Shown piece after piece: positions 1 to 40,035 of a stretch of DNA of 40,035 nucleotides; the first letter of the stretch is position 1, and each line of letters starts with the position of its first letter. The notes below the pieces were generated by a model. It was not told the origin of the DNA and made no database searches. It saw only the letters and a list, made by a program, of their open reading frames with translations. The stretch is from the UHGV virus genome UHGV-0090445; one strand, given 5' to 3'. The DNA is from a virus. The position numbers were made by a program, and so were the translations under genes.

Positions 1-49
1 TGACGGGTAAAAAGTGGATAAAATAATTTTACCCACCGGATTTTTACCC

Positions 50-1207
50 ATGCTCACCGTTAAGCAGATTGAAGCAGCAAAGCCGAAAGAAAAACCATAC
101 CGCCTTCTCGATGGTAATGGCCTGTACCTTTATGTCCCTGTGTCAGGGAAAAAGGTATGGCAGCTTCGCTACAAGATTGACGGTAAGGAGAAAATCCTTA
201 CCGTCGGAAAATATCCGCTTATGACTTTACAGGAGGCAAGGGATAAAGCATGGACCGCGAGGAAAGACATCTCGGTTGGCATCGATCCGGTAAAAGCGAA
301 AAAGGCTTCGTCTAACAACAATTCCTTTAGTGCGATTTACAAGGAATGGTACGAGCACAAGAAGCAAGTATGGTCAGTAGGCTATGCAACTGAACTTGCC
401 AAAATGTTTGATGACGACATTTTACCCATCATCGGCGGCCTTGAGATTCAGGATATTGAGCCGATGCAACTGCTGGAAGTAATCCGCAGATTTGAAGATC
501 GCGGTGCAATGGAACGAGCCAACAAAGCACGCAGAAGATGCGGCGAGGTTTTCCGTTACGCTATTGTCACCGGAAGGGCTAAATATAACCCGGCACCTGA
601 TCTTGCTGACGCCATGAAGGGATACCGCAAGAAGAACTTCCCGTTTCTTCCTGCAGACCAGATCCCGGCATTCAACAAAGCACTGGCAACATTTTCAGGA
701 AGTATCGTATCGCTCATTGCGACCAAAGTTTTACGCTACACAGCCCTAAGAACGAAAGAGCTTCGTTCCATGCAATGGAAGAACGTCGATTTTGAAAACA
801 GGATTATCACTATCGACGCCAGTGTGATGAAGGGACGCAAGATTCATGTGGTCCCGATGTCGGACCAGGTGGTTGAACTTCTCACTACGTTAAGCTCCAT
901 CACCAAACCAGTATCAGAGTTTGTTTTTGCCGGGCGTAACGATAAGAAGAAGCCAATCTGCGAGAACGCGGTGCTACTTGTGATCAAACAAATCGGCTAT
1001 GAAGGTCTGGAAAGCGGTCACGGATTCAGGCATGAATTCAGCACGATTATGAACGAGCACGAATGGCCTGCTGACGCTATTGAAGTGCAACTGGCACATG
1101 CCAACGGCGGATCTGTGCGTGGAATTTACAACCATGCTCAGTATCTAGATAAGCGCAGAGAAATGATGCAGTGGTGGGCGGACTGGCTTGATGGGAAGGT
1201 GGTGTAA
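50..1207 (+). CDS. int: Tyrosine integrase, P4/CP4-57-like family
   Basis: ORF 14..1207 (GTG at 14; first ATG at 50 giving MLTVKQIEAAKPK...). N-terminal arm-binding-like region typical of P4-type integrases; C-terminal catalytic region with HGFRHEF...RGIYNHAQY (His/Arg/Tyr motif). Start choice between 14 and 50 is uncertain. Confidence 0.9.
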   Translation: MLTVKQIEAAKPKEKPYRLLDGNGLYLYVPVSGKKVWQLRYKIDGKEKILTVGKYPLMTLQEARDKAWTARKDISVGIDPVKAKKASSNNNSFSAIYKEWYEHKKQVWSVGYATELAKMFDDDILPIIGGLEIQDIEPMQLLEVIRRFEDRGAMERANKARRRCGEVFRYAIVTGRAKYNPAPDLADAMKGYRKKNFPFLPADQIPAFNKALATFSGSIVSLIATKVLRYTALRTKELRSMQWKNVDFENRIITIDASVMKGRKIHVVPMSDQVVELLTTLSSITKPVSEFVFAGRNDKKKPICENAVLLVIKQIGYEGLESGHGFRHEFSTIMNEHEWPADAIEVQLAHANGGSVRGIYNHAQYLDKRREMMQWWADWLDGKVV

Positions 1208-1255
1208 CGCCACCTTCTTTTCATTTAACAATTTATAATTAACCAGACAATTGAT

Positions 1256-3238
1256 TTAAGCGCTTGCAATAAAATCCATTTCGAATAGCTGTATTCTATC
1301 GTCTGTTATGTAGGCCTCGAAATATGTTCCATCATATGATGATAACTTAACTCCATTTATATGACCAGCATATGTATCATTGTGCATAATAATTAACTGC
1401 CCGTCACCCTTTCCTACATATTTGCACGTCCATGTCCCATTTGTTTTTGTGCTGTTAAGTAATGTAGTCGTTGACTGCACTCCATCCTTACATATTATAC
1501 CTTTTGCTTCATTTCCTATATACCTTATTCCAAAGTAATTTCCTGATTCCACGGAGCCACAAACTATAAAACCATTTAGTGAATTAACTCCAGATGTAAT
1601 TCCATAAGCAACAGCAAAACCAAGATAGTTAAATGTTTCATATTTTAATACAAGCCGTCGCTCTCTTTTATATCTTACAAGTGCCGTACCGCCAACAGTC
1701 CCCGCTCTTACAACTAATCCACCTTCTGCATAATATTCCAACCCTGAACCTGAGCCGGTTACTTTATTGGTAAATTTATCATAGTCTTGAAATTGAGTAT
1801 GGTGCCTTGTTGTCGCAAGCGTAAATGAAGATGTTACTCCATTAATTGATTTTGTAGCTGTTTCAGTTATAAGCCCTACCTGTACTCCATCAACCCTACT
1901 TTGCGCAACTTTACCAATGCACATACCAAAATCATTACCGATAATGATACCGCCTATCGAAACAGCAACCCAACTTTTTAGTGTGCCAGACATTGGCTTT
2001 AGCGCCTGTCCTATTCTTGTTGAGTTTGAGCTTAATACTCCTCCATGCTTTACAACCATCCCTTTATCATTAATTTCGTTACCGAAATCGCATGATTCAA
2101 CTGATATTGTACTATTATATGCCTCAATACACTTATCAACTCCTACCCCATTGAATGAACAATCATTAACAGCGCCAGATGTGCATCCATAAAATTCAAC
2201 TGAAGCATTTTCATCACTGTGTGTTCTATTTGTAAAGTTTAAAGCGTGCAACTCTGGGCTGTATGGTGTGCCTCCGCATGAAAATACCTGGGCTGACCTA
2301 ACATTAACTGTTGTTCTGTCGGTAGTTCTACTTACTATAACAATGTTTGCTTGTTGCGATGCGCCAGGTGGGAATAGAGGTGTGCACCCCCTCTTGCTTC
2401 TGATTACTATGTCTTCATCATAAGTTCCTGGTGCAATTGAGATAATAATTCTCTGCCAATAATTATTTGGGATATCGTCAATTGCTTCCTGAATGGTCCG
2501 GTAATCTTCCGGAACCATGAGTGTTACAGGCATCGTGTAAATACCCGCCACTGTTGACGAGTCAACGCCAAATGGATGGATGTAACCGCGATACGGATCA
2601 TTACCCCCGATAGTATTGATAAATCCTTCAATGCGTACTTTTGCTGAGTTAGTGTACAGATAACCACATTCACCAATATCTACGCGGAACTTCGCCGGGA
2701 TAGTCAGATCTTCTGTAAATTCCACTGGAACGTTGACAAAAACTCGTCCGTTACCAGAGGCGATGGCGCGTTTGAAAGCCTGCGTGTAGTCTGGAGCTGC
2801 TGGGTCTCCTGGCTCAACAAATGCGCGTAGGTCATAAAATCTTTCCTGCTGACCACCAGGGATTAAAAAACCTTTATCTCCTTCAAGCTCCTGCCTTAAC
2901 TGATCAGGGTCATACTTCAATACGTTTGGATAGTAAAATTGCTGTACGCCATATGCATCATATACAGCCATAGAATGGCCTTGCACAGTTACGAATTTGG
3001 CAATCTGTCCGTTATATACAGGATAACCAGCAGCGTTAATGATTATTGGTTGCGAAACAGGAACATGAGAACCATCTTCGTTTTCTACATAAACCTGAAT
3101 CTGGTTTTCAGGATTTACCGGGTCAGTGTCAATTTTACCGATATAAATTTTGCCATTGGCTACCGCTTTAAAAGAACGAGCCATAGTGAAGAGTTGCGAA
3201 GGCATCGATACGATCACATTGGCTGTAATGTCTGTCAT
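1256..3238 (-). CDS. Tailspike protein, P22 gp9 family (conserved N-terminal head-binding domain, divergent receptor-binding body)
   Basis: 660 aa; N-terminus [11 protein letters not shown]...[35 protein letters not shown]...[12 protein letters not shown] closely matches the remembered P22 tailspike head-binding domain; remainder is not P22-like. Confidence 0.9.
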
Positions 3239-3370
3239 TTAATTTGCTCCAGATACAAGGAATCACCGCAGCATGGCTACGGTTGGTGTTTGTTGCATAC
3301 CGAAATGGTACGATTGTTGATTTGTACAGTAGGTTTTACGATGCCATTCCACCCATTTGGTGAGGCATTG

Positions 3371-3628
3371 ATGATGTACAGCAAATACGATGAGGCGCAG
3401 TTCCACTTGAGGCTTACGCACGAGTTGCACGCTAAGATTAAGCAACGTGCAAAAATGAATAACAGGTCTATCAATTCCGAAATTGTGGCTACGATGGAAG
3501 AATCACTCTCCAAACCATCACCTGTAAGCGGGTATCGTGATGAAGAAGAGAGGCTGGCCTCATTAATCTCGGAACGAGTAAAAGAAGTTGTGGCTGATAT
3601 CCTTAGAAAAGAAAAAACCCGCGATTAA
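3371..3628 (+). CDS. Mnt-like ribbon-helix-helix repressor (second copy)
   Basis: Internal start of ORF 2939..3628 at ATG 3371 with SD GGTGAGG upstream; product ...NNRSINSEIVATMEESLSKPSPVSGYRDEEERLA... resembles P22 Mnt (NGRSMNSE...SKPSPVTGYRNDAERLA). The upstream part of the track ORF is antisense to the tailspike and rejected. Confidence 0.75.
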   Translation: MMYSKYDEAQFHLRLTHELHAKIKQRAKMNNRSINSEIVATMEESLSKPSPVSGYRDEEERLASLISERVKEVVADILRKEKTRD

Positions 3629-3636
3629 GCGGGTTT
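3605..3636 (-). terminator. Intrinsic terminator for the ant2-orf73 transcript (between convergent genes)
   Basis: Hairpin AAACCCGC-GATTAA-GCGGGTTT at 3615..3636; on the minus strand it is followed by a T-rich run (complement of 3604..3614). Confidence 0.45.
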
Positions 3637-3642
3637 AGTTGG

Positions 3643-3864
3643 TTAGTTATCAAAAAGTCCGTACGTTTCTTCTTCTTTAGGTGTAAGGGGAAGAATCTCT
3701 ACTCTATCTATAGATACCTTTTCAATGTACCCATGAGGTCTACTTAAAATTAAAGCTCTCTCATGCCACAGAACTCCAAGAATGTGATACCTTCCAGCAT
3801 CGCCTTTTACCCTGGCTCTTCCTTTGATTCTTGGCGGCATAATGCCATATTTTTTCTTTGCCAT
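3643..3864 (-). CDS. Hypothetical protein (73 aa), translationally coupled to upstream antirepressor gene
   Basis: ORF from track; its start overlaps the stop of the 3864..4643 ORF (ATGA); basic N-terminus MAKKKYG; no family recognised. Confidence 0.4.
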   Translation of the reverse strand: MAKKKYGIMPPRIKGRARVKGDAGRYHILGVLWHERALILSRPHGYIEKVSIDRVEILPLTPKEEETYGLFDN

Positions 3865-4592
3865 TATGCAACATTACTCCCATGAATCAGGTGTTGTAGT
3901 GCTTTAACACCCTCCGCATTGTAGCGGAATGCTTCCACCTGTTTGCTTGAATGCGCAGATTTATCCAAGAAGAACTTCCCGTACTGCTCAGTTTTGAGGT
4001 TGTTTGCGTTAGCAATGCGACCAATCTTGTTGGCCGTTACTCCAAGCTGCTCTGCAACCTCCCCTGCTGAGTAGTAATGCTCTTCTATTGCCGGAAGAGG
4101 TATTGCATTAAAACCAACGAGCGGGTTGATTATACTTGCTGCCGCTGTCTGCTTTGCCTCCGGCGCAAGATTTGGCATCAGATCGAACAGATTGGTAACA
4201 GCTTCAACCGTCATTTTCAATGTTCGCGCTTGACGATACTCAACAAGTCCACTCGCTGATTTACCGCTTTTAATGTGCGCTTCTTGCATACTTTCAAGTT
4301 GGTCTACCAGTGAGCGGCGAACGGCTTTTGACTCGCGAGCGGCAACTCGCAATGCTTGCTTGATTGACATCTCAATGATAACCATCGAAGTTTTGTTCGC
4401 TTTTTGCACTACACTTTTTGTGTAGTGCTCTCCATCCAATTCATCTTCAATTTTCTCGATGAATTTGTTATTACGAACCTCCGGCTCACCGCACTGTCTA
4501 CGAGCCTGATTTACCATCTCAAGCAGGCGCTGGCTGTCAATGGTTTTATCCGTGACAACGGATCCGATGTTTGCTACATTCTTAAAAGTCAT
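3864..4592 (-). CDS. Antirepressor-like protein (KilAC/ANT-like C-terminal region)
   Basis: Track ORF 3864..4643; likely start is ATG at 4592 (MTFKNVANIG...) with SD AAGGAA 6 nt upstream; C-terminal motif EVAEQLGVTANKIGRIANANNL resembles the KilAC/ANT region of the nin-region Rha protein in this window. Confidence 0.6.
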   Translation of the reverse strand: MTFKNVANIGSVVTDKTIDSQRLLEMVNQARRQCGEPEVRNNKFIEKIEDELDGEHYTKSVVQKANKTSMVIIEMSIKQALRVAARESKAVRRSLVDQLESMQEAHIKSGKSASGLVEYRQARTLKMTVEAVTNLFDLMPNLAPEAKQTAAASIINPLVGFNAIPLPAIEEHYYSAGEVAEQLGVTANKIGRIANANNLKTEQYGKFFLDKSAHSSKQVEAFRYNAEGVKALQHLIHGSNVA

Positions 4593-4661
4593 TAGGCATT
4601 CCTTATGTGGTAGTAAGGGTGTGACATAGGCCGCCAGCAGCACACTGGCGGTTTTCTTTTT
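4587..4661 (+). ncRNA. Candidate sar-like antisense RNA covering the ant2 translation start
   Basis: Plus-strand promoter-like -35 GTGACA (4552..4557), 17-nt spacer, -10 TACATT (4575..4580); strong intrinsic terminator CCGCCAG-cagcaca-CTGGCGG + TTTTCTTTTT at 4631..4661. No plus-strand gene precedes it; transcript would be antisense to the ant2 SD and start codon. Confidence 0.35.
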
Positions 4662-4680
4662 GCGCCGTCCGGCGCACCAA

Positions 4681-5403
4681 TCAATGAATCCATTCCTCGC
4701 CGCGAAGTTTTGCCAGCATTGGCTGAGCGTTCTTTACGACAAAATTGTTGGTATCAAGATTCTTCATTTCACGAAGAAGTGATTTCTTGGTTTCTTCTGA
4801 CATGTAGCGAGTCTCATATGCAATATCGTAAATCCTTCCTGAAAGCTCAGAACCAATTTGCTTCATTCCTGGGTAGATGTGTTTGCACATTTGTTGACTC
4901 TTCTCCATCCACAATTGTAAGTAGCAGAGATTAACCAGTTCTTCGTCAGTAAACTGTTTTGCAATCGGTGAGCATTCTGCCTGCCGATCCAAAATATCCA
5001 GCACCCAGCGGCGGAACTCTTTGGCCTTGGGCGTAGAAGCAAACATCGCCACCAAGTGAGCGCCTCGGAGCGAGTAAACTCTGACCGATTTGTTACGTAA
5101 GCTATTGTTTATTCCGTTGACCTTCATATTGAGGGTCAATGACATTGAGTCGGAAAATTCGTCAGCATTACGGGCATAAATTTGGCTGATGGCATCAGTT
5201 TTTTTATAGCCGAGAGCCTTAGCTAGTTCGGCGGAGGTGAACCAGATAGACCCGCCCTCTGTTACAGGGTTAAAAGTGAATCCTTGGAAGTTATAATCTG
5301 ATTTTGCTACAATATTCATGTTAGTTTCCTTGGGTACGGTTACTGACATAGAGGCCCGGTTTGTGTTCGCGCACTTCCGGGCTTCACTATTTTTACTGGG
5401 CAT
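4681..5403 (-). CDS. ant: Antirepressor with Bro-N domain
   Basis: Bro-N-like region FTFNPVTEGGSIWFTSAELAKALGYKK...VRVYSLRGAHLVAMFASTPKAKEFRRWVLDIL; start overlaps the Arc stop (coupling); position matches P22 immI arc-ant. Confidence 0.8.
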   Translation of the reverse strand: MPSKNSEARKCANTNRASMSVTVPKETNMNIVAKSDYNFQGFTFNPVTEGGSIWFTSAELAKALGYKKTDAISQIYARNADEFSDSMSLTLNMKVNGINNSLRNKSVRVYSLRGAHLVAMFASTPKAKEFRRWVLDILDRQAECSPIAKQFTDEELVNLCYLQLWMEKSQQMCKHIYPGMKQIGSELSGRIYDIAYETRYMSEETKKSLLREMKNLDTNNFVVKNAQPMLAKLRGEEWIH

Positions 5404-5584
5404 TAGCTCTTTCCTCTCTCAGGCTTTTAGCCAGTCGCTGCACAATCGCAGAGTTGATAGAAATTCCATCCATTTCAGCTACGCGTCTGATCTCCTCCTT
5501 CATTCGCGCTGGCAAACGAAGCTGGAAACTCTGACTTTTACGACCACTGTAAAGAACATCGCTCATCATCAATATCTCCGTCAT
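5393..5584 (-). CDS. arc: Arc-like ribbon-helix-helix repressor
   Basis: 63 aa; FQLRLPARMKEEIRRVAEMDGISINSAIVQRL resembles P22 Arc (FNLRWPREVLDLVRKVAEENGRSVNSEIYQRV). Confidence 0.8.
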   Translation of the reverse strand: MTEILMMSDVLYSGRKSQSFQLRLPARMKEEIRRVAEMDGISINSAIVQRLAKSLREERANAQ

Positions 5585-5585
5585 A

Positions 5586-5640
5586 ATGACATCACCGTGA
5601 TGTCATGACACCATTATGATGCCATTGCTCATAATGTCAA
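5586..5640. promoter_or_regulatory. immI control region: perfect 10-1-10 palindromic operator plus divergent Pant-like and Pmnt-like promoters
   Basis: ATGACATCAC-C-GTGATGTCAT at 5586..5606 immediately upstream of arc; minus-strand promoter -35 TTGACA (complement of 5635..5640), 17-nt spacer, -10 ATAATG (complement of 5612..5617); plus-strand -10 CATAAT near 5630..5635. Confidence 0.5.
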
Positions 5641-5689
5641 TATGATGCTACTGTGTTTTTTATTGCTCATATGCCTTGCGAATAAGAAA

Positions 5690-5941
5690 ATGTCAGAAAA
5701 AGACGAATCAAATTTCATAGAAAGATTTACGGTTAGAATGCCTGACGGCATGCGTAGTGCTATTGCGGAAAGGGCTAAACGAAACGGTCGATCTATGAAC
5801 TCAGAGATAGTTCAAATTCTTGAGGATGCGTTATCATCTGACGTCTCATCAGTAGACAAATCATTAGATCTTAAACAAATAAAATCTTTACTTGATAAAA
5901 TTTCCAACGAGTTACTGGATAGAATCCCAAAAGACACATAA
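5690..5941 (+). CDS. mnt: Mnt/Arc-family ribbon-helix-helix repressor, divergent from arc-ant
   Basis: Internal start at ATG 5690 of ORF 5642..5941; FTVRMPDGMRSAIAERAKRNGRSMNSEIVQILEDAL is an RHH motif; placement and orientation match P22 mnt. Confidence 0.7.
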   Translation: MSEKDESNFIERFTVRMPDGMRSAIAERAKRNGRSMNSEIVQILEDALSSDVSSVDKSLDLKQIKSLLDKISNELLDRIPKDT

Positions 5942-5991
5942 CAAAACATTATCATCCGGTGTTCTGCTCAAAACTAAGGAGTGGCTACTCA

Positions 5992-6630
5992 ATGAAAAAA
6001 ATAGATATATATAGCGATACATCAGCCTATGTCATAGGCTCATTGGGTTTTTTAATTTTTTTTGTTTGGCAGTACCAGTCACTATCTCCAGGATGGCGAT
6101 TTTTTGGGATGTCTTTGATATCACTTGGTGCAGGAATAGCAACGCAGGTGTTGATGTATCTCTTTAATGGATGGCTCTCAAAAAGAGTTGAGAAAAAAAG
6201 AGCTACTTCAATATGTAGAAGCCTAGCTATTCCAGAAGACTCTACAGATCAGGATGATATTGCAAAATGTTGGCGGTATATGATTGCAAGATACTCAAAT
6301 GAGTTACTGGCAAACAGACTGTCCGACTTAATCGGGGTCGTAGTTACCTCTGTTGGAACAATCATCAGTATAGGGATATCAATTTGGTATGTCGGGATGA
6401 TTGTCTATTTTGTTTGGAATAGAGACTTCAATGAACCTTCCCTTCTTTTTATACCTTTATTTTTCAGGGTATTAGCATTCATATGTGAGTTATTGCTCTC
6501 TTTTTTCTGCAATGTTTTGTTCAACAGATACCCAGGTGAAGCAAGAAAGTTTAATAAAAACTATGATGAGTTAAGGAGAACAGATCCTTTTCTATCAAGT
6601 AAAGAGTTCCGCGATTCCATTCGCAATTAA
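5992..6630 (+). CDS. AT-rich predicted 4-TM inner-membrane protein at the SieA position (candidate superinfection exclusion protein)
   Basis: Start ATG 5992 with SD AAGGAG (5977..5982); four hydrophobic segments; AT-rich by eye; sits between mnt and the gp16 homolog as sieA does in P22. Homology to SieA not verifiable here. Confidence 0.65.
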   Translation: MKKIDIYSDTSAYVIGSLGFLIFFVWQYQSLSPGWRFFGMSLISLGAGIATQVLMYLFNGWLSKRVEKKRATSICRSLAIPEDSTDQDDIAKCWRYMIARYSNELLANRLSDLIGVVVTSVGTIISIGISIWYVGMIVYFVWNRDFNEPSLLFIPLFFRVLAFICELLLSFFCNVLFNRYPGEARKFNKNYDELRRTDPFLSSKEFRDSIRN

Positions 6631-6651
6631 CAACATCCATGACATCAACCC

Positions 6652-8517
6652 TTAGCGATCAGTTGCATCATTGGCAAGTATTGGTCTGATGGCATTTGCG
6701 GCGTTATTCAGCGCTCTTTCATAAGCTGGCGTTCCAGCTTTAGTGTTTGCCAGACGTAAGAGCGCATTCCTAGCCATAGGGCTTTCATAAACCCTCGACA
6801 TAAGGCCAATCCCTGTTTCCCCAGCCAATAGCGCGCCTCCGGTTTTTAGGTTACCAATAACCCTTACCAAAGGCGCGAGTGTCATGCCAGTCTTCGTCAC
6901 AACATTAGCCTCAGATGCTCTTTTGGTAGCATCGAGAATAGATAACATCCCCTCTATCTCTTTTCCGTTCTTCCCACCAAATACAGTTTTAAACACCTGA
7001 CCATTTGCTTGTTTTTGCAGCTTGCCAAGCTCGGTCATCATTTTCTGAGGGCTGTCACCTACCTTGTCAGCTATTTTGCTGATATATGCCGCCCTTAGCA
7101 TGTCTTTACCTTTTTGATCGAGTTTCCCGTACAATCGAGCTATATCTGACCCATATTGTCCATACACAATGGTATTTACAGCCTCGGGAGTTAAATCTCC
7201 TTTGTTTAGAACGTTTTTAAGGCGCGTTTGAGTTGCATGTGTTGCCATTTTTGCATAATCAGCTTTTCCCGCCCTCCATGCTGAAGCATCTTTTGGGCTA
7301 AGTCCTTTCGCTATAGATTTACTAAGGCTATTGGTTAGCGAGTTGTAGACCCTGTCGACCATTGTTTGCGACATTGATGGCAGAACTGTACGATCGCCTT
7401 TTACGTCAATGCGGAACTGAGTTCTCAGCTTATCAAGTAACTCAAAGGCATCATCTCCATTTGTTATCTCCTGAATGGCATTCTTATAATCATTAAGCGC
7501 AGAAATGGTCTGGGTGTCAGAAACACCTTTAAGTTTCCCAAGTTCGTTTACTGCTCCGTCGATAGCTCTTATGGCGCCACTTGTATCAACTGGCTTTCCA
7601 ACCATTCTTCCTGACAGGTTGTTTAGTTTTGACTTGGCTAACGATTTTTCCCTTGCAACGCCTGACTTTAGACTATCAACGACTACAGATGGATCGTAGT
7701 CGCCGTATTTTTCGGTGAAGCGATTAACAAGCTTGGTTCTAGCATCCTGCTGTGCGGCTCTCATTGGTCCAGTCCCAGCTATGACTCCTTCTGAGTAACC
7801 CTGCAGTTGATTGCCAAGTTTTGTTTTTGGAGGAACTACATCCGATGTCATAACTGGTACATCTGCCGCAGCGGCACGCTTGAGCAATTGCTGATCTGCT
7901 GGTGATATTTCGCCACGAACAGCAGTAATTCCACGCCCTATTCCCTTTGCTGCTGCGGAAAGAACCCCCTGAGCGGCAAGGTTAACTCCGGCATTTTTAG
8001 CTGCATTTTGTGCGAAATCGCCTTTCTGATTTGCGGCTTCTGCCAGTGATCCAATAGCCATGCTTCCTGCCGTTCCAACTCCTGGAACTAAATACCCGCC
8101 AATTGTTTCTCCAGCTTGAGCGTAGGGGTCTGTCGGTCGATCGACTGGACGATAGACATCATCCAATACTTTTGGCCCACCAAGCCCCTGGCTGATTGCA
8201 TTAATCAGACTTGCGCCACCCTGCAATACGTCAAATGGTATGTTTACCAGACCACGACCAGCCTGCTCTGCAATTTGCCCTGCACTTTGACCACCAGTGA
8301 GCCAATCGCCAGCTTGTTGCATCAATGATGGTTCTTCTTTCTGCTGCTGAGTCGGAGGGTATGCTGCATAAAACTGATCTCTTGCTTCAGCCCATTTGTC
8401 ACCAGCCTTAGGAGCAACAACCTCATCAAAATATTGCGCTTGAGCCTGTGCTTTCTGTTCTTCAGTTAACGCCTGATACTGTGGAGAGGCGATAACATCT
8501 TTCCATGCTTTAGCCAT
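6652..8517 (-). CDS. Ejection (DNA-transfer) protein, P22 gp16-like
   Basis: 621 aa (P22 gp16 about 609 aa); gene order gp7-gp20-gp16 ahead of immI/tailspike; Ala/Gly-rich. Confidence 0.8.
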   Translation of the reverse strand: MAKAWKDVIASPQYQALTEEQKAQAQAQYFDEVVAPKAGDKWAEARDQFYAAYPPTQQQKEEPSLMQQAGDWLTGGQSAGQIAEQAGRGLVNIPFDVLQGGASLINAISQGLGGPKVLDDVYRPVDRPTDPYAQAGETIGGYLVPGVGTAGSMAIGSLAEAANQKGDFAQNAAKNAGVNLAAQGVLSAAAKGIGRGITAVRGEISPADQQLLKRAAAADVPVMTSDVVPPKTKLGNQLQGYSEGVIAGTGPMRAAQQDARTKLVNRFTEKYGDYDPSVVVDSLKSGVAREKSLAKSKLNNLSGRMVGKPVDTSGAIRAIDGAVNELGKLKGVSDTQTISALNDYKNAIQEITNGDDAFELLDKLRTQFRIDVKGDRTVLPSMSQTMVDRVYNSLTNSLSKSIAKGLSPKDASAWRAGKADYAKMATHATQTRLKNVLNKGDLTPEAVNTIVYGQYGSDIARLYGKLDQKGKDMLRAAYISKIADKVGDSPQKMMTELGKLQKQANGQVFKTVFGGKNGKEIEGMLSILDATKRASEANVVTKTGMTLAPLVRVIGNLKTGGALLAGETGIGLMSRVYESPMARNALLRLANTKAGTPAYERALNNAANAIRPILANDATDR

Positions 8518-9812
8518 TAATCACCCCATAGTGAAGAAAAGTTACTGCCAGTAGTAGATTGTTGCCCTGGCATATTCTGAACCGGCTCCTGATAATCAAA
8601 CTGTTTTTTAACAGTGCTCAACTTGCTTTCAAGCTGATTTCTAATCTTTCCGATAGAGTCACGAAAAGCCTTTTCACTCATTTTGGGGCTTAGGGCACCA
8701 ACCGCATCGGATAATTTTTTACCCTCAGCATCTGAAAGAGCGCCCATACCCTTCAGGGACTGCACCATAGGAAGGAATGTTTGAGCTTTAAAGGTGTCGA
8801 GCCTTGCTTCAAAGTTAGCCGCATCAGAGCCAGGAACTGTCGGAAACGCTGAGCGAATTCCTACTGCTTTTGAAAGGCCGGGGCTTTGCTCTATCTCGTT
8901 GAGAGAATCAAGCGCGGTGCTGAACGTATCAACTGCACCCTGAGCGGAGGCCTGCCTGTCAGCGCGGGCTATGTCAGCCTTTTGCCGAACATCTGCCTGT
9001 TTCTGTTTTAGCTCTTCAAGCTTTAACTGATTGCTTTCTCTGGCTATCTGTCTGTCCAGAGCCTTTTCTTGTAATTCTGCTCTTTGTATTTCTCGGGAAA
9101 GAGCAGCATTCTGTGCGCTGATGTTCTGTCCACGTATCTGGATGTCCTGACCTCGAGCTGTTAGTGCTTCTCCGGCCTGATTGCTGCGGATTGTCTCTGC
9201 CAGCCTGCCTCGGTCAATCTCACGACCAGCCATCTTGTCCTGAACATTGAAGTAGTCAATCGGACCGAGAGCAGCCATCCCAAGGTGATCAACAAACTCA
9301 CCAAATCCTGAAGGATTCTGCTGATACATCTGAGCAACGCTGTTAGGGTCAACACCTACGCGAGTCAGTTCCTTGGCGTTGTTTTGCAGCCATGATTGCA
9401 TTGCTTCTGGAGACGAGGCAGCAAGGCGTGCGCCAGCCGCTAAGGTGCCGATAGAATTGCGCTGGTCTTCATCAATGAATCCCATGCCTTTACGAACGGA
9501 TTCAATCTGGTCTGGATATTGAGTAGCCAACTGACGCAAAGCACCGCGATCACCAGACGCATAAGCATTAGCGTATGCCTGCTGAAATTCTTTCTGCCGC
9601 TGAGCCTGCTTTTCCTGCTGAAACACCCCCGCAATACCTGAAAGGCCTTGCAAAGCAGTCAGCCCAACATTGTTAGCGCCTGAACGCTCAATATCATTGT
9701 TCTGCCTGATAAGCTGAAGCGTATTGCCGATGTCATTTACGCTCGGAGCGTTTGAGTTGACGCCGCCGATACCAGCCAACAATCCGCCGTTTGTTCCTTG
9801 CCAAGTAGCCAT
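8517..9812 (-). CDS. Ejection protein, P22 gp20-like
   Basis: 431 aa; synteny between gp7 and gp16 homologs; start overlaps stop of upstream gene. Confidence 0.8.
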   Translation of the reverse strand: MATWQGTNGGLLAGIGGVNSNAPSVNDIGNTLQLIRQNNDIERSGANNVGLTALQGLSGIAGVFQQEKQAQRQKEFQQAYANAYASGDRGALRQLATQYPDQIESVRKGMGFIDEDQRNSIGTLAAGARLAASSPEAMQSWLQNNAKELTRVGVDPNSVAQMYQQNPSGFGEFVDHLGMAALGPIDYFNVQDKMAGREIDRGRLAETIRSNQAGEALTARGQDIQIRGQNISAQNAALSREIQRAELQEKALDRQIARESNQLKLEELKQKQADVRQKADIARADRQASAQGAVDTFSTALDSLNEIEQSPGLSKAVGIRSAFPTVPGSDAANFEARLDTFKAQTFLPMVQSLKGMGALSDAEGKKLSDAVGALSPKMSEKAFRDSIGKIRNQLESKLSTVKKQFDYQEPVQNMPGQQSTTGSNFSSLWGD

Positions 9813-9821
9813 GATTACCCC

Positions 9822-10514
9822 TTAAAACAACGAGCCAAGCAATCCGATACCAGCACCAATGCCAGCGCCCCAAGGCGTTGATGTTCCCAAAAGGCTGGCA
9901 AGACCTGCACCGGCAATCGCACCAGACGTGCCACCGCTAATTGCAGTCTGAAGACTTGATGGTTTATTGGCATTAGCAGCGGCAAGAGCTGCGCTTTGCT
10001 GTGCAATGCTGCTCATGTTGTTGGCGTACGTCTGCCCGGCGTTTGCCTGCCCCTGAAGAGCGCCAAGACCGATATTTGCCAGGTTGTTGTAATTGTTCAT
10101 TTGTCCAGATAGCCATTGCTGACCAAGCGTTGGTGCGATTGTTGCTAACTGATTACTGGTTGCGGTGGAACCCAATCCACCTGTTGCTTCCGCTGCCGCC
10201 AGACTCTGGTAACGAGCCTGACCTGCAAGGTCTTTATACTGCTGAGAGTTGTAATACTGATTAAGTGCCTGCCCCTGACCTTCTAAACTGGAAAGGTTCT
10301 GAAGCTGGTTAACATACTGCTCCGCAAGCGGCGTGAACGGAGCAAGGTTTTTCATGATCGTCTGCCACTGCTTATTTTGCAGGTCTGCGGCATACTTCTG
10401 AGATTCTGCTGCATACTTTGCGCTTTTATCAGAGCTGCCACCTTTCCCGCCTTTTTCAGGGCAATAAGGTTCCTCGCCGCGCAGTTTTCTGCCCAGCTTA
10501 AATGCATATAACAT
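9822..10514 (-). CDS. Ejection protein, P22 gp7-like
   Basis: 230 aa (P22 gp7 229 aa); Gln/Ala/Gly-rich with glycine-rich hydrophobic C-terminus; synteny. Confidence 0.75.
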   Translation of the reverse strand: MLYAFKLGRKLRGEEPYCPEKGGKGGSSDKSAKYAAESQKYAADLQNKQWQTIMKNLAPFTPLAEQYVNQLQNLSSLEGQGQALNQYYNSQQYKDLAGQARYQSLAAAEATGGLGSTATSNQLATIAPTLGQQWLSGQMNNYNNLANIGLGALQGQANAGQTYANNMSSIAQQSAALAAANANKPSSLQTAISGGTSGAIAGAGLASLLGTSTPWGAGIGAGIGLLGSLF

Positions 10515-10516
10515 GG

Positions 10517-10975
10517 CTATCTCCCGTGATTCAGGAAGTCGATTAGTTCTTCGCGTGTGGCGCTGTAAAACGTCACGTCATCCACGCCTTTGAAGTATTT
10601 CTTGATGGTTCCTACACGCTTAAGGCCAATCATTACGCAGTAAATCTGCCCGTGGCGGAATTTGCGTGCAGCGAACGATGTGACGCACTGAACGGTGGTG
10701 TTAGTCAGAATGTATCGCCAGAACGCCAGCCCGATTTCCTTGCTGAAGCCGCGAATCTCTGGCAGGTACATGGCGTGGCAATCGAATGTCAGCGGCTGAA
10801 TCTCCTGATAGTAAACAATGCCTCCAAACTGCCCGTGCACGTTCACCTCAAAGTAACGGCATTCAGGTTTGTAGTCGTATCCATCACCGTTGTTGCTTCC
10901 GGCAATAATGTCAGGGTGATTTCCGACTGCTTCGATCAGGTCGATGTTTCGCGTTGGTTTGAACTGAGTCATCAC
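10517..10975 (-). CDS. P22 gp14-like virion/assembly protein
   Basis: 152 aa ORF between tail needle and gp7 homologs; assigned mainly by synteny. Confidence 0.6.
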
Positions 10976-11925
10976 TGCTCCGCGATTATCTTGATGGTTG
11001 TGGCAGTAAACGCCGCACCATTTGACTGAATGGTTAACGTACTTCCATTTGTGGCAAGAAAGCCGTCTTTATCCACGCTGAAGAACGTAGCTAACAGGAT
11101 ATTGTCGGTTGTTGTCGCCGAGTTGCGACTGCTTACCAGTGTGTCAGGAACAGAACCGGAAAATGTTAGCTGCATTGACCTGTTGGCGGTTCCGCTGGGC
11201 CACGTCCCGACGATCGACAGCTTGAAGAACAAGGTTTTGTTCTCGTTGAACACAACCATCTTGTTGTTAACGGTGTCGAAGAATGGTGCCAACGTGCCGG
11301 ATGACGGCGTGAGCGTTTTCAGCAGGCTAACAAGGTTGGTAGGCGCTGTCGGAATTGTTACCGATACCCCTGAGTAAACAACCTCTGATTTCTTGCGCGT
11401 GGTGGCATACTGAAGCGCAGATATTCTTGTTGAGTGATCACCAACTGTGCTTTGTAGCGTCGAAATACTTCCCTCTGCCGCTGTGAGCCTGGTATCAAGT
11501 GCGTCGATATCGGTTGTATTCTGAGTTATGCGCGCATCATGGTTTGCTAACTCAGATTCATTGGCAGCAATTCGCGTATCGTGATCAGCCAGCTCTGTTT
11601 CAGCAGCCGTAATCCTTGTTTCATGATCTGCAAGAGTGCTTTCCGCTGTTGCAATTCTATGTTCATGATTGATGAGAGTTGCTTCAGCAGCTTCAATTCT
11701 GGATTCATGGTCTGCAAGGGTGACATCCTGCTCATCGTTCCTGACCTGTGCATCATAAGCGCCCTGTCCGGCCTCGTTGGCTTTGTTAGCCACGTTACCA
11801 ACATCAGTGCCCTGTGCGATAACGTAAAGCAGATACGACTGCGAGAAGATATTGCGTGGAAGGACTGATGTGTCGAGCCGTGTAGCCTGAATGATTACCG
11901 GCACATTGAGATTCGAATCCGCCAT
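10972..11925 (-). CDS. Tail needle (cell-envelope penetrating) protein, P22 gp26-like with C-terminal knob
   Basis: 317 aa; N-terminal tip [13 protein letters not shown], then tandem ~14-aa repeats ([42 protein letters not shown]) consistent with a trimeric coiled coil; about 150 aa C-terminal extension as in Sf6/HK620-type needles. Confidence 0.85.
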
Positions 11926-13343
11926 TACTCAATCCTTATCTGAGCGCCAGACAGAGTGACAGGTGACTTCGTGATAACGCGCAATTTGAAACCAATGTTT
12001 TTCCTGATGCGCCCTACTTTCTTCCACAAAACGCGTTTGTCGTAAACGAACGGTTCATTCTGCTCAATCATCTGCTCACGTCCGTAATTGATGCCGTCAG
12101 TGGTTGCCGATAGGAACAGGCGGTCAGCGTACTGCGCAACGCCAGTTGAAGATTCAACCTCAAAGTCGAAAACTCTGGCGTTATCCGCTTTGAACAACGG
12201 AGTAAACAGCAGGTGTTCCTGTTGCTTGTCGTACTGGCTGCTGATGTCGAATTGCAATTTCCCGGTCACGGACTCCAGCTTATCGCCGCACGTTATCTGA
12301 TTGCCTTCGTAAATGAAGTCGATAGCGCGGTACACATCGTCATACAAGCCTGTTTTCAGCACACACCATTGCGGACCATTGGCGCTTGAAGATGCGTCGT
12401 ACACCAGAACATGACGCGGAAGGTGGATAATCAGCAACTCATGCGCATCAAATCGCAACGATTCCATCACGCCATCAGCCAGTTCATCAGCAGTGTAGGA
12501 GCGAAGGATTTTCTCAATGCTCGCGCTGGCGATTGGTGATACCTGACCGGAGCCGATGATGTATACAGACGGTGCACCTGTTGCCGGATTGCTGATGAAC
12601 GCATAAGAATCAGCGAATGGCGTTTTGCAGTAAGTCCCGGCAATACCTTTCTGCACCATCAGCGATGGCTGTGCGACATACAAAGCAGCACCAACGGTGG
12701 TTGCACCAGTCAGGGAGAAATATTCAATCGTCGATGAACCAAAGCAGATGATGAAGTCTCGCCATGTTCCGATGCCGAGGATACCGTCCGGCTGAGACTC
12801 GGCACGATATTGTGCGCTGTAACGGTCAGGATGCGATTCGTCTTCAAGATCAGTGATAAACCATGAATCTGTACCGTCTTTTGACCACGCATAACGCCCG
12901 CGTAAGCGCGTAATGTCACGAACAGAACCTAACTCATACTGCGTGAATCCGCTGTCTGTAGGCCAGTTTGAGACTGTTTTAACCGTGCCATCATAGCGAT
13001 ACTCGACCAGTTGACCATTAACGCCTACCGCCTGAGATGTTCGACCATGCGCCATTGATACGCGACCACTTCCGGCGACGTCACCGACTTCACTTTCGCC
13101 CTTATACAGCTTGCCACCACATACGCGATAAACAGCATTCTGCGCCATGTTGTACTCAACGCCGCGAGATACACCGTTCACATCAGAACGTTTGGCAATG
13201 CCCGGGAATGAGCGAAGATATCCGCTGCTGTTCAGGATTTCTTTGGGTGTAGCCAACATATTCACTGGCAGATAGTCGATATAGTCGGCGTTTAGGAAGT
13301 CTTTGCCGACACCTTTCATAAGTGGAAGTTGCTGAATCGGCAT
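11925..13343 (-). CDS. Tail hub/accessory protein, P22 gp10-like
   Basis: 472 aa (same as P22 gp10); synteny gp4-gp10-gp26. Confidence 0.8.
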
Positions 13344-13352
13344 TTATTCACC

Positions 13353-13814
13353 TCACGTACTCGGATCATCTTTCTCGATGTAAAACCGATTCCACGTAAA
13401 CGCGCTTTTGTTACCACTACCGCGAGGCATGTCATTTCGTCGCTCAAGTGGTGGTATTTTGGTTAAAGCGATACAGATTGTCTGATATGCACTGTCAGCA
13501 GCGGTCAGGAGAGCATCCGACGGCTGAATGACGTTATCCATGCACACCTGCACAGCGAGCTTCAAAGCGACGCCATCATTTGCCCATGCAGGGATACCTG
13601 AATCATCGTCAGGTAACGGCATGATGCCGTTTTCTGTATCAGCAAACTGATATCCAAGCTCGATACCTTTCGCCTGCCATGCTGCCATCATGTCTTCGAG
13701 GTCATTAATGGCATCTTCAATTGCCTGAGGGTCGGCATCTGTCAACGTGGCATTGGAATACAGCCCGGCTTTTCGTAAAGCCTTAAGAACGAGATCACCC
13801 TTCGTTTTCGCCAT
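13353..13814 (-). CDS. Tail accessory protein, P22 gp4-like
   Basis: 153 aa; synteny downstream of coat and upstream of gp10 homolog. Confidence 0.75.
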   Translation of the reverse strand: MAKTKGDLVLKALRKAGLYSNATLTDADPQAIEDAINDLEDMMAAWQAKGIELGYQFADTENGIMPLPDDDSGIPAWANDGVALKLAVQVCMDNVIQPSDALLTAADSAYQTICIALTKIPPLERRNDMPRGSGNKSAFTWNRFYIEKDDPST

Positions 13815-13983
13815 CTTCTTCTGCCTTAGCCACTTTTTGCTTCGTTGCGGTTTCTTCAGGAGTTTTTACCCAGCCTTTTTTCAGGTGAGATTTAACTTCT
13901 TCGTCATCAACAATGATGTAATCGACAGCAAACTGACCACAGGTGATCATGTTTCCCGGCTTATAGAGCATTGTTCGTGCCAT
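13795..13983 (-). CDS. Small conserved hypothetical protein between coat and gp4
   Basis: Internal start at ATG 13983 (MARTMLYKPG...) with SD GGGAGAAG; the upstream part of track ORF 13795..14022 overlaps a terminator hairpin and is rejected. Confidence 0.5.
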   Translation of the reverse strand: MARTMLYKPGNMITCGQFAVDYIIVDDEEVKSHLKKGWVKTPEETATKQKVAKAEEDGENEG

Positions 13984-13993
13984 TGTCTTCTCC

Positions 13994-14020
13994 CAATAAA
14001 AATGGGGCCGAAGCCCCACC
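13994..14020 (-). terminator. Hairpin terminator/stabiliser immediately after the coat gene
   Basis: Minus strand reads TGGGGC-TTCG-GCCCCA followed by TTTTTATTG, directly after the coat stop codon. Confidence 0.5.
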
Positions 14021-14024
14021 AAAA

Positions 14025-15278
14025 TTACTGCCCGGCAATAACGATGCCCGTATATTCAGGAACAAGTACAGAGCAACCGTACAGAGTGGTGAAACGAGCA
14101 GTGGTTACGCCTTTGATGTGGTCGAAGGCGTAAGACATGATCAGCGTAGCGCCCTGCTCGGTGGTTGCTGTCATTACCTGTGGACCCTGACCAGTCGGGA
14201 ACGCCAGTTTGCCGTACATCAGTTCAACAGAACCATCAGCCCAGAACAGGTTAGCCGGTGCGGCATTTTTGTTGAGAATGGTGATTGCTGCGCTACTTGC
14301 CGCATTAGCATCAACGTTTGCATATGGACGGCTGGCGACATCCGCGTTGTCAGGCGGCAGAATTTTCGGGGAGATAGTTACTGTCGTTCCGCTTACTGCC
14401 AGAACGCGGAATACCTGCGGCTGCCCGGTGGTATCTTTGGTGATCTGGTGTACAGAATTCACCCCTGCAATGGTAAACGCATCGCCAACCTGCAAACCTT
14501 CAGTAGATACCGTAATGGTCCCCTGTCGGTTATCAACTGGCATATCGTTAGCATCTTTCGCTTCAACTTTGTGCGCAGGTGCTGCTGCCAGCGTAATGGA
14601 AGTTGCTGTCCCTTTCGGAACACGACCAGAAATATCAGTCTTGTAGCTATCAAAGGAAGCAACCGGAGGGATCTGCGCTTTTTCGTATGCTGTCAGGGTT
14701 GCACCCTGAGCGTAGGCACGGTGACCAAGCTCGCCAGCAAGGTCTTTGTAGTTGAAGGGGTTCCAGAAAGAGCGACGGTTGATACCCTGCGGTACACCAA
14801 TCGCCGTCATGGTGGCATCAATACCTGCCGCACAGTTCCACAAATCACGGCCCTGTGAACCAGTGGTTGAGTCAGCCATCGTGATCACGTTAGTAGCACG
14901 CTGCGTAACCATGGAAATCAGGTCAGAGTCAATCTGTGCAGCAAGGCGCATACCTGCGGCGCGACCAGCTTCAGTTTTATGTTCCGGGTCACGCATTTCA
15001 CGCGCATCCAGAGTGTACAGAATGTTTTTCGGTTCCTTGAACACAGAAGGAACAAGGCGCTGAACCAGTGCTGTTGGCGTTTTGCCGCTGAGGTCTAGGC
15101 CTTCCTCAATGTTCATGTGGTAATGCTGCGGACGATACAGAACATCACCTGCTCGCTGCATTGCTGTATCACCGGGACGGAATTTTTTAGCGTTACGGGA
15201 AACTACGCAGGCGGCCTCAAAGCCTTCAACGTAGTTTTCGAACATGATTTCAAGGTCTTTTGCTAATTGGTTAGCCAT
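14025..15278 (-). CDS. Major capsid (coat) protein, P22 gp5-like
   Basis: 417 aa (P22 coat 430 aa); between scaffold and gp4 homologs; followed by hairpin. Confidence 0.85.
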   Translation of the reverse strand: MANQLAKDLEIMFENYVEGFEAACVVSRNAKKFRPGDTAMQRAGDVLYRPQHYHMNIEEGLDLSGKTPTALVQRLVPSVFKEPKNILYTLDAREMRDPEHKTEAGRAAGMRLAAQIDSDLISMVTQRATNVITMADSTTGSQGRDLWNCAAGIDATMTAIGVPQGINRRSFWNPFNYKDLAGELGHRAYAQGATLTAYEKAQIPPVASFDSYKTDISGRVPKGTATSITLAAAPAHKVEAKDANDMPVDNRQGTITVSTEGLQVGDAFTIAGVNSVHQITKDTTGQPQVFRVLAVSGTTVTISPKILPPDNADVASRPYANVDANAASSAAITILNKNAAPANLFWADGSVELMYGKLAFPTGQGPQVMTATTEQGATLIMSYAFDHIKGVTTARFTTLYGCSVLVPEYTGIVIAGQ

Positions 15279-15296
15279 GCTTAATGCTCCGATAGG

Positions 15297-16190
15297 TTAT
15301 TTTTTTGCCTTTTTAGCAGCGAAATACGGCGTCCAGTCACCAGTTTCCAGCGCCTTGGCTTTCAGTTTGTCGAGGTTATTGATTACTGCGCCGTTGCTCC
15401 CCTTAACTGTCGGGGTTGTGGCTGCCGTGGTTTTTGCTTTTGGCATGATTCTGGCCTTCGATTCGATACGTTCCAGCAGACGACCAATTGCTACGGGGTT
15501 GGTAGCTTCTGCCAGTTGCTTGCGCAGTTCAGCGTTGCGACCGAGTGCCAGAACAACGATTTCCGGCTTCTCTGACTCAAACAGGATCGCGTTTTGTGTC
15601 TCGATGGGGATTTCCTCGAGTACGGCCTGCTCAGCTTCCTGATAGCCAGGAACTTTGAGAGCCTTAACACGTTGCTGATATTTGGATAATCGCTCTTGAT
15701 AGGCAGCCTGAAGCTCCTGCTCCTTCTGCTTGCGAGCCATCTCCTGTTGCTGGTACTTACCGTTATCCTCTGCCCACTTAGCCATGCGTTGCTGGTAGAT
15801 TTCTTCATCGAAACCGATGTCCTCATCATCCAGTTTTGGCATTCGCGGTGGTTGAGTGATTGCCGGCTGCTGCTCGACGGGTTTCTGAGACTGACGCATC
15901 AGCTCTTTCAGCTCGCGGTCTTTCTCTTTAATCGTCTTGCGCAGGTGTTTTACCAGTCCATGCTCAGCGCCATCTTCGCTGGTTGGCGAATCCAGCTTTT
16001 CGTCACCAAAGTAGAATTCCTGTTCTGATTCGTCGTCATCAGTTTCAGTAGCCTCCTCAGCATCATTGCCTGAGGACTCACTGCCATCTTCTGTTTCGAC
16101 TTCTTCAGCCAGTTCGACATCATCAGGAATCTGCTCTGACGCGTCGGTTTCTATTTCAACTTCTGGTGTGTTTTCTGCCATCTGGTCCAT
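15297..16190 (-). CDS. Scaffolding protein, P22 gp8-like
   Basis: 297 aa; highly acidic N-terminus, coiled-coil-like middle, basic C-terminus; between portal and coat. Confidence 0.8.
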   Translation of the reverse strand: MDQMAENTPEVEIETDASEQIPDDVELAEEVETEDGSESSGNDAEEATETDDDESEQEFYFGDEKLDSPTSEDGAEHGLVKHLRKTIKEKDRELKELMRQSQKPVEQQPAITQPPRMPKLDDEDIGFDEEIYQQRMAKWAEDNGKYQQQEMARKQKEQELQAAYQERLSKYQQRVKALKVPGYQEAEQAVLEEIPIETQNAILFESEKPEIVVLALGRNAELRKQLAEATNPVAIGRLLERIESKARIMPKAKTTAATTPTVKGSNGAVINNLDKLKAKALETGDWTPYFAAKKAKK

Positions 16191-16280
16191 TTGTTACCCC
16201 TGTTTACTCGATGTTCAGCCCATCGGAAGGCAATAGGGTGCCAGGCCTCATAAAGACAGCCATTGCACGTTATGGGTTAA

Positions 16281-18479
16281 TTACTGCTGTGGTTGTTGCT
16301 GAGTTGATTTTTGCAGGATGCTGCTGATGTCCATGCGCTGCGCATGACCCTGTGCCTGACTTTTCAGGACAAGCTCTGCATCAGCACGGGCATTGTCTCC
16401 TTGCTGTTGCTGGAACTGTCCGAGCAGTTTCAGAGCCTCGCGGATATCAGATTTCTGCTGGCTATCGGCAGATGCGAGGATTTTCACAACGTTTGCCGCT
16501 GCAACCTGAGCATCAGTCTGTGCCTGGAATGCTTTAACCTGAATGGCTGCCTGTTCGTTCTGCGCTTTCTGCAATTCAGCCTGACCTGCAAGAAGCTGAC
16601 CTTGCGCTGCAACCATAGCCGGATCTGGCTGACTGGCCTGTTGTTGTTTCGCCTGCTCAACCATTTGCTGTTCTTCAGGCGTTCTCGGCTTGATAACGCC
16701 AGACAGAAGCAACTGATTGCGGTTGTATTCTTTCAGGTCGTCCATCCCTTCGCCGTCCATATTGTCGAGAATCATCGATGATACAAGGTCATGCTTCGGC
16801 GTTCCTGGCGGGATAAGTGCCAGCATGGAAAGTAACGACTTAACCGTTGCATCACGGCGAGTAGCGAACGACTGACCGACATCGACAGTCACTTCATAGT
16901 TACCCTGCGAAAGGTCGTTAAGCGCGATAACCTTCCCTGTCTGACGGTCAACCACTTCACCAGTCATCAGCGCCACGTCATCGCTGCCATCCTCATTAAC
17001 GATGCGCATTGGCGTATCGCTGCCATAGACTTCACGAGCCATAGAAAGCCACACGACGCCAGCACGGCGCATGGATTTAGCCATGTTGTCCATGTAGATA
17101 TAGGACTGCGTGTCCATCCGGTTAAAGATGCTATCAACGGTATCGGTAGCGACGTTGCTCGGCATGTTCTCAAGCTGCGACGCACCTGTAATTTGCTGAA
17201 TAGCCGTTCCGGTGTACTGCAATAGCCCAGCAAGAGCAGGAGGCATTTGTGTCGGAGGTGTCCAGCCAGCAACCTGAGCCTCTGAAATGACCGTTCCGTT
17301 TTTGTCCTTCTTGCTGGTCATGGGAAGAACTGCAGGTCTTTTCTTATTCCTCTCTGCCCAGTGATTCATTAATGGACCGGGAATGAAATCAACATCCACG
17401 ATAGGAATGCCATCGCCGCCAGCCTGAGTAGCGTTATCTGCAATCATGGAAACCATCAGGTTCTCAAGACGCTGTGCATCCATCGCTTTTGCTGCGTGGC
17501 CTTCGATTCGCTCCTGATTATCAACAAATGAACGACGCCCATATACCGGGATGAGAGGAATATGTTCGCCCGGAATACGCTTCGGTTCTTCCAGCCATTC
17601 AGCGCCAGACAGAAGACCGCAATAAACTCGGCGTTTCTTCACCGTTCGCTCGCCAATCAGTTCGAATGCACCATCGGTCAGCTCGTCGACAATATCTTTG
17701 ATTTGCTCTTCATCATAGATTGCCGTTTCTCCGCTGACAGGGTTACGCCATGCTGTGAGCTTCACCTTCTCTATGCGGACTTCGTAGTAGCGTCCAACAT
17801 AGATGGCGTCAGGCGTTGACCAGTCATACTGAGTACCAGTGTCATCACGAGAAAGGCTTGCCGCGATGGAATCAGGGTATTCAGCCTCGAACGCTTTAGG
17901 CGTCATGGAGAACATTTCCATAGCCCACATGGCATCAGAGCGGTCATATTGCTTGCTGTCCTGATCGAAGAAGACGCATGTCGCCGGGTCGTAAACAGGA
18001 AGAAGGCTGATGCGTCGCTGCTCGTTACTCGGATCCATTTCATCTTCGTAATCAGCACACATGCGGAAACAACCGAATCCGCCCGTTACAGCATCATCAA
18101 ATGCGTTATCACACGCTTCGCCACCGGATGTTTCCTGATAATCAGCGCGGAATTTGCCGTTCATCTTTTCGGCTAACGCTTCCGATGCCTTGTCATCCTT
18201 CGGCCTGAATTTAACGCTGATGCGATTCTGTCGATACTCGCCAATGATGCGATCACATTCACGGGCAATCTTATTCAGTTCAAAGCGCGGGTAATGCTCA
18301 AACCTGCCTTCATCAAATGAGTAACCAGCGTTTGTGCTGCCTTCCCACTGTGCGCCGGACACCCGGACGAAACGTTGAGCCTCAATAATCTGCTTACGCA
18401 TATCCTGCGTTGCTGACCAGGCATTATCAAAGTTGCACAGCACCTTGCGATGCCAGTCAGTCATCTTTTTTTCTGCCAT
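16281..18479 (-). CDS. Portal protein, P22 gp1-like
   Basis: 732 aa (P22 portal 725 aa) with Gln-rich C-terminal barrel-like tail; directly downstream of TerL. Confidence 0.9.
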   Translation of the reverse strand: MAEKKMTDWHRKVLCNFDNAWSATQDMRKQIIEAQRFVRVSGAQWEGSTNAGYSFDEGRFEHYPRFELNKIARECDRIIGEYRQNRISVKFRPKDDKASEALAEKMNGKFRADYQETSGGEACDNAFDDAVTGGFGCFRMCADYEDEMDPSNEQRRISLLPVYDPATCVFFDQDSKQYDRSDAMWAMEMFSMTPKAFEAEYPDSIAASLSRDDTGTQYDWSTPDAIYVGRYYEVRIEKVKLTAWRNPVSGETAIYDEEQIKDIVDELTDGAFELIGERTVKKRRVYCGLLSGAEWLEEPKRIPGEHIPLIPVYGRRSFVDNQERIEGHAAKAMDAQRLENLMVSMIADNATQAGGDGIPIVDVDFIPGPLMNHWAERNKKRPAVLPMTSKKDKNGTVISEAQVAGWTPPTQMPPALAGLLQYTGTAIQQITGASQLENMPSNVATDTVDSIFNRMDTQSYIYMDNMAKSMRRAGVVWLSMAREVYGSDTPMRIVNEDGSDDVALMTGEVVDRQTGKVIALNDLSQGNYEVTVDVGQSFATRRDATVKSLLSMLALIPPGTPKHDLVSSMILDNMDGEGMDDLKEYNRNQLLLSGVIKPRTPEEQQMVEQAKQQQASQPDPAMVAAQGQLLAGQAELQKAQNEQAAIQVKAFQAQTDAQVAAANVVKILASADSQQKSDIREALKLLGQFQQQQGDNARADAELVLKSQAQGHAQRMDISSILQKSTQQQPQQ

Positions 18480-18480
18480 A

Positions 18481-19896
18481 TCAACCTACACCACAAGGAA
18501 TTGAGTAACTGGAATAGTCGGGTTGCGCAGCCGACTCCGGGCAATGCATACACATCATCAGCGCATCAGCCAGGTTAGGAGATGGAATACCGAGCTTCTG
18601 CTTCATTTCGACCTTAGTCATAAGCTCCAGCTTCCCGTTGTTATTGAATTTGCGCTGAATCTGCGTCAGTTCTGCAAACAGCTTCTCCAGCATCTTCTCG
18701 CCTATCGCTTCTTTGTCGAAGCTCAGCATGTCGTCGGGGTCTGCATACTCACCGTGGACAACCGCCCGATATGTCAGATACAGCCTGTCAGCCAGCGCGT
18801 AATAGAATTGCGCTCGCTTATTGCGGAACACATCACCAATAGTGCGAACGTTGTCACCCTGTACGACTTCATCAGCCCATGCTCCGGCCTGATACGGCGC
18901 ATCTTCATCGAATGGCGATTCACTTCCCTTGAACATCGTGGCGGTGATTTTCTTGCCGGAGAACGCTTCCGTTGTCTGTCTGCGTAGGCCCGCACCGACG
19001 CCATCACCGTCCCACAGGTAATGGTCAGCGCCGTCTTCAATCGCCAGCGAAGTAGCCCAGTCAGCACCCTCGTTGATGTCCATCAGCAGACCTTCGGCAA
19101 TACGCTTAACTACCGAACCGTGACGCGATGCGTAACCTTTAGCATCTGGACCTGTATCTGACGGGTCATGCGCAGAGACAACGGCGCCTTTCGCCTTCCA
19201 TCCGAGTTTCTTGTGCGCATCGGTTGCGGCTTCAAGCCATTCACGTTTGATGATTGCCATATCACTTGCGCTTACCGGCTCACCAAGCCAGATGTGACGA
19301 TACAGTGTCGGATTTCTGCGTTTACACTCTTCCATCTCCAGACGGAGAACTTCAGGAAAGTGCGGGTTGTCGGTGTAGTTCACCGTCAGCAGACAAATAT
19401 CATCGGGAGGATTTACGACGAATCGCTGATAGGTATCGTCGAGGATGTTCTTAGGGTTAAAGCTCACCCATATTTCGGAAAACGGCTTGCGGATGGTTGG
19501 TATCAGGATATCCCATGATTCCTTCGTTACCGCTTCCGCTTCCTCCACCCAGCAGATATCAATACCTTCTAGCGATTTAATCTTCGTCGGGTTGTTTTTG
19601 ATGCCGTAGAACATGAACTCAGCATTCGTTCCGAGATGACGAATCATGGAACGCTGAATTTCAAACTCAGCCGAATACCCTTCACGCTCGATGGTATCTT
19701 CAAGCAACCGGATTACCGAATCGCTGATACTGTTTTGCAGTTCACGAGCGCAGAGAATACGCACAGGCTGCCGACGTGCCGCCTCAACAAGCAGCCTCGC
19801 AATTGCCCATGATTTACCGCTACCTCGACCGCCTTTGGCGACTTTGTAGCGATGCGCCTCAATGAACGGTTCAAAGATAGGATTAATCGAGGTCAT
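18481..19896 (-). CDS. Terminase large subunit
   Basis: 471 aa; Walker A KGGRGSGKS near N-terminus; followed by portal. Confidence 0.9.
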   Translation of the reverse strand: MTSINPIFEPFIEAHRYKVAKGGRGSGKSWAIARLLVEAARRQPVRILCARELQNSISDSVIRLLEDTIEREGYSAEFEIQRSMIRHLGTNAEFMFYGIKNNPTKIKSLEGIDICWVEEAEAVTKESWDILIPTIRKPFSEIWVSFNPKNILDDTYQRFVVNPPDDICLLTVNYTDNPHFPEVLRLEMEECKRRNPTLYRHIWLGEPVSASDMAIIKREWLEAATDAHKKLGWKAKGAVVSAHDPSDTGPDAKGYASRHGSVVKRIAEGLLMDINEGADWATSLAIEDGADHYLWDGDGVGAGLRRQTTEAFSGKKITATMFKGSESPFDEDAPYQAGAWADEVVQGDNVRTIGDVFRNKRAQFYYALADRLYLTYRAVVHGEYADPDDMLSFDKEAIGEKMLEKLFAELTQIQRKFNNNGKLELMTKVEMKQKLGIPSPNLADALMMCMHCPESAAQPDYSSYSIPCGVG

Positions 19897-20333
19897 TTTC
19901 CGAATAGAGTGCTCATCGGTGATGTTTCAATCTGAATTGCGCCGCCGTCTTTGCCTGTTAGCTCGTGGTCAACCTTGTCGCGCCATTTATCCTTCTGTCG
20001 GTTCTTAAGCCAGAAGATGGCGGCGGTTGTATCAGGCGGGTAATACTTCTCAAGCGGAGTTTCGACAATTCTGTTTTCAATAACACGAATATCGATGTCT
20101 GGAGCCACGAAGCCCATAGCGCGTTGATAAAGACGATCACTAACTTCTGCATCAGCGACGGCCTTACCCTTTTTTATGGACTCTAAAAACTCCGGATATT
20201 CCAATTTCCAATTGTTGATTGTTGCCTCGCTAACTTCAAAGAAGTCCGCGAGTTCGGCGTCTGTATAGCCCAGCAAGCACAGTTTGCGTGCCTGTTCGGC
20301 ATACGCCTCTTGATACTTCGTTGGGCGCGCCAT
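19893..20333 (-). CDS. Terminase small subunit (Sf6 gp1-like)
   Basis: 146 aa; C-terminus ELTGKDGGAIQIETSPMSTLFGK matches the remembered Sf6 small terminase C-terminus; overlaps TerL start. Confidence 0.85.
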   Translation of the reverse strand: MARPTKYQEAYAEQARKLCLLGYTDAELADFFEVSEATINNWKLEYPEFLESIKKGKAVADAEVSDRLYQRAMGFVAPDIDIRVIENRIVETPLEKYYPPDTTAAIFWLKNRQKDKWRDKVDHELTGKDGGAIQIETSPMSTLFGK

Positions 20334-20335
20334 GT

Positions 20336-20578
20336 TTATGCTCCGGTAGTGAACAGGTCTAACGCTTCCTTCGATTTACGCACCGCTTCGATAGTGCGGG
20401 TCGTGATATCTGAATTAGCGCCGCCTGACTGGAAGTGAATTTTGAATAGCTCAAGCTTCAGCTCGTCAGTGCCAATGAATTGAAATGCTTCTTCTGCGGC
20501 TGCGTTCTGGTTCATGACCAGCTTGTAAATCTCTAACTGGAATTTCTGTTCTTCAGTCATGGGAATAATCTCTGCCAT
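20336..20578 (-). CDS. Hypothetical protein (80 aa) upstream of terminase
   Basis: ORF from track, tightly packed against terS; no family recognised. Confidence 0.5.
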   Translation of the reverse strand: MAEIIPMTEEQKFQLEIYKLVMNQNAAAEEAFQFIGTDELKLELFKIHFQSGGANSDITTRTIEAVRKSKEALDLFTTGA

Positions 20579-20681
20579 TGTTGGCTCCGTTTATCCGTTA
20601 AAAGGGATATCAGTTAAGTTATCCCGTGTAGGGTATAAGCCATTGTCAAAGCCACTCTGTAGGGAATGGCTTTTGTAATAA

Positions 20682-21056
20682 CTACTGTTCGCTTAGCTTC
20701 TGCTTCAGCAAGTAACCTTCGAGCATCCAGATTTTGTTTACAGCATTCTGCCGGGCAATCTTCCGACCAATTTCTGCATCAAAGTTTTCCGGGCTTGCAC
20801 AGGCACTCTCTCCGGTAACGGTGAAGCCATTCTTCAGTACCAATACGCAGAAAGTGAGAAGGTGCAGAGCATCAGGGGTGGCTTCGACATAAGGCTCCGG
20901 ATTATAAATAAGGTCATCTTCTTTAGCCTGGTGGTCACCCTGCGCAGCAGTGAAAAAATGCTCACTGAAAATGAGGCCTTCAATTTTCTCGGGTGTTACA
21001 CGCGGAGCGGTTTTGCCTTTCTCAACGATTTCTTTTTCGATTTGCTGGTCGTTCAT
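20682..21056 (-). CDS. Hypothetical phage protein (124 aa)
   Basis: ORF from track between lysis accessory genes and terminase; family not recognised with confidence. Confidence 0.55.
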   Translation of the reverse strand: MNDQQIEKEIVEKGKTAPRVTPEKIEGLIFSEHFFTAAQGDHQAKEDDLIYNPEPYVEATPDALHLLTFCVLVLKNGFTVTGESACASPENFDAEIGRKIARQNAVNKIWMLEGYLLKQKLSEQ

Positions 21057-21132
21057 AATTATGACCTTGTTGGTTGTTAAAGATGTTTTTGTGATGGCGA
21101 TAAAAAGGCCGCCTGAGCGACCTGTTAGTTGT

Positions 21133-21321
21133 TCACAACTTCCATTGCTGAAGGTTCAGCATGTCGAAAAATGAGCCGCATTTAGGGATATTTTCCATTC
21201 TTGCCCTCTCTTCAGCCGCTTTGTAATAAGCCATTGGCCTTTTCACACCATCAGCACCAGTGATGTATTCAACGCCTTCCTTCTGGTCTTTGTTTACGGA
21301 AACCATCGCAACATCTTCCAC
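21133..21321 (-). pseudogene. Possible frameshifted small gene (62-aa GTG ORF plus overlapping 38-aa ORF)
   Basis: A 38-aa ATG ORF (MNLQPYGKKDSLWW...) overlaps the 5' end of the 62-aa ORF in a different frame, suggesting a disrupted or frameshifted gene. Confidence 0.3.
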
Positions 21322-21496
21322 TTGTTCGTTATCGATTCAGCGGATGTCTTTCCATCAGTCCGCCACCACAAAGAATCTTTTTTGCCATAAGGCTGGAGGT
21401 TCATCTTTCAGTGGCTGCCAGTGTTATTTCCCCACTTACTGGCTTGGGTTGTTTCGCTGTACTGCCGTAATGCAAAAACTGGATTAACCTGCGAAA

Positions 21497-22027
21497 TCAC
21501 ACCATTCCGGGCAAATACATTTGCACTTCATTTGCCGCTCTCTCACGTGCAACATGAAGCAATCTTTTTCGCCCACCAACGCCCCACTTAGCCATTTGGC
21601 TTGCGCACTGGCTTATCGCTTTGGTTTCAGTATTGATGATGTGATCGATTCTATTCAGACGGGACATTGCGCCAACGCCGAGACGGACAACCGTTTTGAA
21701 AACTTCATAAACTTCGATTTCAAATTCCGGCTTAATCCATGCTGCATATCTGATTGCCAGAAGTTCAACACCCCACACACCTGGTTCTGCACCACCTTTG
21801 ATTATTTTAAGTGGTTGAATTTGTTCCAAAGTGCTTTTTTGCACTTTGGCCTCCAGTGCTTTTATGAAGCGTTTTATCTGCGCGCTACGCAAAAACTGGC
21901 TTGGGCGCTGTTGCTCTGTAGCCTCTCCATTTGCAACTGCTGCTGCATGGAGATCGTTTAAGTTGTAGCGTCCATCCTCATTAACACGAACGGACACACC
22001 ATTGACAATAACTGTTGGGTGCTTCAT
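21497..22027 (-). CDS. KilA-N domain-like protein
   Basis: 176 aa; N-terminal TVIVNGVSVRVNEDGRYNLNDLH...GVWGVELLAIRYAAWIKPEFE resembles KilA-N/APSES-type DNA-binding domains. Confidence 0.55.
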   Translation of the reverse strand: MKHPTVIVNGVSVRVNEDGRYNLNDLHAAAVANGEATEQQRPSQFLRSAQIKRFIKALEAKVQKSTLEQIQPLKIIKGGAEPGVWGVELLAIRYAAWIKPEFEIEVYEVFKTVVRLGVGAMSRLNRIDHIINTETKAISQCASQMAKWGVGGRKRLLHVARERAANEVQMYLPGMV

Positions 22028-22172
22028 CAGTGATTACCTTTTAGTGATGAACCTTGTCACACAGGATTCCTGCCCACAGAAAGGCACCGATCACCAAACC
22101 GGCATCCTCAAGGGTCATCTGAAAGGTTCTGTGTTCAGAAGTCGCGCGTGTGAAGCGCGTTTGTTGCAGATA

Positions 22173-22199
22173 TAAAAAAGCCCCGCGAATGCGAGGCTA
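22173..22199 (-). terminator. Hairpin plus U-tract downstream of Rz
   Basis: Minus strand reads CCTCGC-ATTC-GCGGGG followed by CTTTTTT. Confidence 0.4.
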
Positions 22200-22371
22200 A
22201 ATCCTGGTGTTTGTGATGACTGGCTCTTATCTCAACGCAGCCCCTTACCGCGCGCAAGATGCTCAATATCAAGCATCAGCAATGAGATGTTTAATCTGGA
22301 TTCACTCCAGAAGTGATCACCACCCTGTCTACAGAGCCAGATGTGAAGGATGATGAGTAAAATTATCGCTA

Positions 22372-22809
22372 TCATCGAAGGCATTGCGTCATGATGTACT
22401 CCTGCAGGTAGTTAACCTGCGCGGTTATCCTGTCGATTCCGCTTCGGAGACGGTAATAATTGAGTTCAGCATCTGCTGTAAGTCTTGGGCTTTCTCCATC
22501 GCCCATGCTGCTGGCTCCGGTCGTTGACTTTGCACAGGTGGCGGCGACTTGCAGCCGCTTACGCCCAGCAGAAACATCATCACGGAGACTTTCGATAGTC
22601 GCGTTAGCATCAGCAAGCTCCTTTGTGTATCTGGCGTCGAGTTCTGCTACATCACGTTGACGCTTCTGCATGTCAGCGATTGTGGATGTGGCCTTATCGC
22701 GCTGCTCTTTGTAGGCGATTGCGTTATCACGGTAATGATTAACAGCCCATGACAGGCAGACGATGATACAGATAACCAGAGCAGAGATAATCGCGGTTAC
22801 TCTGCTCAT
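22372..22809 (-). CDS. Rz: Spanin inner-membrane subunit Rz (lambda-like)
   Basis: [31 protein letters not shown]... matches remembered lambda Rz N-terminus; follows endolysin with overlap. Confidence 0.9.
22425..22616 (-). CDS. Rz1: Spanin outer-membrane lipoprotein Rz1, embedded in Rz in the +1 frame
   Basis: 63-aa ORF wholly inside Rz; lipobox LLGVSGC followed by Pro-rich segment ([12 protein letters not shown]), as in lambda Rz1. Confidence 0.8.
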
Positions 22810-23282
22810 ACCTCAATCTCTCTGACCGCTCCGCCAGCCTCTTTGAATTTTGCAATCAGGCTGTCAGCCTTATGCTCGAACTGGCCATAACCAGCACCCG
22901 GCAGTGAAGCCCAGATATTGCTGCAACGGTCGATAGCCTGACGGATATCACCGCGATCAATCATCGGTAAAGCGCCACGCTCTTTAATCTGTTGCAGTGC
23001 CACAGCGTCCTGGCTTTTCGGAGAGAAATCTTTCAGGCCAAGCTGCTTACGATAGGCATCCCACCAACGGGAAAGAAGCTGGTAACGGCCTGCAGCTGTT
23101 GATTTGAGTTTGGGGTTTAGCGTGACAAGTTTGCGAGGGTGATCTGAGTAATCAGTGAATAGCTCTCCGCCTACAATGACGTCATAACCATGATTTCTGG
23201 TTTTCTGACGTCCGTTATCAGTTCCCTCTGACCACGCCAGCATATCGAGGAACGCCTTACGTTGATTATTGATTTCCACCAT
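22806..23282 (-). CDS. R: Endolysin, lambda R-type lytic transglycosylase
   Basis: 158 aa; [39 protein letters not shown]... near-identical to remembered lambda R. Confidence 0.95.
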
Positions 23283-23589
23283 CTTCTACTCCGGCTTTTT
23301 TAGCAGCGAAGCGTTTGATAAGCGAACCAATCGAGTCAGTACCGATGTAGCCGATGAACACGCTAGTTATATAAGCGAGATTGCTACTTAGTCCGGCGAA
23401 GTCGAGAAGGTCACGAATGAACCAGGCGATAATGGCGCACATCGTTGCGTCGATTACTGTTTTTGTAAACGCACCGCCATTATACCTGCCGCGAAGGTAC
23501 GCCATTGCAAACGCAAGGATTGCCCCGATGCCTTGTTCCTTTGCCGCGAGAATGGCGGCTAACAGGTCATGTTTTTCTGGCATCTTCAT
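23266..23589 (-). CDS. S: Holin, lambda S-type (dual start MKMPEK)
   Basis: 107 aa; [64 protein letters not shown] matches remembered lambda S. Confidence 0.95.
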
Positions 23590-23985
23590 GTCTTACCCCC
23601 AATAAGGGGATTTGCTCTATTTAATTAGGAATAAGGTCGATTACTGATAGAACAAATCCAGGCTACTGTGTTTAGTAATCAGATTTGTTCGTGGCCGATA
23701 TGCACGGGCAAAACGGCAGGAGGTTGTTAGCGCGACCTCCTGTCACCCGCTTTCACGAAGATCATGTGTAGAAGGCCGCAGCGTAACTATCACTGATGAA
23801 TTCAGGATAGCCAGTGGATACGGCTCAGTTTGGGTTGTGCTGTTGCTGGTCGGCGATGACGCCTGTACGCATTTGGTGATCCGGTTCTGCTTCCGGTATT
23901 CGCTTAATTCAGCACAACGGAAAGAGCACTCAATGCATTTAAGCCAAGCCCCATAAGGGAGAATGCTCTTACCTGTTGTGCAAAC

Positions 23986-24027
23986 AAAAAAAGCCACCGT
24001 TGCAACTTAAGAGTCACTAACGGCAGC
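23986..24027 (-). terminator. tR'-like intrinsic terminator in the late leader, 46 nt downstream of Q
   Basis: Minus strand GCUGCCGUU-(17-nt loop)-AACGGUGGC followed by TTTTTTTG; sequence after the T-tract resembles the remembered lambda tR'-to-S leader. Confidence 0.4.
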
Positions 24028-24072
24028 TTATGTGAATAGTGTTGCTCATTTGCTCAATGATGTCAATACGTT

Positions 24073-24561
24073 CTATGCTACATGTTTAATTTTCTCTACA
24101 CGTTTCCGGTTTTTAAACGCACTATCCAGAACCGGATAAATCATAAACAACGAGGCATTGAGGATTTCGTCAACTTCCCGGCGACAGGTTGCGAGCGATG
24201 GTTTTTGAATGCGCCCGCCGCCCCGGCATAACATCTTGCGAGGTCTTGCGACACGATGATAGTAAGATGCAATGGCGTGCTTGGAAGATCCATGAGCGTA
24301 GTAGCTGAGGAGGATGCCAAAGGCTTTCTTGTCAATGTACATGACGGAATCGACGACCTGAGAAATCAACATTCCATCATCATCATTACACATTGGCCTT
24401 GTCATAACTCTTCCCGGCTCTACGCTCTCCATGAACTTCGCTATTACGCTGCTCATGCGCTTTTCCAGACGACCTGAATAAACCCATGCGCCCCACAGTT
24501 CAAGCCAGCCATTCAGCCACTCGTGCTGTTCTTTGGTGAGGTTTAGTTCTCTTATGCTCAT
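24073..24561 (-). CDS. Late-gene antiterminator Q (non-lambda type)
   Basis: 162 aa ORF immediately upstream of the late leader and S; Cys/His-containing C-terminal half; assigned by position and general Q-family resemblance. Confidence 0.75.
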   Translation of the reverse strand: MSIRELNLTKEQHEWLNGWLELWGAWVYSGRLEKRMSSVIAKFMESVEPGRVMTRPMCNDDDGMLISQVVDSVMYIDKKAFGILLSYYAHGSSKHAIASYYHRVARPRKMLCRGGGRIQKPSLATCRREVDEILNASLFMIYPVLDSAFKNRKRVEKIKHVA

Positions 24562-24746
24562 CGTCTTCCCCTCTTGCCCTGTTTGACCATCAGGACGCCG
24601 TTAACTATTACTTGACGCTCGCCTTTGCTGTCTCGGTTGTACTTGAGCACTGTTCCTCTTGCGCAGGAAAGCATCCTCGCCACTTCGGTCTGATTGCCTC
24701 GTGTCTGGATAAGAAGCTCTGGTATCGTTTGAATTGTGGCGTTCAT
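24558..24746 (-). CDS. ninH: NinH-like protein
   Basis: TIPELLIQTRGNQTEVARMLSCARGTVLKYNRD resembles lambda NinH (GNQTEVARRLKCSRGTVRKY). Confidence 0.8.
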   Translation of the reverse strand: MNATIQTIPELLIQTRGNQTEVARMLSCARGTVLKYNRDSKGERQVIVNGVLMVKQGKRGRR

Positions 24747-25105
24747 GCGTTCTCCAGTTCGGTGATTTTTATTCCAAGCCGTCCGCCTGGTACTTTCACG
24801 CCACGAATTACGCGAATGTCATCGAATTGCTCGTCATCTTCCGCAAATCCGGCGTGGATAAGGGAGTCGAGTAAACCTTTCAGGATGTTATCGAGGTCGC
24901 GGCGGCGGGAGTCTGGAACGTCTGCGATGACTTTGATGCGGAGTCGTGATTTGGTGAAAATGTCTAACTTAAGTTGGCGGATGATTTGCTGAACGTCTTT
25001 TCGGCATTTCTGGCCTTTATCGCTTATGTAATATTGGCTTCCCCGTCTTCGCCAGTAGGTATTCAGCGACGGTGGGTACGGAAGTGTGAATCTGTATTCT
25101 GCCAT
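24743..25105 (-). CDS. rusA: RusA-type Holliday junction resolvase
   Basis: 120 aa; FTLPYPPSLNTYWRR...DSRRRDLDNILKGLLDSLIHAGF...GGRLGIKITELE matches the RusA pattern. Confidence 0.85.
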   Translation of the reverse strand: MAEYRFTLPYPPSLNTYWRRRGSQYYISDKGQKCRKDVQQIIRQLKLDIFTKSRLRIKVIADVPDSRRRDLDNILKGLLDSLIHAGFAEDDEQFDDIRVIRGVKVPGGRLGIKITELENA

Positions 25106-25630
25106 TTATCCTCTCCCATGATTATGGTGATAGCCCAATCGTGATTCCGCCAATTTTCTGGCATTAACGGCTAGAGATATGTCATCGTATAATCCAAGAA
25201 ATATCTTTTTATTATCACTGTTTATATATGCACCCCACTTTTTATTCTTCTTATAGTAGGCAACACCAATTACTCCAGAGCGATTATTAATAGGCTTTTT
25301 TCTGTTCCTTGAGTTCTGTTTATCATCTACAACGCGCAAATTGCATATTCTGTTATCGCTTTTAATTCCATTTATGTGGTCAATTTCCCCATCAGGTTCA
25401 CTTCCATAAAAGGATATCCATGCGATTCTATGAGCTCGACAAACTTTTTTATTTACAGATATACGAACGTATCCTTTTTCATCTATAGAACCAGCAATCT
25501 TACCGGCATATGTTGAATTCCAGCACTCTCTTACACTTTCTCTTCTCTTGTATATAAACAAACCTGTTTCGCTATTATATTCATACAATTCATTGATTTC
25601 TTTTTGTGTTGGATATCTTTTACCGTTCAT
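25106..25630 (-). CDS. HNH homing endonuclease (HNH plus AP2-like region), AT-rich insertion
   Basis: 174 aa; HRIAWISFYGSEPDGEIDHINGIKSDNRICNLRVV (HNH motif), followed by GVIGVAYYKKNKKWGAYI (AP2-like); AT-rich by eye; wedged between ybcO-like and rusA. Confidence 0.8.
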   Translation of the reverse strand: MNGKRYPTQKEINELYEYNSETGLFIYKRRESVRECWNSTYAGKIAGSIDEKGYVRISVNKKVCRAHRIAWISFYGSEPDGEIDHINGIKSDNRICNLRVVDDKQNSRNRKKPINNRSGVIGVAYYKKNKKWGAYINSDNKKIFLGLYDDISLAVNARKLAESRLGYHHNHGRG

Positions 25631-25917
25631 GGCTTAATCTTCCCCTCCTTCAGCAGTATCGCCTGCGTCCTGATCACGCCTTCGAGGTGGTAAAGTCTGG
25701 CGTCTTTGTTGTCGAGAATCATTGTGCGTCGGTCGATTTCATCGTGACACGCGCTACAAGCCCATGCGCCGATCAGGTCGTCAGGCTTCATTCCAGTTCC
25801 GCAAATTCCAGCCATCCGGTAATGTGCCAGAACTGTGGTTTCAGGATTACCATTGCATACTCCGTAAATACGTACCTGGCATTCTCTGCCGCGCGCTTCT
25901 TTGCGTAGGTTAGCCAT
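25627..25917 (-). CDS. YbcO-like (DUF1364) nin-region protein
   Basis: 96 aa with Cys/His cluster (CQVRIYGVC...AHYR...WACSACHDEID); resembles remembered DLP12 YbcO family; neighbours RusA. Confidence 0.65.
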   Translation of the reverse strand: MANLRKEARGRECQVRIYGVCNGNPETTVLAHYRMAGICGTGMKPDDLIGAWACSACHDEIDRRTMILDNKDARLYHLEGVIRTQAILLKEGKIKP

Positions 25918-26639
25918 TAAGCAGCCTCCCCTGTTACTTTCAGCATTCCGTTATCGAGCAGCTTTCTGGTCAGCCACTGTTGACCACGCCCGGTGATTTT
26001 TGTGGTGAACGATATCTGTATTCCGTGATTTGTGTTGACCGCTGTTTCTTTCACTGTGAAATAGCCGCGATCCATATATTCCTGCATTGGCACATTGCGC
26101 CGGGAACCTGAAGCAATAAGGATTTTGTGATCGCGCATCCACGCAAACAGTTTGTTTTGACCAATTCCAACAACCTTTGCAAAGTTTCCAATCAAAATTC
26201 CACTGGCCTCGCCAACGCGATCGGCAAACTCAACTTTAGGTGCGGCAATTGCGAGCTGGTTTTCCAGTTGCATTTTCTGCTCAGCAAGGTCAGCAGCAAG
26301 GCGCAACGCTTCTGGTAGCGTTTTGGGGATATTAACCGCAGCTTCTTCAAGCTCTCGCCAACGGTCAACAAGACGAGCGGTGAACTCTGGCGACAACTGG
26401 GCCACAACGACAATACTGTCTCGCTTTCCTTGTTCGCCTTCGAATACATACACACAAAAACTTTGATTTAAGCCTAACCCATTGATTCTTCCACAATCCT
26501 CAATTTGAGGAAGCCGGATAACACCATTTTTAGCCAGCGTTTCGATGGTACGTTTAACATTGTCATGACGCTTACCAACCAACTCAGCGATTTCAATGCT
26601 TGTCATTTTTATGGCATTGCCATTTATTAACTCATTCAT
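25917..26639 (-). CDS. Rha-family antirepressor with KilAC/ANT C-terminal domain
   Basis: 240 aa; N-terminal SIEIAELVGKRHDNVKRTIETL (Rha-like HTH region); C-terminal GILIGNFAKVVGIGQNKLFAWMRDHKIL (ANT/KilAC-like). Confidence 0.8.
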   Translation of the reverse strand: MNELINGNAIKMTSIEIAELVGKRHDNVKRTIETLAKNGVIRLPQIEDCGRINGLGLNQSFCVYVFEGEQGKRDSIVVVAQLSPEFTARLVDRWRELEEAAVNIPKTLPEALRLAADLAEQKMQLENQLAIAAPKVEFADRVGEASGILIGNFAKVVGIGQNKLFAWMRDHKILIASGSRRNVPMQEYMDRGYFTVKETAVNTNHGIQISFTTKITGRGQQWLTRKLLDNGMLKVTGEAA

Positions 26640-26802
26640 CGTCTTCTTCCTCGTACATTGAGCTATTCGGATCGCTCATCAGTTCTGCGCAGCAGTGCTC
26701 ACACATGTGAACTTCCAGCACATGCAGCTTCTGACCGCAGTTAGCGCACGTTAAAGCTCGCTCGACACTTCCTTGTTCGTAACTTCGATTTTGGTCAATC
26801 AC
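26632..26802 (-). CDS. ninF: NinF-like small zinc-ribbon protein (GTG start; absent from the ORF track)
   Basis: 56 codons starting at GTG overlapping the ninE stop and ending in overlap with the Rha start; ...[45 protein letters not shown] resembles remembered lambda NinF. Confidence 0.5.
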
Positions 26803-26981
26803 CTTGTTTTCCTCGCACGTTCTCTAAGCCACCGGATATCCCACAGGTGAGCCGTGTAGTTGAAGGTTTTTACGTCAGATTCTTTTGGGATTGGCTTGCG
26901 TTTATTTCTGGAGCGTTTCGTTGGAAGGTATTTGCAGTTTTCGCAGATGATGTCGGTGAAACTTCGTCGCTGTCGTCTCAT
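26799..26981 (-). CDS. ninE: NinE
   Basis: [60 protein letters not shown] is near-identical to remembered lambda NinE (60 aa). Confidence 0.85.
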
Positions 26982-27394
26982 TCGTACCTCCTGTCGGTAA
27001 ATCTGACACCCTGACCAATAGCCCAGGCTGTTGTGTACTCGATCAGACTTGCCATGCGCTTCACGCTCATCTGCGCGCTGCTTTCGCGAATGTTGACGAA
27101 TTCTCCTTCAAGGCCGCGCAAAACATCAGCTTCCTGTTTTGTTGCCACTGCATGACCGCTAATCAACAAAACCTTCCATTGTTCTGGTTTTAACCATTTT
27201 CCGCACCATTGAACCTGACGAGCGATATCCGCCAGCATCGCGTGAAATTTTGCGTTCTGGTCAAGATTTCGCTTGTAGTCAGTAATGCGGATGGTGACTG
27301 GCTTGTCTTTATCGAGTGGTGTTGCGAGGATGGCATTTATTGCAGCTTGCTGTTGTTGCTTAGTTCGGAGGAAGATTGTTTGCTTCATTGTCAC
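26978..27394 (-). CDS. ninB: NinB (Orf-family recombination mediator)
   Basis: 138 aa; similarity to lambda NinB (LDQN.K....L.D..RQV.W.G.WL..E.WK pattern); lies after the tR2-like terminator. Confidence 0.8.
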
Positions 27395-27395
27395 C

Positions 27396-27602
27396 TCAAC
27401 TCACAAAACGCCACGCCACTTTTGCTACGACAACAGGCATAACACCGATAATCACCCACAGGAAAATGCTACCGAAAAGCACACCAACCAGGTCTTTACC
27501 TTCGCCTACCAGCCGGACAAAACTGCTGGCAACCACAATGAACGTCGCCACCATCCACATAGCACCGAGAATCCTCAATGCAGAAAAAATCAACTCAACC
27601 AC
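27396..27602 (-). CDS. Small predicted 2-TM membrane protein (GTG start) between tR2 and ninB
   Basis: 68 aa, two hydrophobic segments; SD GGAGAG upstream; no lambda counterpart at this position as far as I recall. Confidence 0.4.
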   Translation of the reverse strand: MVELIFSALRILGAMWMVATFIVVASSFVRLVGEGKDLVGVLFGSIFLWVIIGVMPVVVAKVAWRFVS

Positions 27603-27616
27603 GATTTACTCTCCCC

Positions 27617-27649
27617 CAAATAAAAAGGCCTGCGATTACCAGCAGGCCT
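27617..27649 (-). terminator. tR2-like intrinsic terminator
   Basis: Minus strand AGGCCTGC-TGGTAATC-GCAGGCCT followed by TTTTTATTTGGGGGAG, matching remembered lambda tR2 sequence ahead of ninB. Confidence 0.65.
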
Positions 27650-27678
27650 GTTACAAGCTCAGTGATGTAGATGGTCAT

Positions 27679-29559
27679 TTAATACTCTGTCACGTTTTCC
27701 TGTCGCCACGCCTCGTCATATTCCGATTTCGGCATATTGGCGATGTAGCTATATGGCGATCCTGATTCAAGTTGCAGGAACTGGTGCGATTGTTCATCAA
27801 GGAACAACGGGACACCACCTTCCCAACCTTCGCCGTTACGTTGTTTTTCTAGCATCAAAACAGATGCCGGAGACGCCAGTAGCTGTTCGTCCTTCTCTGA
27901 CATCTTTTCACCACTCTGAACTCTCTGTAACGCTCTCTCGCGAGCCTTGTTACGCCAGATGATGAAAAGGTTGTCTGTCAGGTCTGTTATCGCTCCAGAG
28001 CCTTTTACGTCCATTTTCCCGGTTGGTTTTTCTTCGCTGTCTCCTTTTCGCGAGTGAGTAACGAGAATGACGTGGGAGTTTGTTTTGTTTTTGAAGTCGC
28101 AAATCGAGTCAACAAACGCCTTCTGCCCGTTATAGTCATCGTCGCCTATGCCACATTTCATCAGGCTGTCGATGATGAATAACTGGATCCCGTATCGGCG
28201 GCGAGCGTAGTCGAATATTTCGATCAGCCTGTCGGCTTTCGCCGTTCCGGTCAGGCCAAACACCCAGAGTCTTTCGTCATAGAATTTAAATGCAGAGTCA
28301 ATTTCAAGCACTGGCGGCATCTTGCAGCACGTTGCCTGACGGGTAAGGCGCTTAAGGAGAATACCAGGCTTCAGCTCAAGTGACGCGATGCACGTCTTCA
28401 CACCCTGACGCATTGCCTCAAGTGCCATATGCCCGACAACCTCCGTTTTTCCGTGACCGTTCACACCATTGACCAGCGTCAACTCGGCCTCACGGAACTG
28501 GAATTTATCTGCCAGAGATTCCCACGGTGGATTAAACAGATACTGCTGCTTGCCGTAGAAAGCGTTGATAGTGTCCTGGTAAAACTCTCGCGCGCTGTAG
28601 AGTTCTTCAGGGTCGAAGTAGGATGCCGTGCCGATGTACTGCCAGATTTCATCCTCGGTAACACCGTTCATCAGGCATTCGTTGATGTCTTTGTACGGCA
28701 GAGTAACAAGACGGCAACGATGTTCACCGAGTCGGCTTGCGATTTCCCTTGCGGCTTCACGACCAACATCATCAACGTCCATCGAGATGAATATTTCCTC
28801 AAACCTGTCGAGGTTGTGATACTCAAACTCAATCCACTGTTGCTTAGCGCCTTTCCCGCCACCAAACGGCACGGATAACGCCGAGATGCCGTATTGCGCA
28901 TAGCTCATACAATCAATTTCGCCTTCGCAAAGTACAACCGCCCTCACGCCAGCGTCCAGAGCCTGCCATCCGAACAGACAAGGTTCGCAATCACCTTCTG
29001 CCATAATTACTTTCTTCCCGTCCGGGCGATCAGTGCTGATTCGCTTGACCTGCAACAACTCACCATCGCGTTTGTACGGAAGCACCAGAGCATCCAGTTC
29101 TCGCTCTCCATTCCACACCTTGCCGCTGACAACCTCGTAGCGCTTTACGACTTCTGGCGATATACCACGCGATTGCAGGTACTCAAGATGGGATTCTGTT
29201 CTGGTAACGTAGCGGGCGATTTTCTTGCGATCAGGTCTGGAGAATTTTTTCTCACGTTTGGCATCGAAATGGTGATCGTCATCCTTGATACCGAGAAATG
29301 CTTTCGCTTCCTGCATAGCCTGATGCAGGTTAATTCCACGACATGCCATCCACAAATCAAGCATGTCACCGCCGTCTCCCTCAGCGAAATCAGCCCATTT
29401 TTTCTTGCCGCTAAGGTTGACCTTAAGGCTGTTTCCCTTGTCACCGTTGACGTTACCGGCAACCCACTCATGCCCCTCTTTCTTGCCGTTTGGCAACAGG
29501 TGCGGAGCCACCCTGTCAACCTGCGCCCAAAGCAGGTCGCTCAGTTCACTTGGAGTCAT
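27679..29559 (-). CDS. Bifunctional primase-helicase (Toprim-type primase N-terminus, DnaB-like helicase C-terminus)
   Basis: 626 aa; Toprim-like acidic motifs (VVLCEGEIDCMS, FISMDVDDVGREAAREI); Walker A LVNGVNGHGKTE and DnaB-like FIIDSL...; downstream of the initiator gene. Confidence 0.85.
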   Translation of the reverse strand: MTPSELSDLLWAQVDRVAPHLLPNGKKEGHEWVAGNVNGDKGNSLKVNLSGKKKWADFAEGDGGDMLDLWMACRGINLHQAMQEAKAFLGIKDDDHHFDAKREKKFSRPDRKKIARYVTRTESHLEYLQSRGISPEVVKRYEVVSGKVWNGERELDALVLPYKRDGELLQVKRISTDRPDGKKVIMAEGDCEPCLFGWQALDAGVRAVVLCEGEIDCMSYAQYGISALSVPFGGGKGAKQQWIEFEYHNLDRFEEIFISMDVDDVGREAAREIASRLGEHRCRLVTLPYKDINECLMNGVTEDEIWQYIGTASYFDPEELYSAREFYQDTINAFYGKQQYLFNPPWESLADKFQFREAELTLVNGVNGHGKTEVVGHMALEAMRQGVKTCIASLELKPGILLKRLTRQATCCKMPPVLEIDSAFKFYDERLWVFGLTGTAKADRLIEIFDYARRRYGIQLFIIDSLMKCGIGDDDYNGQKAFVDSICDFKNKTNSHVILVTHSRKGDSEEKPTGKMDVKGSGAITDLTDNLFIIWRNKARERALQRVQSGEKMSEKDEQLLASPASVLMLEKQRNGEGWEGGVPLFLDEQSHQFLQLESGSPYSYIANMPKSEYDEAWRQENVTEY

Positions 29560-29669
29560 TACGCTGACCTCAGATCGAGACGGTTAAACCAGAACTCAAC
29601 GAATGCAGAACTAAGCCAGCCATGGTTATAGCCAGCGATAAGTAACGATTTGATTCTGGATTTCATGGT

Positions 29670-30467
29670 TCACCTGTCGAAAAACACGTAGCCAGTTTTC
29701 GATACGGTGATTGCGGATGATGGTTTGGATTGTGGTTGAATAGTTTCTGGCTTCTCGTCGTTCCAGCGTTGACCGTTCAGGTAGCTCGATGGTAACAACC
29801 TGTCGAACCCGAACTGCTTACCGAGCCTGCACGCAATGTCTTCTGCCAGCATCGTGGCAAACTCGCTTGCCGTCCCCCTGGTAGTTTTACGCCATTCCCT
29901 GAACTGTGTTCTGAATGCTGAAGCTGCGTTTTTCTTCCCGGCTTTCCGCATGCCTGCACACCAGAATATTTCCTCGAATGCCTTGTCGGTTTCTTCGTGA
30001 CGGTCAGGAGTTTTTTCACACTCTGTTCGGACATGTTCGAACATAATGTTTTTAGGTTCATTGACTGGTTCAAAAGAGTGATAGGTTCTGGGGGCAGCTC
30101 CTGCCCCACCCCCTAGGGCAGCTCCTGCCCCACCCCGGGCAGCTCCTGCCCCACCCCGGGCAGCTCCTGCCCCACCTGATTCTGGTTGGATTTGTTGTGC
30201 ATTATCCAGCGTCAGATAAAAAACGTTTGACTGGTTAAGCTCTCCTTTTCTTCTGAATTCCCTTTTCAAAAGCCCCATCTCTTCCAGTGCCCTAATGTGA
30301 CTTTTTACTGTCGATCTGCTCACCTCACACTGGTCAGCGACATGTTGATATGAAGGCCAGCATTCGCCATTATCATTGGCGTTATCGGCAAGTTTAATCA
30401 GAACCAGTTTTCTCAGTGGGTTGCCAACCTTTATATTCATGGCCTTAGCCATAAGATTCATGCTCAT
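29670..30467 (-). CDS. Replication initiator (O-like, winged-helix HTH N-terminal domain) containing the origin iterons
   Basis: 265 aa; N-terminal RKLVLIKLADNANDNGECWPSYQHVADQCEVSRSTVKSHIRALEEMGLLKR; internal peptide repeats GGAGAAR x4 encoded by the iterons. Confidence 0.75.
   Translation of the reverse strand: MSMNLMAKAMNIKVGNPLRKLVLIKLADNANDNGECWPSYQHVADQCEVSRSTVKSHIRALEEMGLLKREFRRKGELNQSNVFYLTLDNAQQIQPESGGAGAARGGAGAARGGAGAALGGGAGAAPRTYHSFEPVNEPKNIMFEHVRTECEKTPDRHEETDKAFEEIFWCAGMRKAGKKNAASAFRTQFREWRKTTRGTASEFATMLAEDIACRLGKQFGFDRLLPSSYLNGQRWNDEKPETIQPQSKPSSAITVSKTGYVFFDR
30094..30176. repeat. Origin of replication iterons: four dyad-symmetric repeats with 21-bp spacing
   Basis: GCAGCTCCTGCCCCACC at 30094, 30118, 30139, 30160; each contains GGGGCAG/CTGCCCC inverted arms; located inside the initiator coding sequence as ori-lambda is inside O. 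Confidence 0.7.
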
Positions 30468-30619
30468 TTTGACTTCTCCGAAGTTTTGTACCTGTTAAGT
30501 ATTTCTCTCAGTGGCACAGCTATTGCTGGATTAACCCCCTGATAAAACTGGTCACGTAGCACATCTTTTCGGTGATTAACGCGTTTATTTTCCTGCGTTT
30601 TTCGCATATAATTACCTCG

Positions 30620-30689
30620 TTGGATGTTGTTAAAATTCCATTTGTATTTGATCAGAACGCTCGGTCTTGCACACCGGGCGTTTTTTATT
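30620..30689 (+). ncRNA. oop-like antisense RNA overlapping the 3' end of cII
   Basis: 3' part CCATTTGTATTTGATCAGAACGCTCGGT-cttgcac-ACCGGGCG-TTTTTTATT resembles remembered lambda oop 3' region and terminator; -10 TATAAT at 30607..30612. The 5' end and promoter are less certain because upstream sequence diverges from lambda. Confidence 0.45.
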
Positions 30690-30926
30690 GGTGAGAATCG
30701 AAGCAACTTGTCGTGCCAATCGAGCCATGTCGTCGTCGACGACACCCCATTCAAGAACAGCAAGCAGCATTGAGAACTTTGGAATCCAGTCCCTCTTCCA
30801 CCTGCTGATCTGCGACTTATCAACTCCCACAGCTTCCGCTGTCTTCTCAGTTCCAAGCATTGCGATTTTGTTAAGCAACGCACTCTCGATTCGTAGAGCC
30901 TCGTTGCGTTTGTTTGCACGAACCAT
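30630..30926 (-). CDS. cII: CII transcriptional activator (lambda-type)
   Basis: Internal start Met21 of ORF 30630..30986; MVRANKRNEALRIESALLNKIAMLGTEKTAEAVGVDKSQISRWKRDWIPKFSMLLAVLEWGVVDDDMARLARQV... essentially identical to remembered lambda CII. Confidence 0.9.
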   Translation of the reverse strand: MVRANKRNEALRIESALLNKIAMLGTEKTAEAVGVDKSQISRWKRDWIPKFSMLLAVLEWGVVDDDMARLARQVASILTNKKRPVCKTERSDQIQMEF

Positions 30927-31005
30927 ATGTAAGTATTTCCTTAGATAACAATTGATTGAATGTATGCAAATAAATGCATACACCATAGGTGTGGTTTAAT
31001 TTGAT

Positions 31006-31037
31006 GCCCTTTTTCAGGGCTGGAATGTGTAAGAGCG
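31006..31037 (-). promoter_or_regulatory. nutR (boxB hairpin plus boxA), lambda-type
   Basis: Minus strand reads CGCTCTTACACATTCCA (boxA) then GCCCTGAAAAAGGGC (boxB), matching remembered lambda nutR; flanked by lambda-like tR1 region sequence. Confidence 0.8.
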
Positions 31038-31045
31038 GGAATGTC

Positions 31046-31261
31046 TTAAGCGGCTTTGTGTTCCGGAGGGAACACGTCATCAAGACTGACTTTTGCGCCT
31101 AACTTGTTTAGGCATGCAACAAGAGCGCGGCATGTTTTAAGGTCTGGGAAGCGACGACCAGATTCCCAATGTCCGATAGCTCCCTGTGTGCATCCAACTG
31201 CCTTAGCAAGTGTTGTTTGAGAGATATTCAGTGACTCTCGATATTTTCGTAGGTTGCTCAT
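31046..31261 (-). CDS. cro: Cro-like HTH repressor (XRE family, non-lambda immunity)
   Basis: Internal start at ATG 31261 (MSNLRKYRESLNISQTTLAKAVGCTQGAIGHWESGRR...) with SD GGAGGG; divergent from the repressor gene. Confidence 0.8.
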   Translation of the reverse strand: MSNLRKYRESLNISQTTLAKAVGCTQGAIGHWESGRRFPDLKTCRALVACLNKLGAKVSLDDVFPPEHKAA

Positions 31262-31287
31262 ATGCCCTCCATAGTAACCATGAAACA

Positions 31288-31316
31288 ATAATACGATATG
31301 TACTTTTAGAATGCAA
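31288..31316 (-). promoter_or_regulatory. pR-like promoter within the OR region
   Basis: Minus strand -35 TTGCAT, 17-nt spacer, -10 TATTAT upstream of cro; GTAC-containing dyad motifs nearby (operators not precisely defined). Confidence 0.45.
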
Positions 31317-31378
31317 ACAAAAAATACATCTTGTGCATGGATGGTTTTAGTACAGAGCGTAATAATAAGGGTATGAAA

Positions 31379-32032
31379 ATGAAATGGTATGAACTGGCTA
31401 GATCCAGAATGAAAGAGCTCGGCATAACTCAAGAGAAGTTAGCTGAAGAGCTTGGTATGACGCAGGGTGGAATTGGTCACTGGTTGCGCGGATCTCGTCA
31501 TCCATCTCTTGACGAGATTGGTGTGGTGTTTAAATACCTTGGTATTGATAATGTCTCATTCAACCACGACGGTACATTTTCACCTGTTGGCGAATACTCA
31601 TCTGCCCCCGTTAAAAAACAATATGAGTACCCTGTTTTTTCTCATGTTCAGGCCGGGATGTTCTCGCCTGAGCTTAGAACCTTTACCAAAGGTGATGCGG
31701 AGAGATGGGTCAGCACAACCAAAAAAGCCAGTGATTGTGCGTTTTGGCTTGAAGTTGAAGGTAATTCCATGACCGCGCCAACAGGATCCAAGCCAAGCTT
31801 TCCTGACGGGATGTTAATTCTCGTTGACCCTGAGCAGGCTGTTGAGCCAGGTGATTTCTGCATAGCCAGACTTGGTGGTGACGAGTTTACCTTCAAGAAA
31901 CTGATCAGGGATAGCGGTCAGGTGTTCCTACAGCCACTAAACCCGCAATATCCAATGATTCCATGCAATGATAGCTGTTCCGTAGTAGGGAAAGTTATCG
32001 CCAGCCAGTGGCCTGAAGAGACATTTAGTTAA
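31379..32032 (+). CDS. cI: CI/C2-type prophage repressor (HTH plus LexA-like S24 autocleavage domain)
   Basis: ORF 31331..32032, probable start ATG 31379 ([35 protein letters not shown]...); C-terminal S24-like region with GNSMTAPTG and catalytic-type Lys. Confidence 0.85.
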
Positions 32033-32157
32033 CAGCCTCACCACTCTAAAACACACAACAATAACCCGACCTTAGCGTCGGGTTTTCTTTTTCCAAAATA
32101 TAAACCCATTAAATACAAAGCGTTATAAAAAACCAATTATATTTAGAACATTTTGTA

Positions 32158-32186
32158 TTGACTCGATAAAGTACAAATCGTACTAT
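32158..32186 (+). promoter_or_regulatory. pL-like promoter
   Basis: -35 TTGACT (32158..32163), 17-nt spacer, -10 TACTAT (32181..32186), about 40 nt upstream of nutL; adjacent GTAC-containing dyad (AAGTAC-aaatc-GTACT). Confidence 0.5.
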
Positions 32187-32226
32187 TTAGCCATCAGCAG
32201 GACGCACTGACCACCATGAAGGTGAG

Positions 32227-32256
32227 GCTCTTAAAAATTAAGCCCTGAAGAAGGGC
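32227..32256 (+). promoter_or_regulatory. nutL (boxA plus boxB), lambda-type
   Basis: GCTCTTAAAAATTAA followed by GCCCTGAAGAAGGGC (32242..32256) then AGCATTCAAAGCAG, matching remembered lambda nutL. Confidence 0.85.
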
Positions 32257-32442
32257 AGCATTCAAAGCAGAAGTCTTTGGGATTGGATGAATGCGCAGGC
32301 TGATGCGCACACGAATGTAACTTGCTGGTCAAGTCTCCCCACAGCGACGGGGGTGCAACTGATTCATTTCGTGGCATGTCTAGCTAGCCGGGGTTCAGCG
32401 CCGGCCATCCAATCACCAAAGCTAACTGACTGGAGAATCCAG

Positions 32443-32769
32443 ATGGATGCACAAACACGCCGCCGCGAACGTCGCGCAGAGAAACAGGCTCAATGGAAAG
32501 CAGCAAATCCCCTGTTGGTTGGGGTAAGCGCAAAACCAGTTAACCGCCCTATTCTCTCGCTGAATCGCAAACCGAAATCACGAGTAGAAAGCGCACTGAA
32601 TCCGATAGACCTTACGGTGCTGGCTGAATACCACGAACAGATTGAAAGCAACCTGCAACGTATTGAGCGCAAGAATCAGCGCACATGGTACAGCAAGCCA
32701 CGCAGTGAAATGGGTGTGACTTGTGTTGGTCGCCAGAAAATGAAATTAGGCAGCAAACCACTTATTTGA
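32443..32769 (+). CDS. N: Antiterminator N (lambda-type)
   Basis: Internal start ATG 32443 of ORF 32287..32769; MDAQTRRRERRAEKQAQWKAANPLLVGVSAKPVNRPILSLNRKPKSRVESALNPIDLTVLAEYH... matches remembered lambda N arginine-rich motif and body. Confidence 0.9.
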   Translation: MDAQTRRRERRAEKQAQWKAANPLLVGVSAKPVNRPILSLNRKPKSRVESALNPIDLTVLAEYHEQIESNLQRIERKNQRTWYSKPRSEMGVTCVGRQKMKLGSKPLI

Positions 32770-32777
32770 GGTGATAT

Positions 32778-33029
32778 ATGGAGTTTCATGAAAGTGCGAT
32801 TTGTGATTTTCGCGCTAACGCAAATTCAGTAAAACCACAGCCAATTGCAGTTCTTTTTAAAACAATGGGTGCGTGGGCTGTTTTATGCTTCGCCGCTGAC
32901 GACACTGACGCAAGAATGGCAATAGGCCAAGAGATGGAGATGGACCCGACAAACGATGAATTCATAATTTATGGCGCTCCATCTAATTACTTACTTGATA
33001 CCTGCAACATTTACAACAAGGCTGCCTGA
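32778..33029 (+). CDS. Hypothetical early protein (83 aa)
   Basis: ORF from track immediately after N; no family recognised. Confidence 0.45.
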   Translation: MEFHESAICDFRANANSVKPQPIAVLFKTMGAWAVLCFAADDTDARMAIGQEMEMDPTNDEFIIYGAPSNYLLDTCNIYNKAA

Positions 33030-33069
33030 TGGTGGCCTTTATTTTTGGCATAAACAATATGGGGTAAAA

Positions 33070-33396
33070 ATGAAAGTTTTAATGGTTTATGAAAATGTTC
33101 CAGAGTCGACTGAAATCTATATTTTTGATGCCAATGAAGATGAAGTTAACGATTTGAAATTGTCTCACGGCAATTACACAAATGCTAATTGTGATGAAAG
33201 TATCGAAAAAGCACTATCACGTGTTCTTGTCAGAATTAGTGATCCAGAACATTGTGATGATGATTGGCTTTCTTATTGTGGAGCGGTAAAAACTGATGCA
33301 GGAAAATGGAGTAAAAGTAAAGTTGATAACTCAACTCCAATTATTATGAAAGATAGCGATATTGAAATGGTAATAATAACCGGAATGATTATGTAG
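33070..33396 (+). CDS. Acidic AT-rich hypothetical early protein (108 aa)
   Basis: Internal start ATG 33070 with SD GGGG; about 21 Asp/Glu vs 10 Lys/Arg by hand count; strongly AT-rich codons. Confidence 0.5.
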   Translation: MKVLMVYENVPESTEIYIFDANEDEVNDLKLSHGNYTNANCDESIEKALSRVLVRISDPEHCDDDWLSYCGAVKTDAGKWSKSKVDNSTPIIMKDSDIEMVIITGMIM

Positions 33397-33502
33397 GCTG
33401 CGAATAAGCACTGTGTATTCATTCCAACGAGTGAATACACGGAGCAATGTCGCTCGTAACTAAACAGGAGACGACTTGTTCTGATTATTGGAAATCTTCT
33501 TT

Positions 33503-33529
33503 GCCCTCCAATGTGAGGGCGATTTTTTA
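33503..33529 (+). terminator. Intrinsic terminator inside the pL operon
   Basis: GCCCTC-CAATGT-GAGGGC followed by GATTTTTTAT. Confidence 0.4.
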
Positions 33530-33548
33530 TCTGTGAGGATATGAACAG

Positions 33549-33917
33549 ATGTCAAACATCAAAAAATACATCATTGATTACGACTGGAAAGCATCAATAG
33601 AAATTGAAATCGACCATGACGTAATGACAGAGGAAAAACTTCACCAGATTAATAATTTCTGGTCAGACTCTGAATACCGACTCAATAAACACGGCGCTGT
33701 ATTAAATGCTGTATTAATCATGCTGGCGCAACATGCTCTGCTTATAGCAATTTCGAAAGACTTAAATGCATATGGTGTTGTTTGTGAGTTCGACTGGGAT
33801 GATGGAAATGGTCAGGAAGGATGGCCTCCAATGGATGGTAGTGAAGGAATAAGAATTACCGATATCGATACATCAGGAATATTTGATTCAGATGATATGA
33901 CTATCAAAGCCGCCTGA
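33549..33917 (+). CDS. Acidic hypothetical early protein (122 aa)
   Basis: ORF from track; about 23 Asp/Glu vs 9 Lys/Arg by hand count, acidic C-terminal region EFDWDDGNGQEGWPPMDGSEG...FDSDDM. Confidence 0.55.
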   Translation: MSNIKKYIIDYDWKASIEIEIDHDVMTEEKLHQINNFWSDSEYRLNKHGAVLNAVLIMLAQHALLIAISKDLNAYGVVCEFDWDDGNGQEGWPPMDGSEGIRITDIDTSGIFDSDDMTIKAA

Positions 33918-33951
33918 GAGCGTTTTTAAAGAATACAACGAAGGAGGATAT

Positions 33952-34920
33952 ATGAGTGAAGTAACAGATTTAGTTGTTATTGAAAAAGCAAATGCAATGA
34001 CTGTATTTCAGTCTGCCGACCAGATTGAAGAAATCCTTCAAAGGGTTGAACGTGAAGTTATGTCCTTTGTGCCTGATATCACAACGGCAAAGGGCAGAAA
34101 GGAGATCGCTTCTCTGGCGTATAAAGTTGCGCAGACGAAAACATATCTCGATGGTCTTGGCAAAGACCTTGTTGCTGAACTGAAGGAAATTCCAAAGCTA
34201 ATTGATGCCAACCGCAAGACAGTGCGTGATCGCCTTGATGAGCTGAAAGCCAAGGCGCGCCAGCCTCTTACTGATTATGAGGAGGAACAGGCACGGATTA
34301 AAGCCGAAGAAGAAGCTAAGGCAGCAGCTGAAGCTCTCGCAAAGCAAATTGAGTCTGACCATGAAATAGCGATTTTGATGGATCGCGAATTTGACCGCCA
34401 AAGAGAAGAGGCAAGACTCAAAGCGGAGCAGGAAAAGCGAGAGCATGAAGAACGCTTAAAAAGAGAAGCTGAAGAGAAAGCCAGAGCAGAAGCCGAAGCA
34501 AAGGCAAAAGCCGAAATTGAAGCAGCAGCAAGGAGAGAAGCAGAAGCTAAGGCCGCAGCGGAACGTGCAGAGCGTGAACGCATTGAAGCCGAGCAACGAG
34601 CACAGCGCGAAGCAAAAGAGGCAGCAGAACGAGCTGAAAGAGAAAAGCAGGCGGCAATTGAAGCAGAACGCCGAAAAGCACAGGAGGAGGCTGAACGAAT
34701 CCGGCGCGAAGCTGAAGCAAAAGAGCAAGCCAGAATAGCAGAAGAAAAAAGAATCAAGGACGAAGAAGAGCGTAGAGCAAAGGATAAAGCTCACCGGAAA
34801 GAAGTAAATAACAAAATACTTGCTGACCTTATCAAGGTTGGCGCATCAGAAGATGTTGCTAAAAATATCATAACAGCCATCGTAAAAGGCGAAGTATTCG
34901 CAACAAAAATAACCTACTAA
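33952..34920 (+). CDS. DUF1351-like coiled-coil protein with Ala/Glu/Lys/Arg-rich low-complexity centre
   Basis: 322 aa; conserved-looking N- and C-terminal regions flanking about 130 aa of AEAKAKAE/ERAERE repeats; lies in the recombination module upstream of the annealing protein. Family name from memory. Confidence 0.6.
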   Translation: MSEVTDLVVIEKANAMTVFQSADQIEEILQRVEREVMSFVPDITTAKGRKEIASLAYKVAQTKTYLDGLGKDLVAELKEIPKLIDANRKTVRDRLDELKAKARQPLTDYEEEQARIKAEEEAKAAAEALAKQIESDHEIAILMDREFDRQREEARLKAEQEKREHEERLKREAEEKARAEAEAKAKAEIEAAARREAEAKAAAERAERERIEAEQRAQREAKEAAERAEREKQAAIEAERRKAQEEAERIRREAEAKEQARIAEEKRIKDEEERRAKDKAHRKEVNNKILADLIKVGASEDVAKNIITAIVKGEVFATKITY

Positions 34921-34944
34921 TAAAACCAACATAAGGAACCACCC

Positions 34945-35076
34945 ATGATTTACGCAATCGCGGGAGGCGCTCGCATGGGTGCCTTCCAATTAAATGAATC
35001 TTTACTTGAACGAATCATCCGTAAATTACGTGACGGATGGAAAAGAGTTGAGGTCTTATTATGCGCAATGAAATAG
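34945..35076 (+). CDS. cIII: CIII-like protease inhibitor (small; absent from the ORF track)
   Basis: 43 aa MIYAIAGGARMGAFQLNESLLERIIRKLRDGWKRVEV...; ESLLERI.RKLRDGWKR matches remembered lambda CIII core; SD AAGGA upstream. Confidence 0.6.
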   Translation: MIYAIAGGARMGAFQLNESLLERIIRKLRDGWKRVEVLLCAMK

Positions 35077-35213
35077 CCATTAATCACCAGATGCTTCGTG
35101 CTGCACAGAACAAAGCAGTAATAGCCAGATTTATTGGTGATTCAAAAATGTGGCTTGAAGCAAATAAAGCGATGAAATCAGCTATCAACCTTCCGTGGTA
35201 TCGCAGGAAATGA
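35061..35213 (+). CDS. kil: Kil-like small protein (absent from the ORF track)
   Basis: 50 aa; VIARFIGDSKMWLEANKAMKSAI resembles remembered lambda Kil (TIATFIGDEKMFREA); overlaps cIII end as in lambda. Confidence 0.45.
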   Translation: MRNEIAINHQMLRAAQNKAVIARFIGDSKMWLEANKAMKSAINLPWYRRK

Positions 35214-35287
35214 GTTTTACAGATAACTGGTCAGACGAAGAATTCATTCTTCAGATGAAAGAATTAATCGGTAACGAAGGAGATATT

Positions 35288-35461
35288 CATGTCACTTGCA
35301 ACCACAGTGAAGGAGAGCAAGTTACAGAGACGCATGTACACGCAGAAAGCTCTCTGGTATCGCCATAATGGCGACCGCGAAGGAATGCGGGTATGCCTTA
35401 ATTTGTCCAGAGTCGAAGTATTAAATCAGCGTTATTTCCTTGGGCCGTGTCCATTCTGAGG
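35288..35461 (+). CDS. Small hypothetical protein (57 aa) with strong SD
   Basis: AAGGAG 5 nt upstream of ATG 35288; an alternative overlapping 52-aa ORF (35210..35368) in another frame cannot be excluded. Confidence 0.3.
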
Positions 35462-35467
35462 TGAATT

Positions 35468-36175
35468 ATGGATTTGAATAAATTCGATGAGCCATTCAGC
35501 CACGAAGATATCGAATGGCGAATACAGCAAAGCGGTAAAACACGCGATGGCAAGGTGTGGGCTATGGTGCTGGCTTATGTCACGAACCGGGCAATCATGA
35601 AACGCCTGGACGATGTTTGCGGCAAAGCAGGATGGCGCAATGAATACCGCGATATTCCCAACAACGGCGGAGTTGAATGCGGCATATCAATCAAGATTGA
35701 TTCCGAATGGGTAACCAAATGGGATGCTGCTGAAAACACGCAGGTAGAAGCCGTCAAAGGTGGTCGTTCCGGTGCAATGAAGCGCGCTGCCGTTCAGTGG
35801 GGAATCGGTCGGTATCTGTATAACCTTGAGGAAGGTTTCGCACAAACATCTCTCGATAAAAAGCATGGGTGGCACAGGGCAAAACTGAAGGATGGAACAG
35901 GATTTTACTGGCTCCCTCCATCGCTTCCGGGATGGGCAATCCCAGCATCAGATAACAAACCATCACCAGAAAATATCAACCAGAAATCTCCATCGGTTGA
36001 CTGCGAACAAATCCTGAAAGACTTCAGCGATTATGCGTCAACAGAAACTGACAAGAAAAAACTCATCGAGCGTTATCAGCATGACTGGCAATTAATGGCT
36101 GGCAATGAGGATGCGCAGGCTAAATGCGTTCAGGTAATGAACATCAGAGTTAACGAACTAAAACAGGCGGCATAA
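35468..36175 (+). CDS. Single-strand annealing protein: Rad52/Sak-like N-terminal domain fused to P22 Erf-like C-terminal tail
   Basis: 235 aa; N-terminal region (GKVWAMVLAYVTNRAIMKRLDDVCG...AMKRAAVQWGIGRYLYNL) Rad52/Sak-like; C-terminal ...QILKDFSDYASTETDKKKLIERYQHDWQLMAGNEDAQAKCVQVMNIRVNELKQAA matches remembered P22 Erf C-terminus. Confidence 0.8.
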   Translation: MDLNKFDEPFSHEDIEWRIQQSGKTRDGKVWAMVLAYVTNRAIMKRLDDVCGKAGWRNEYRDIPNNGGVECGISIKIDSEWVTKWDAAENTQVEAVKGGRSGAMKRAAVQWGIGRYLYNLEEGFAQTSLDKKHGWHRAKLKDGTGFYWLPPSLPGWAIPASDNKPSPENINQKSPSVDCEQILKDFSDYASTETDKKKLIERYQHDWQLMAGNEDAQAKCVQVMNIRVNELKQAA

Positions 36176-36643
36176 ATGTCTCACTTGGACGGAATTATTA
36201 AAAGATTCGAGTCCAGCTACAAAGTTAATGAAACAACAGGTTGCTGGGAGTCTACCTATTCAAAAAACAAAGGAGGATACACAAAATTTGTAGCCTTTGG
36301 CGTAACAATGCTTTCTCATCGGGTTGCTTTTGAGCTTTATCACTCCCCCATTCCATCTGGGAAGATGGTTTGCCACAAATGCGATAACCCATGCTGCGTT
36401 AATCCTGAACATCTCTTTTTAGGTAGCGCGCAAGAAAACATGGACGACAAGATAGCAAAAGGAAGGCATCGTGGAGCCAAGAAAGGTCATGCTCATCATG
36501 GTGCAAAATTAACAGAGTGGCAGGTTATAGAAATTAGGAAAAGACTCTCTGAAAAAGAGAGTCAGTACAAGATAGCAAAAGACATGGGTGTATCTCAATC
36601 AATTATAAGCAACATAAAAACTGGCAAGAGGTGGAGAAAATGA
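36176..36643 (+). CDS. HNH homing endonuclease with C-terminal HTH-like region, insertion between annealing protein and SSB
   Basis: 155 aa; Cys/His-rich HNH-like core ([26 protein letters not shown]); C-terminal [22 protein letters not shown]; stop overlaps ssb start (ATGA). Confidence 0.8.
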
Positions 36644-37146
36644 GTTCTCGCGGGATAAATAAGGTGATTATCCTTGGTCGGGTAGGACAAGACCCGGAAG
36701 TTCGATACTCACCATCAGGAACAGCGTTCGCTAACCTGACAATAGCCACGTCAGAACAATGGCGAGATAAAAATACTGGCGAGCAAAAGGAATTGACTGA
36801 ATGGCATCGTGTTGCTGTATCCGGGAAACTGGCTGAGGTCGTGGGGCAGTATGTGAAAAAAGGTGATCAGATTTATTTCGAGGGAATGCTGAGAACCAGA
36901 AAGTGGAAAGACCAGTCAGGGCAAGACCGTTACACAACCGAGGTTCATGTCGGAATTAATGGCGTGATGCAAATGCTTGGCAGCATTGGCGACAGCAAAC
37001 AACAAGCAGCCAGCAGGCAATCACAGAAGCCACAGCAGCAATCATCACCAGCACAACACAACGAACCTCCGATGGATTTTGACGACGATATACCCTTTGC
37101 ACCAGTAACTCTCCCCTTCCCTCGTCACGCTATTCACGCAATTTAA
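36640..37146 (+). CDS. ssb: Single-stranded DNA-binding protein with C-terminal extension past the DDDIPF tip
   Basis: [23 protein letters not shown]...[15 protein letters not shown]...[18 protein letters not shown] close to E. coli-type SSB; ends ...MDFDDDIPF then 15 further residues ([15 protein letters not shown]). Confidence 0.85.
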
Positions 37147-37159
37147 TCAGGAGAAAATC

Positions 37160-37456
37160 ATGCCAGCGCCTCAGTATGGTGCGGATGACCCGCGCCGCTG
37201 TTCCGGCAATTCCGTATCGGAGGTGCTGGATAAATTCAGGAAAAACTACGACCGGATAATGTCGCTACCGCAGGAAACGAAAGAGGAAAAGGAATTTCGC
37301 CATTGTATATGGCTTGCAGAGAAAGAAGAACGCGAGCGAATTTACCAGACATCAATCCGACCATTCCGCAAAGCCACATATACCAACTTCCCTGAATATA
37401 TCGACCCGCGCCTGCGTAATTACCGCTCACGATATGGCGCTATCAGTAATGACTGA
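37160..37456 (+). CDS. Hypothetical protein (98 aa)
   Basis: ORF from track, co-directional early-left gene; no family recognised. Confidence 0.5.
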
Positions 37457-37634
37457 GGAATTTACCATGAGAGGACTTGCATACAATCCCGGCATTCTTC
37501 CGGCAGAAATGATTATTCGCCAACGCGTAAAGCCAATGCCATCGAGAGAGGAATTGCTTAAGAGAAAGAGTTTCGGTTCTGTTAACGACAACAGATATCT
37601 GAATGCGACGTGGCGCAAAGGAGGCAACCAGTGA
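37449..37634 (+). CDS. Small hypothetical protein (about 55-61 aa)
   Basis: In-frame C-terminal part of track ORF 37314..37634; ATG at 37449 overlaps the previous stop, alternative ATG 37467 with SD GAGGA; its stop TGA overlaps the next GTG start. Confidence 0.4.
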
Positions 37635-37885
37635 GTAATTCAGCACGACTACAGCTTGGTTTTTCACCGCTATCAAAAACTATCATGCTGGCAAAAATGC
37701 GCGATGTTGAAGGTGGGCGTATGCGCGTTGGCAATGATCCAGGTCGTGATGTTACCAATGAGGCTGCTCAATTGGTGTGGCGACTGGTCATGGTTGAAGG
37801 TGGTGAGATCGCGTGGGAGCTGGATGATGGTTCTCGCATGGTGTTGAAGGCAGAAAAGCAGGAGGCAACCAGTGAGCCAGATTGA
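37631..37885 (+). CDS. Hypothetical protein (84 aa, GTG start)
   Basis: GTG at 37631 preceded by AAGGAGG (37618..37624) with 6-nt spacing; track ORF 37610..37885. Confidence 0.5.
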
Positions 37886-38408
37886 TTATCAGGCACTGCG
37901 TGCTAAGGCAGAAAAAGCAACGTGTGGCGAGTGGTCGCTCGAATATGGAGAGAGCCGATTTGATTGTGATGATGCGCTAATTCATCGTGACATTGTTGGA
38001 TATCTTCCCATTTGCAGAATTGAAGGAGCGCATCCTGAAAGCGGTTTCGATGAAGATTTCCAAACTGAACAGCAGGCCAATGCTGAATTCATCGCCGCAG
38101 CCAATCCGGCTACCGTGCTGGCACTACTGGATGAACGGGAAAGGAACCAGCAATACATCAAACTCCGCGATCAGGAGAACGAGGAAATTGCGCTAACGGT
38201 AGGGAAGCTGCGTGTTGAGCTGGAAGCCGCAGAGAAGCGCATTGCAGAACTGGAAGCACGGGAGGTTGTACTGCCGCGTGCGCACGATGTTCACCCATTA
38301 GGGCCGCAGTCGGCGAAAATTTTTTGTGAGTTTCACCGGAGTATCGTGAACAGATGCGCCGATGAGATTCGCAAGGTTGGCGTCAAAGTCAGCATCAAGG
38401 GGAATTAG
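37872..38408 (+). CDS. Ead/Ea22-like protein
   Basis: 178 aa, GTG start preceded by AGGAGG; motif QQANAEFIAAANPATVLALLDERE followed by coiled-coil-like segment, typical of Ea22-like proteins as I recall them. Confidence 0.65.
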   Translation: MSQIDYQALRAKAEKATCGEWSLEYGESRFDCDDALIHRDIVGYLPICRIEGAHPESGFDEDFQTEQQANAEFIAAANPATVLALLDERERNQQYIKLRDQENEEIALTVGKLRVELEAAEKRIAELEAREVVLPRAHDVHPLGPQSAKIFCEFHRSIVNRCADEIRKVGVKVSIKGN

Positions 38409-38412
38409 GGAT

Positions 38413-39123
38413 ATGGCTGAACTAACCAAAGAATGGCTGAAGCAAACTATCGCTGAATACGAAGCCAATCGTGATGAATTACCGTTTGGACTGGATACCA
38501 ACAGTGCCATTGGGCTTCAGGCGTTCAAGTTGGCGCTGGCATCACTGGAAGCAGAGCCGGTGGCGTGGAAGGCAACCTTCACGCAAATTAACCATGAATG
38601 TAATACGTTCACCCTTATGAATTCTGACAAAGCAGAAATCGAACGGTGGGTGCGACTGCATAAAGTAGGTGATTTTCGGGCAGAAATAACACCGCTTTAC
38701 GCAGCGCCGCCAGCGATGGTAGTGCCTGATGAAATGGATTTACTTACCTGCCATCTCGACGGTGTAACTGAAACATATGCTGATGGCTGGAACGCCTGCC
38801 GTGTCGCCATGCTTCAGTCCGGAAACTTTCGGGATAATAAGAATTCGTCAACCAACAATTTTCGGGAAATCCCGGAAACGTCAACCAGCTCTCCGGGAAC
38901 TCCGGCTGGCTGGATAAGCTGTAGTGAGCGAATGCCTGAAAAGAACCAGAACGTGCTTATTTCGGTGAATTTCGATAGCTCTCTGGTTGAACCGCTAATA
39001 TGCTCCGCACGCTATACCGGAAGCACCTTTCGACGCGGAGATGCAACGATTAAGCCGGGTAATGGTATTGAGCAAGCAACCCACTGGATGCCGCTACCAG
39101 AACCGCCGCAGGAGATGAAGTAA
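38413..39123 (+). CDS. Hypothetical protein with DUF551-like C-terminal region
   Basis: Internal start ATG 38413 (MAELTKEWLKQ...) of ORF 38362..39123; C-terminal WISCSERMPEKNQNVLISVNFD...WMPLPEPP resembles DUF551-type phage domains. Confidence 0.55.
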   Translation: MAELTKEWLKQTIAEYEANRDELPFGLDTNSAIGLQAFKLALASLEAEPVAWKATFTQINHECNTFTLMNSDKAEIERWVRLHKVGDFRAEITPLYAAPPAMVVPDEMDLLTCHLDGVTETYADGWNACRVAMLQSGNFRDNKNSSTNNFREIPETSTSSPGTPAGWISCSERMPEKNQNVLISVNFDSSLVEPLICSARYTGSTFRRGDATIKPGNGIEQATHWMPLPEPPQEMK

Positions 39124-39401
39124 TGGACTCCTTCGCGAAATATACGATTATTGACTGGATTGCCTTCCTTCAGGTTTTGCTCATCTGGTTTTATATGGCT
39201 TACAGGAGTGGGCAGTGGATTGTCAGTGTAGCCTGTAGCAAGGGATGGCGTTGGTGGAACAGAAAGAATAAAAAAGCACTGGCATTGGATTCGTTTTACG
39301 AAGCATTCAATCTTAACAGCCTTCAGCCTGGTTCTGTCATTGTAGTCCCCACTCAAAGCGGCATGACCATTCAGATTCATAAACCAAAAGAGGAAAAATG
39401 A
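39123..39401 (+). CDS. Hypothetical protein (92 aa) with one hydrophobic segment
   Basis: ORF from track; start overlaps preceding stop. Confidence 0.5.
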   Translation: MDSFAKYTIIDWIAFLQVLLIWFYMAYRSGQWIVSVACSKGWRWWNRKNKKALALDSFYEAFNLNSLQPGSVIVVPTQSGMTIQIHKPKEEK

Positions 39402-39487
39402 TGTGGCCTATATGTGTTAATTGCGGACGGATGTGCCTATCTGGATGGTGCCGAAAGTGCGACAAATGCACGAAGAAAAGACAATAA
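39398..39487 (+). CDS. Small Cys-rich ORF (29 aa), possible zinc-binding peptide
   Basis: ATG overlaps previous stop (ATGA); MMWPICVNCGRMCLSGWCRKCDKCTKKRQ; too short for the ORF track. Confidence 0.25.
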   Translation: MMWPICVNCGRMCLSGWCRKCDKCTKKRQ

Positions 39488-39490
39488 CAA

Positions 39491-39517
39491 TCCTCGCACT
39501 CGCGGGGATTTCTTTTA
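39491..39517 (+). terminator. Intrinsic terminator
   Basis: CCTCGC-ACTC-GCGGGG followed by ATTTCTTTTAT. Confidence 0.4.
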
Positions 39518-39559
39518 TCTGAACTCGCTACGGCGGGTTTTGTTTTATGGAGATGATAA

Positions 39560-39727
39560 ATGCACTTCCGAGTCACAGGTGAATGGAATGGAGAGCCATT
39601 CAACAGAGTTATCGAAGCAGAGGACATCAATGACTGCTATAACCACTGGATGATATGGGCGCAGATAGCAAATGCAGACGTAACCAATATTCGAATTGAA
39701 GAACTGAAAGAACACCAATCCGCCTGA
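39560..39727 (+). CDS. Small hypothetical protein (55 aa)
   Basis: SD GGAG 7 nt upstream of ATG 39560; stop lies inside a terminator hairpin. Confidence 0.35.
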   Translation: MHFRVTGEWNGEPFNRVIEAEDINDCYNHWMIWAQIANADVTNIRIEELKEHQSA

Positions 39728-39740
39728 TGGCGGTTTTTTA
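39720..39740 (+). terminator. Intrinsic terminator upstream of xis
   Basis: CCGCC-TGAT-GGCGG followed by TTTTTTATT. Confidence 0.5.
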
Positions 39741-39784
39741 TTGCCTGATTTGCAGGTTCGATTCCCTATTCGGAGATAGCACTC

Positions 39785-39985
39785 ATGCAACACGAACTAC
39801 AACCTGATTCACTGGTTGATTTGAAATTCATCATGGCTGATACTGGCTTTGGTAAAACCTTCATCTATGACCGGATTAAGTCCGGCGACCTGCCAAAAGC
39901 CAAAGTTATCCACGGGCGAGCAAGATGGTTATATCGTGACCATTGTGAATTCAAAAATAAGCTCTTAAGCCGCGCCAATGGGTAA
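39785..39985 (+). CDS. xis: AlpA-family excisionase / integrase regulator
   Basis: 66 aa; LVDLKFIMADTGFGKTFIYDRIKSGDLPKAKVIHGRARWLYRDHCEF is typical of AlpA/Xis-type winged-helix proteins encoded just upstream of P4-like integrases. Confidence 0.8.
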   Translation: MQHELQPDSLVDLKFIMADTGFGKTFIYDRIKSGDLPKAKVIHGRARWLYRDHCEFKNKLLSRANG

Positions 39986-40035
39986 AATAGCGGGTAAAAT
40001 ATTTCTCACATCTAAAAAACACCATTCCAATCAAT

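Follow-up and report, generated by a model that had tools for sequence, protein, structure and literature searches.

The HNH_3 endonuclease gene that lies between the annealing-protein gene and ssb in the viral genome UHGV-0090445 is, as judged from comparison of sequences, probably (at a probability of about 0.7) a free-standing homing endonuclease cassette, with either the erf|ssb junction or the ssb 5′ end as its predicted target and with a putative resistant site of its own. We infer from the comparisons set out below that the enzyme cleaves DNA, where its target is located, that the recoded site is resistant and that the cassette is transmitted in super-Mendelian fashion.

The recombination module and the HNH protein

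The window analyzed here, the whole 40,035-nucleotide stretch of UHGV-0090445, is a P22-like (Lederbergvirus-type) mosaic E. coli prophage, with an integrase ORF at its left end (14–1207) and structural genes ~95% identical to those in phiv205-1, CUS-3 and related phages. The HNH_3 ORF of 155 amino acids (36176–36643, plus strand) lies in the recombination module, in which all genes discussed here are on the plus strand. Its left neighbor encodes an Erf-like single-strand annealing protein of the Rad52/22 family (35468–36175; Pfam Rad52_Rad22, E = 2e-25; PHROG 1097, E = 4e-129), and its right neighbor, the probable target gene, is a phage ssb of the HK75-like “allele A” (36640–37146; Pfam SSB, E = 1.7e-36), followed by the anti-RecBCD gene abc2 (37160–37456; Pfam Anti-RecBCD_p2, E = 4e-61). 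The initial annotation had placed the ORF between the annealing gene and ssb with its stop overlapping the ssb start, and the ORF, Pfam and PHROG matches bear this out. The HNH ATG directly abuts the TAA stop of erf with no gap, and at the other end the true ssb ATG is at 36640, so that the HNH stop TGA (36641–36643) overlaps it as ATGA (36640–36643). A Shine-Dalgarno-like AGAGGTGGAG, read from the sequence within the last HNH codons (36627–36636, plus strand), presumably substitutes for the ribosome-binding site that ssb lost by the insertion, and homologous cassettes have an equivalent Shine-Dalgarno-like AAAGGTGG. The final 21 nt of erf (GAACTAAAACAGGCGGCATAA, 36155–36175, plus strand), which form the left flank of the insertion and the candidate left half of the target, also hold a Shine-Dalgarno-like context, used by ssb in HNH-less phages and now by the HNH gene.

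A profile score above threshold and a ββα-metal fold with conserved residues place the protein among the HNH_3, or His-Me finger, nucleases. Pfam HNH_3 (PF13392) matches amino acids 48–89 (E = 1.1e-13, 51 bits against a cutoff of 24.8), and PHROGs 59, 1872 and 6254, all HNH endonucleases, match with E-values from 2e-33 to 4e-30. Matches below threshold were obtained with zf-His_Me_endon, with the I-PpoI zinc-loop family PF05551 (E = 1.8e-4) and with HTH_38 and HTH_3 at amino acids 111–152. A PDB sequence search gave nothing significant, the best match being a designed protein at E = 0.037, and an NCBIfam search gave nothing useful. A search of 5.8 billion proteins returned 410 relatives at E < 1e-5, nearly all annotated as HNH_3 only, and 63 homologues were aligned. 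Invariant in these 63 are C23, R49, H67, C69, D70, C74, N76, P77, H79, L80, G83, N88, D91, K95 and R97, and nearly invariant are W24, G34, Y35, H48, C66 and N71. The Cys/His-rich core described in the initial annotation can therefore be specified as C23, C66, C69, C73, C74, H48, H67 and H79, most of them invariant or nearly so; the catalytic residues, whose absence would have counted against an HNH enzyme, are present throughout the alignment (H67, N76, H79 and N88, with C69 and C74).

The AlphaFold2 model of the protein (mean pLDDT 89.7) has four N-terminal strands, a ββα unit (strands 64–67 and 80–83, helix 85–94), a linker of lower confidence and three C-terminal helices, which corresponds to a β-sheet at amino acids 15–46, a His-Me finger at 48–94 and a three-helix HTH at 114–149. 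The catalytic core, delimited by Pfam, the invariant columns and the model, spans amino acids 48–89 (36317–36442, plus strand) and contains H67, N76, H79, N88 and the cysteine cluster C66/C69/C73/C74. To judge from where these invariant residues lie in the model, H67 would be the general base and N76 the structural asparagine, N88 with H79 would form the metal site, and the cysteine cluster would bind zinc. The C-terminal DNA-binding region is predicted at amino acids 111–152 (36506–36631, plus strand), where weak HTH_38, HTH_3 and Sigma70_r4 matches coincide with modeled helices 114–125, 130–137 and 141–149, in agreement with the HTH-like region noted initially. The top Foldseek matches of the model in the PDB are I-HmuI (1u3e; E = 8.9e-4, probability 1.0) and then I-PpoI. 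HNH_3 and zf-His_Me_endon have been grouped with I-HmuI in a set that consists largely of homing endonucleases (group 2 of Jablonska et al. 2017; PMC5714182). An anti-phage defense nuclease was also considered and rejected, as PADLOC returned only its generic homing endonuclease model “HEase” (E = 1.9e-7) with a weak HTH match, and the neighbors are erf, ssb and abc2.

A second HNH_3 ORF (25106–25630, minus strand; E = 1e-16) is optional as well: it forms a 525-nt insertion located between ybcO and rusA and is missing from 75 of the 75 phage records that match its flanks. A recent duplication of the two genes is rejected, phmmer finding no similarity between them at E < 10. The initial annotation regarded two independent HNH insertions in one phage as notable; both insertions do exist and are optional and dissimilar, but the pair as such is not remarkable, since two HNH genes in one lambdoid prophage are not unusual.

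Empty sites and the recoded start of ssb

The comparison of insertion sites proposed in the initial annotation reveals exact empty erf|ssb sites in HK75, mEp235 and mEpX2, whose erf-ssb regions are ~98–98.5% identical to that of UHGV-0090445 and lack exactly the HNH segment. In HK75 the ssb ATG comes directly after the erf TAA, and the HK75-type junction is ...AAACAGGCGGCATAAATGGCAAGCAGAGGCGTAAATAAGGTGAT.... The empty site reads TAA ATG GCA AGC AGA GGC GTA AAT and the filled site TAA ATG TCT ... AAA ATG AGT TCT CGC GGG ATA AAT, with a net gain by insertion of 464 nt (36176 to about 36655). Between UHGV-0090445 and HK75, erf differs at 14 of 708 nt and ssb at 12 of 507, and 10 of these 12 differences fall in ssb nt 4–16, with 2 in the other 494 nt.

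Presence or absence at one precise site among close relatives, as is expected of a homing gene, is also seen in larger samples. The IMG/VR sample consisted of 80 loci with an Erf at least 97% identical and 42 loci encoding HNH relatives; the HNH gene stands in 8 of the 80 Erf-selected loci. Among 5,426 complete E. coli genomes the gene (at least 99% identity) is found in 41, each time adjoining ssb, and the empty junction in 318. Occupancy of such erf|ssb junctions is about 10%, far from the universal presence in relatives that the initial annotation had named as evidence against an insertion. In 50,697 phage records, megablast with the HNH gene gave no match, and the sole match in sensitive blastn was to a Vibrio phage (69%). 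Known copies of the gene are mainly in prophages.

The right end of the cassette extends into ssb. At ssb nt 4–16 (36643–36655, plus strand), the putative immunity segment, GCAAGCAGAGGCG is replaced by AGTTCTCGCGGGA, with 10 substitutions that are always linked to the presence of the HNH gene. The linkage was counted in 33 HNH-bearing and 75 HNH-less loci, as fetched and before de-duplication: the former all read ATGAGTTCTCGCGGGATA, and the latter, 75 of 75, read ATGGCAAGCAGAGGCGTA or a variant of it by 1–2 nt, the variants (GGAAGT, GCAATC, TCAAGC) accounting for 6 junctions. Apart from these ten positions, erf and ssb show no fixed difference between the two classes, and a search of both genes for linked SNPs or a co-conversion gradient found none beyond ssb nt 4–16. 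At a background divergence of 0.4–2%, the binomial probability of 10 mismatches in 13 nt is about 3e-15 or less. The encoded N-terminus changes from A-S-R-G-V to S-S-R-G-I, so that Ser-Arg-Gly is kept while the Ser and Arg codon families are switched (AGC to TCT and AGA to CGC). Because Ser and Arg codons jump between two families, this is the largest nucleotide change available without an amino-acid change. For one of the ten changes the explanation is trivial: the ATGA overlap dictates the A at the start of ssb codon 2. The recoded start probably shields the carrier genome from cutting.

Under the homing explanation, the natural site of the cassette would be the place where an annealing-protein gene meets ssb in lambdoid and P22-like phages. 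Its product, an I-HmuI-like monomer made up of β-sheet, His-Me finger and HTH, would be made in lytic growth, when the early-left (pL) operon is expressed, and would recognize the HNH-less ...AAACAGGCGGCATAA|ATGGCAAGCAGAGGCGTAAATAAGG... of a prophage already resident or of another phage infecting the same cell, where it would nick or cut the DNA. By analogy with I-HmuI, the enzyme may nick instead of cutting both strands, given that the protein is small and probably monomeric; a nick in replicating phage DNA could become a break, mended from the carrier genome. Recombinational repair that uses the HNH-bearing genome as template, probably aided by the adjacent Erf and SSB proteins, would bring in the HNH gene together with the 13 nt of recoded ssb, and with 10 nt changed and Ser-Arg-Gly kept, the ssb of the carrier would no longer be a substrate. 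The cassette would take over the old start context of ssb and give it a new Shine-Dalgarno sequence and the ATGA overlap, and ssb would still be expressed.

The classical homing cycle predicts resistant empty alleles after loss of the endonuclease gene. HNH-less recoded junctions were sought in the 5,426 complete E. coli genomes and in IMG/VR, and none was found, which counts against homing. In E. coli, full-length 100% matches to a probe representing an empty and recoded site always came as two pieces split by the HNH gene, and the best one-piece matches, 86.7% identical, are the wild-type empty site; in IMG/VR, ATGAGTTCTCGCGGNNTAAA occurs on 29 contigs and all 29 bear the HNH gene. The recoded 13 nt were never found apart from the HNH gene in more than 60 independent genomes. 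A scan of GTDB species representatives for the recoded start gave 10 matches in unrelated phyla (Clostridia, Planctomycetota and others) where ~17 are expected by chance, and is uninformative on Enterobacteriaceae. A further observation that counts against homing comes from E. coli EPEC E2348/69, whose chromosome holds both an HNH-bearing prophage and an HNH-less junction that has stayed unconverted. A single base, 7 nt before the insertion point, is mismatched in this empty junction, whose failure to convert would be accounted for by pL being repressed in lysogens.

Spread of the cassette and rival explanations

Nucleotide diversity in 24 de-duplicated HNH-bearing loci is 0.0034 for the HNH gene, 0.021 for erf and about 0.04 for ssb, a trough about six-fold below the flanks and confined to the cassette. 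The HNH ORF is intact in 33 of 33 loci examined, as 10 haplotypes 0–5 nt apart, and its GC content is 40.6% compared with 47.7–48.3% in the flanks. The same cassette precedes either of two ssb alleles, an HK75-like one in the majority of HNH-bearing loci and an Sf6-like one in two, with the switch between alleles falling within ssb nt 17–29. With two ssb alleles, many erf haplotypes and low diversity, the cassette has spread horizontally and independently of its flanks, as homing genes do. A young, near-uniform cassette on old, diverse backgrounds is the pattern predicted by recent horizontal spread.

More distant relatives keep the position before ssb. In seven lineages with 51–74% protein identity the HNH gene immediately precedes ssb and its stop overlaps the ssb start, while the upstream gene varies. 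The 74% lineage, in prophages of Cronobacter, Citrobacter and other Enterobacteriaceae, has the same ATGA overlap and is found behind two different annealing-protein families, a P22-type ERF (PF04404) or a Rad52-like gene. The order is ERF-HNH-SSB in Vibrio phage 1.079.O (62%), RdgC/FtsK-gamma-HNH-SSB in a homologue at 59%, and HNH-SSB behind an unknown gene in Shewanella algae (60%) and in a homologue at 58%. At 51% identity the order is Sipho_Gp157-HNH-ORF, the downstream ORF being incomplete at the contig end and its identity as ssb putative. Homologues at or below 46% identity sit elsewhere and not before ssb: three at 43–46% are beside P22 gp10-like or DUF551 genes, and IMG/VR loci at 38–48% have no ssb within 3 kb. 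The constant neighbor, ssb, has very conserved N-terminal codons, M-A-S-R-G-V-N-K-V. Homing endonucleases typically exploit sequences of this kind.

The junctions themselves appear to be conserved at the nucleotide level. In the 74% lineage, where DNA identity is only 68%, they are the same as in UHGV-0090445, with ...AAACAGGCGGC(A/G)TAA ATGTCTCAC on the left and ATGAGTTCTCGCGG on the right. When loci upstream of the 74%-identical HNH genes and the HNH-less HK75 were compared, 20 of the 21 positions at the erf end were invariant among sequences otherwise ~30% different in the erf 3′ region, far better conservation than in the remainder of the shared Erf C-terminal domain. That domain is swapped between annealing-protein types (PMC2629481). 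The pattern suggests nucleotide-level constraint on the junctions, and a stretch of about 40 bp emerges as the candidate target. HNH-less relatives of the 74% lineage (ERF-HNH-ssb) were sought in the phage collection, with three weak partial matches and no empty site. Between the 74% lineage and that of UHGV-0090445 pN is 0.19 and pS is 0.79–0.89; since synonymous sites are saturated (pS > 0.75), dN/dS is not computable.

The retention of the place before ssb in seven lineages, including the Vibrio phage and Shewanella, is also consistent with a working nuclease of the recombination module, which would make nicks or ends for Erf and SSB and be tied to SSB rather than selfish. This explanation is unlikely, yet it survives best among the alternatives. 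It would fit the tight packing of the gene in the erf-ssb-abc2 operon through the TAAATG and ATGA junctions and the strong purifying selection (pN 0.19 against pS of about 0.8), and both the selection and the coupling to ssb down to 51% identity, which suit a partner protein of SSB, count against homing. A 2025 survey of lambdoid Rec modules lists HNH as their fourth nuclease type and rates the HNH gene of ES18 as “very likely” a legitimate module member, while cautioning that HNH genes are mobile (PMC12315714). The ES18 and Sf6 enzymes are, however, other genes at another junction. A regular component should be regularly present, and about 90% of near-identical modules (Erf at least 97% identical, same ssb) are without the HNH gene. 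A module nuclease also leaves unpredicted the ten strictly linked ssb changes, eight of them in synonymous Ser, Arg and Gly codons, and the diversity trough limited to the cassette, and the fold and architecture of the protein match those of site-specific homing enzymes.

It is very unlikely that the cassette is a passive mosaic segment, or “moron”, shuffled by homologous or illegitimate recombination in which the nuclease has no part. Lambdoid phages are highly mosaic, short conserved stretches (the 21 nt of the erf end and ssb AAATAAGGTGAT) are possible crossover points, and the failure to see resistant empty sites agrees with such shuffling. The recoded 13 nt could then simply be what the first donor had at its ssb start, brought along by ordinary recombination, a point which also counts against homing. 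Passive shuffling does not readily explain why the cassette ends on the right within one and the same 13-nt interval in both ssb alleles, nor why the recoding is inseparable from the gene in those more than 60 genomes. Catalytic residues and a complete ORF are intact in every copy, the maximal synonymous change is not expected of a neutral allele history, and the site of the clade is constant across hosts while the upstream gene changes.

The least likely explanation is that the enzyme is a weapon which cuts the ssb 5′ end of HNH-less rival phages or prophages, and perhaps of the host, and serves exclusion or host takeover over self-propagation. The start of E. coli K-12 ssb equals the HNH-less phage allele at 24 of the first 27 nt, whereas 12 of 27 are mismatched to the recoded allele, and ssb, not the upstream gene, is the constant partner of the clade; against this, what precedes the ssb ATG in the host bears no relation to the conserved phage erf end, and exclusion of competitors would anyway be a by-product of homing. 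Goodrich-Blair and Shub are said to have found in 1996 that I-HmuI-type enzymes mediate exclusion of the markers of related phages. It is distinctly unlikely, if less so, that the ssb-start HNH clade is an ssb-directed weapon in which destruction of the rival or host ssb is coupled to its replacement by the recoded, resistant phage copy. If true, ssb would be a two-ended battleground, its 3′ end being exploited by another endonuclease that is unrelated but likewise recodes ssb.

Related systems and significance

Free-standing HNH homing endonucleases are already well known, and on the favored explanation the locus adds one more phage case, clear though unremarkable. In the searchable literature no description was found of the ssb-start HNH lineage or of the linked ssb recoding. 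I-HmuI, the intron-encoded enzyme of Bacillus phage SPO1 (1u3e), is of the same Pfam family, is the best structural match and has the same module order, with an N-terminal β-sheet, a ββα-metal core and a C-terminal HTH. The two proteins share 16% identity, and the gene in UHGV-0090445 is free-standing between two genes rather than intron-encoded. Unlike I-HmuI, its product has an extra cysteine cluster (C23/C66/C69/C73/C74), which resembles the zinc loop of I-PpoI.

HK97 gp74-type proteins, of the Pfam family HNH (PF01844), are likewise small phage HNH proteins at a fixed position by a functional partner and offer a precedent for a domesticated nuclease. They adjoin terminase genes, as the survey relays from Kala et al. 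2014 (in PMC12315714), and they differ in belonging to the packaging module and in being required and universal in the phages that use them, against about 10% of relatives here. For the T-even free-standing homing endonucleases SegF, SegG and MobE, spread by break repair, or “intronless homing”, is documented (PMC2988022, PMC2790892). Like the cassette in UHGV-0090445, they lie between conserved genes, are present or absent in close relatives and are accompanied by carrier polymorphism at the neighboring site. The present cassette differs from them in residing in a temperate lambdoid/P22-like prophage, in its predicted erf|ssb target, and in being very compact, with the putative protective recoding built in and the ssb start codon overlapped by its end.

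Within the erf-ssb-abc2 module, Sf6 gp26, the Huey “endonuclease” and ES18 gp47 are also optional endonuclease genes (PMC12315714). ES18 gp47 is likewise an HNH_3 protein, and the Sf6/Huey type also has recoded ssb codons beside the insertion point. All of them differ from the gene described here in lying after ssb, between ssb and abc2, and in being unrelated or distantly related in sequence. The survey treats the ES18 HNH gene as a probable recombination nuclease and counts HNH as a possible fourth recombination nuclease class, which the mobility of such genes makes uncertain (PMC12315714). The erf|ssb type should not be counted as a module nuclease without experiments, since the comparative data point to a selfish homing cassette.

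The added value of the locus is modest; it has consequences for the interpretation of recombination-module HNH genes, and it gives a precise candidate target. Natural pairs of donor and recipient are at hand in prophages of the UHGV-0090445 type with HK75 or mEp235, and in the two prophages of EPEC E2348/69. The enzyme might serve as a nicking or cutting reagent, provided that its specificity is as high as predicted. For the biology of these phages, the locus illustrates how a homing gene may settle on the start codon of an essential-type gene without harm, by borrowing the old start, supplying a new ribosome-binding site and recoding five codons.

Other HNH endonuclease gene of the window

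A further HNH_3 open reading frame lies on the minus strand of the window at 25106-25630 (174 aa, Pfam E=1e-16, GC 34.7%), flanked by a YbcO-family nuclease gene (25627-25917) and by rusA (24743-25105). On sequence comparison it, too, is an optional insertion, because the open reading frame is absent in all 75 of the flank-matching phage records (HK75, mEp235, HK620, CUS-3 and others) and the region that holds it measures 1175 nt in the window versus 650 nt in those records.

Relative to its commonest allele, which 21 of the 33 loci carry, the HNH gene beside ssb has a single base change: window position 36637 (nucleotide 462 of the gene) is A in place of C. As a result of this change the C-terminus of the protein reads ...KRWRK rather than ...KRWSK, and the base also falls within the Shine-Dalgarno-like stretch for ssb. 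A related prophage, in E. coli 90-9280, carries the same HNH cassette as the window. In its replication/nin region (L004 10365-12794), an IS100 element of the IS21 family is inserted beside a pseudogene fragment of an HNH endonuclease and an AP2-domain open reading frame.

The 3' ends of ssb and of the annealing gene

The 3' end of ssb (window 37068-37146) was compared with the corresponding regions of phage Huey (L002 2600-3200) and Sf6 (L003 2660-3270). The final 45 nt of the window ssb are identical to the final 45 nt of Sf6 gp26 and of the Huey 'endonuclease' open reading frame, both of which are located between ssb and abc2. Beside this insertion point, the codons for DDDIPF show about 8 mostly synonymous differences between Huey, where the site is occupied, and the window, where it is empty. 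Judging by the common 45-nt ends and the recoded DDDIPF codons, a second endonuclease cassette, unrelated to the first, seems to have its site at the 3' end of ssb and to employ the same recoding trick. The SSB of the window and of HK75 has 15 additional residues beyond the canonical DDDIPF tip, a tail that may be either ancestral or the scar of a deletion, and host partner proteins may not bind an SSB whose C-terminal phenylalanine is non-terminal. The E. coli 90-9280 prophage has a gene for a DnaQ-like 3'-5' exonuclease between ssb and abc2, a gene that the window does not have.

P22-type ERF (PF04404) and Rad52-like annealing proteins are homologous over a C-terminal domain of some 60 aa, a case of the Erf 'domain swap' known from the literature (PMC2629481). 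When the 3' end of the annealing gene (window 35996-36175) was compared with positions 3821-4000 of three comparison loci (L127, L128 and L130), the last 21 nt of this domain were nearly invariant while the remainder differed by about 30%.

Variant and host ssb starts

The start of the chromosomal ssb of E. coli K-12 (L178 226-262) is ATGGCCAGCAGAGGCGTAAACAAGGTT. It matches the ssb start of HNH-less phages at 24 of 27 positions and differs at 12 of 27 from the recoded window start (36640-36666); the HNH nuclease could have this host gene as a secondary target. Six HNH-less IMG/VR loci have 1- or 2-nt variants within the 13 nt that HNH-carrying phages have in recoded form, namely ATGGGAAGT... 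(L054, L109 and L112), ATGGCAATC... (L086 and L100) and ATGTCAAGC... (L115). Some of these variants alter an amino acid, and the six starts might be partially resistant targets.

Occupied and empty junctions in E. coli E2348/69

Two prophages of the EPEC reference strain E2348/69 differ at the erf|ssb junction, which holds the HNH cassette in one and is empty in the other (NZ_CP059840.2, 1555158-1555681 and 3114908-3114967). The empty junction is one base off the consensus target: 7 nt before the insertion point it reads GGCAGC where the consensus has GGCGGC. Since both junction types occur in this strain, its two prophages form a natural donor/recipient pair for studying homing.

Follow-up and report, generated by a model that had tools for sequence, protein, structure and literature searches.

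A phage single-stranded DNA-binding protein with an internal acidic tip followed by a conserved C-terminal extension

The C-terminal tip of bacterial SSBs, the proteins that bind single-stranded DNA, is a hub for more than a dozen enzymes of replication, repair and recombination, and its free carboxylate is regarded as essential. In the complexes of the characterised partners, namely ExoI, RecQ, chi, PriA and RecO, it is the alpha-carboxylate of the terminal Phe that is gripped. Sliding clamps are bound through hexapeptides of the form Q-L-x-L-x-L/F, such as QLSLPL in Hda, QLVLGL in Pol IV and QTSMAF in the epsilon subunit of Pol III. As for the homing elements of phages, free-standing genes of HNH endonucleases insert beside or inside conserved genes and bring a recoded flank with them. 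Phage SSBs with a C-terminal tip that recruits the cognate recombinase include the HK620 SSB, which recruits Sak4 (PMC5928155).

The window analysed in this work is the whole stretch of 40,035 nucleotides of the virus genome UHGV-0090445. Its ssb gene (Table 1) belongs to the early-left recombination module of a mosaic, P22-like phage or prophage and is not the primary ssb of a host. The gene starts with the ATG at 36640, with GGTGGAG just ahead of it, its final 27 codons occupy positions 37066-37146, and the stop codon is located at 37144-37146. According to the Pfam search, the SSB family profile PF00436 covers residues 6-104 of the protein (E = 1.7e-36), and the nucleotide identity of the gene with the ssb of phage HK75 is 99.6%.

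Table 1. Positions of the ssb gene, its parts and the adjacent features in the window.
Feature	Residues	Position	Strand	Basis or description
Rad52-like single-strand annealing protein ("Erf-like" in relatives)		35468..36175	+	PF04098, E = 2.1e-25; directly upstream
HNH_3-family endonuclease gene		36176..36643	+	PF13392, E = 1.1e-13; from the annealase stop to the ssb start
ssb gene		36640..37146	+	ORF and translation; 168-aa bacterial-type SSB with C-terminal extension
Recoded first seven ssb codons		36640..36660	+	ATGAGTTCTCGCGGGATAAAT (MSSRGIN) versus ATGGCAAGCAGAGGCGTAAAT (MASRGVN) in HK75
OB-fold domain (DNA binding and oligomerisation)	1-113	36640..36978	+	AlphaFold2, PDB chain alignment
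Q/S/P-rich disordered linker	114-142	36979..37065	+	Translation, pLDDT, alignment
Acidic tip, internal and not C-terminal	143-153	37066..37098	+	Canonical SSB tip sequence
15-residue extension	154-168	37099..37143	+	Enterobacteriaceae variant of a wider motif
46-bp block		37101..37146	+	Nucleotide-identical in P22-like and lambdoid phages of E. coli, Shigella and Salmonella
abc2 (anti-RecBCD protein 2)		37160..37456	+	PF11043, E = 3.8e-61; 13 bp after the ssb stop

According to the AlphaFold2 program, residues 7-113 of the protein show the strand pattern of an OB fold with pLDDT of approximately 70-88, and residues 114-168, comprising the linker, the tip and the extension, have pLDDT below 50 and are predicted to be disordered; the prediction is a monomer model based on 35 homologues, and its low-confidence tail carries no information on binding. 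In the search of solved structures, SSB chains of the PDB were aligned to residues 1-115 (best E = 1.8e-58). The nearest chains were bacterial SSBs, including E. coli SSB (1eqq, E = 6.7e-57), which terminates with ...DDDIPF, and no PDB chain with the extension was found in this search. The strong match with E. coli SSB suggests that the window SSB probably forms homotetramers and binds single-stranded DNA. In the SSB alignment (A3), the linker is the most variable and gap-richest stretch, and the tip residues P143, P144, F147, D148, P152 and F153 are invariant.

The linker and the acidic tip are those of a bacterial SSB, but the tip is not the extreme C-terminus of the protein, since fifteen residues follow its Phe. 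The reading frame, the translation and the coordinates confirm the observation of the initial annotation that the canonical DDDIPF tip is made internal in this way. Three explanations had been offered there, namely a sequencing error, the loss of a stop codon, and a deliberate change in the interactions of SSB with its partners. Apart from the oddity of an internal DDDIPF, nothing else speaks in favour of the first two. Comparison with the SSBs of related phages, which had been proposed along with them, revealed that the relatives share the same extension. Extended SSBs are annotated in the independent records of HK75, mEp235, mEpX2, epsilon34, g341c, NM-3, HZ41, ECP1 and CP-1639, the extension being identical in HK75 and epsilon34; the nucleotide identity of the gene with the window ssb is 88.8% for epsilon34, g341c and NM-3 and approximately 73% for HZ41 and ECP1. 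HK75, mEp235, mEpX2 and epsilon34 are cultured phages. A back-translated pattern of 14 residues detected the tail in at least 120 IMG/VR contigs. The block encoding the tail was found, with a nucleotide identity of 95-100%, in 406 of the 5426 complete E. coli genomes, and in 299 of these 406 it is joined to the tip, the gene being named simply ssb by PGAP. In addition, at least 80% of the query consisting of tip and extension was covered in 156 of 634 matching phage records and in 124 of 684 matching plasmid records. Since the extension occurs in many independently sequenced phages and prophages, with the same frame and the same stop in phage and bacterial records, an error of sequencing or assembly is practically excluded, and so is a stop-codon loss private to this genome.

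The extension of the window SSB is the Enterobacteriaceae variant of a wider motif, D-[DE]-I-P-F-[AS]-P-[VIL]-[GT]-L-[PQ]-[FY]-x(3-4)-hydrophobic end. In the window, D-[DE]-I-P-F is followed directly by [AS]-P-[VIL]-[GT]-L-[PQ]-[FY], then by the segment that spans 7-9 residues in this motif and has a hydrophobic end, and then by the stop. The consensus derived from 70 distinct extensions is IPF-[AS]-P-[VIL]-[GT]-L-[PQ]-[FY]-[PSGN]-x-x-x-[ILM]-[HYN]-[ACVS]-[ILMV]. Outside the Enterobacteriaceae, a profile of tip and extension detected the motif in Moellerella and, with the form AP[IVL]GL[QP][YF] after the tip, in Proteus, Providencia, Xenorhabdus, Mixta, Tatumella, Sodalis, Pectobacterium, Brenneria, Vibrio and Pseudoalteromonas. 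The extension was also found in loci of plasmid and island type. The genome scan additionally revealed loci with a frame that ends at IPF, and these include the apparent hosts' own ssb genes.

Among 1.84 billion representative proteins, 37 were found, and the full-length ones show the motif on several different bodies, namely the SSBs of PF00436 and four other PHROG families of phage proteins (phrog_743, phrog_4477, phrog_2544 and phrog_3284). The carriers from phrog_4477 include proteins of 409-413 aa encoded by the rV5-like phages PVP-SE1 (gp39) and ABPH49, and the carrier from phrog_3284 is encoded beside the chimallin gene in a phage contig. Since the matches of the PHROG profiles stop at the tip, the extension looks like an add-on, which suggests its presence in a subset of the members of these families. 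A scan with the extension sequence alone (APIGLQYP) gave 40 matches, of which 14 were internal chance matches and 26 were located six residues before a stop; 25 of the latter directly follow D[DE]IPF, and the 26th is a remnant of 18 codons. D[DE]IPF precedes the extension even where the remainder of the tip is different (VYWDNDIPF, TYPDDIPF). This in-frame coupling indicates that the tip and the extension form one unit. Together they are one composite disordered C-terminal motif, which, as a class defined in this analysis, is typical of the ssDNA-binding proteins of gamma-proteobacterial mobile elements, i.e., of phages, phage-plasmids, plasmids and integrative elements.

The genes surrounding the motif vary. 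In the E. coli-type locus, the order is constant: Rad52-like annealase, [HNH_3], SSB, [gp26-type HNH], [Rv2179c-like exonuclease], Abc2, where brackets denote optional genes. A Rad52-like annealase occupies the same position in more than 100 related loci, and the diverged versions from Klebsiella, Phytobacter and metagenomes are likewise located downstream of a Rad52-like gene. Elsewhere, the gene with the extension follows genes of ERF, AAA_24 (Sak4-like), RecT with YqaJ, RdgC or DUF3577, the DUF3577 gene being itself preceded, further upstream, by one for a topoisomerase, and some regions of lytic phages that encode the extension contain no recognisable recombinase. The occurrence of the same extension beside Rad52-like, ERF, Sak4-like or RecT proteins, or beside none of them, makes specificity for a single recombinase unlikely. 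The tail as a dock for the adjacent Rad52-like annealase, for Abc2 or for an exonuclease of the epsilon34 type is likewise unsupported, given that the neighbours vary. Because no neighbour encoded by the element is constant, the extension more probably has a conserved host factor as its partner, or acts on the tip itself, than serves a dedicated phage partner.

Within the phages of E. coli, Shigella and Salmonella, 96 of the 123 loci share identical 45 nucleotides encoding the tail. These near-invariant coding bases look like a "boundary sequence" of mosaic genomes, and within the E. coli/Shigella/Salmonella lineage alone their conservation is indistinguishable from a recent recombinational spread, but three results point the other way. 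Among the best 120 SSB homologues, which are 65-91% identical and originate from Klebsiella, Citrobacter, Enterobacter, Phytobacter, Pluralibacter and Kluyvera, the tail is kept in approximately 110, with conservative substitutions (its end is HAIYAI, HTIHVI, SPVGLQYGKHRVYAL and others), whereas the linker varies freely. The pN/pS of the tail was 0.24 for 35 distinct DNA versions and 0.32 for one sequence per distinct peptide, overall approximately 0.24-0.35 with pS of approximately 0.4-0.7, i.e., with synonymous sites near saturation; these values come from a few dozen short sequences, the first seven codons of which are partly fixed by the search patterns, and the last eight codons, unconstrained by any pattern, gave 0.23-0.35. 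The tip, with pN/pS of 0.03-0.05 from the same small set, is under very strong purifying selection though it is internal. At the level of nucleic acid, the search of Rfam gave no credible match, the one weak hit (RF01097, positions 36823-36848; 21.6 bits versus a gathering score of 43, E = 0.74) being elsewhere in the gene; no terminator- or promoter-like site was found inside or beside the tail, and the RNA of the tail region folds less well than shuffled sequences do (z = +2.06). On these results, a DNA- or RNA-level element at the tail is rejected. The peptide is kept while its codons diverge across genera, which indicates that it is the peptide that is under selection and leaves hardly any room for the sequencing error or the stop-codon loss considered earlier. 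Judged from these sequence comparisons, the extension truly belongs to the protein and is maintained by selection.

Two kinds of HNH genes were found at the locus. In the window, the stop of the HNH_3 gene overlaps the ATG of ssb. HK75 and ES18 lack this gene at the corresponding junction, where the annealase stop joins the ssb ATG directly, and the HNH_3 product is 35% identical to gp47 of ES18. The arrangement of the window was detected in 7 of the 123 related loci, so the gene is a presence/absence polymorphism. The BLAST match between the window and HK75 begins at base 17 of the ssb gene, and the recoded codons beside HNH_3 are suggestive of homing by this candidate endonuclease gene. In the phages Sf6 and Huey, an HNH gene of another type is inserted exactly between the tip and the extension, so that their ssb genes end with ...NFDDSDIPF and ...NFDDEIPF, respectively, followed by a stop. 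The body of the Huey ssb is 98% identical to that of the window, the differences being the recoded tip codons and the HNH insert of approximately 440 bp, and in Huey and Sf6 the HNH gene brings with it a recoded version of the tip codons. The HNH proteins of both phages (gp26 in Sf6) end in the same 14 residues as the SSB extension; the annotators of Sf6 had noticed these shared residues. Each locus has one tail, located either on the SSB or on the HNH protein after an SSB that ends at IPF (24-25 of 123 loci). Homologues of the Sf6 gp26 HNH protein elsewhere end with ...WHKHNKPIY(P)(D/E)xx and a stop, without the tail, which indicates that the tail is native to SSB and was gained by the HNH protein through an in-frame insertion. 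The insertion restores a canonical SSB and hands the tail to the HNH protein. Deletion fusions also occur at the locus and give SSB-HNH and HNH-exonuclease chimeras (P0168, P0171, P0181 and P0210).

As the known partners bind the terminal carboxylate and the tip of the window SSB is internal, canonical docking should be impaired. The extension would thereby weaken or abolish the docking of host SSB-interacting proteins. Together, tip and extension would present a conserved partner, most probably a protein of the host, with a longer hydrophobic epitope, P-[VI]-[TG]-L-[PQ]-[FY] followed by a hydrophobic end. The overall result would be a switch in partner specificity for ssDNA coated with the phage SSB during recombination mediated by the Rad52-like protein and Abc2. 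Such a switch of partners through the capped tip is considered moderately probable, and an internal tip with changed docking partners is in our opinion the most likely function of the extension, by analogy with the known partner complexes. The initial annotation had proposed a deliberate change in SSB-partner interactions, which agrees with the evidence of selection; the change of partner itself is a step that we infer. On the other hand, phages are viable without the extension, since the SSB with which Sf6, Huey and ES18 multiply ends at IPF. As a more tentative extension of the same idea, which we regard as possible and by no means as the expected outcome, D-D-I-P-F-A-P-[VI]-[GT]-L-[PQ]-[FY] might be an unrecognised portable docking module specific to mobile elements, with which phages of various lifestyles, plasmids and integrative elements equip canonical SSBs and proteins of the four other PHROG families; it would cap the tip off from the host SSB interactome and bind or block one conserved host factor, and homing endonucleases would insert at its internal boundary of tip and extension.

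The strong selection on the internal tip could also reflect a post-translational removal of the extension. The extension would then be a pro-peptide, or a degron that directs the protein to proteolysis; the functional SSB would have a free DDDIPF, and the tail would set its timing or amount. The low pN/pS of the tip agrees with this explanation, as does the viability of phages whose HNH-split alleles produce a canonical SSB. The extensions also end with small or hydrophobic residues (...HAI, ...YVI, ...NCM), and the ...RHAIHAI end is loosely similar to RRKKAI, the C-motif-2 of MuA recognised by ClpX. However, conservation of the extension is highest in the N-terminal half, AP[VI][GT]L[PQ][FY], and not at the extreme C-terminus, the C-terminal halves are clade-specific (PRHAIHAI versus PALLNCM) and fit a single protease signal poorly, and we know of no protease with a specific cleavage between the Phe of the tip and the Ala-Pro that follows. 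Removal or proteolytic targeting is accordingly viewed as rather unlikely. Somewhat less likely still is the recruitment of the beta-clamp, in which P-V-T-L-P-F or P-I-G-L-Q-Y might act as a hexapeptide tethering the host sliding clamp to SSB-coated DNA. This analogy is based on resemblance, x-[VIL]-x-L-x-[FY] being compared with the hexapeptide class: the hydrophobic positions V, L and F fit, and the motif is disordered and located near the C-terminus, like many clamp-binding motifs. Position 1 is Pro and not Gln, though, and this Pro in place of the signature Gln is nearly invariant (65 of 70 extensions). Moreover, DDIPF always precedes the extension, although a self-sufficient clamp motif could do without it, and the conserved residues beyond the hexapeptide would be left unexplained.

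Two further explanations concern the origin of the tail rather than its action. The tail might be translated by accident at a passive mosaic junction, the DNA being conserved as a boundary sequence, as a homing target or for signals of the next gene. In its favour, the 46-bp block stays identical though the ssb bodies of the phages differ by 11-27%, the mosaic joints fall exactly at its left edge (the HNH genes of Sf6 and Huey) and at its right edge (the exonuclease gene of epsilon34), and two unrelated proteins, SSB and HNH, have their C-termini encoded by this block. Against it, the peptide persists in distant relatives although most of its synonymous sites have changed, the extension is always in frame with DDIPF, the genes downstream are many and different, lytic phages and plasmids without abc2 carry the motif, and the folding, Rfam and terminator/promoter results given above reveal no signal at the tail. 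An accidental junction is thus very improbable and, in our view, largely refuted already. The least tenable of these explanations is that the tail is a remnant of a deleted homing endonuclease, i.e., the native C-terminus of an HNH protein of the Sf6 gp26 type fused to ssb. The 14 residues shared with the HNH proteins of Sf6 and Huey are in line with it, and the locus does yield deletion fusions; however, the HNH homologues outside this site are tailless, and the tail is present on SSB-like proteins of Vibrio, Proteus, rV5-like phages and the chimallin-encoding phage, the annotated or called neighbours of which include no such HNH gene. The tail as a native HNH C-terminus is refuted by these two observations, and there is hardly any probability left for the remnant.

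Returning to the change of docking partners as the preferred explanation, a tip that is strongly selected yet internal implies either that the tip has a so far unknown partner or is recognised in a so far unknown way, or that it is unmasked in a regulated step. A search of open-access full texts with motif strings and extended SSB tails found no relevant description or test of the extension, and the paper on the HK620 Sak4/SSB, the paper on the epsilon34 genome and the Hna paper make no mention of it. Databases contain extended SSBs in large numbers, all of them labelled "ssb". As a motif, the extension therefore appears to be new relative to the open-access literature, and as sequence it is already present in databases under this plain name. 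A large class of ssDNA-binding proteins of mobile elements keeps the tip under strong selection yet internal, together with a conserved motif of 14-16 residues. Whichever of the two implications holds, it would have a bearing on how phages, plasmids and islands shield intermediates of recombination and replication from host nucleases and RecA loaders, on the choice of SSB/annealase pairs for recombineering, and on how defence systems that sense SSB might discriminate phage SSBs. In addition, the HNH insertions of Sf6 and Huey provide natural "tail-less" controls and illustrate how a selfish gene can interrupt its host gene right at the border of a motif.

Compared with E. coli SSB (PF00436; PDB 1eqq/4mz9), the window SSB is similar in its OB fold, its Q/P-rich disordered linker and the sequence of its tip; the Phe is the last residue in E. 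coli SSB and in the SSBs from the genome scan that presumably belong to hosts, whereas the window SSB has 15 conserved residues beyond it. The locus resembles that of HK620 in that a phage ssb has a single-strand annealing gene and abc2 as its neighbours within an early-left operon of the P22-like kind, but the HK620 SSB has a free NDYPPF tip without the extension, and the tip of the window SSB is capped. Like the SSB C-terminal and beta-clamp motifs (QL[SD]LF / QLxLxL), the motif of the window is short, disordered, C-terminal and hydrophobic/aromatic and occurs on unrelated scaffolds, and its spacing resembles that of the clamp hexapeptide. Unlike the clamp motifs, it has no Gln, comprises approximately 20 residues including the tip, and is never found without DDIPF. 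The HNH genes of Sf6 and Huey at the boundary of tip and extension, and HNH_3 of the window at the ssb start, are similar to free-standing homing endonuclease genes in their location and recoded flanks. The gp26-type HNH gene differs from these in that it lacks its own stop codon here and its frame continues into the extension of SSB, an arrangement of which we know of no description.

At the 5' end of ssb, an HNH_3-family endonuclease gene is inserted at the exact junction of the annealase stop codon with the ssb ATG, and it adjoins an ssb start whose first seven codons are recoded. According to the locus comparison, the annealase-ssb junction is direct in the related phages HK75 and ES18, without the HNH_3 gene. 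Together, the HNH_3 gene and the recoded ssb start resemble a homing-endonuclease cassette whose target has been immunised. A relative of the HNH_3 protein of the window (35% identity), gp47 of ES18, is placed on the opposite side of ssb.

Another HNH family, of the Sf6 gp26 type and unrelated to HNH_3, is inserted in Sf6 and Huey precisely between the SSB tip (the DDDIPF-type acidic end) and the extension. The HNH gene at this site lacks its own stop codon, the frame continuing into the SSB tail, and the tip codons are present as a recoded copy (NFDDEIPF*) within the cassette.

Coordinates of the features in the window and in the compared loci
Feature	Location	Strand	Remark
'Erf-like' annealase	window 35468-36175	+	
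HNH_3 endonuclease gene	window 36176-36643	+	
Recoded first seven ssb codons	window 36640-36660	+	ATGAGTTCTCGCGGGATAAAT versus ATGGCAAGCAGAGGCGTAAAT
RF01097 match	window 36823-36848	+	inside ssb
46-bp block	window 37101-37146		also in L001, L002 (Sf6), L003
gp26-type HNH insertion	L002 (Sf6) 1584-2546; L124 (Huey) 1985-2929		
Theta-like (HOT-type) protein	L129-L131 7461-7718		Klebsiella prophages
Hypothetical protein, lytic phage	L213 6001-6807		tip + extension
Hypothetical protein, lytic phage	L214 6001-7221		tip + extension
PVP-SE1 gp39, hypothetical	L215 1855-3084		tip + extension
ABPH49 protein, hypothetical	L216 1840-3081		tip + extension

The 'Erf-like' annealase matches Rad52_Rad22 in Pfam, not ERF, and the resemblance of its epsilon34 namesake to P22 Erf is, according to the epsilon34 genome paper (PMC2629481), confined to the C-terminal 56 residues; therefore, different annealase cores carry a shared C-terminal domain. 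The weak Rfam match to RF01097 (Gag/pro frameshift site) scores 21.6 bits, where the gathering score is 43, with E = 0.74, and is most likely due to chance. In the Klebsiella prophages, a DNA polymerase III theta-like protein is encoded a few genes downstream of the extended SSB.

In the four lytic-phage proteins, a long Q/P-rich linker is followed by a host-like SSB tip and then by the extension. They belong to phrog_4477, phrog_3284 and phrog_2544, listed in PHROGs as of unknown function, and are probably ssDNA-binding proteins that have gone unrecognised. Chimallin is encoded on the same contig as the phrog_3284 gene.

Public genomes also contain chimeric ORFs from the ssb locus (P0168, P0171, P0181, P0210, P0217, P0220 and P0122), in which an HNH C-terminus is joined to the SSB N-terminus, an exonuclease to an HNH N-terminus, or the tip and extension to an Ead/Ea22-like N-terminus. 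Their existence suggests that deletions between the tightly packed genes of the locus are frequent.

The 46-bp block is identical at the nucleotide level across phages that differ in their flanking genes. Its left edge is a mosaic joint in Sf6 and Huey, and its right edge is one in epsilon34, where a Rv2179c-like exonuclease gene comes next in place of the anti-RecBCD gene abc2. The block behaves like the 'boundary sequences' of the Sf6 annotation.

Follow-up and report, generated by a model that had tools for sequence, protein, structure and literature searches.

How does the same short sequence come to stand at the start of two consecutive genes of one phage, and does it do more there than initiate their translation? 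The question is raised by the 17-mer AGGAGGCAACCAGTGAG, found twice in the window (the whole stretch of DNA analysed here, 40,035 nt, a complete P22/HK620/Sf6-like phage genome), at 37619–37635 and 37860–37876, both times as an exact match on the + strand. The first-pass annotation had described it as a cassette of Shine–Dalgarno (SD) sequence plus GTG start used by two genes, and as a conserved junction enabling module exchange among Ea22-like early genes. Both positions hold exactly, and these are the only matches in the window even when up to three mismatches are allowed (0.04 expected). Two or more matches occurred in 0/100 dinucleotide-preserving shuffles, and an independent repeat search recovered the same pair, with a spacing of 241 nt. 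By our own arithmetic, about 0.05 exact 17-nt repeat pairs would arise by chance in a window of this size. The identity is confined to the motif: in ungapped, motif-anchored comparison, the flanks of copies 1 and 2 are identical at 21/75 positions on the left and 21/75 on the right, which is the random level.

Genes and reading frames at the two junctions

The window encodes a lambda-type integrase with an arm-binding domain (14–1207), a tailspike with a P22-type head-binding domain (1256–3238, − strand), and a primase-helicase, and the 17-mer junctions are placed in its early-left operon. The relevant genes, all on the + strand, begin with a Rad52/Erf-like single-strand annealing protein (35468–36175; Pfam PF04098, E = 2.1e-25; phrog_1097), 1.4 kb upstream of the junctions in the same operon, followed by an HNH endonuclease with a C-terminal HTH (36176–36643; PF13392), SSB (36631–37146), and the anti-RecBCD protein Abc2 (37160–37456). 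The upstream partner of junction 1 is a 55-aa DUF2737 gene (37467–37634; PF10930, E = 2.1e-28; phrog_1117). Next comes an 84-aa DUF7446 gene with a GTG start (37631–37885; PF24233, E = 3.4e-18, 65.7 bits against a cut-off of 24.1), which is bounded by both copies, and then the downstream partner of junction 2, a 178-aa Ead/Ea22-like gene, also with a GTG start (37872–38408; PF13935, E = 3.8e-31, 108.9 bits against a gathering cut-off of 27). A DUF551-containing protein follows (38413–39123). The first-pass annotation had Ea22-like genes downstream of the junctions, which is right for copy 2, while copy 1 joins DUF2737 to DUF7446.

Two features of this gene order can be recorded alongside. The HNH gene begins right behind the Rad52-like gene and ends inside the start of ssb, with no room left over, while in a close relative, the prophage of E. 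coli CH10508 (L351), ssb directly follows the Rad52-like gene; the HNH gene looks like a free-standing homing-endonuclease insertion. The Ea22-like and DUF551 proteins match consecutive parts of phrog_60 (1–155 and 116–281 of 461), and the two may be a single fused protein in some phages.

Each copy spans a stop/start junction and carries a perfect SD (AGGAGG), the 6-nt spacer CAACCA, and a GTG, an arrangement that fits anti-SD complementarity 5–9 nt before the start codon. The same letters also end the preceding ORF, in a different frame at each junction, just as the first-pass annotation had it. At copy 1, DUF2737 ends AAA GGA GGC AAC CAG TGA (…KGGNQ-stop), its stop overlapping the DUF7446 GTG at 37631 by 4 nt (GTGA). 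At copy 2, DUF7446 reads (C)AG GAG GCA ACC AGT GAG CCA GAT TGA (…QEATSEPD-stop) and ends 11 nt past the Ea22-type GTG at 37872, an overlap of 14 nt. A left shoulder, CGCAA (37614–37618, + strand), is present at copy 1 and absent at copy 2; it lengthens the identity of copy 1 to 22 nt with the commonest junction type (…CTTCGCAA plus the 17-mer, C-terminus …LRKGGNQ-stop).

The start codons are well placed by comparison. Both GTG starts are called identically by RefSeq/PGAP in an E. coli prophage of 98% identity, with the same geometry (DUF7446 overlapping DUF2737 by 4 nt, the Ead/Ea22-like start 14 nt before the DUF7446 stop), and of 80 Ea22 homologues, 60 carry GTG at the Ea22 start and 19 carry ATG (79/80 together). 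ATG variants of the 17-mer (AGGAGGCAACCAATGAG) are found at both junction types. Neither ORF can start further upstream, because the DNA 5′ of the motif is unrelated in other phages. With this good comparative support, the GTGs at 37631 and 37872 are the probable starts in vivo, and the claim that each copy supplies an SD and a GTG start is borne out.

A search of the + strand in 36500–39500 gave neither promoter nor terminator. RNA folding of 86 nt at either copy gave no stability beyond that of shuffled sequences (z = +1.28 and −0.43), and an Rfam scan of 36500–39000 found no family near the copies, only one sub-threshold chance match far away; folding and scan together reject an RNA element at the 17-mer. 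Both copies are therefore internal cistron junctions of a polycistronic operon. They resemble the translationally coupled cistrons (ATGA/GTGA overlaps) of phage operons, with the SD inside the upstream coding sequence and a stop–start overlap, the 4-nt GTGA at junction 1 and 14 nt at junction 2, without intervening promoter or terminator. Ordinary coupled junctions are, however, specific to a gene pair, whereas the 17-mer serves many unrelated pairs whose upstream members are read in different frames.

Other repeats in the window were noted in passing. A second exact 17-nt direct repeat, CAAGAAGAACTTCCCGT, lies at 628–644, within the integrase gene, and at 3966–3982, overlapping a − strand ORF (3864–4643); it may be a chance pair, though only ≈0.05 such pairs are expected per window. 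Four iteron-like direct repeats with a period of ≈21–24 nt (…GGGCAGCTCCTGCCCCACC) at 30085–30176 lie inside a − strand ORF (29670–30467) resembling an HTH_36 replication initiator, and are probably the replication origin. Degenerate GAAGCnGAAGC… repeats at 34306–34750 fall within a + strand ORF (33952–34920), whose 322-aa early-left protein owes a Glu/Ala/Lys-rich stretch to them and has no Pfam match.

Recurrence and changing neighbours in other phages

The exact 17-mer was found in at least 120 IMG/VR viral stretches by an exact-match scan. Species-representative bacterial and archaeal genomes (596 Gb) contain 65 exact matches, close to the ≈69 expected by chance (596e9 × 2 / 4^17, our own arithmetic). 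Most of them are scattered over unrelated taxa, and Escherichia accounts for only two; a broad bacterial distribution is thus rejected. The 17-mer is therefore a specific mark of the lambdoid phages of enterobacteria. Piecewise matches to the region occur in HK620, Sf6, HK106, HK633, Stx phages, and Salmonella phage 29485, and parts of the 1.35-kb segment 37100–38450 are matched in 2,065 of 5,426 complete E. coli genomes. At least 80% of the combination of abc2, DUF2737, DUF7446, and this Ea22 variant stands in one place in only 15/5,426 of them, and no INPHARED phage record covers ≥80% of 37100–38450 in one place. The exact combination of the window is rare. IMG/VR and the E. coli prophages are heavily redundant, and occurrence counts here and below do not equal independent events.

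The first-pass annotation had suggested a search of related phages for the 17-mer at gene boundaries, and it does recur there, at junctions with many different neighbours. Neither of the outcomes that the annotation had named as refuting its idea, a motif missing from related genomes or starts mapping to other places, came about in these comparisons. In 145 occurrences in relatives (at most one mismatch), the clustered flanking proteins form 16 upstream and 12 downstream clusters in 32 combinations; some of these are trivially short, and the substantial families number about a dozen upstream and about ten downstream. An upstream ORF ends within 35 nt of the GTG in 143/145 occurrences: in 100 it is read in frame +1 (…RKGGNQ-stop, the stop lying in GTGA), in 37 in frame +2 with …EATSExx-stop tails and a stop 11 nt past the GTG, and in six more in frame +2 with other stop offsets. 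The remaining two have an upstream ORF that runs in frame into the downstream gene. Nearly all downstream genes open GTG AGY.

The boundaries of the shared sequence are sharp. When each flank class (35 upstream, 24 downstream) contributes a single sequence, information reaches ≈2 bits per position only across the 17-mer, with weaker shoulders formed by CGCAA on the left and the 5′ end of the Ea22-type gene on the right. The 218 distinct junction segments hold 97 distinct flank-class combinations.

Two arrangements among these loci stand somewhat apart. In HK106 (L004, 2647–2663; also L011 and L117), the annotated 336-aa ORF HK106_032 contains the 17-mer in its own reading frame, 60 codons past its ATG and directly before the Ea22-type N-terminus; HK106_032 may be a genuine N-terminal fusion or may carry an over-extended start call, the internal GTG being the real start. 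Furthermore, a C-terminal module (…AFLAEVRAQG…FADQLRKGGNQ-stop) ends many otherwise different ea-region proteins, Ea22-like ones included. It occupies the 60 nt before the motif in HK620 hkaH (L001) and in many IMG/VR loci, while DUF2737 has only its last seven codons (CGCAA plus the motif), which suggests that the …LRKGGNQ-stop tail has itself been transferred between genes.

Loci were also fetched through the flanking proteins instead of the motif, 80 per gene end. In these samples, which carry a slight ascertainment bias because one of the six peptide seeds per search overlapped the 17-mer, the exact sequence was present at 50/80 DUF2737 3′ ends (77/80 within two mismatches), 44/80 DUF7446 5′ ends (12 more with one mismatch), 44/80 DUF7446 3′ ends (14 more with one mismatch), and 47/80 Ea22-type 5′ ends (59/80 within two mismatches). 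The gene after DUF2737 was of the Ea22 type (≈44), DUF7446 (15), a VTGHAA gene (7), an Sf6 gp22-like gene (6), or another, while DUF7446 was preceded either by DUF2737 (≈40) or by an unrelated gene ending …CTTCGCAA (21). Across 67 DUF2737 genes, per-site diversity is 0.077 in the motif versus 0.087 at other synonymous/third positions, and rises sharply only past the DUF2737 stop; special purifying selection on the 17-mer is, on these figures, unsupported in close relatives.

Breakpoints, single-gene cassettes, and known boundary sequences

Alignments anchored on the motif, with 75 nt compared on each side, place the points at which similarity between phages starts or stops within a few bases of it. 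Copy 1 of the window resembles the Sf6 gene 23/22 junction on the left (61/75) and departs from it on the right (21/75), and the reverse holds against L059, in which an unrelated gene precedes DUF7446 (left 27/75, right 74/75). Copy 2 compared with HK620 hkaH/hkaG shows the latter pattern (left 19/75, right 67/75). In L005, a single 17-mer joins DUF2737 straight to an Ea22-type gene, and the junction is copy-1-like on the left (61/75, against 13/75 on the right) and copy-2-like on the right (48/75, against 19/75 on the left). The same direct joint of DUF2737 to Ea22, made by one copy, is seen in many phages. The L005 junction looks like the expected product of a deletion of DUF7446 between the repeats, or like the substrate for its insertion.

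Pairs of copies (at most two mismatches) within 2 kb of each other define 57 distinct intervals, and 45/57 of these hold exactly one ORF, running from the first GTG into the second motif. The single ORF is DUF7446 in 30 intervals, an Ea22-like gene with the …LRKGGNQ-stop tail in 12, an 86–87-aa protein in two, and a 124-aa protein in one. DUF7446 behaves, to judge from its repeated occurrence in this setting, as a single-gene cassette bounded by two copies of the 17-mer. The idea of a module-exchange junction proposed from the window alone is supported, with some corrections: recurrence and coinciding breakpoints speak for it, while the exchanged cassettes are not only Ea22-like, and the word "enabling" goes a step beyond the pattern to its cause.

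Junctions of this kind have a history. Short conserved boundary sequences that would allow homologous module exchange in lambdoid phages are credited, in PMC3029335, to Clark et al. (2001) and Susskind and Botstein (1978), and PMC2327257 likewise cites Clark et al. (2001; J Mol Biol 311:657, on HK620) for the idea. PMC3029335 also describes most mosaic boundaries as being without conserved sequences. The GenBank record of Sf6 (AF547987) annotates bsq2–bsq7. One of these, bsq3 (19844–19874), is a 31-nt stretch that begins directly behind the A of the start codon in the Ea22-like gene 21. The window carries a homologue of bsq3 at the 5′ end of its own Ea22-type gene (37873–37903, + strand), with 28/31 positions identical; the first 4 nt of this homologue are also the final 4 nt of copy 2, and the 17-mer otherwise lies upstream of it. 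Sf6 lacks the 17-mer at its bsq3 junction and has GGGTGATGTGACATGAG there instead. No annotated bsq matches copy 1 at the DUF2737 3′ end, the HK620 record has no bsq feature in this region, and the epsilon34 and ea22 papers make no mention of the junction sequence.

The 17-mer is like the bsq elements of lambdoid phages in being short, conserved amid unrelated flanks (the 35 upstream and 24 downstream classes), and located at gene borders of the early operon, as both window copies, 143/145 occurrences in relatives, and the PGAP annotation agree. It also has alternative modules on either side (the 16 upstream and 12 downstream clusters in 32 combinations) and is, like the bsq elements, proposed to serve module exchange by homologous recombination. 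On the sequence comparison, it forms the upstream core, with the SD, of a junction that was already catalogued for its downstream half (bsq3), and copy 1 is a second instance of that junction, at the DUF2737 3′ end. Among the boundary sequences that had been proposed before in lambdoid phages, the junction is a clear case and an expected one.

Origin of the shared 17 nucleotides

A recurrent sequence in fixed register with start and stop codons, read in different upstream frames, combined with many flanks, and coinciding with breakpoints of similarity, is what we observe; we think it probable that the 17-mer is a translationally functional, coupled intercistronic junction that doubles as a short homology patch for exchange of ea-region cassettes. 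It would be the conserved core of a junction common to the gene pool of lambdoid (P22/HK620/Sf6/HK97/Stx-like) phages from E. coli, Shigella, and Salmonella, found where their early-left operon is variable (the "ea" part). In any single genome, its SD, spacer of 6 nt, and GTG, which coincide with the last codons of the preceding cistron, would couple the translation of neighbours; across genomes, the same letters would be the patch of identity where alternative small genes are joined. Homologous or short-homology recombination in or beside the 17-mer, by the host RecA pathway or a phage Rad52/Erf-type annealase, could then insert, replace, or delete cassettes while stop and start are kept working. 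DUF7446 in the window would accordingly sit between the halves of a canonical DUF2737-to-Ea22 junction, with the 17-mer duplicated on either side. Crossovers within the motif, and the enzyme responsible, are the conjectural parts of this scheme, the Rad52/Erf-like protein being a candidate catalyst.

That candidate has precedents. A role of Rad52-like recombinases in mosaic formation was proposed by De Paepe et al. (2014, PMC3945230), and relaxed, short-homology recombination by such enzymes is treated in that paper and by Martinsohn et al. (2008, PMC2327257). The phage studied here likewise encodes a Rad52/Erf-like annealase, with SSB and Abc2 alongside it just upstream of the junctions, and its mosaic is built of single genes or parts of genes that meet at short identities. 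The stretches in those studies were however diverged homeologous ones of ≥100 bp, compared with 17–22 nt here, which is below the minimal efficient pairing segments (MEPS) given in PMC3945230 (23–27 bp for Red-beta and 31–34 bp for RecA). Exchange in the motif alone (17 nt, or 22 nt with CGCAA) should therefore be rare. For many swaps, the homology used may be the longer one of a whole neighbouring gene that both partners have on one flank, and on the Ea22 side, the contiguous homology is longer, comprising the motif and ≈30 nt of bsq3.

The alternative that survives best, though we hold it to be unlikely, is that the 17-mer is a translation signal only: its identity would come from selection for efficient coupled initiation, it would play no part in recombination, and mosaic joints would lie at gene borders only because those elsewhere are lethal (illegitimate recombination plus selection, a Hendrix-type explanation). 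The perfect SD, its 6-nt spacing, and starts backed by comparative data and PGAP all agree with this, as do the conservation of the motif at no more than background level in close relatives, its length below published MEPS values, and the statement in PMC3029335 that most mosaic boundaries lack conserved sequences. Selection for a ribosome-binding site (RBS), however, leaves the spacer free. Diverged DUF7446 homologues have SD and start in the same place within another sequence (e.g., AGGAGCCGCACTATGAG), as do diverged Ea22 homologues (e.g., GGGTGATGTGACATGAG, as in Sf6); these differ in spacer and have ATG, so that the sequence of the 17-mer is not imposed by its work as an RBS. Yet its spacer is identical although unrelated upstream genes read it in two frames, and illegitimate joints would not recreate the same 17 nt across about a dozen upstream and about ten downstream families. 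Identity across unrelated contexts and frames reflects, on this comparative evidence, common descent spread by recombination, and not convergence.

A stronger version of the homology-patch reading can also be framed, in which the 17-mer is more than a relic of earlier exchanges: it would have evolved as a "plug-and-play" junction, setting up a cassette array that needs no recombinase of its own in the ea region of enterobacterial lambdoid phages, and the annealase, SSB, and Abc2 of the phage would prefer it as a short-homology hotspot. We consider this quite improbable. If true, the junction would supply a start to whatever follows, upstream genes in two frames would end at it or shortly after, and the third frame would give an in-frame fusion, as in HK106; any inserted cassette would then be expressed, allowing rapid turnover of accessory or host-takeover genes.

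It is very unlikely that the repeats are the footprint of a dedicated mobile cassette, whether an integron-like or other site-specific site, a target-site duplication, or an HNH homing target. Direct repeats do flank a single-gene cassette, and an HNH endonuclease gene lies 1 kb upstream, but the motif lacks dyad symmetry and forms no hairpin of significance (z = +1.3 and −0.4), the lambda-type integrase at 14–1207 was the sole recombinase to be found, the cassettes are without a transposase, and end repeats are equally expected from homologous exchange. An attC or other site-specific recombination site is rejected for want of the hairpin and of a cognate recombinase beyond the lambda-type Int, and a link to the HNH endonuclease because the CH10508 prophage has both copies and no HNH gene. 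Integron cassette arrays, bounded by attC, do share promoterless single-gene cassettes in one orientation with a recurring boundary sequence; attC is however an imperfect palindrome served by an integron integrase, both absent here, whereas the 17-mer is made up of an RBS and a start codon. Only in outcome are the two alike, by analogy.

The possibility that the pair arose by chance, or through a recent local duplication in this one genome, is practically negligible, for although another exact 17-nt repeat in the window (628–644/3966–3982) indicates that rare chance pairs are possible, no shuffle gave two matches, both copies stand in identical register with a start codon, and the two-copy arrangement recurs in many other phages, recurrence in related genomes already ruling this explanation out.

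The preferred reading, a coupled translational junction doubling as a patch of homology, bears on the debate over phage mosaicism, in which illegitimate recombination followed by selection is set against homologous exchange at short conserved linkers. For the linker side, the 17-mer junction is an unusually clean and abundant example, and its small size, its sharp limits, and its frequency among E. coli prophages make it a convenient system in which to test cassette exchange. In annotation, it can be used to mark GTG starts and cassette limits among small unknown genes. No new kind of system comes to light in the junction, which illustrates a known idea neatly and quantifiably and comes as no surprise.
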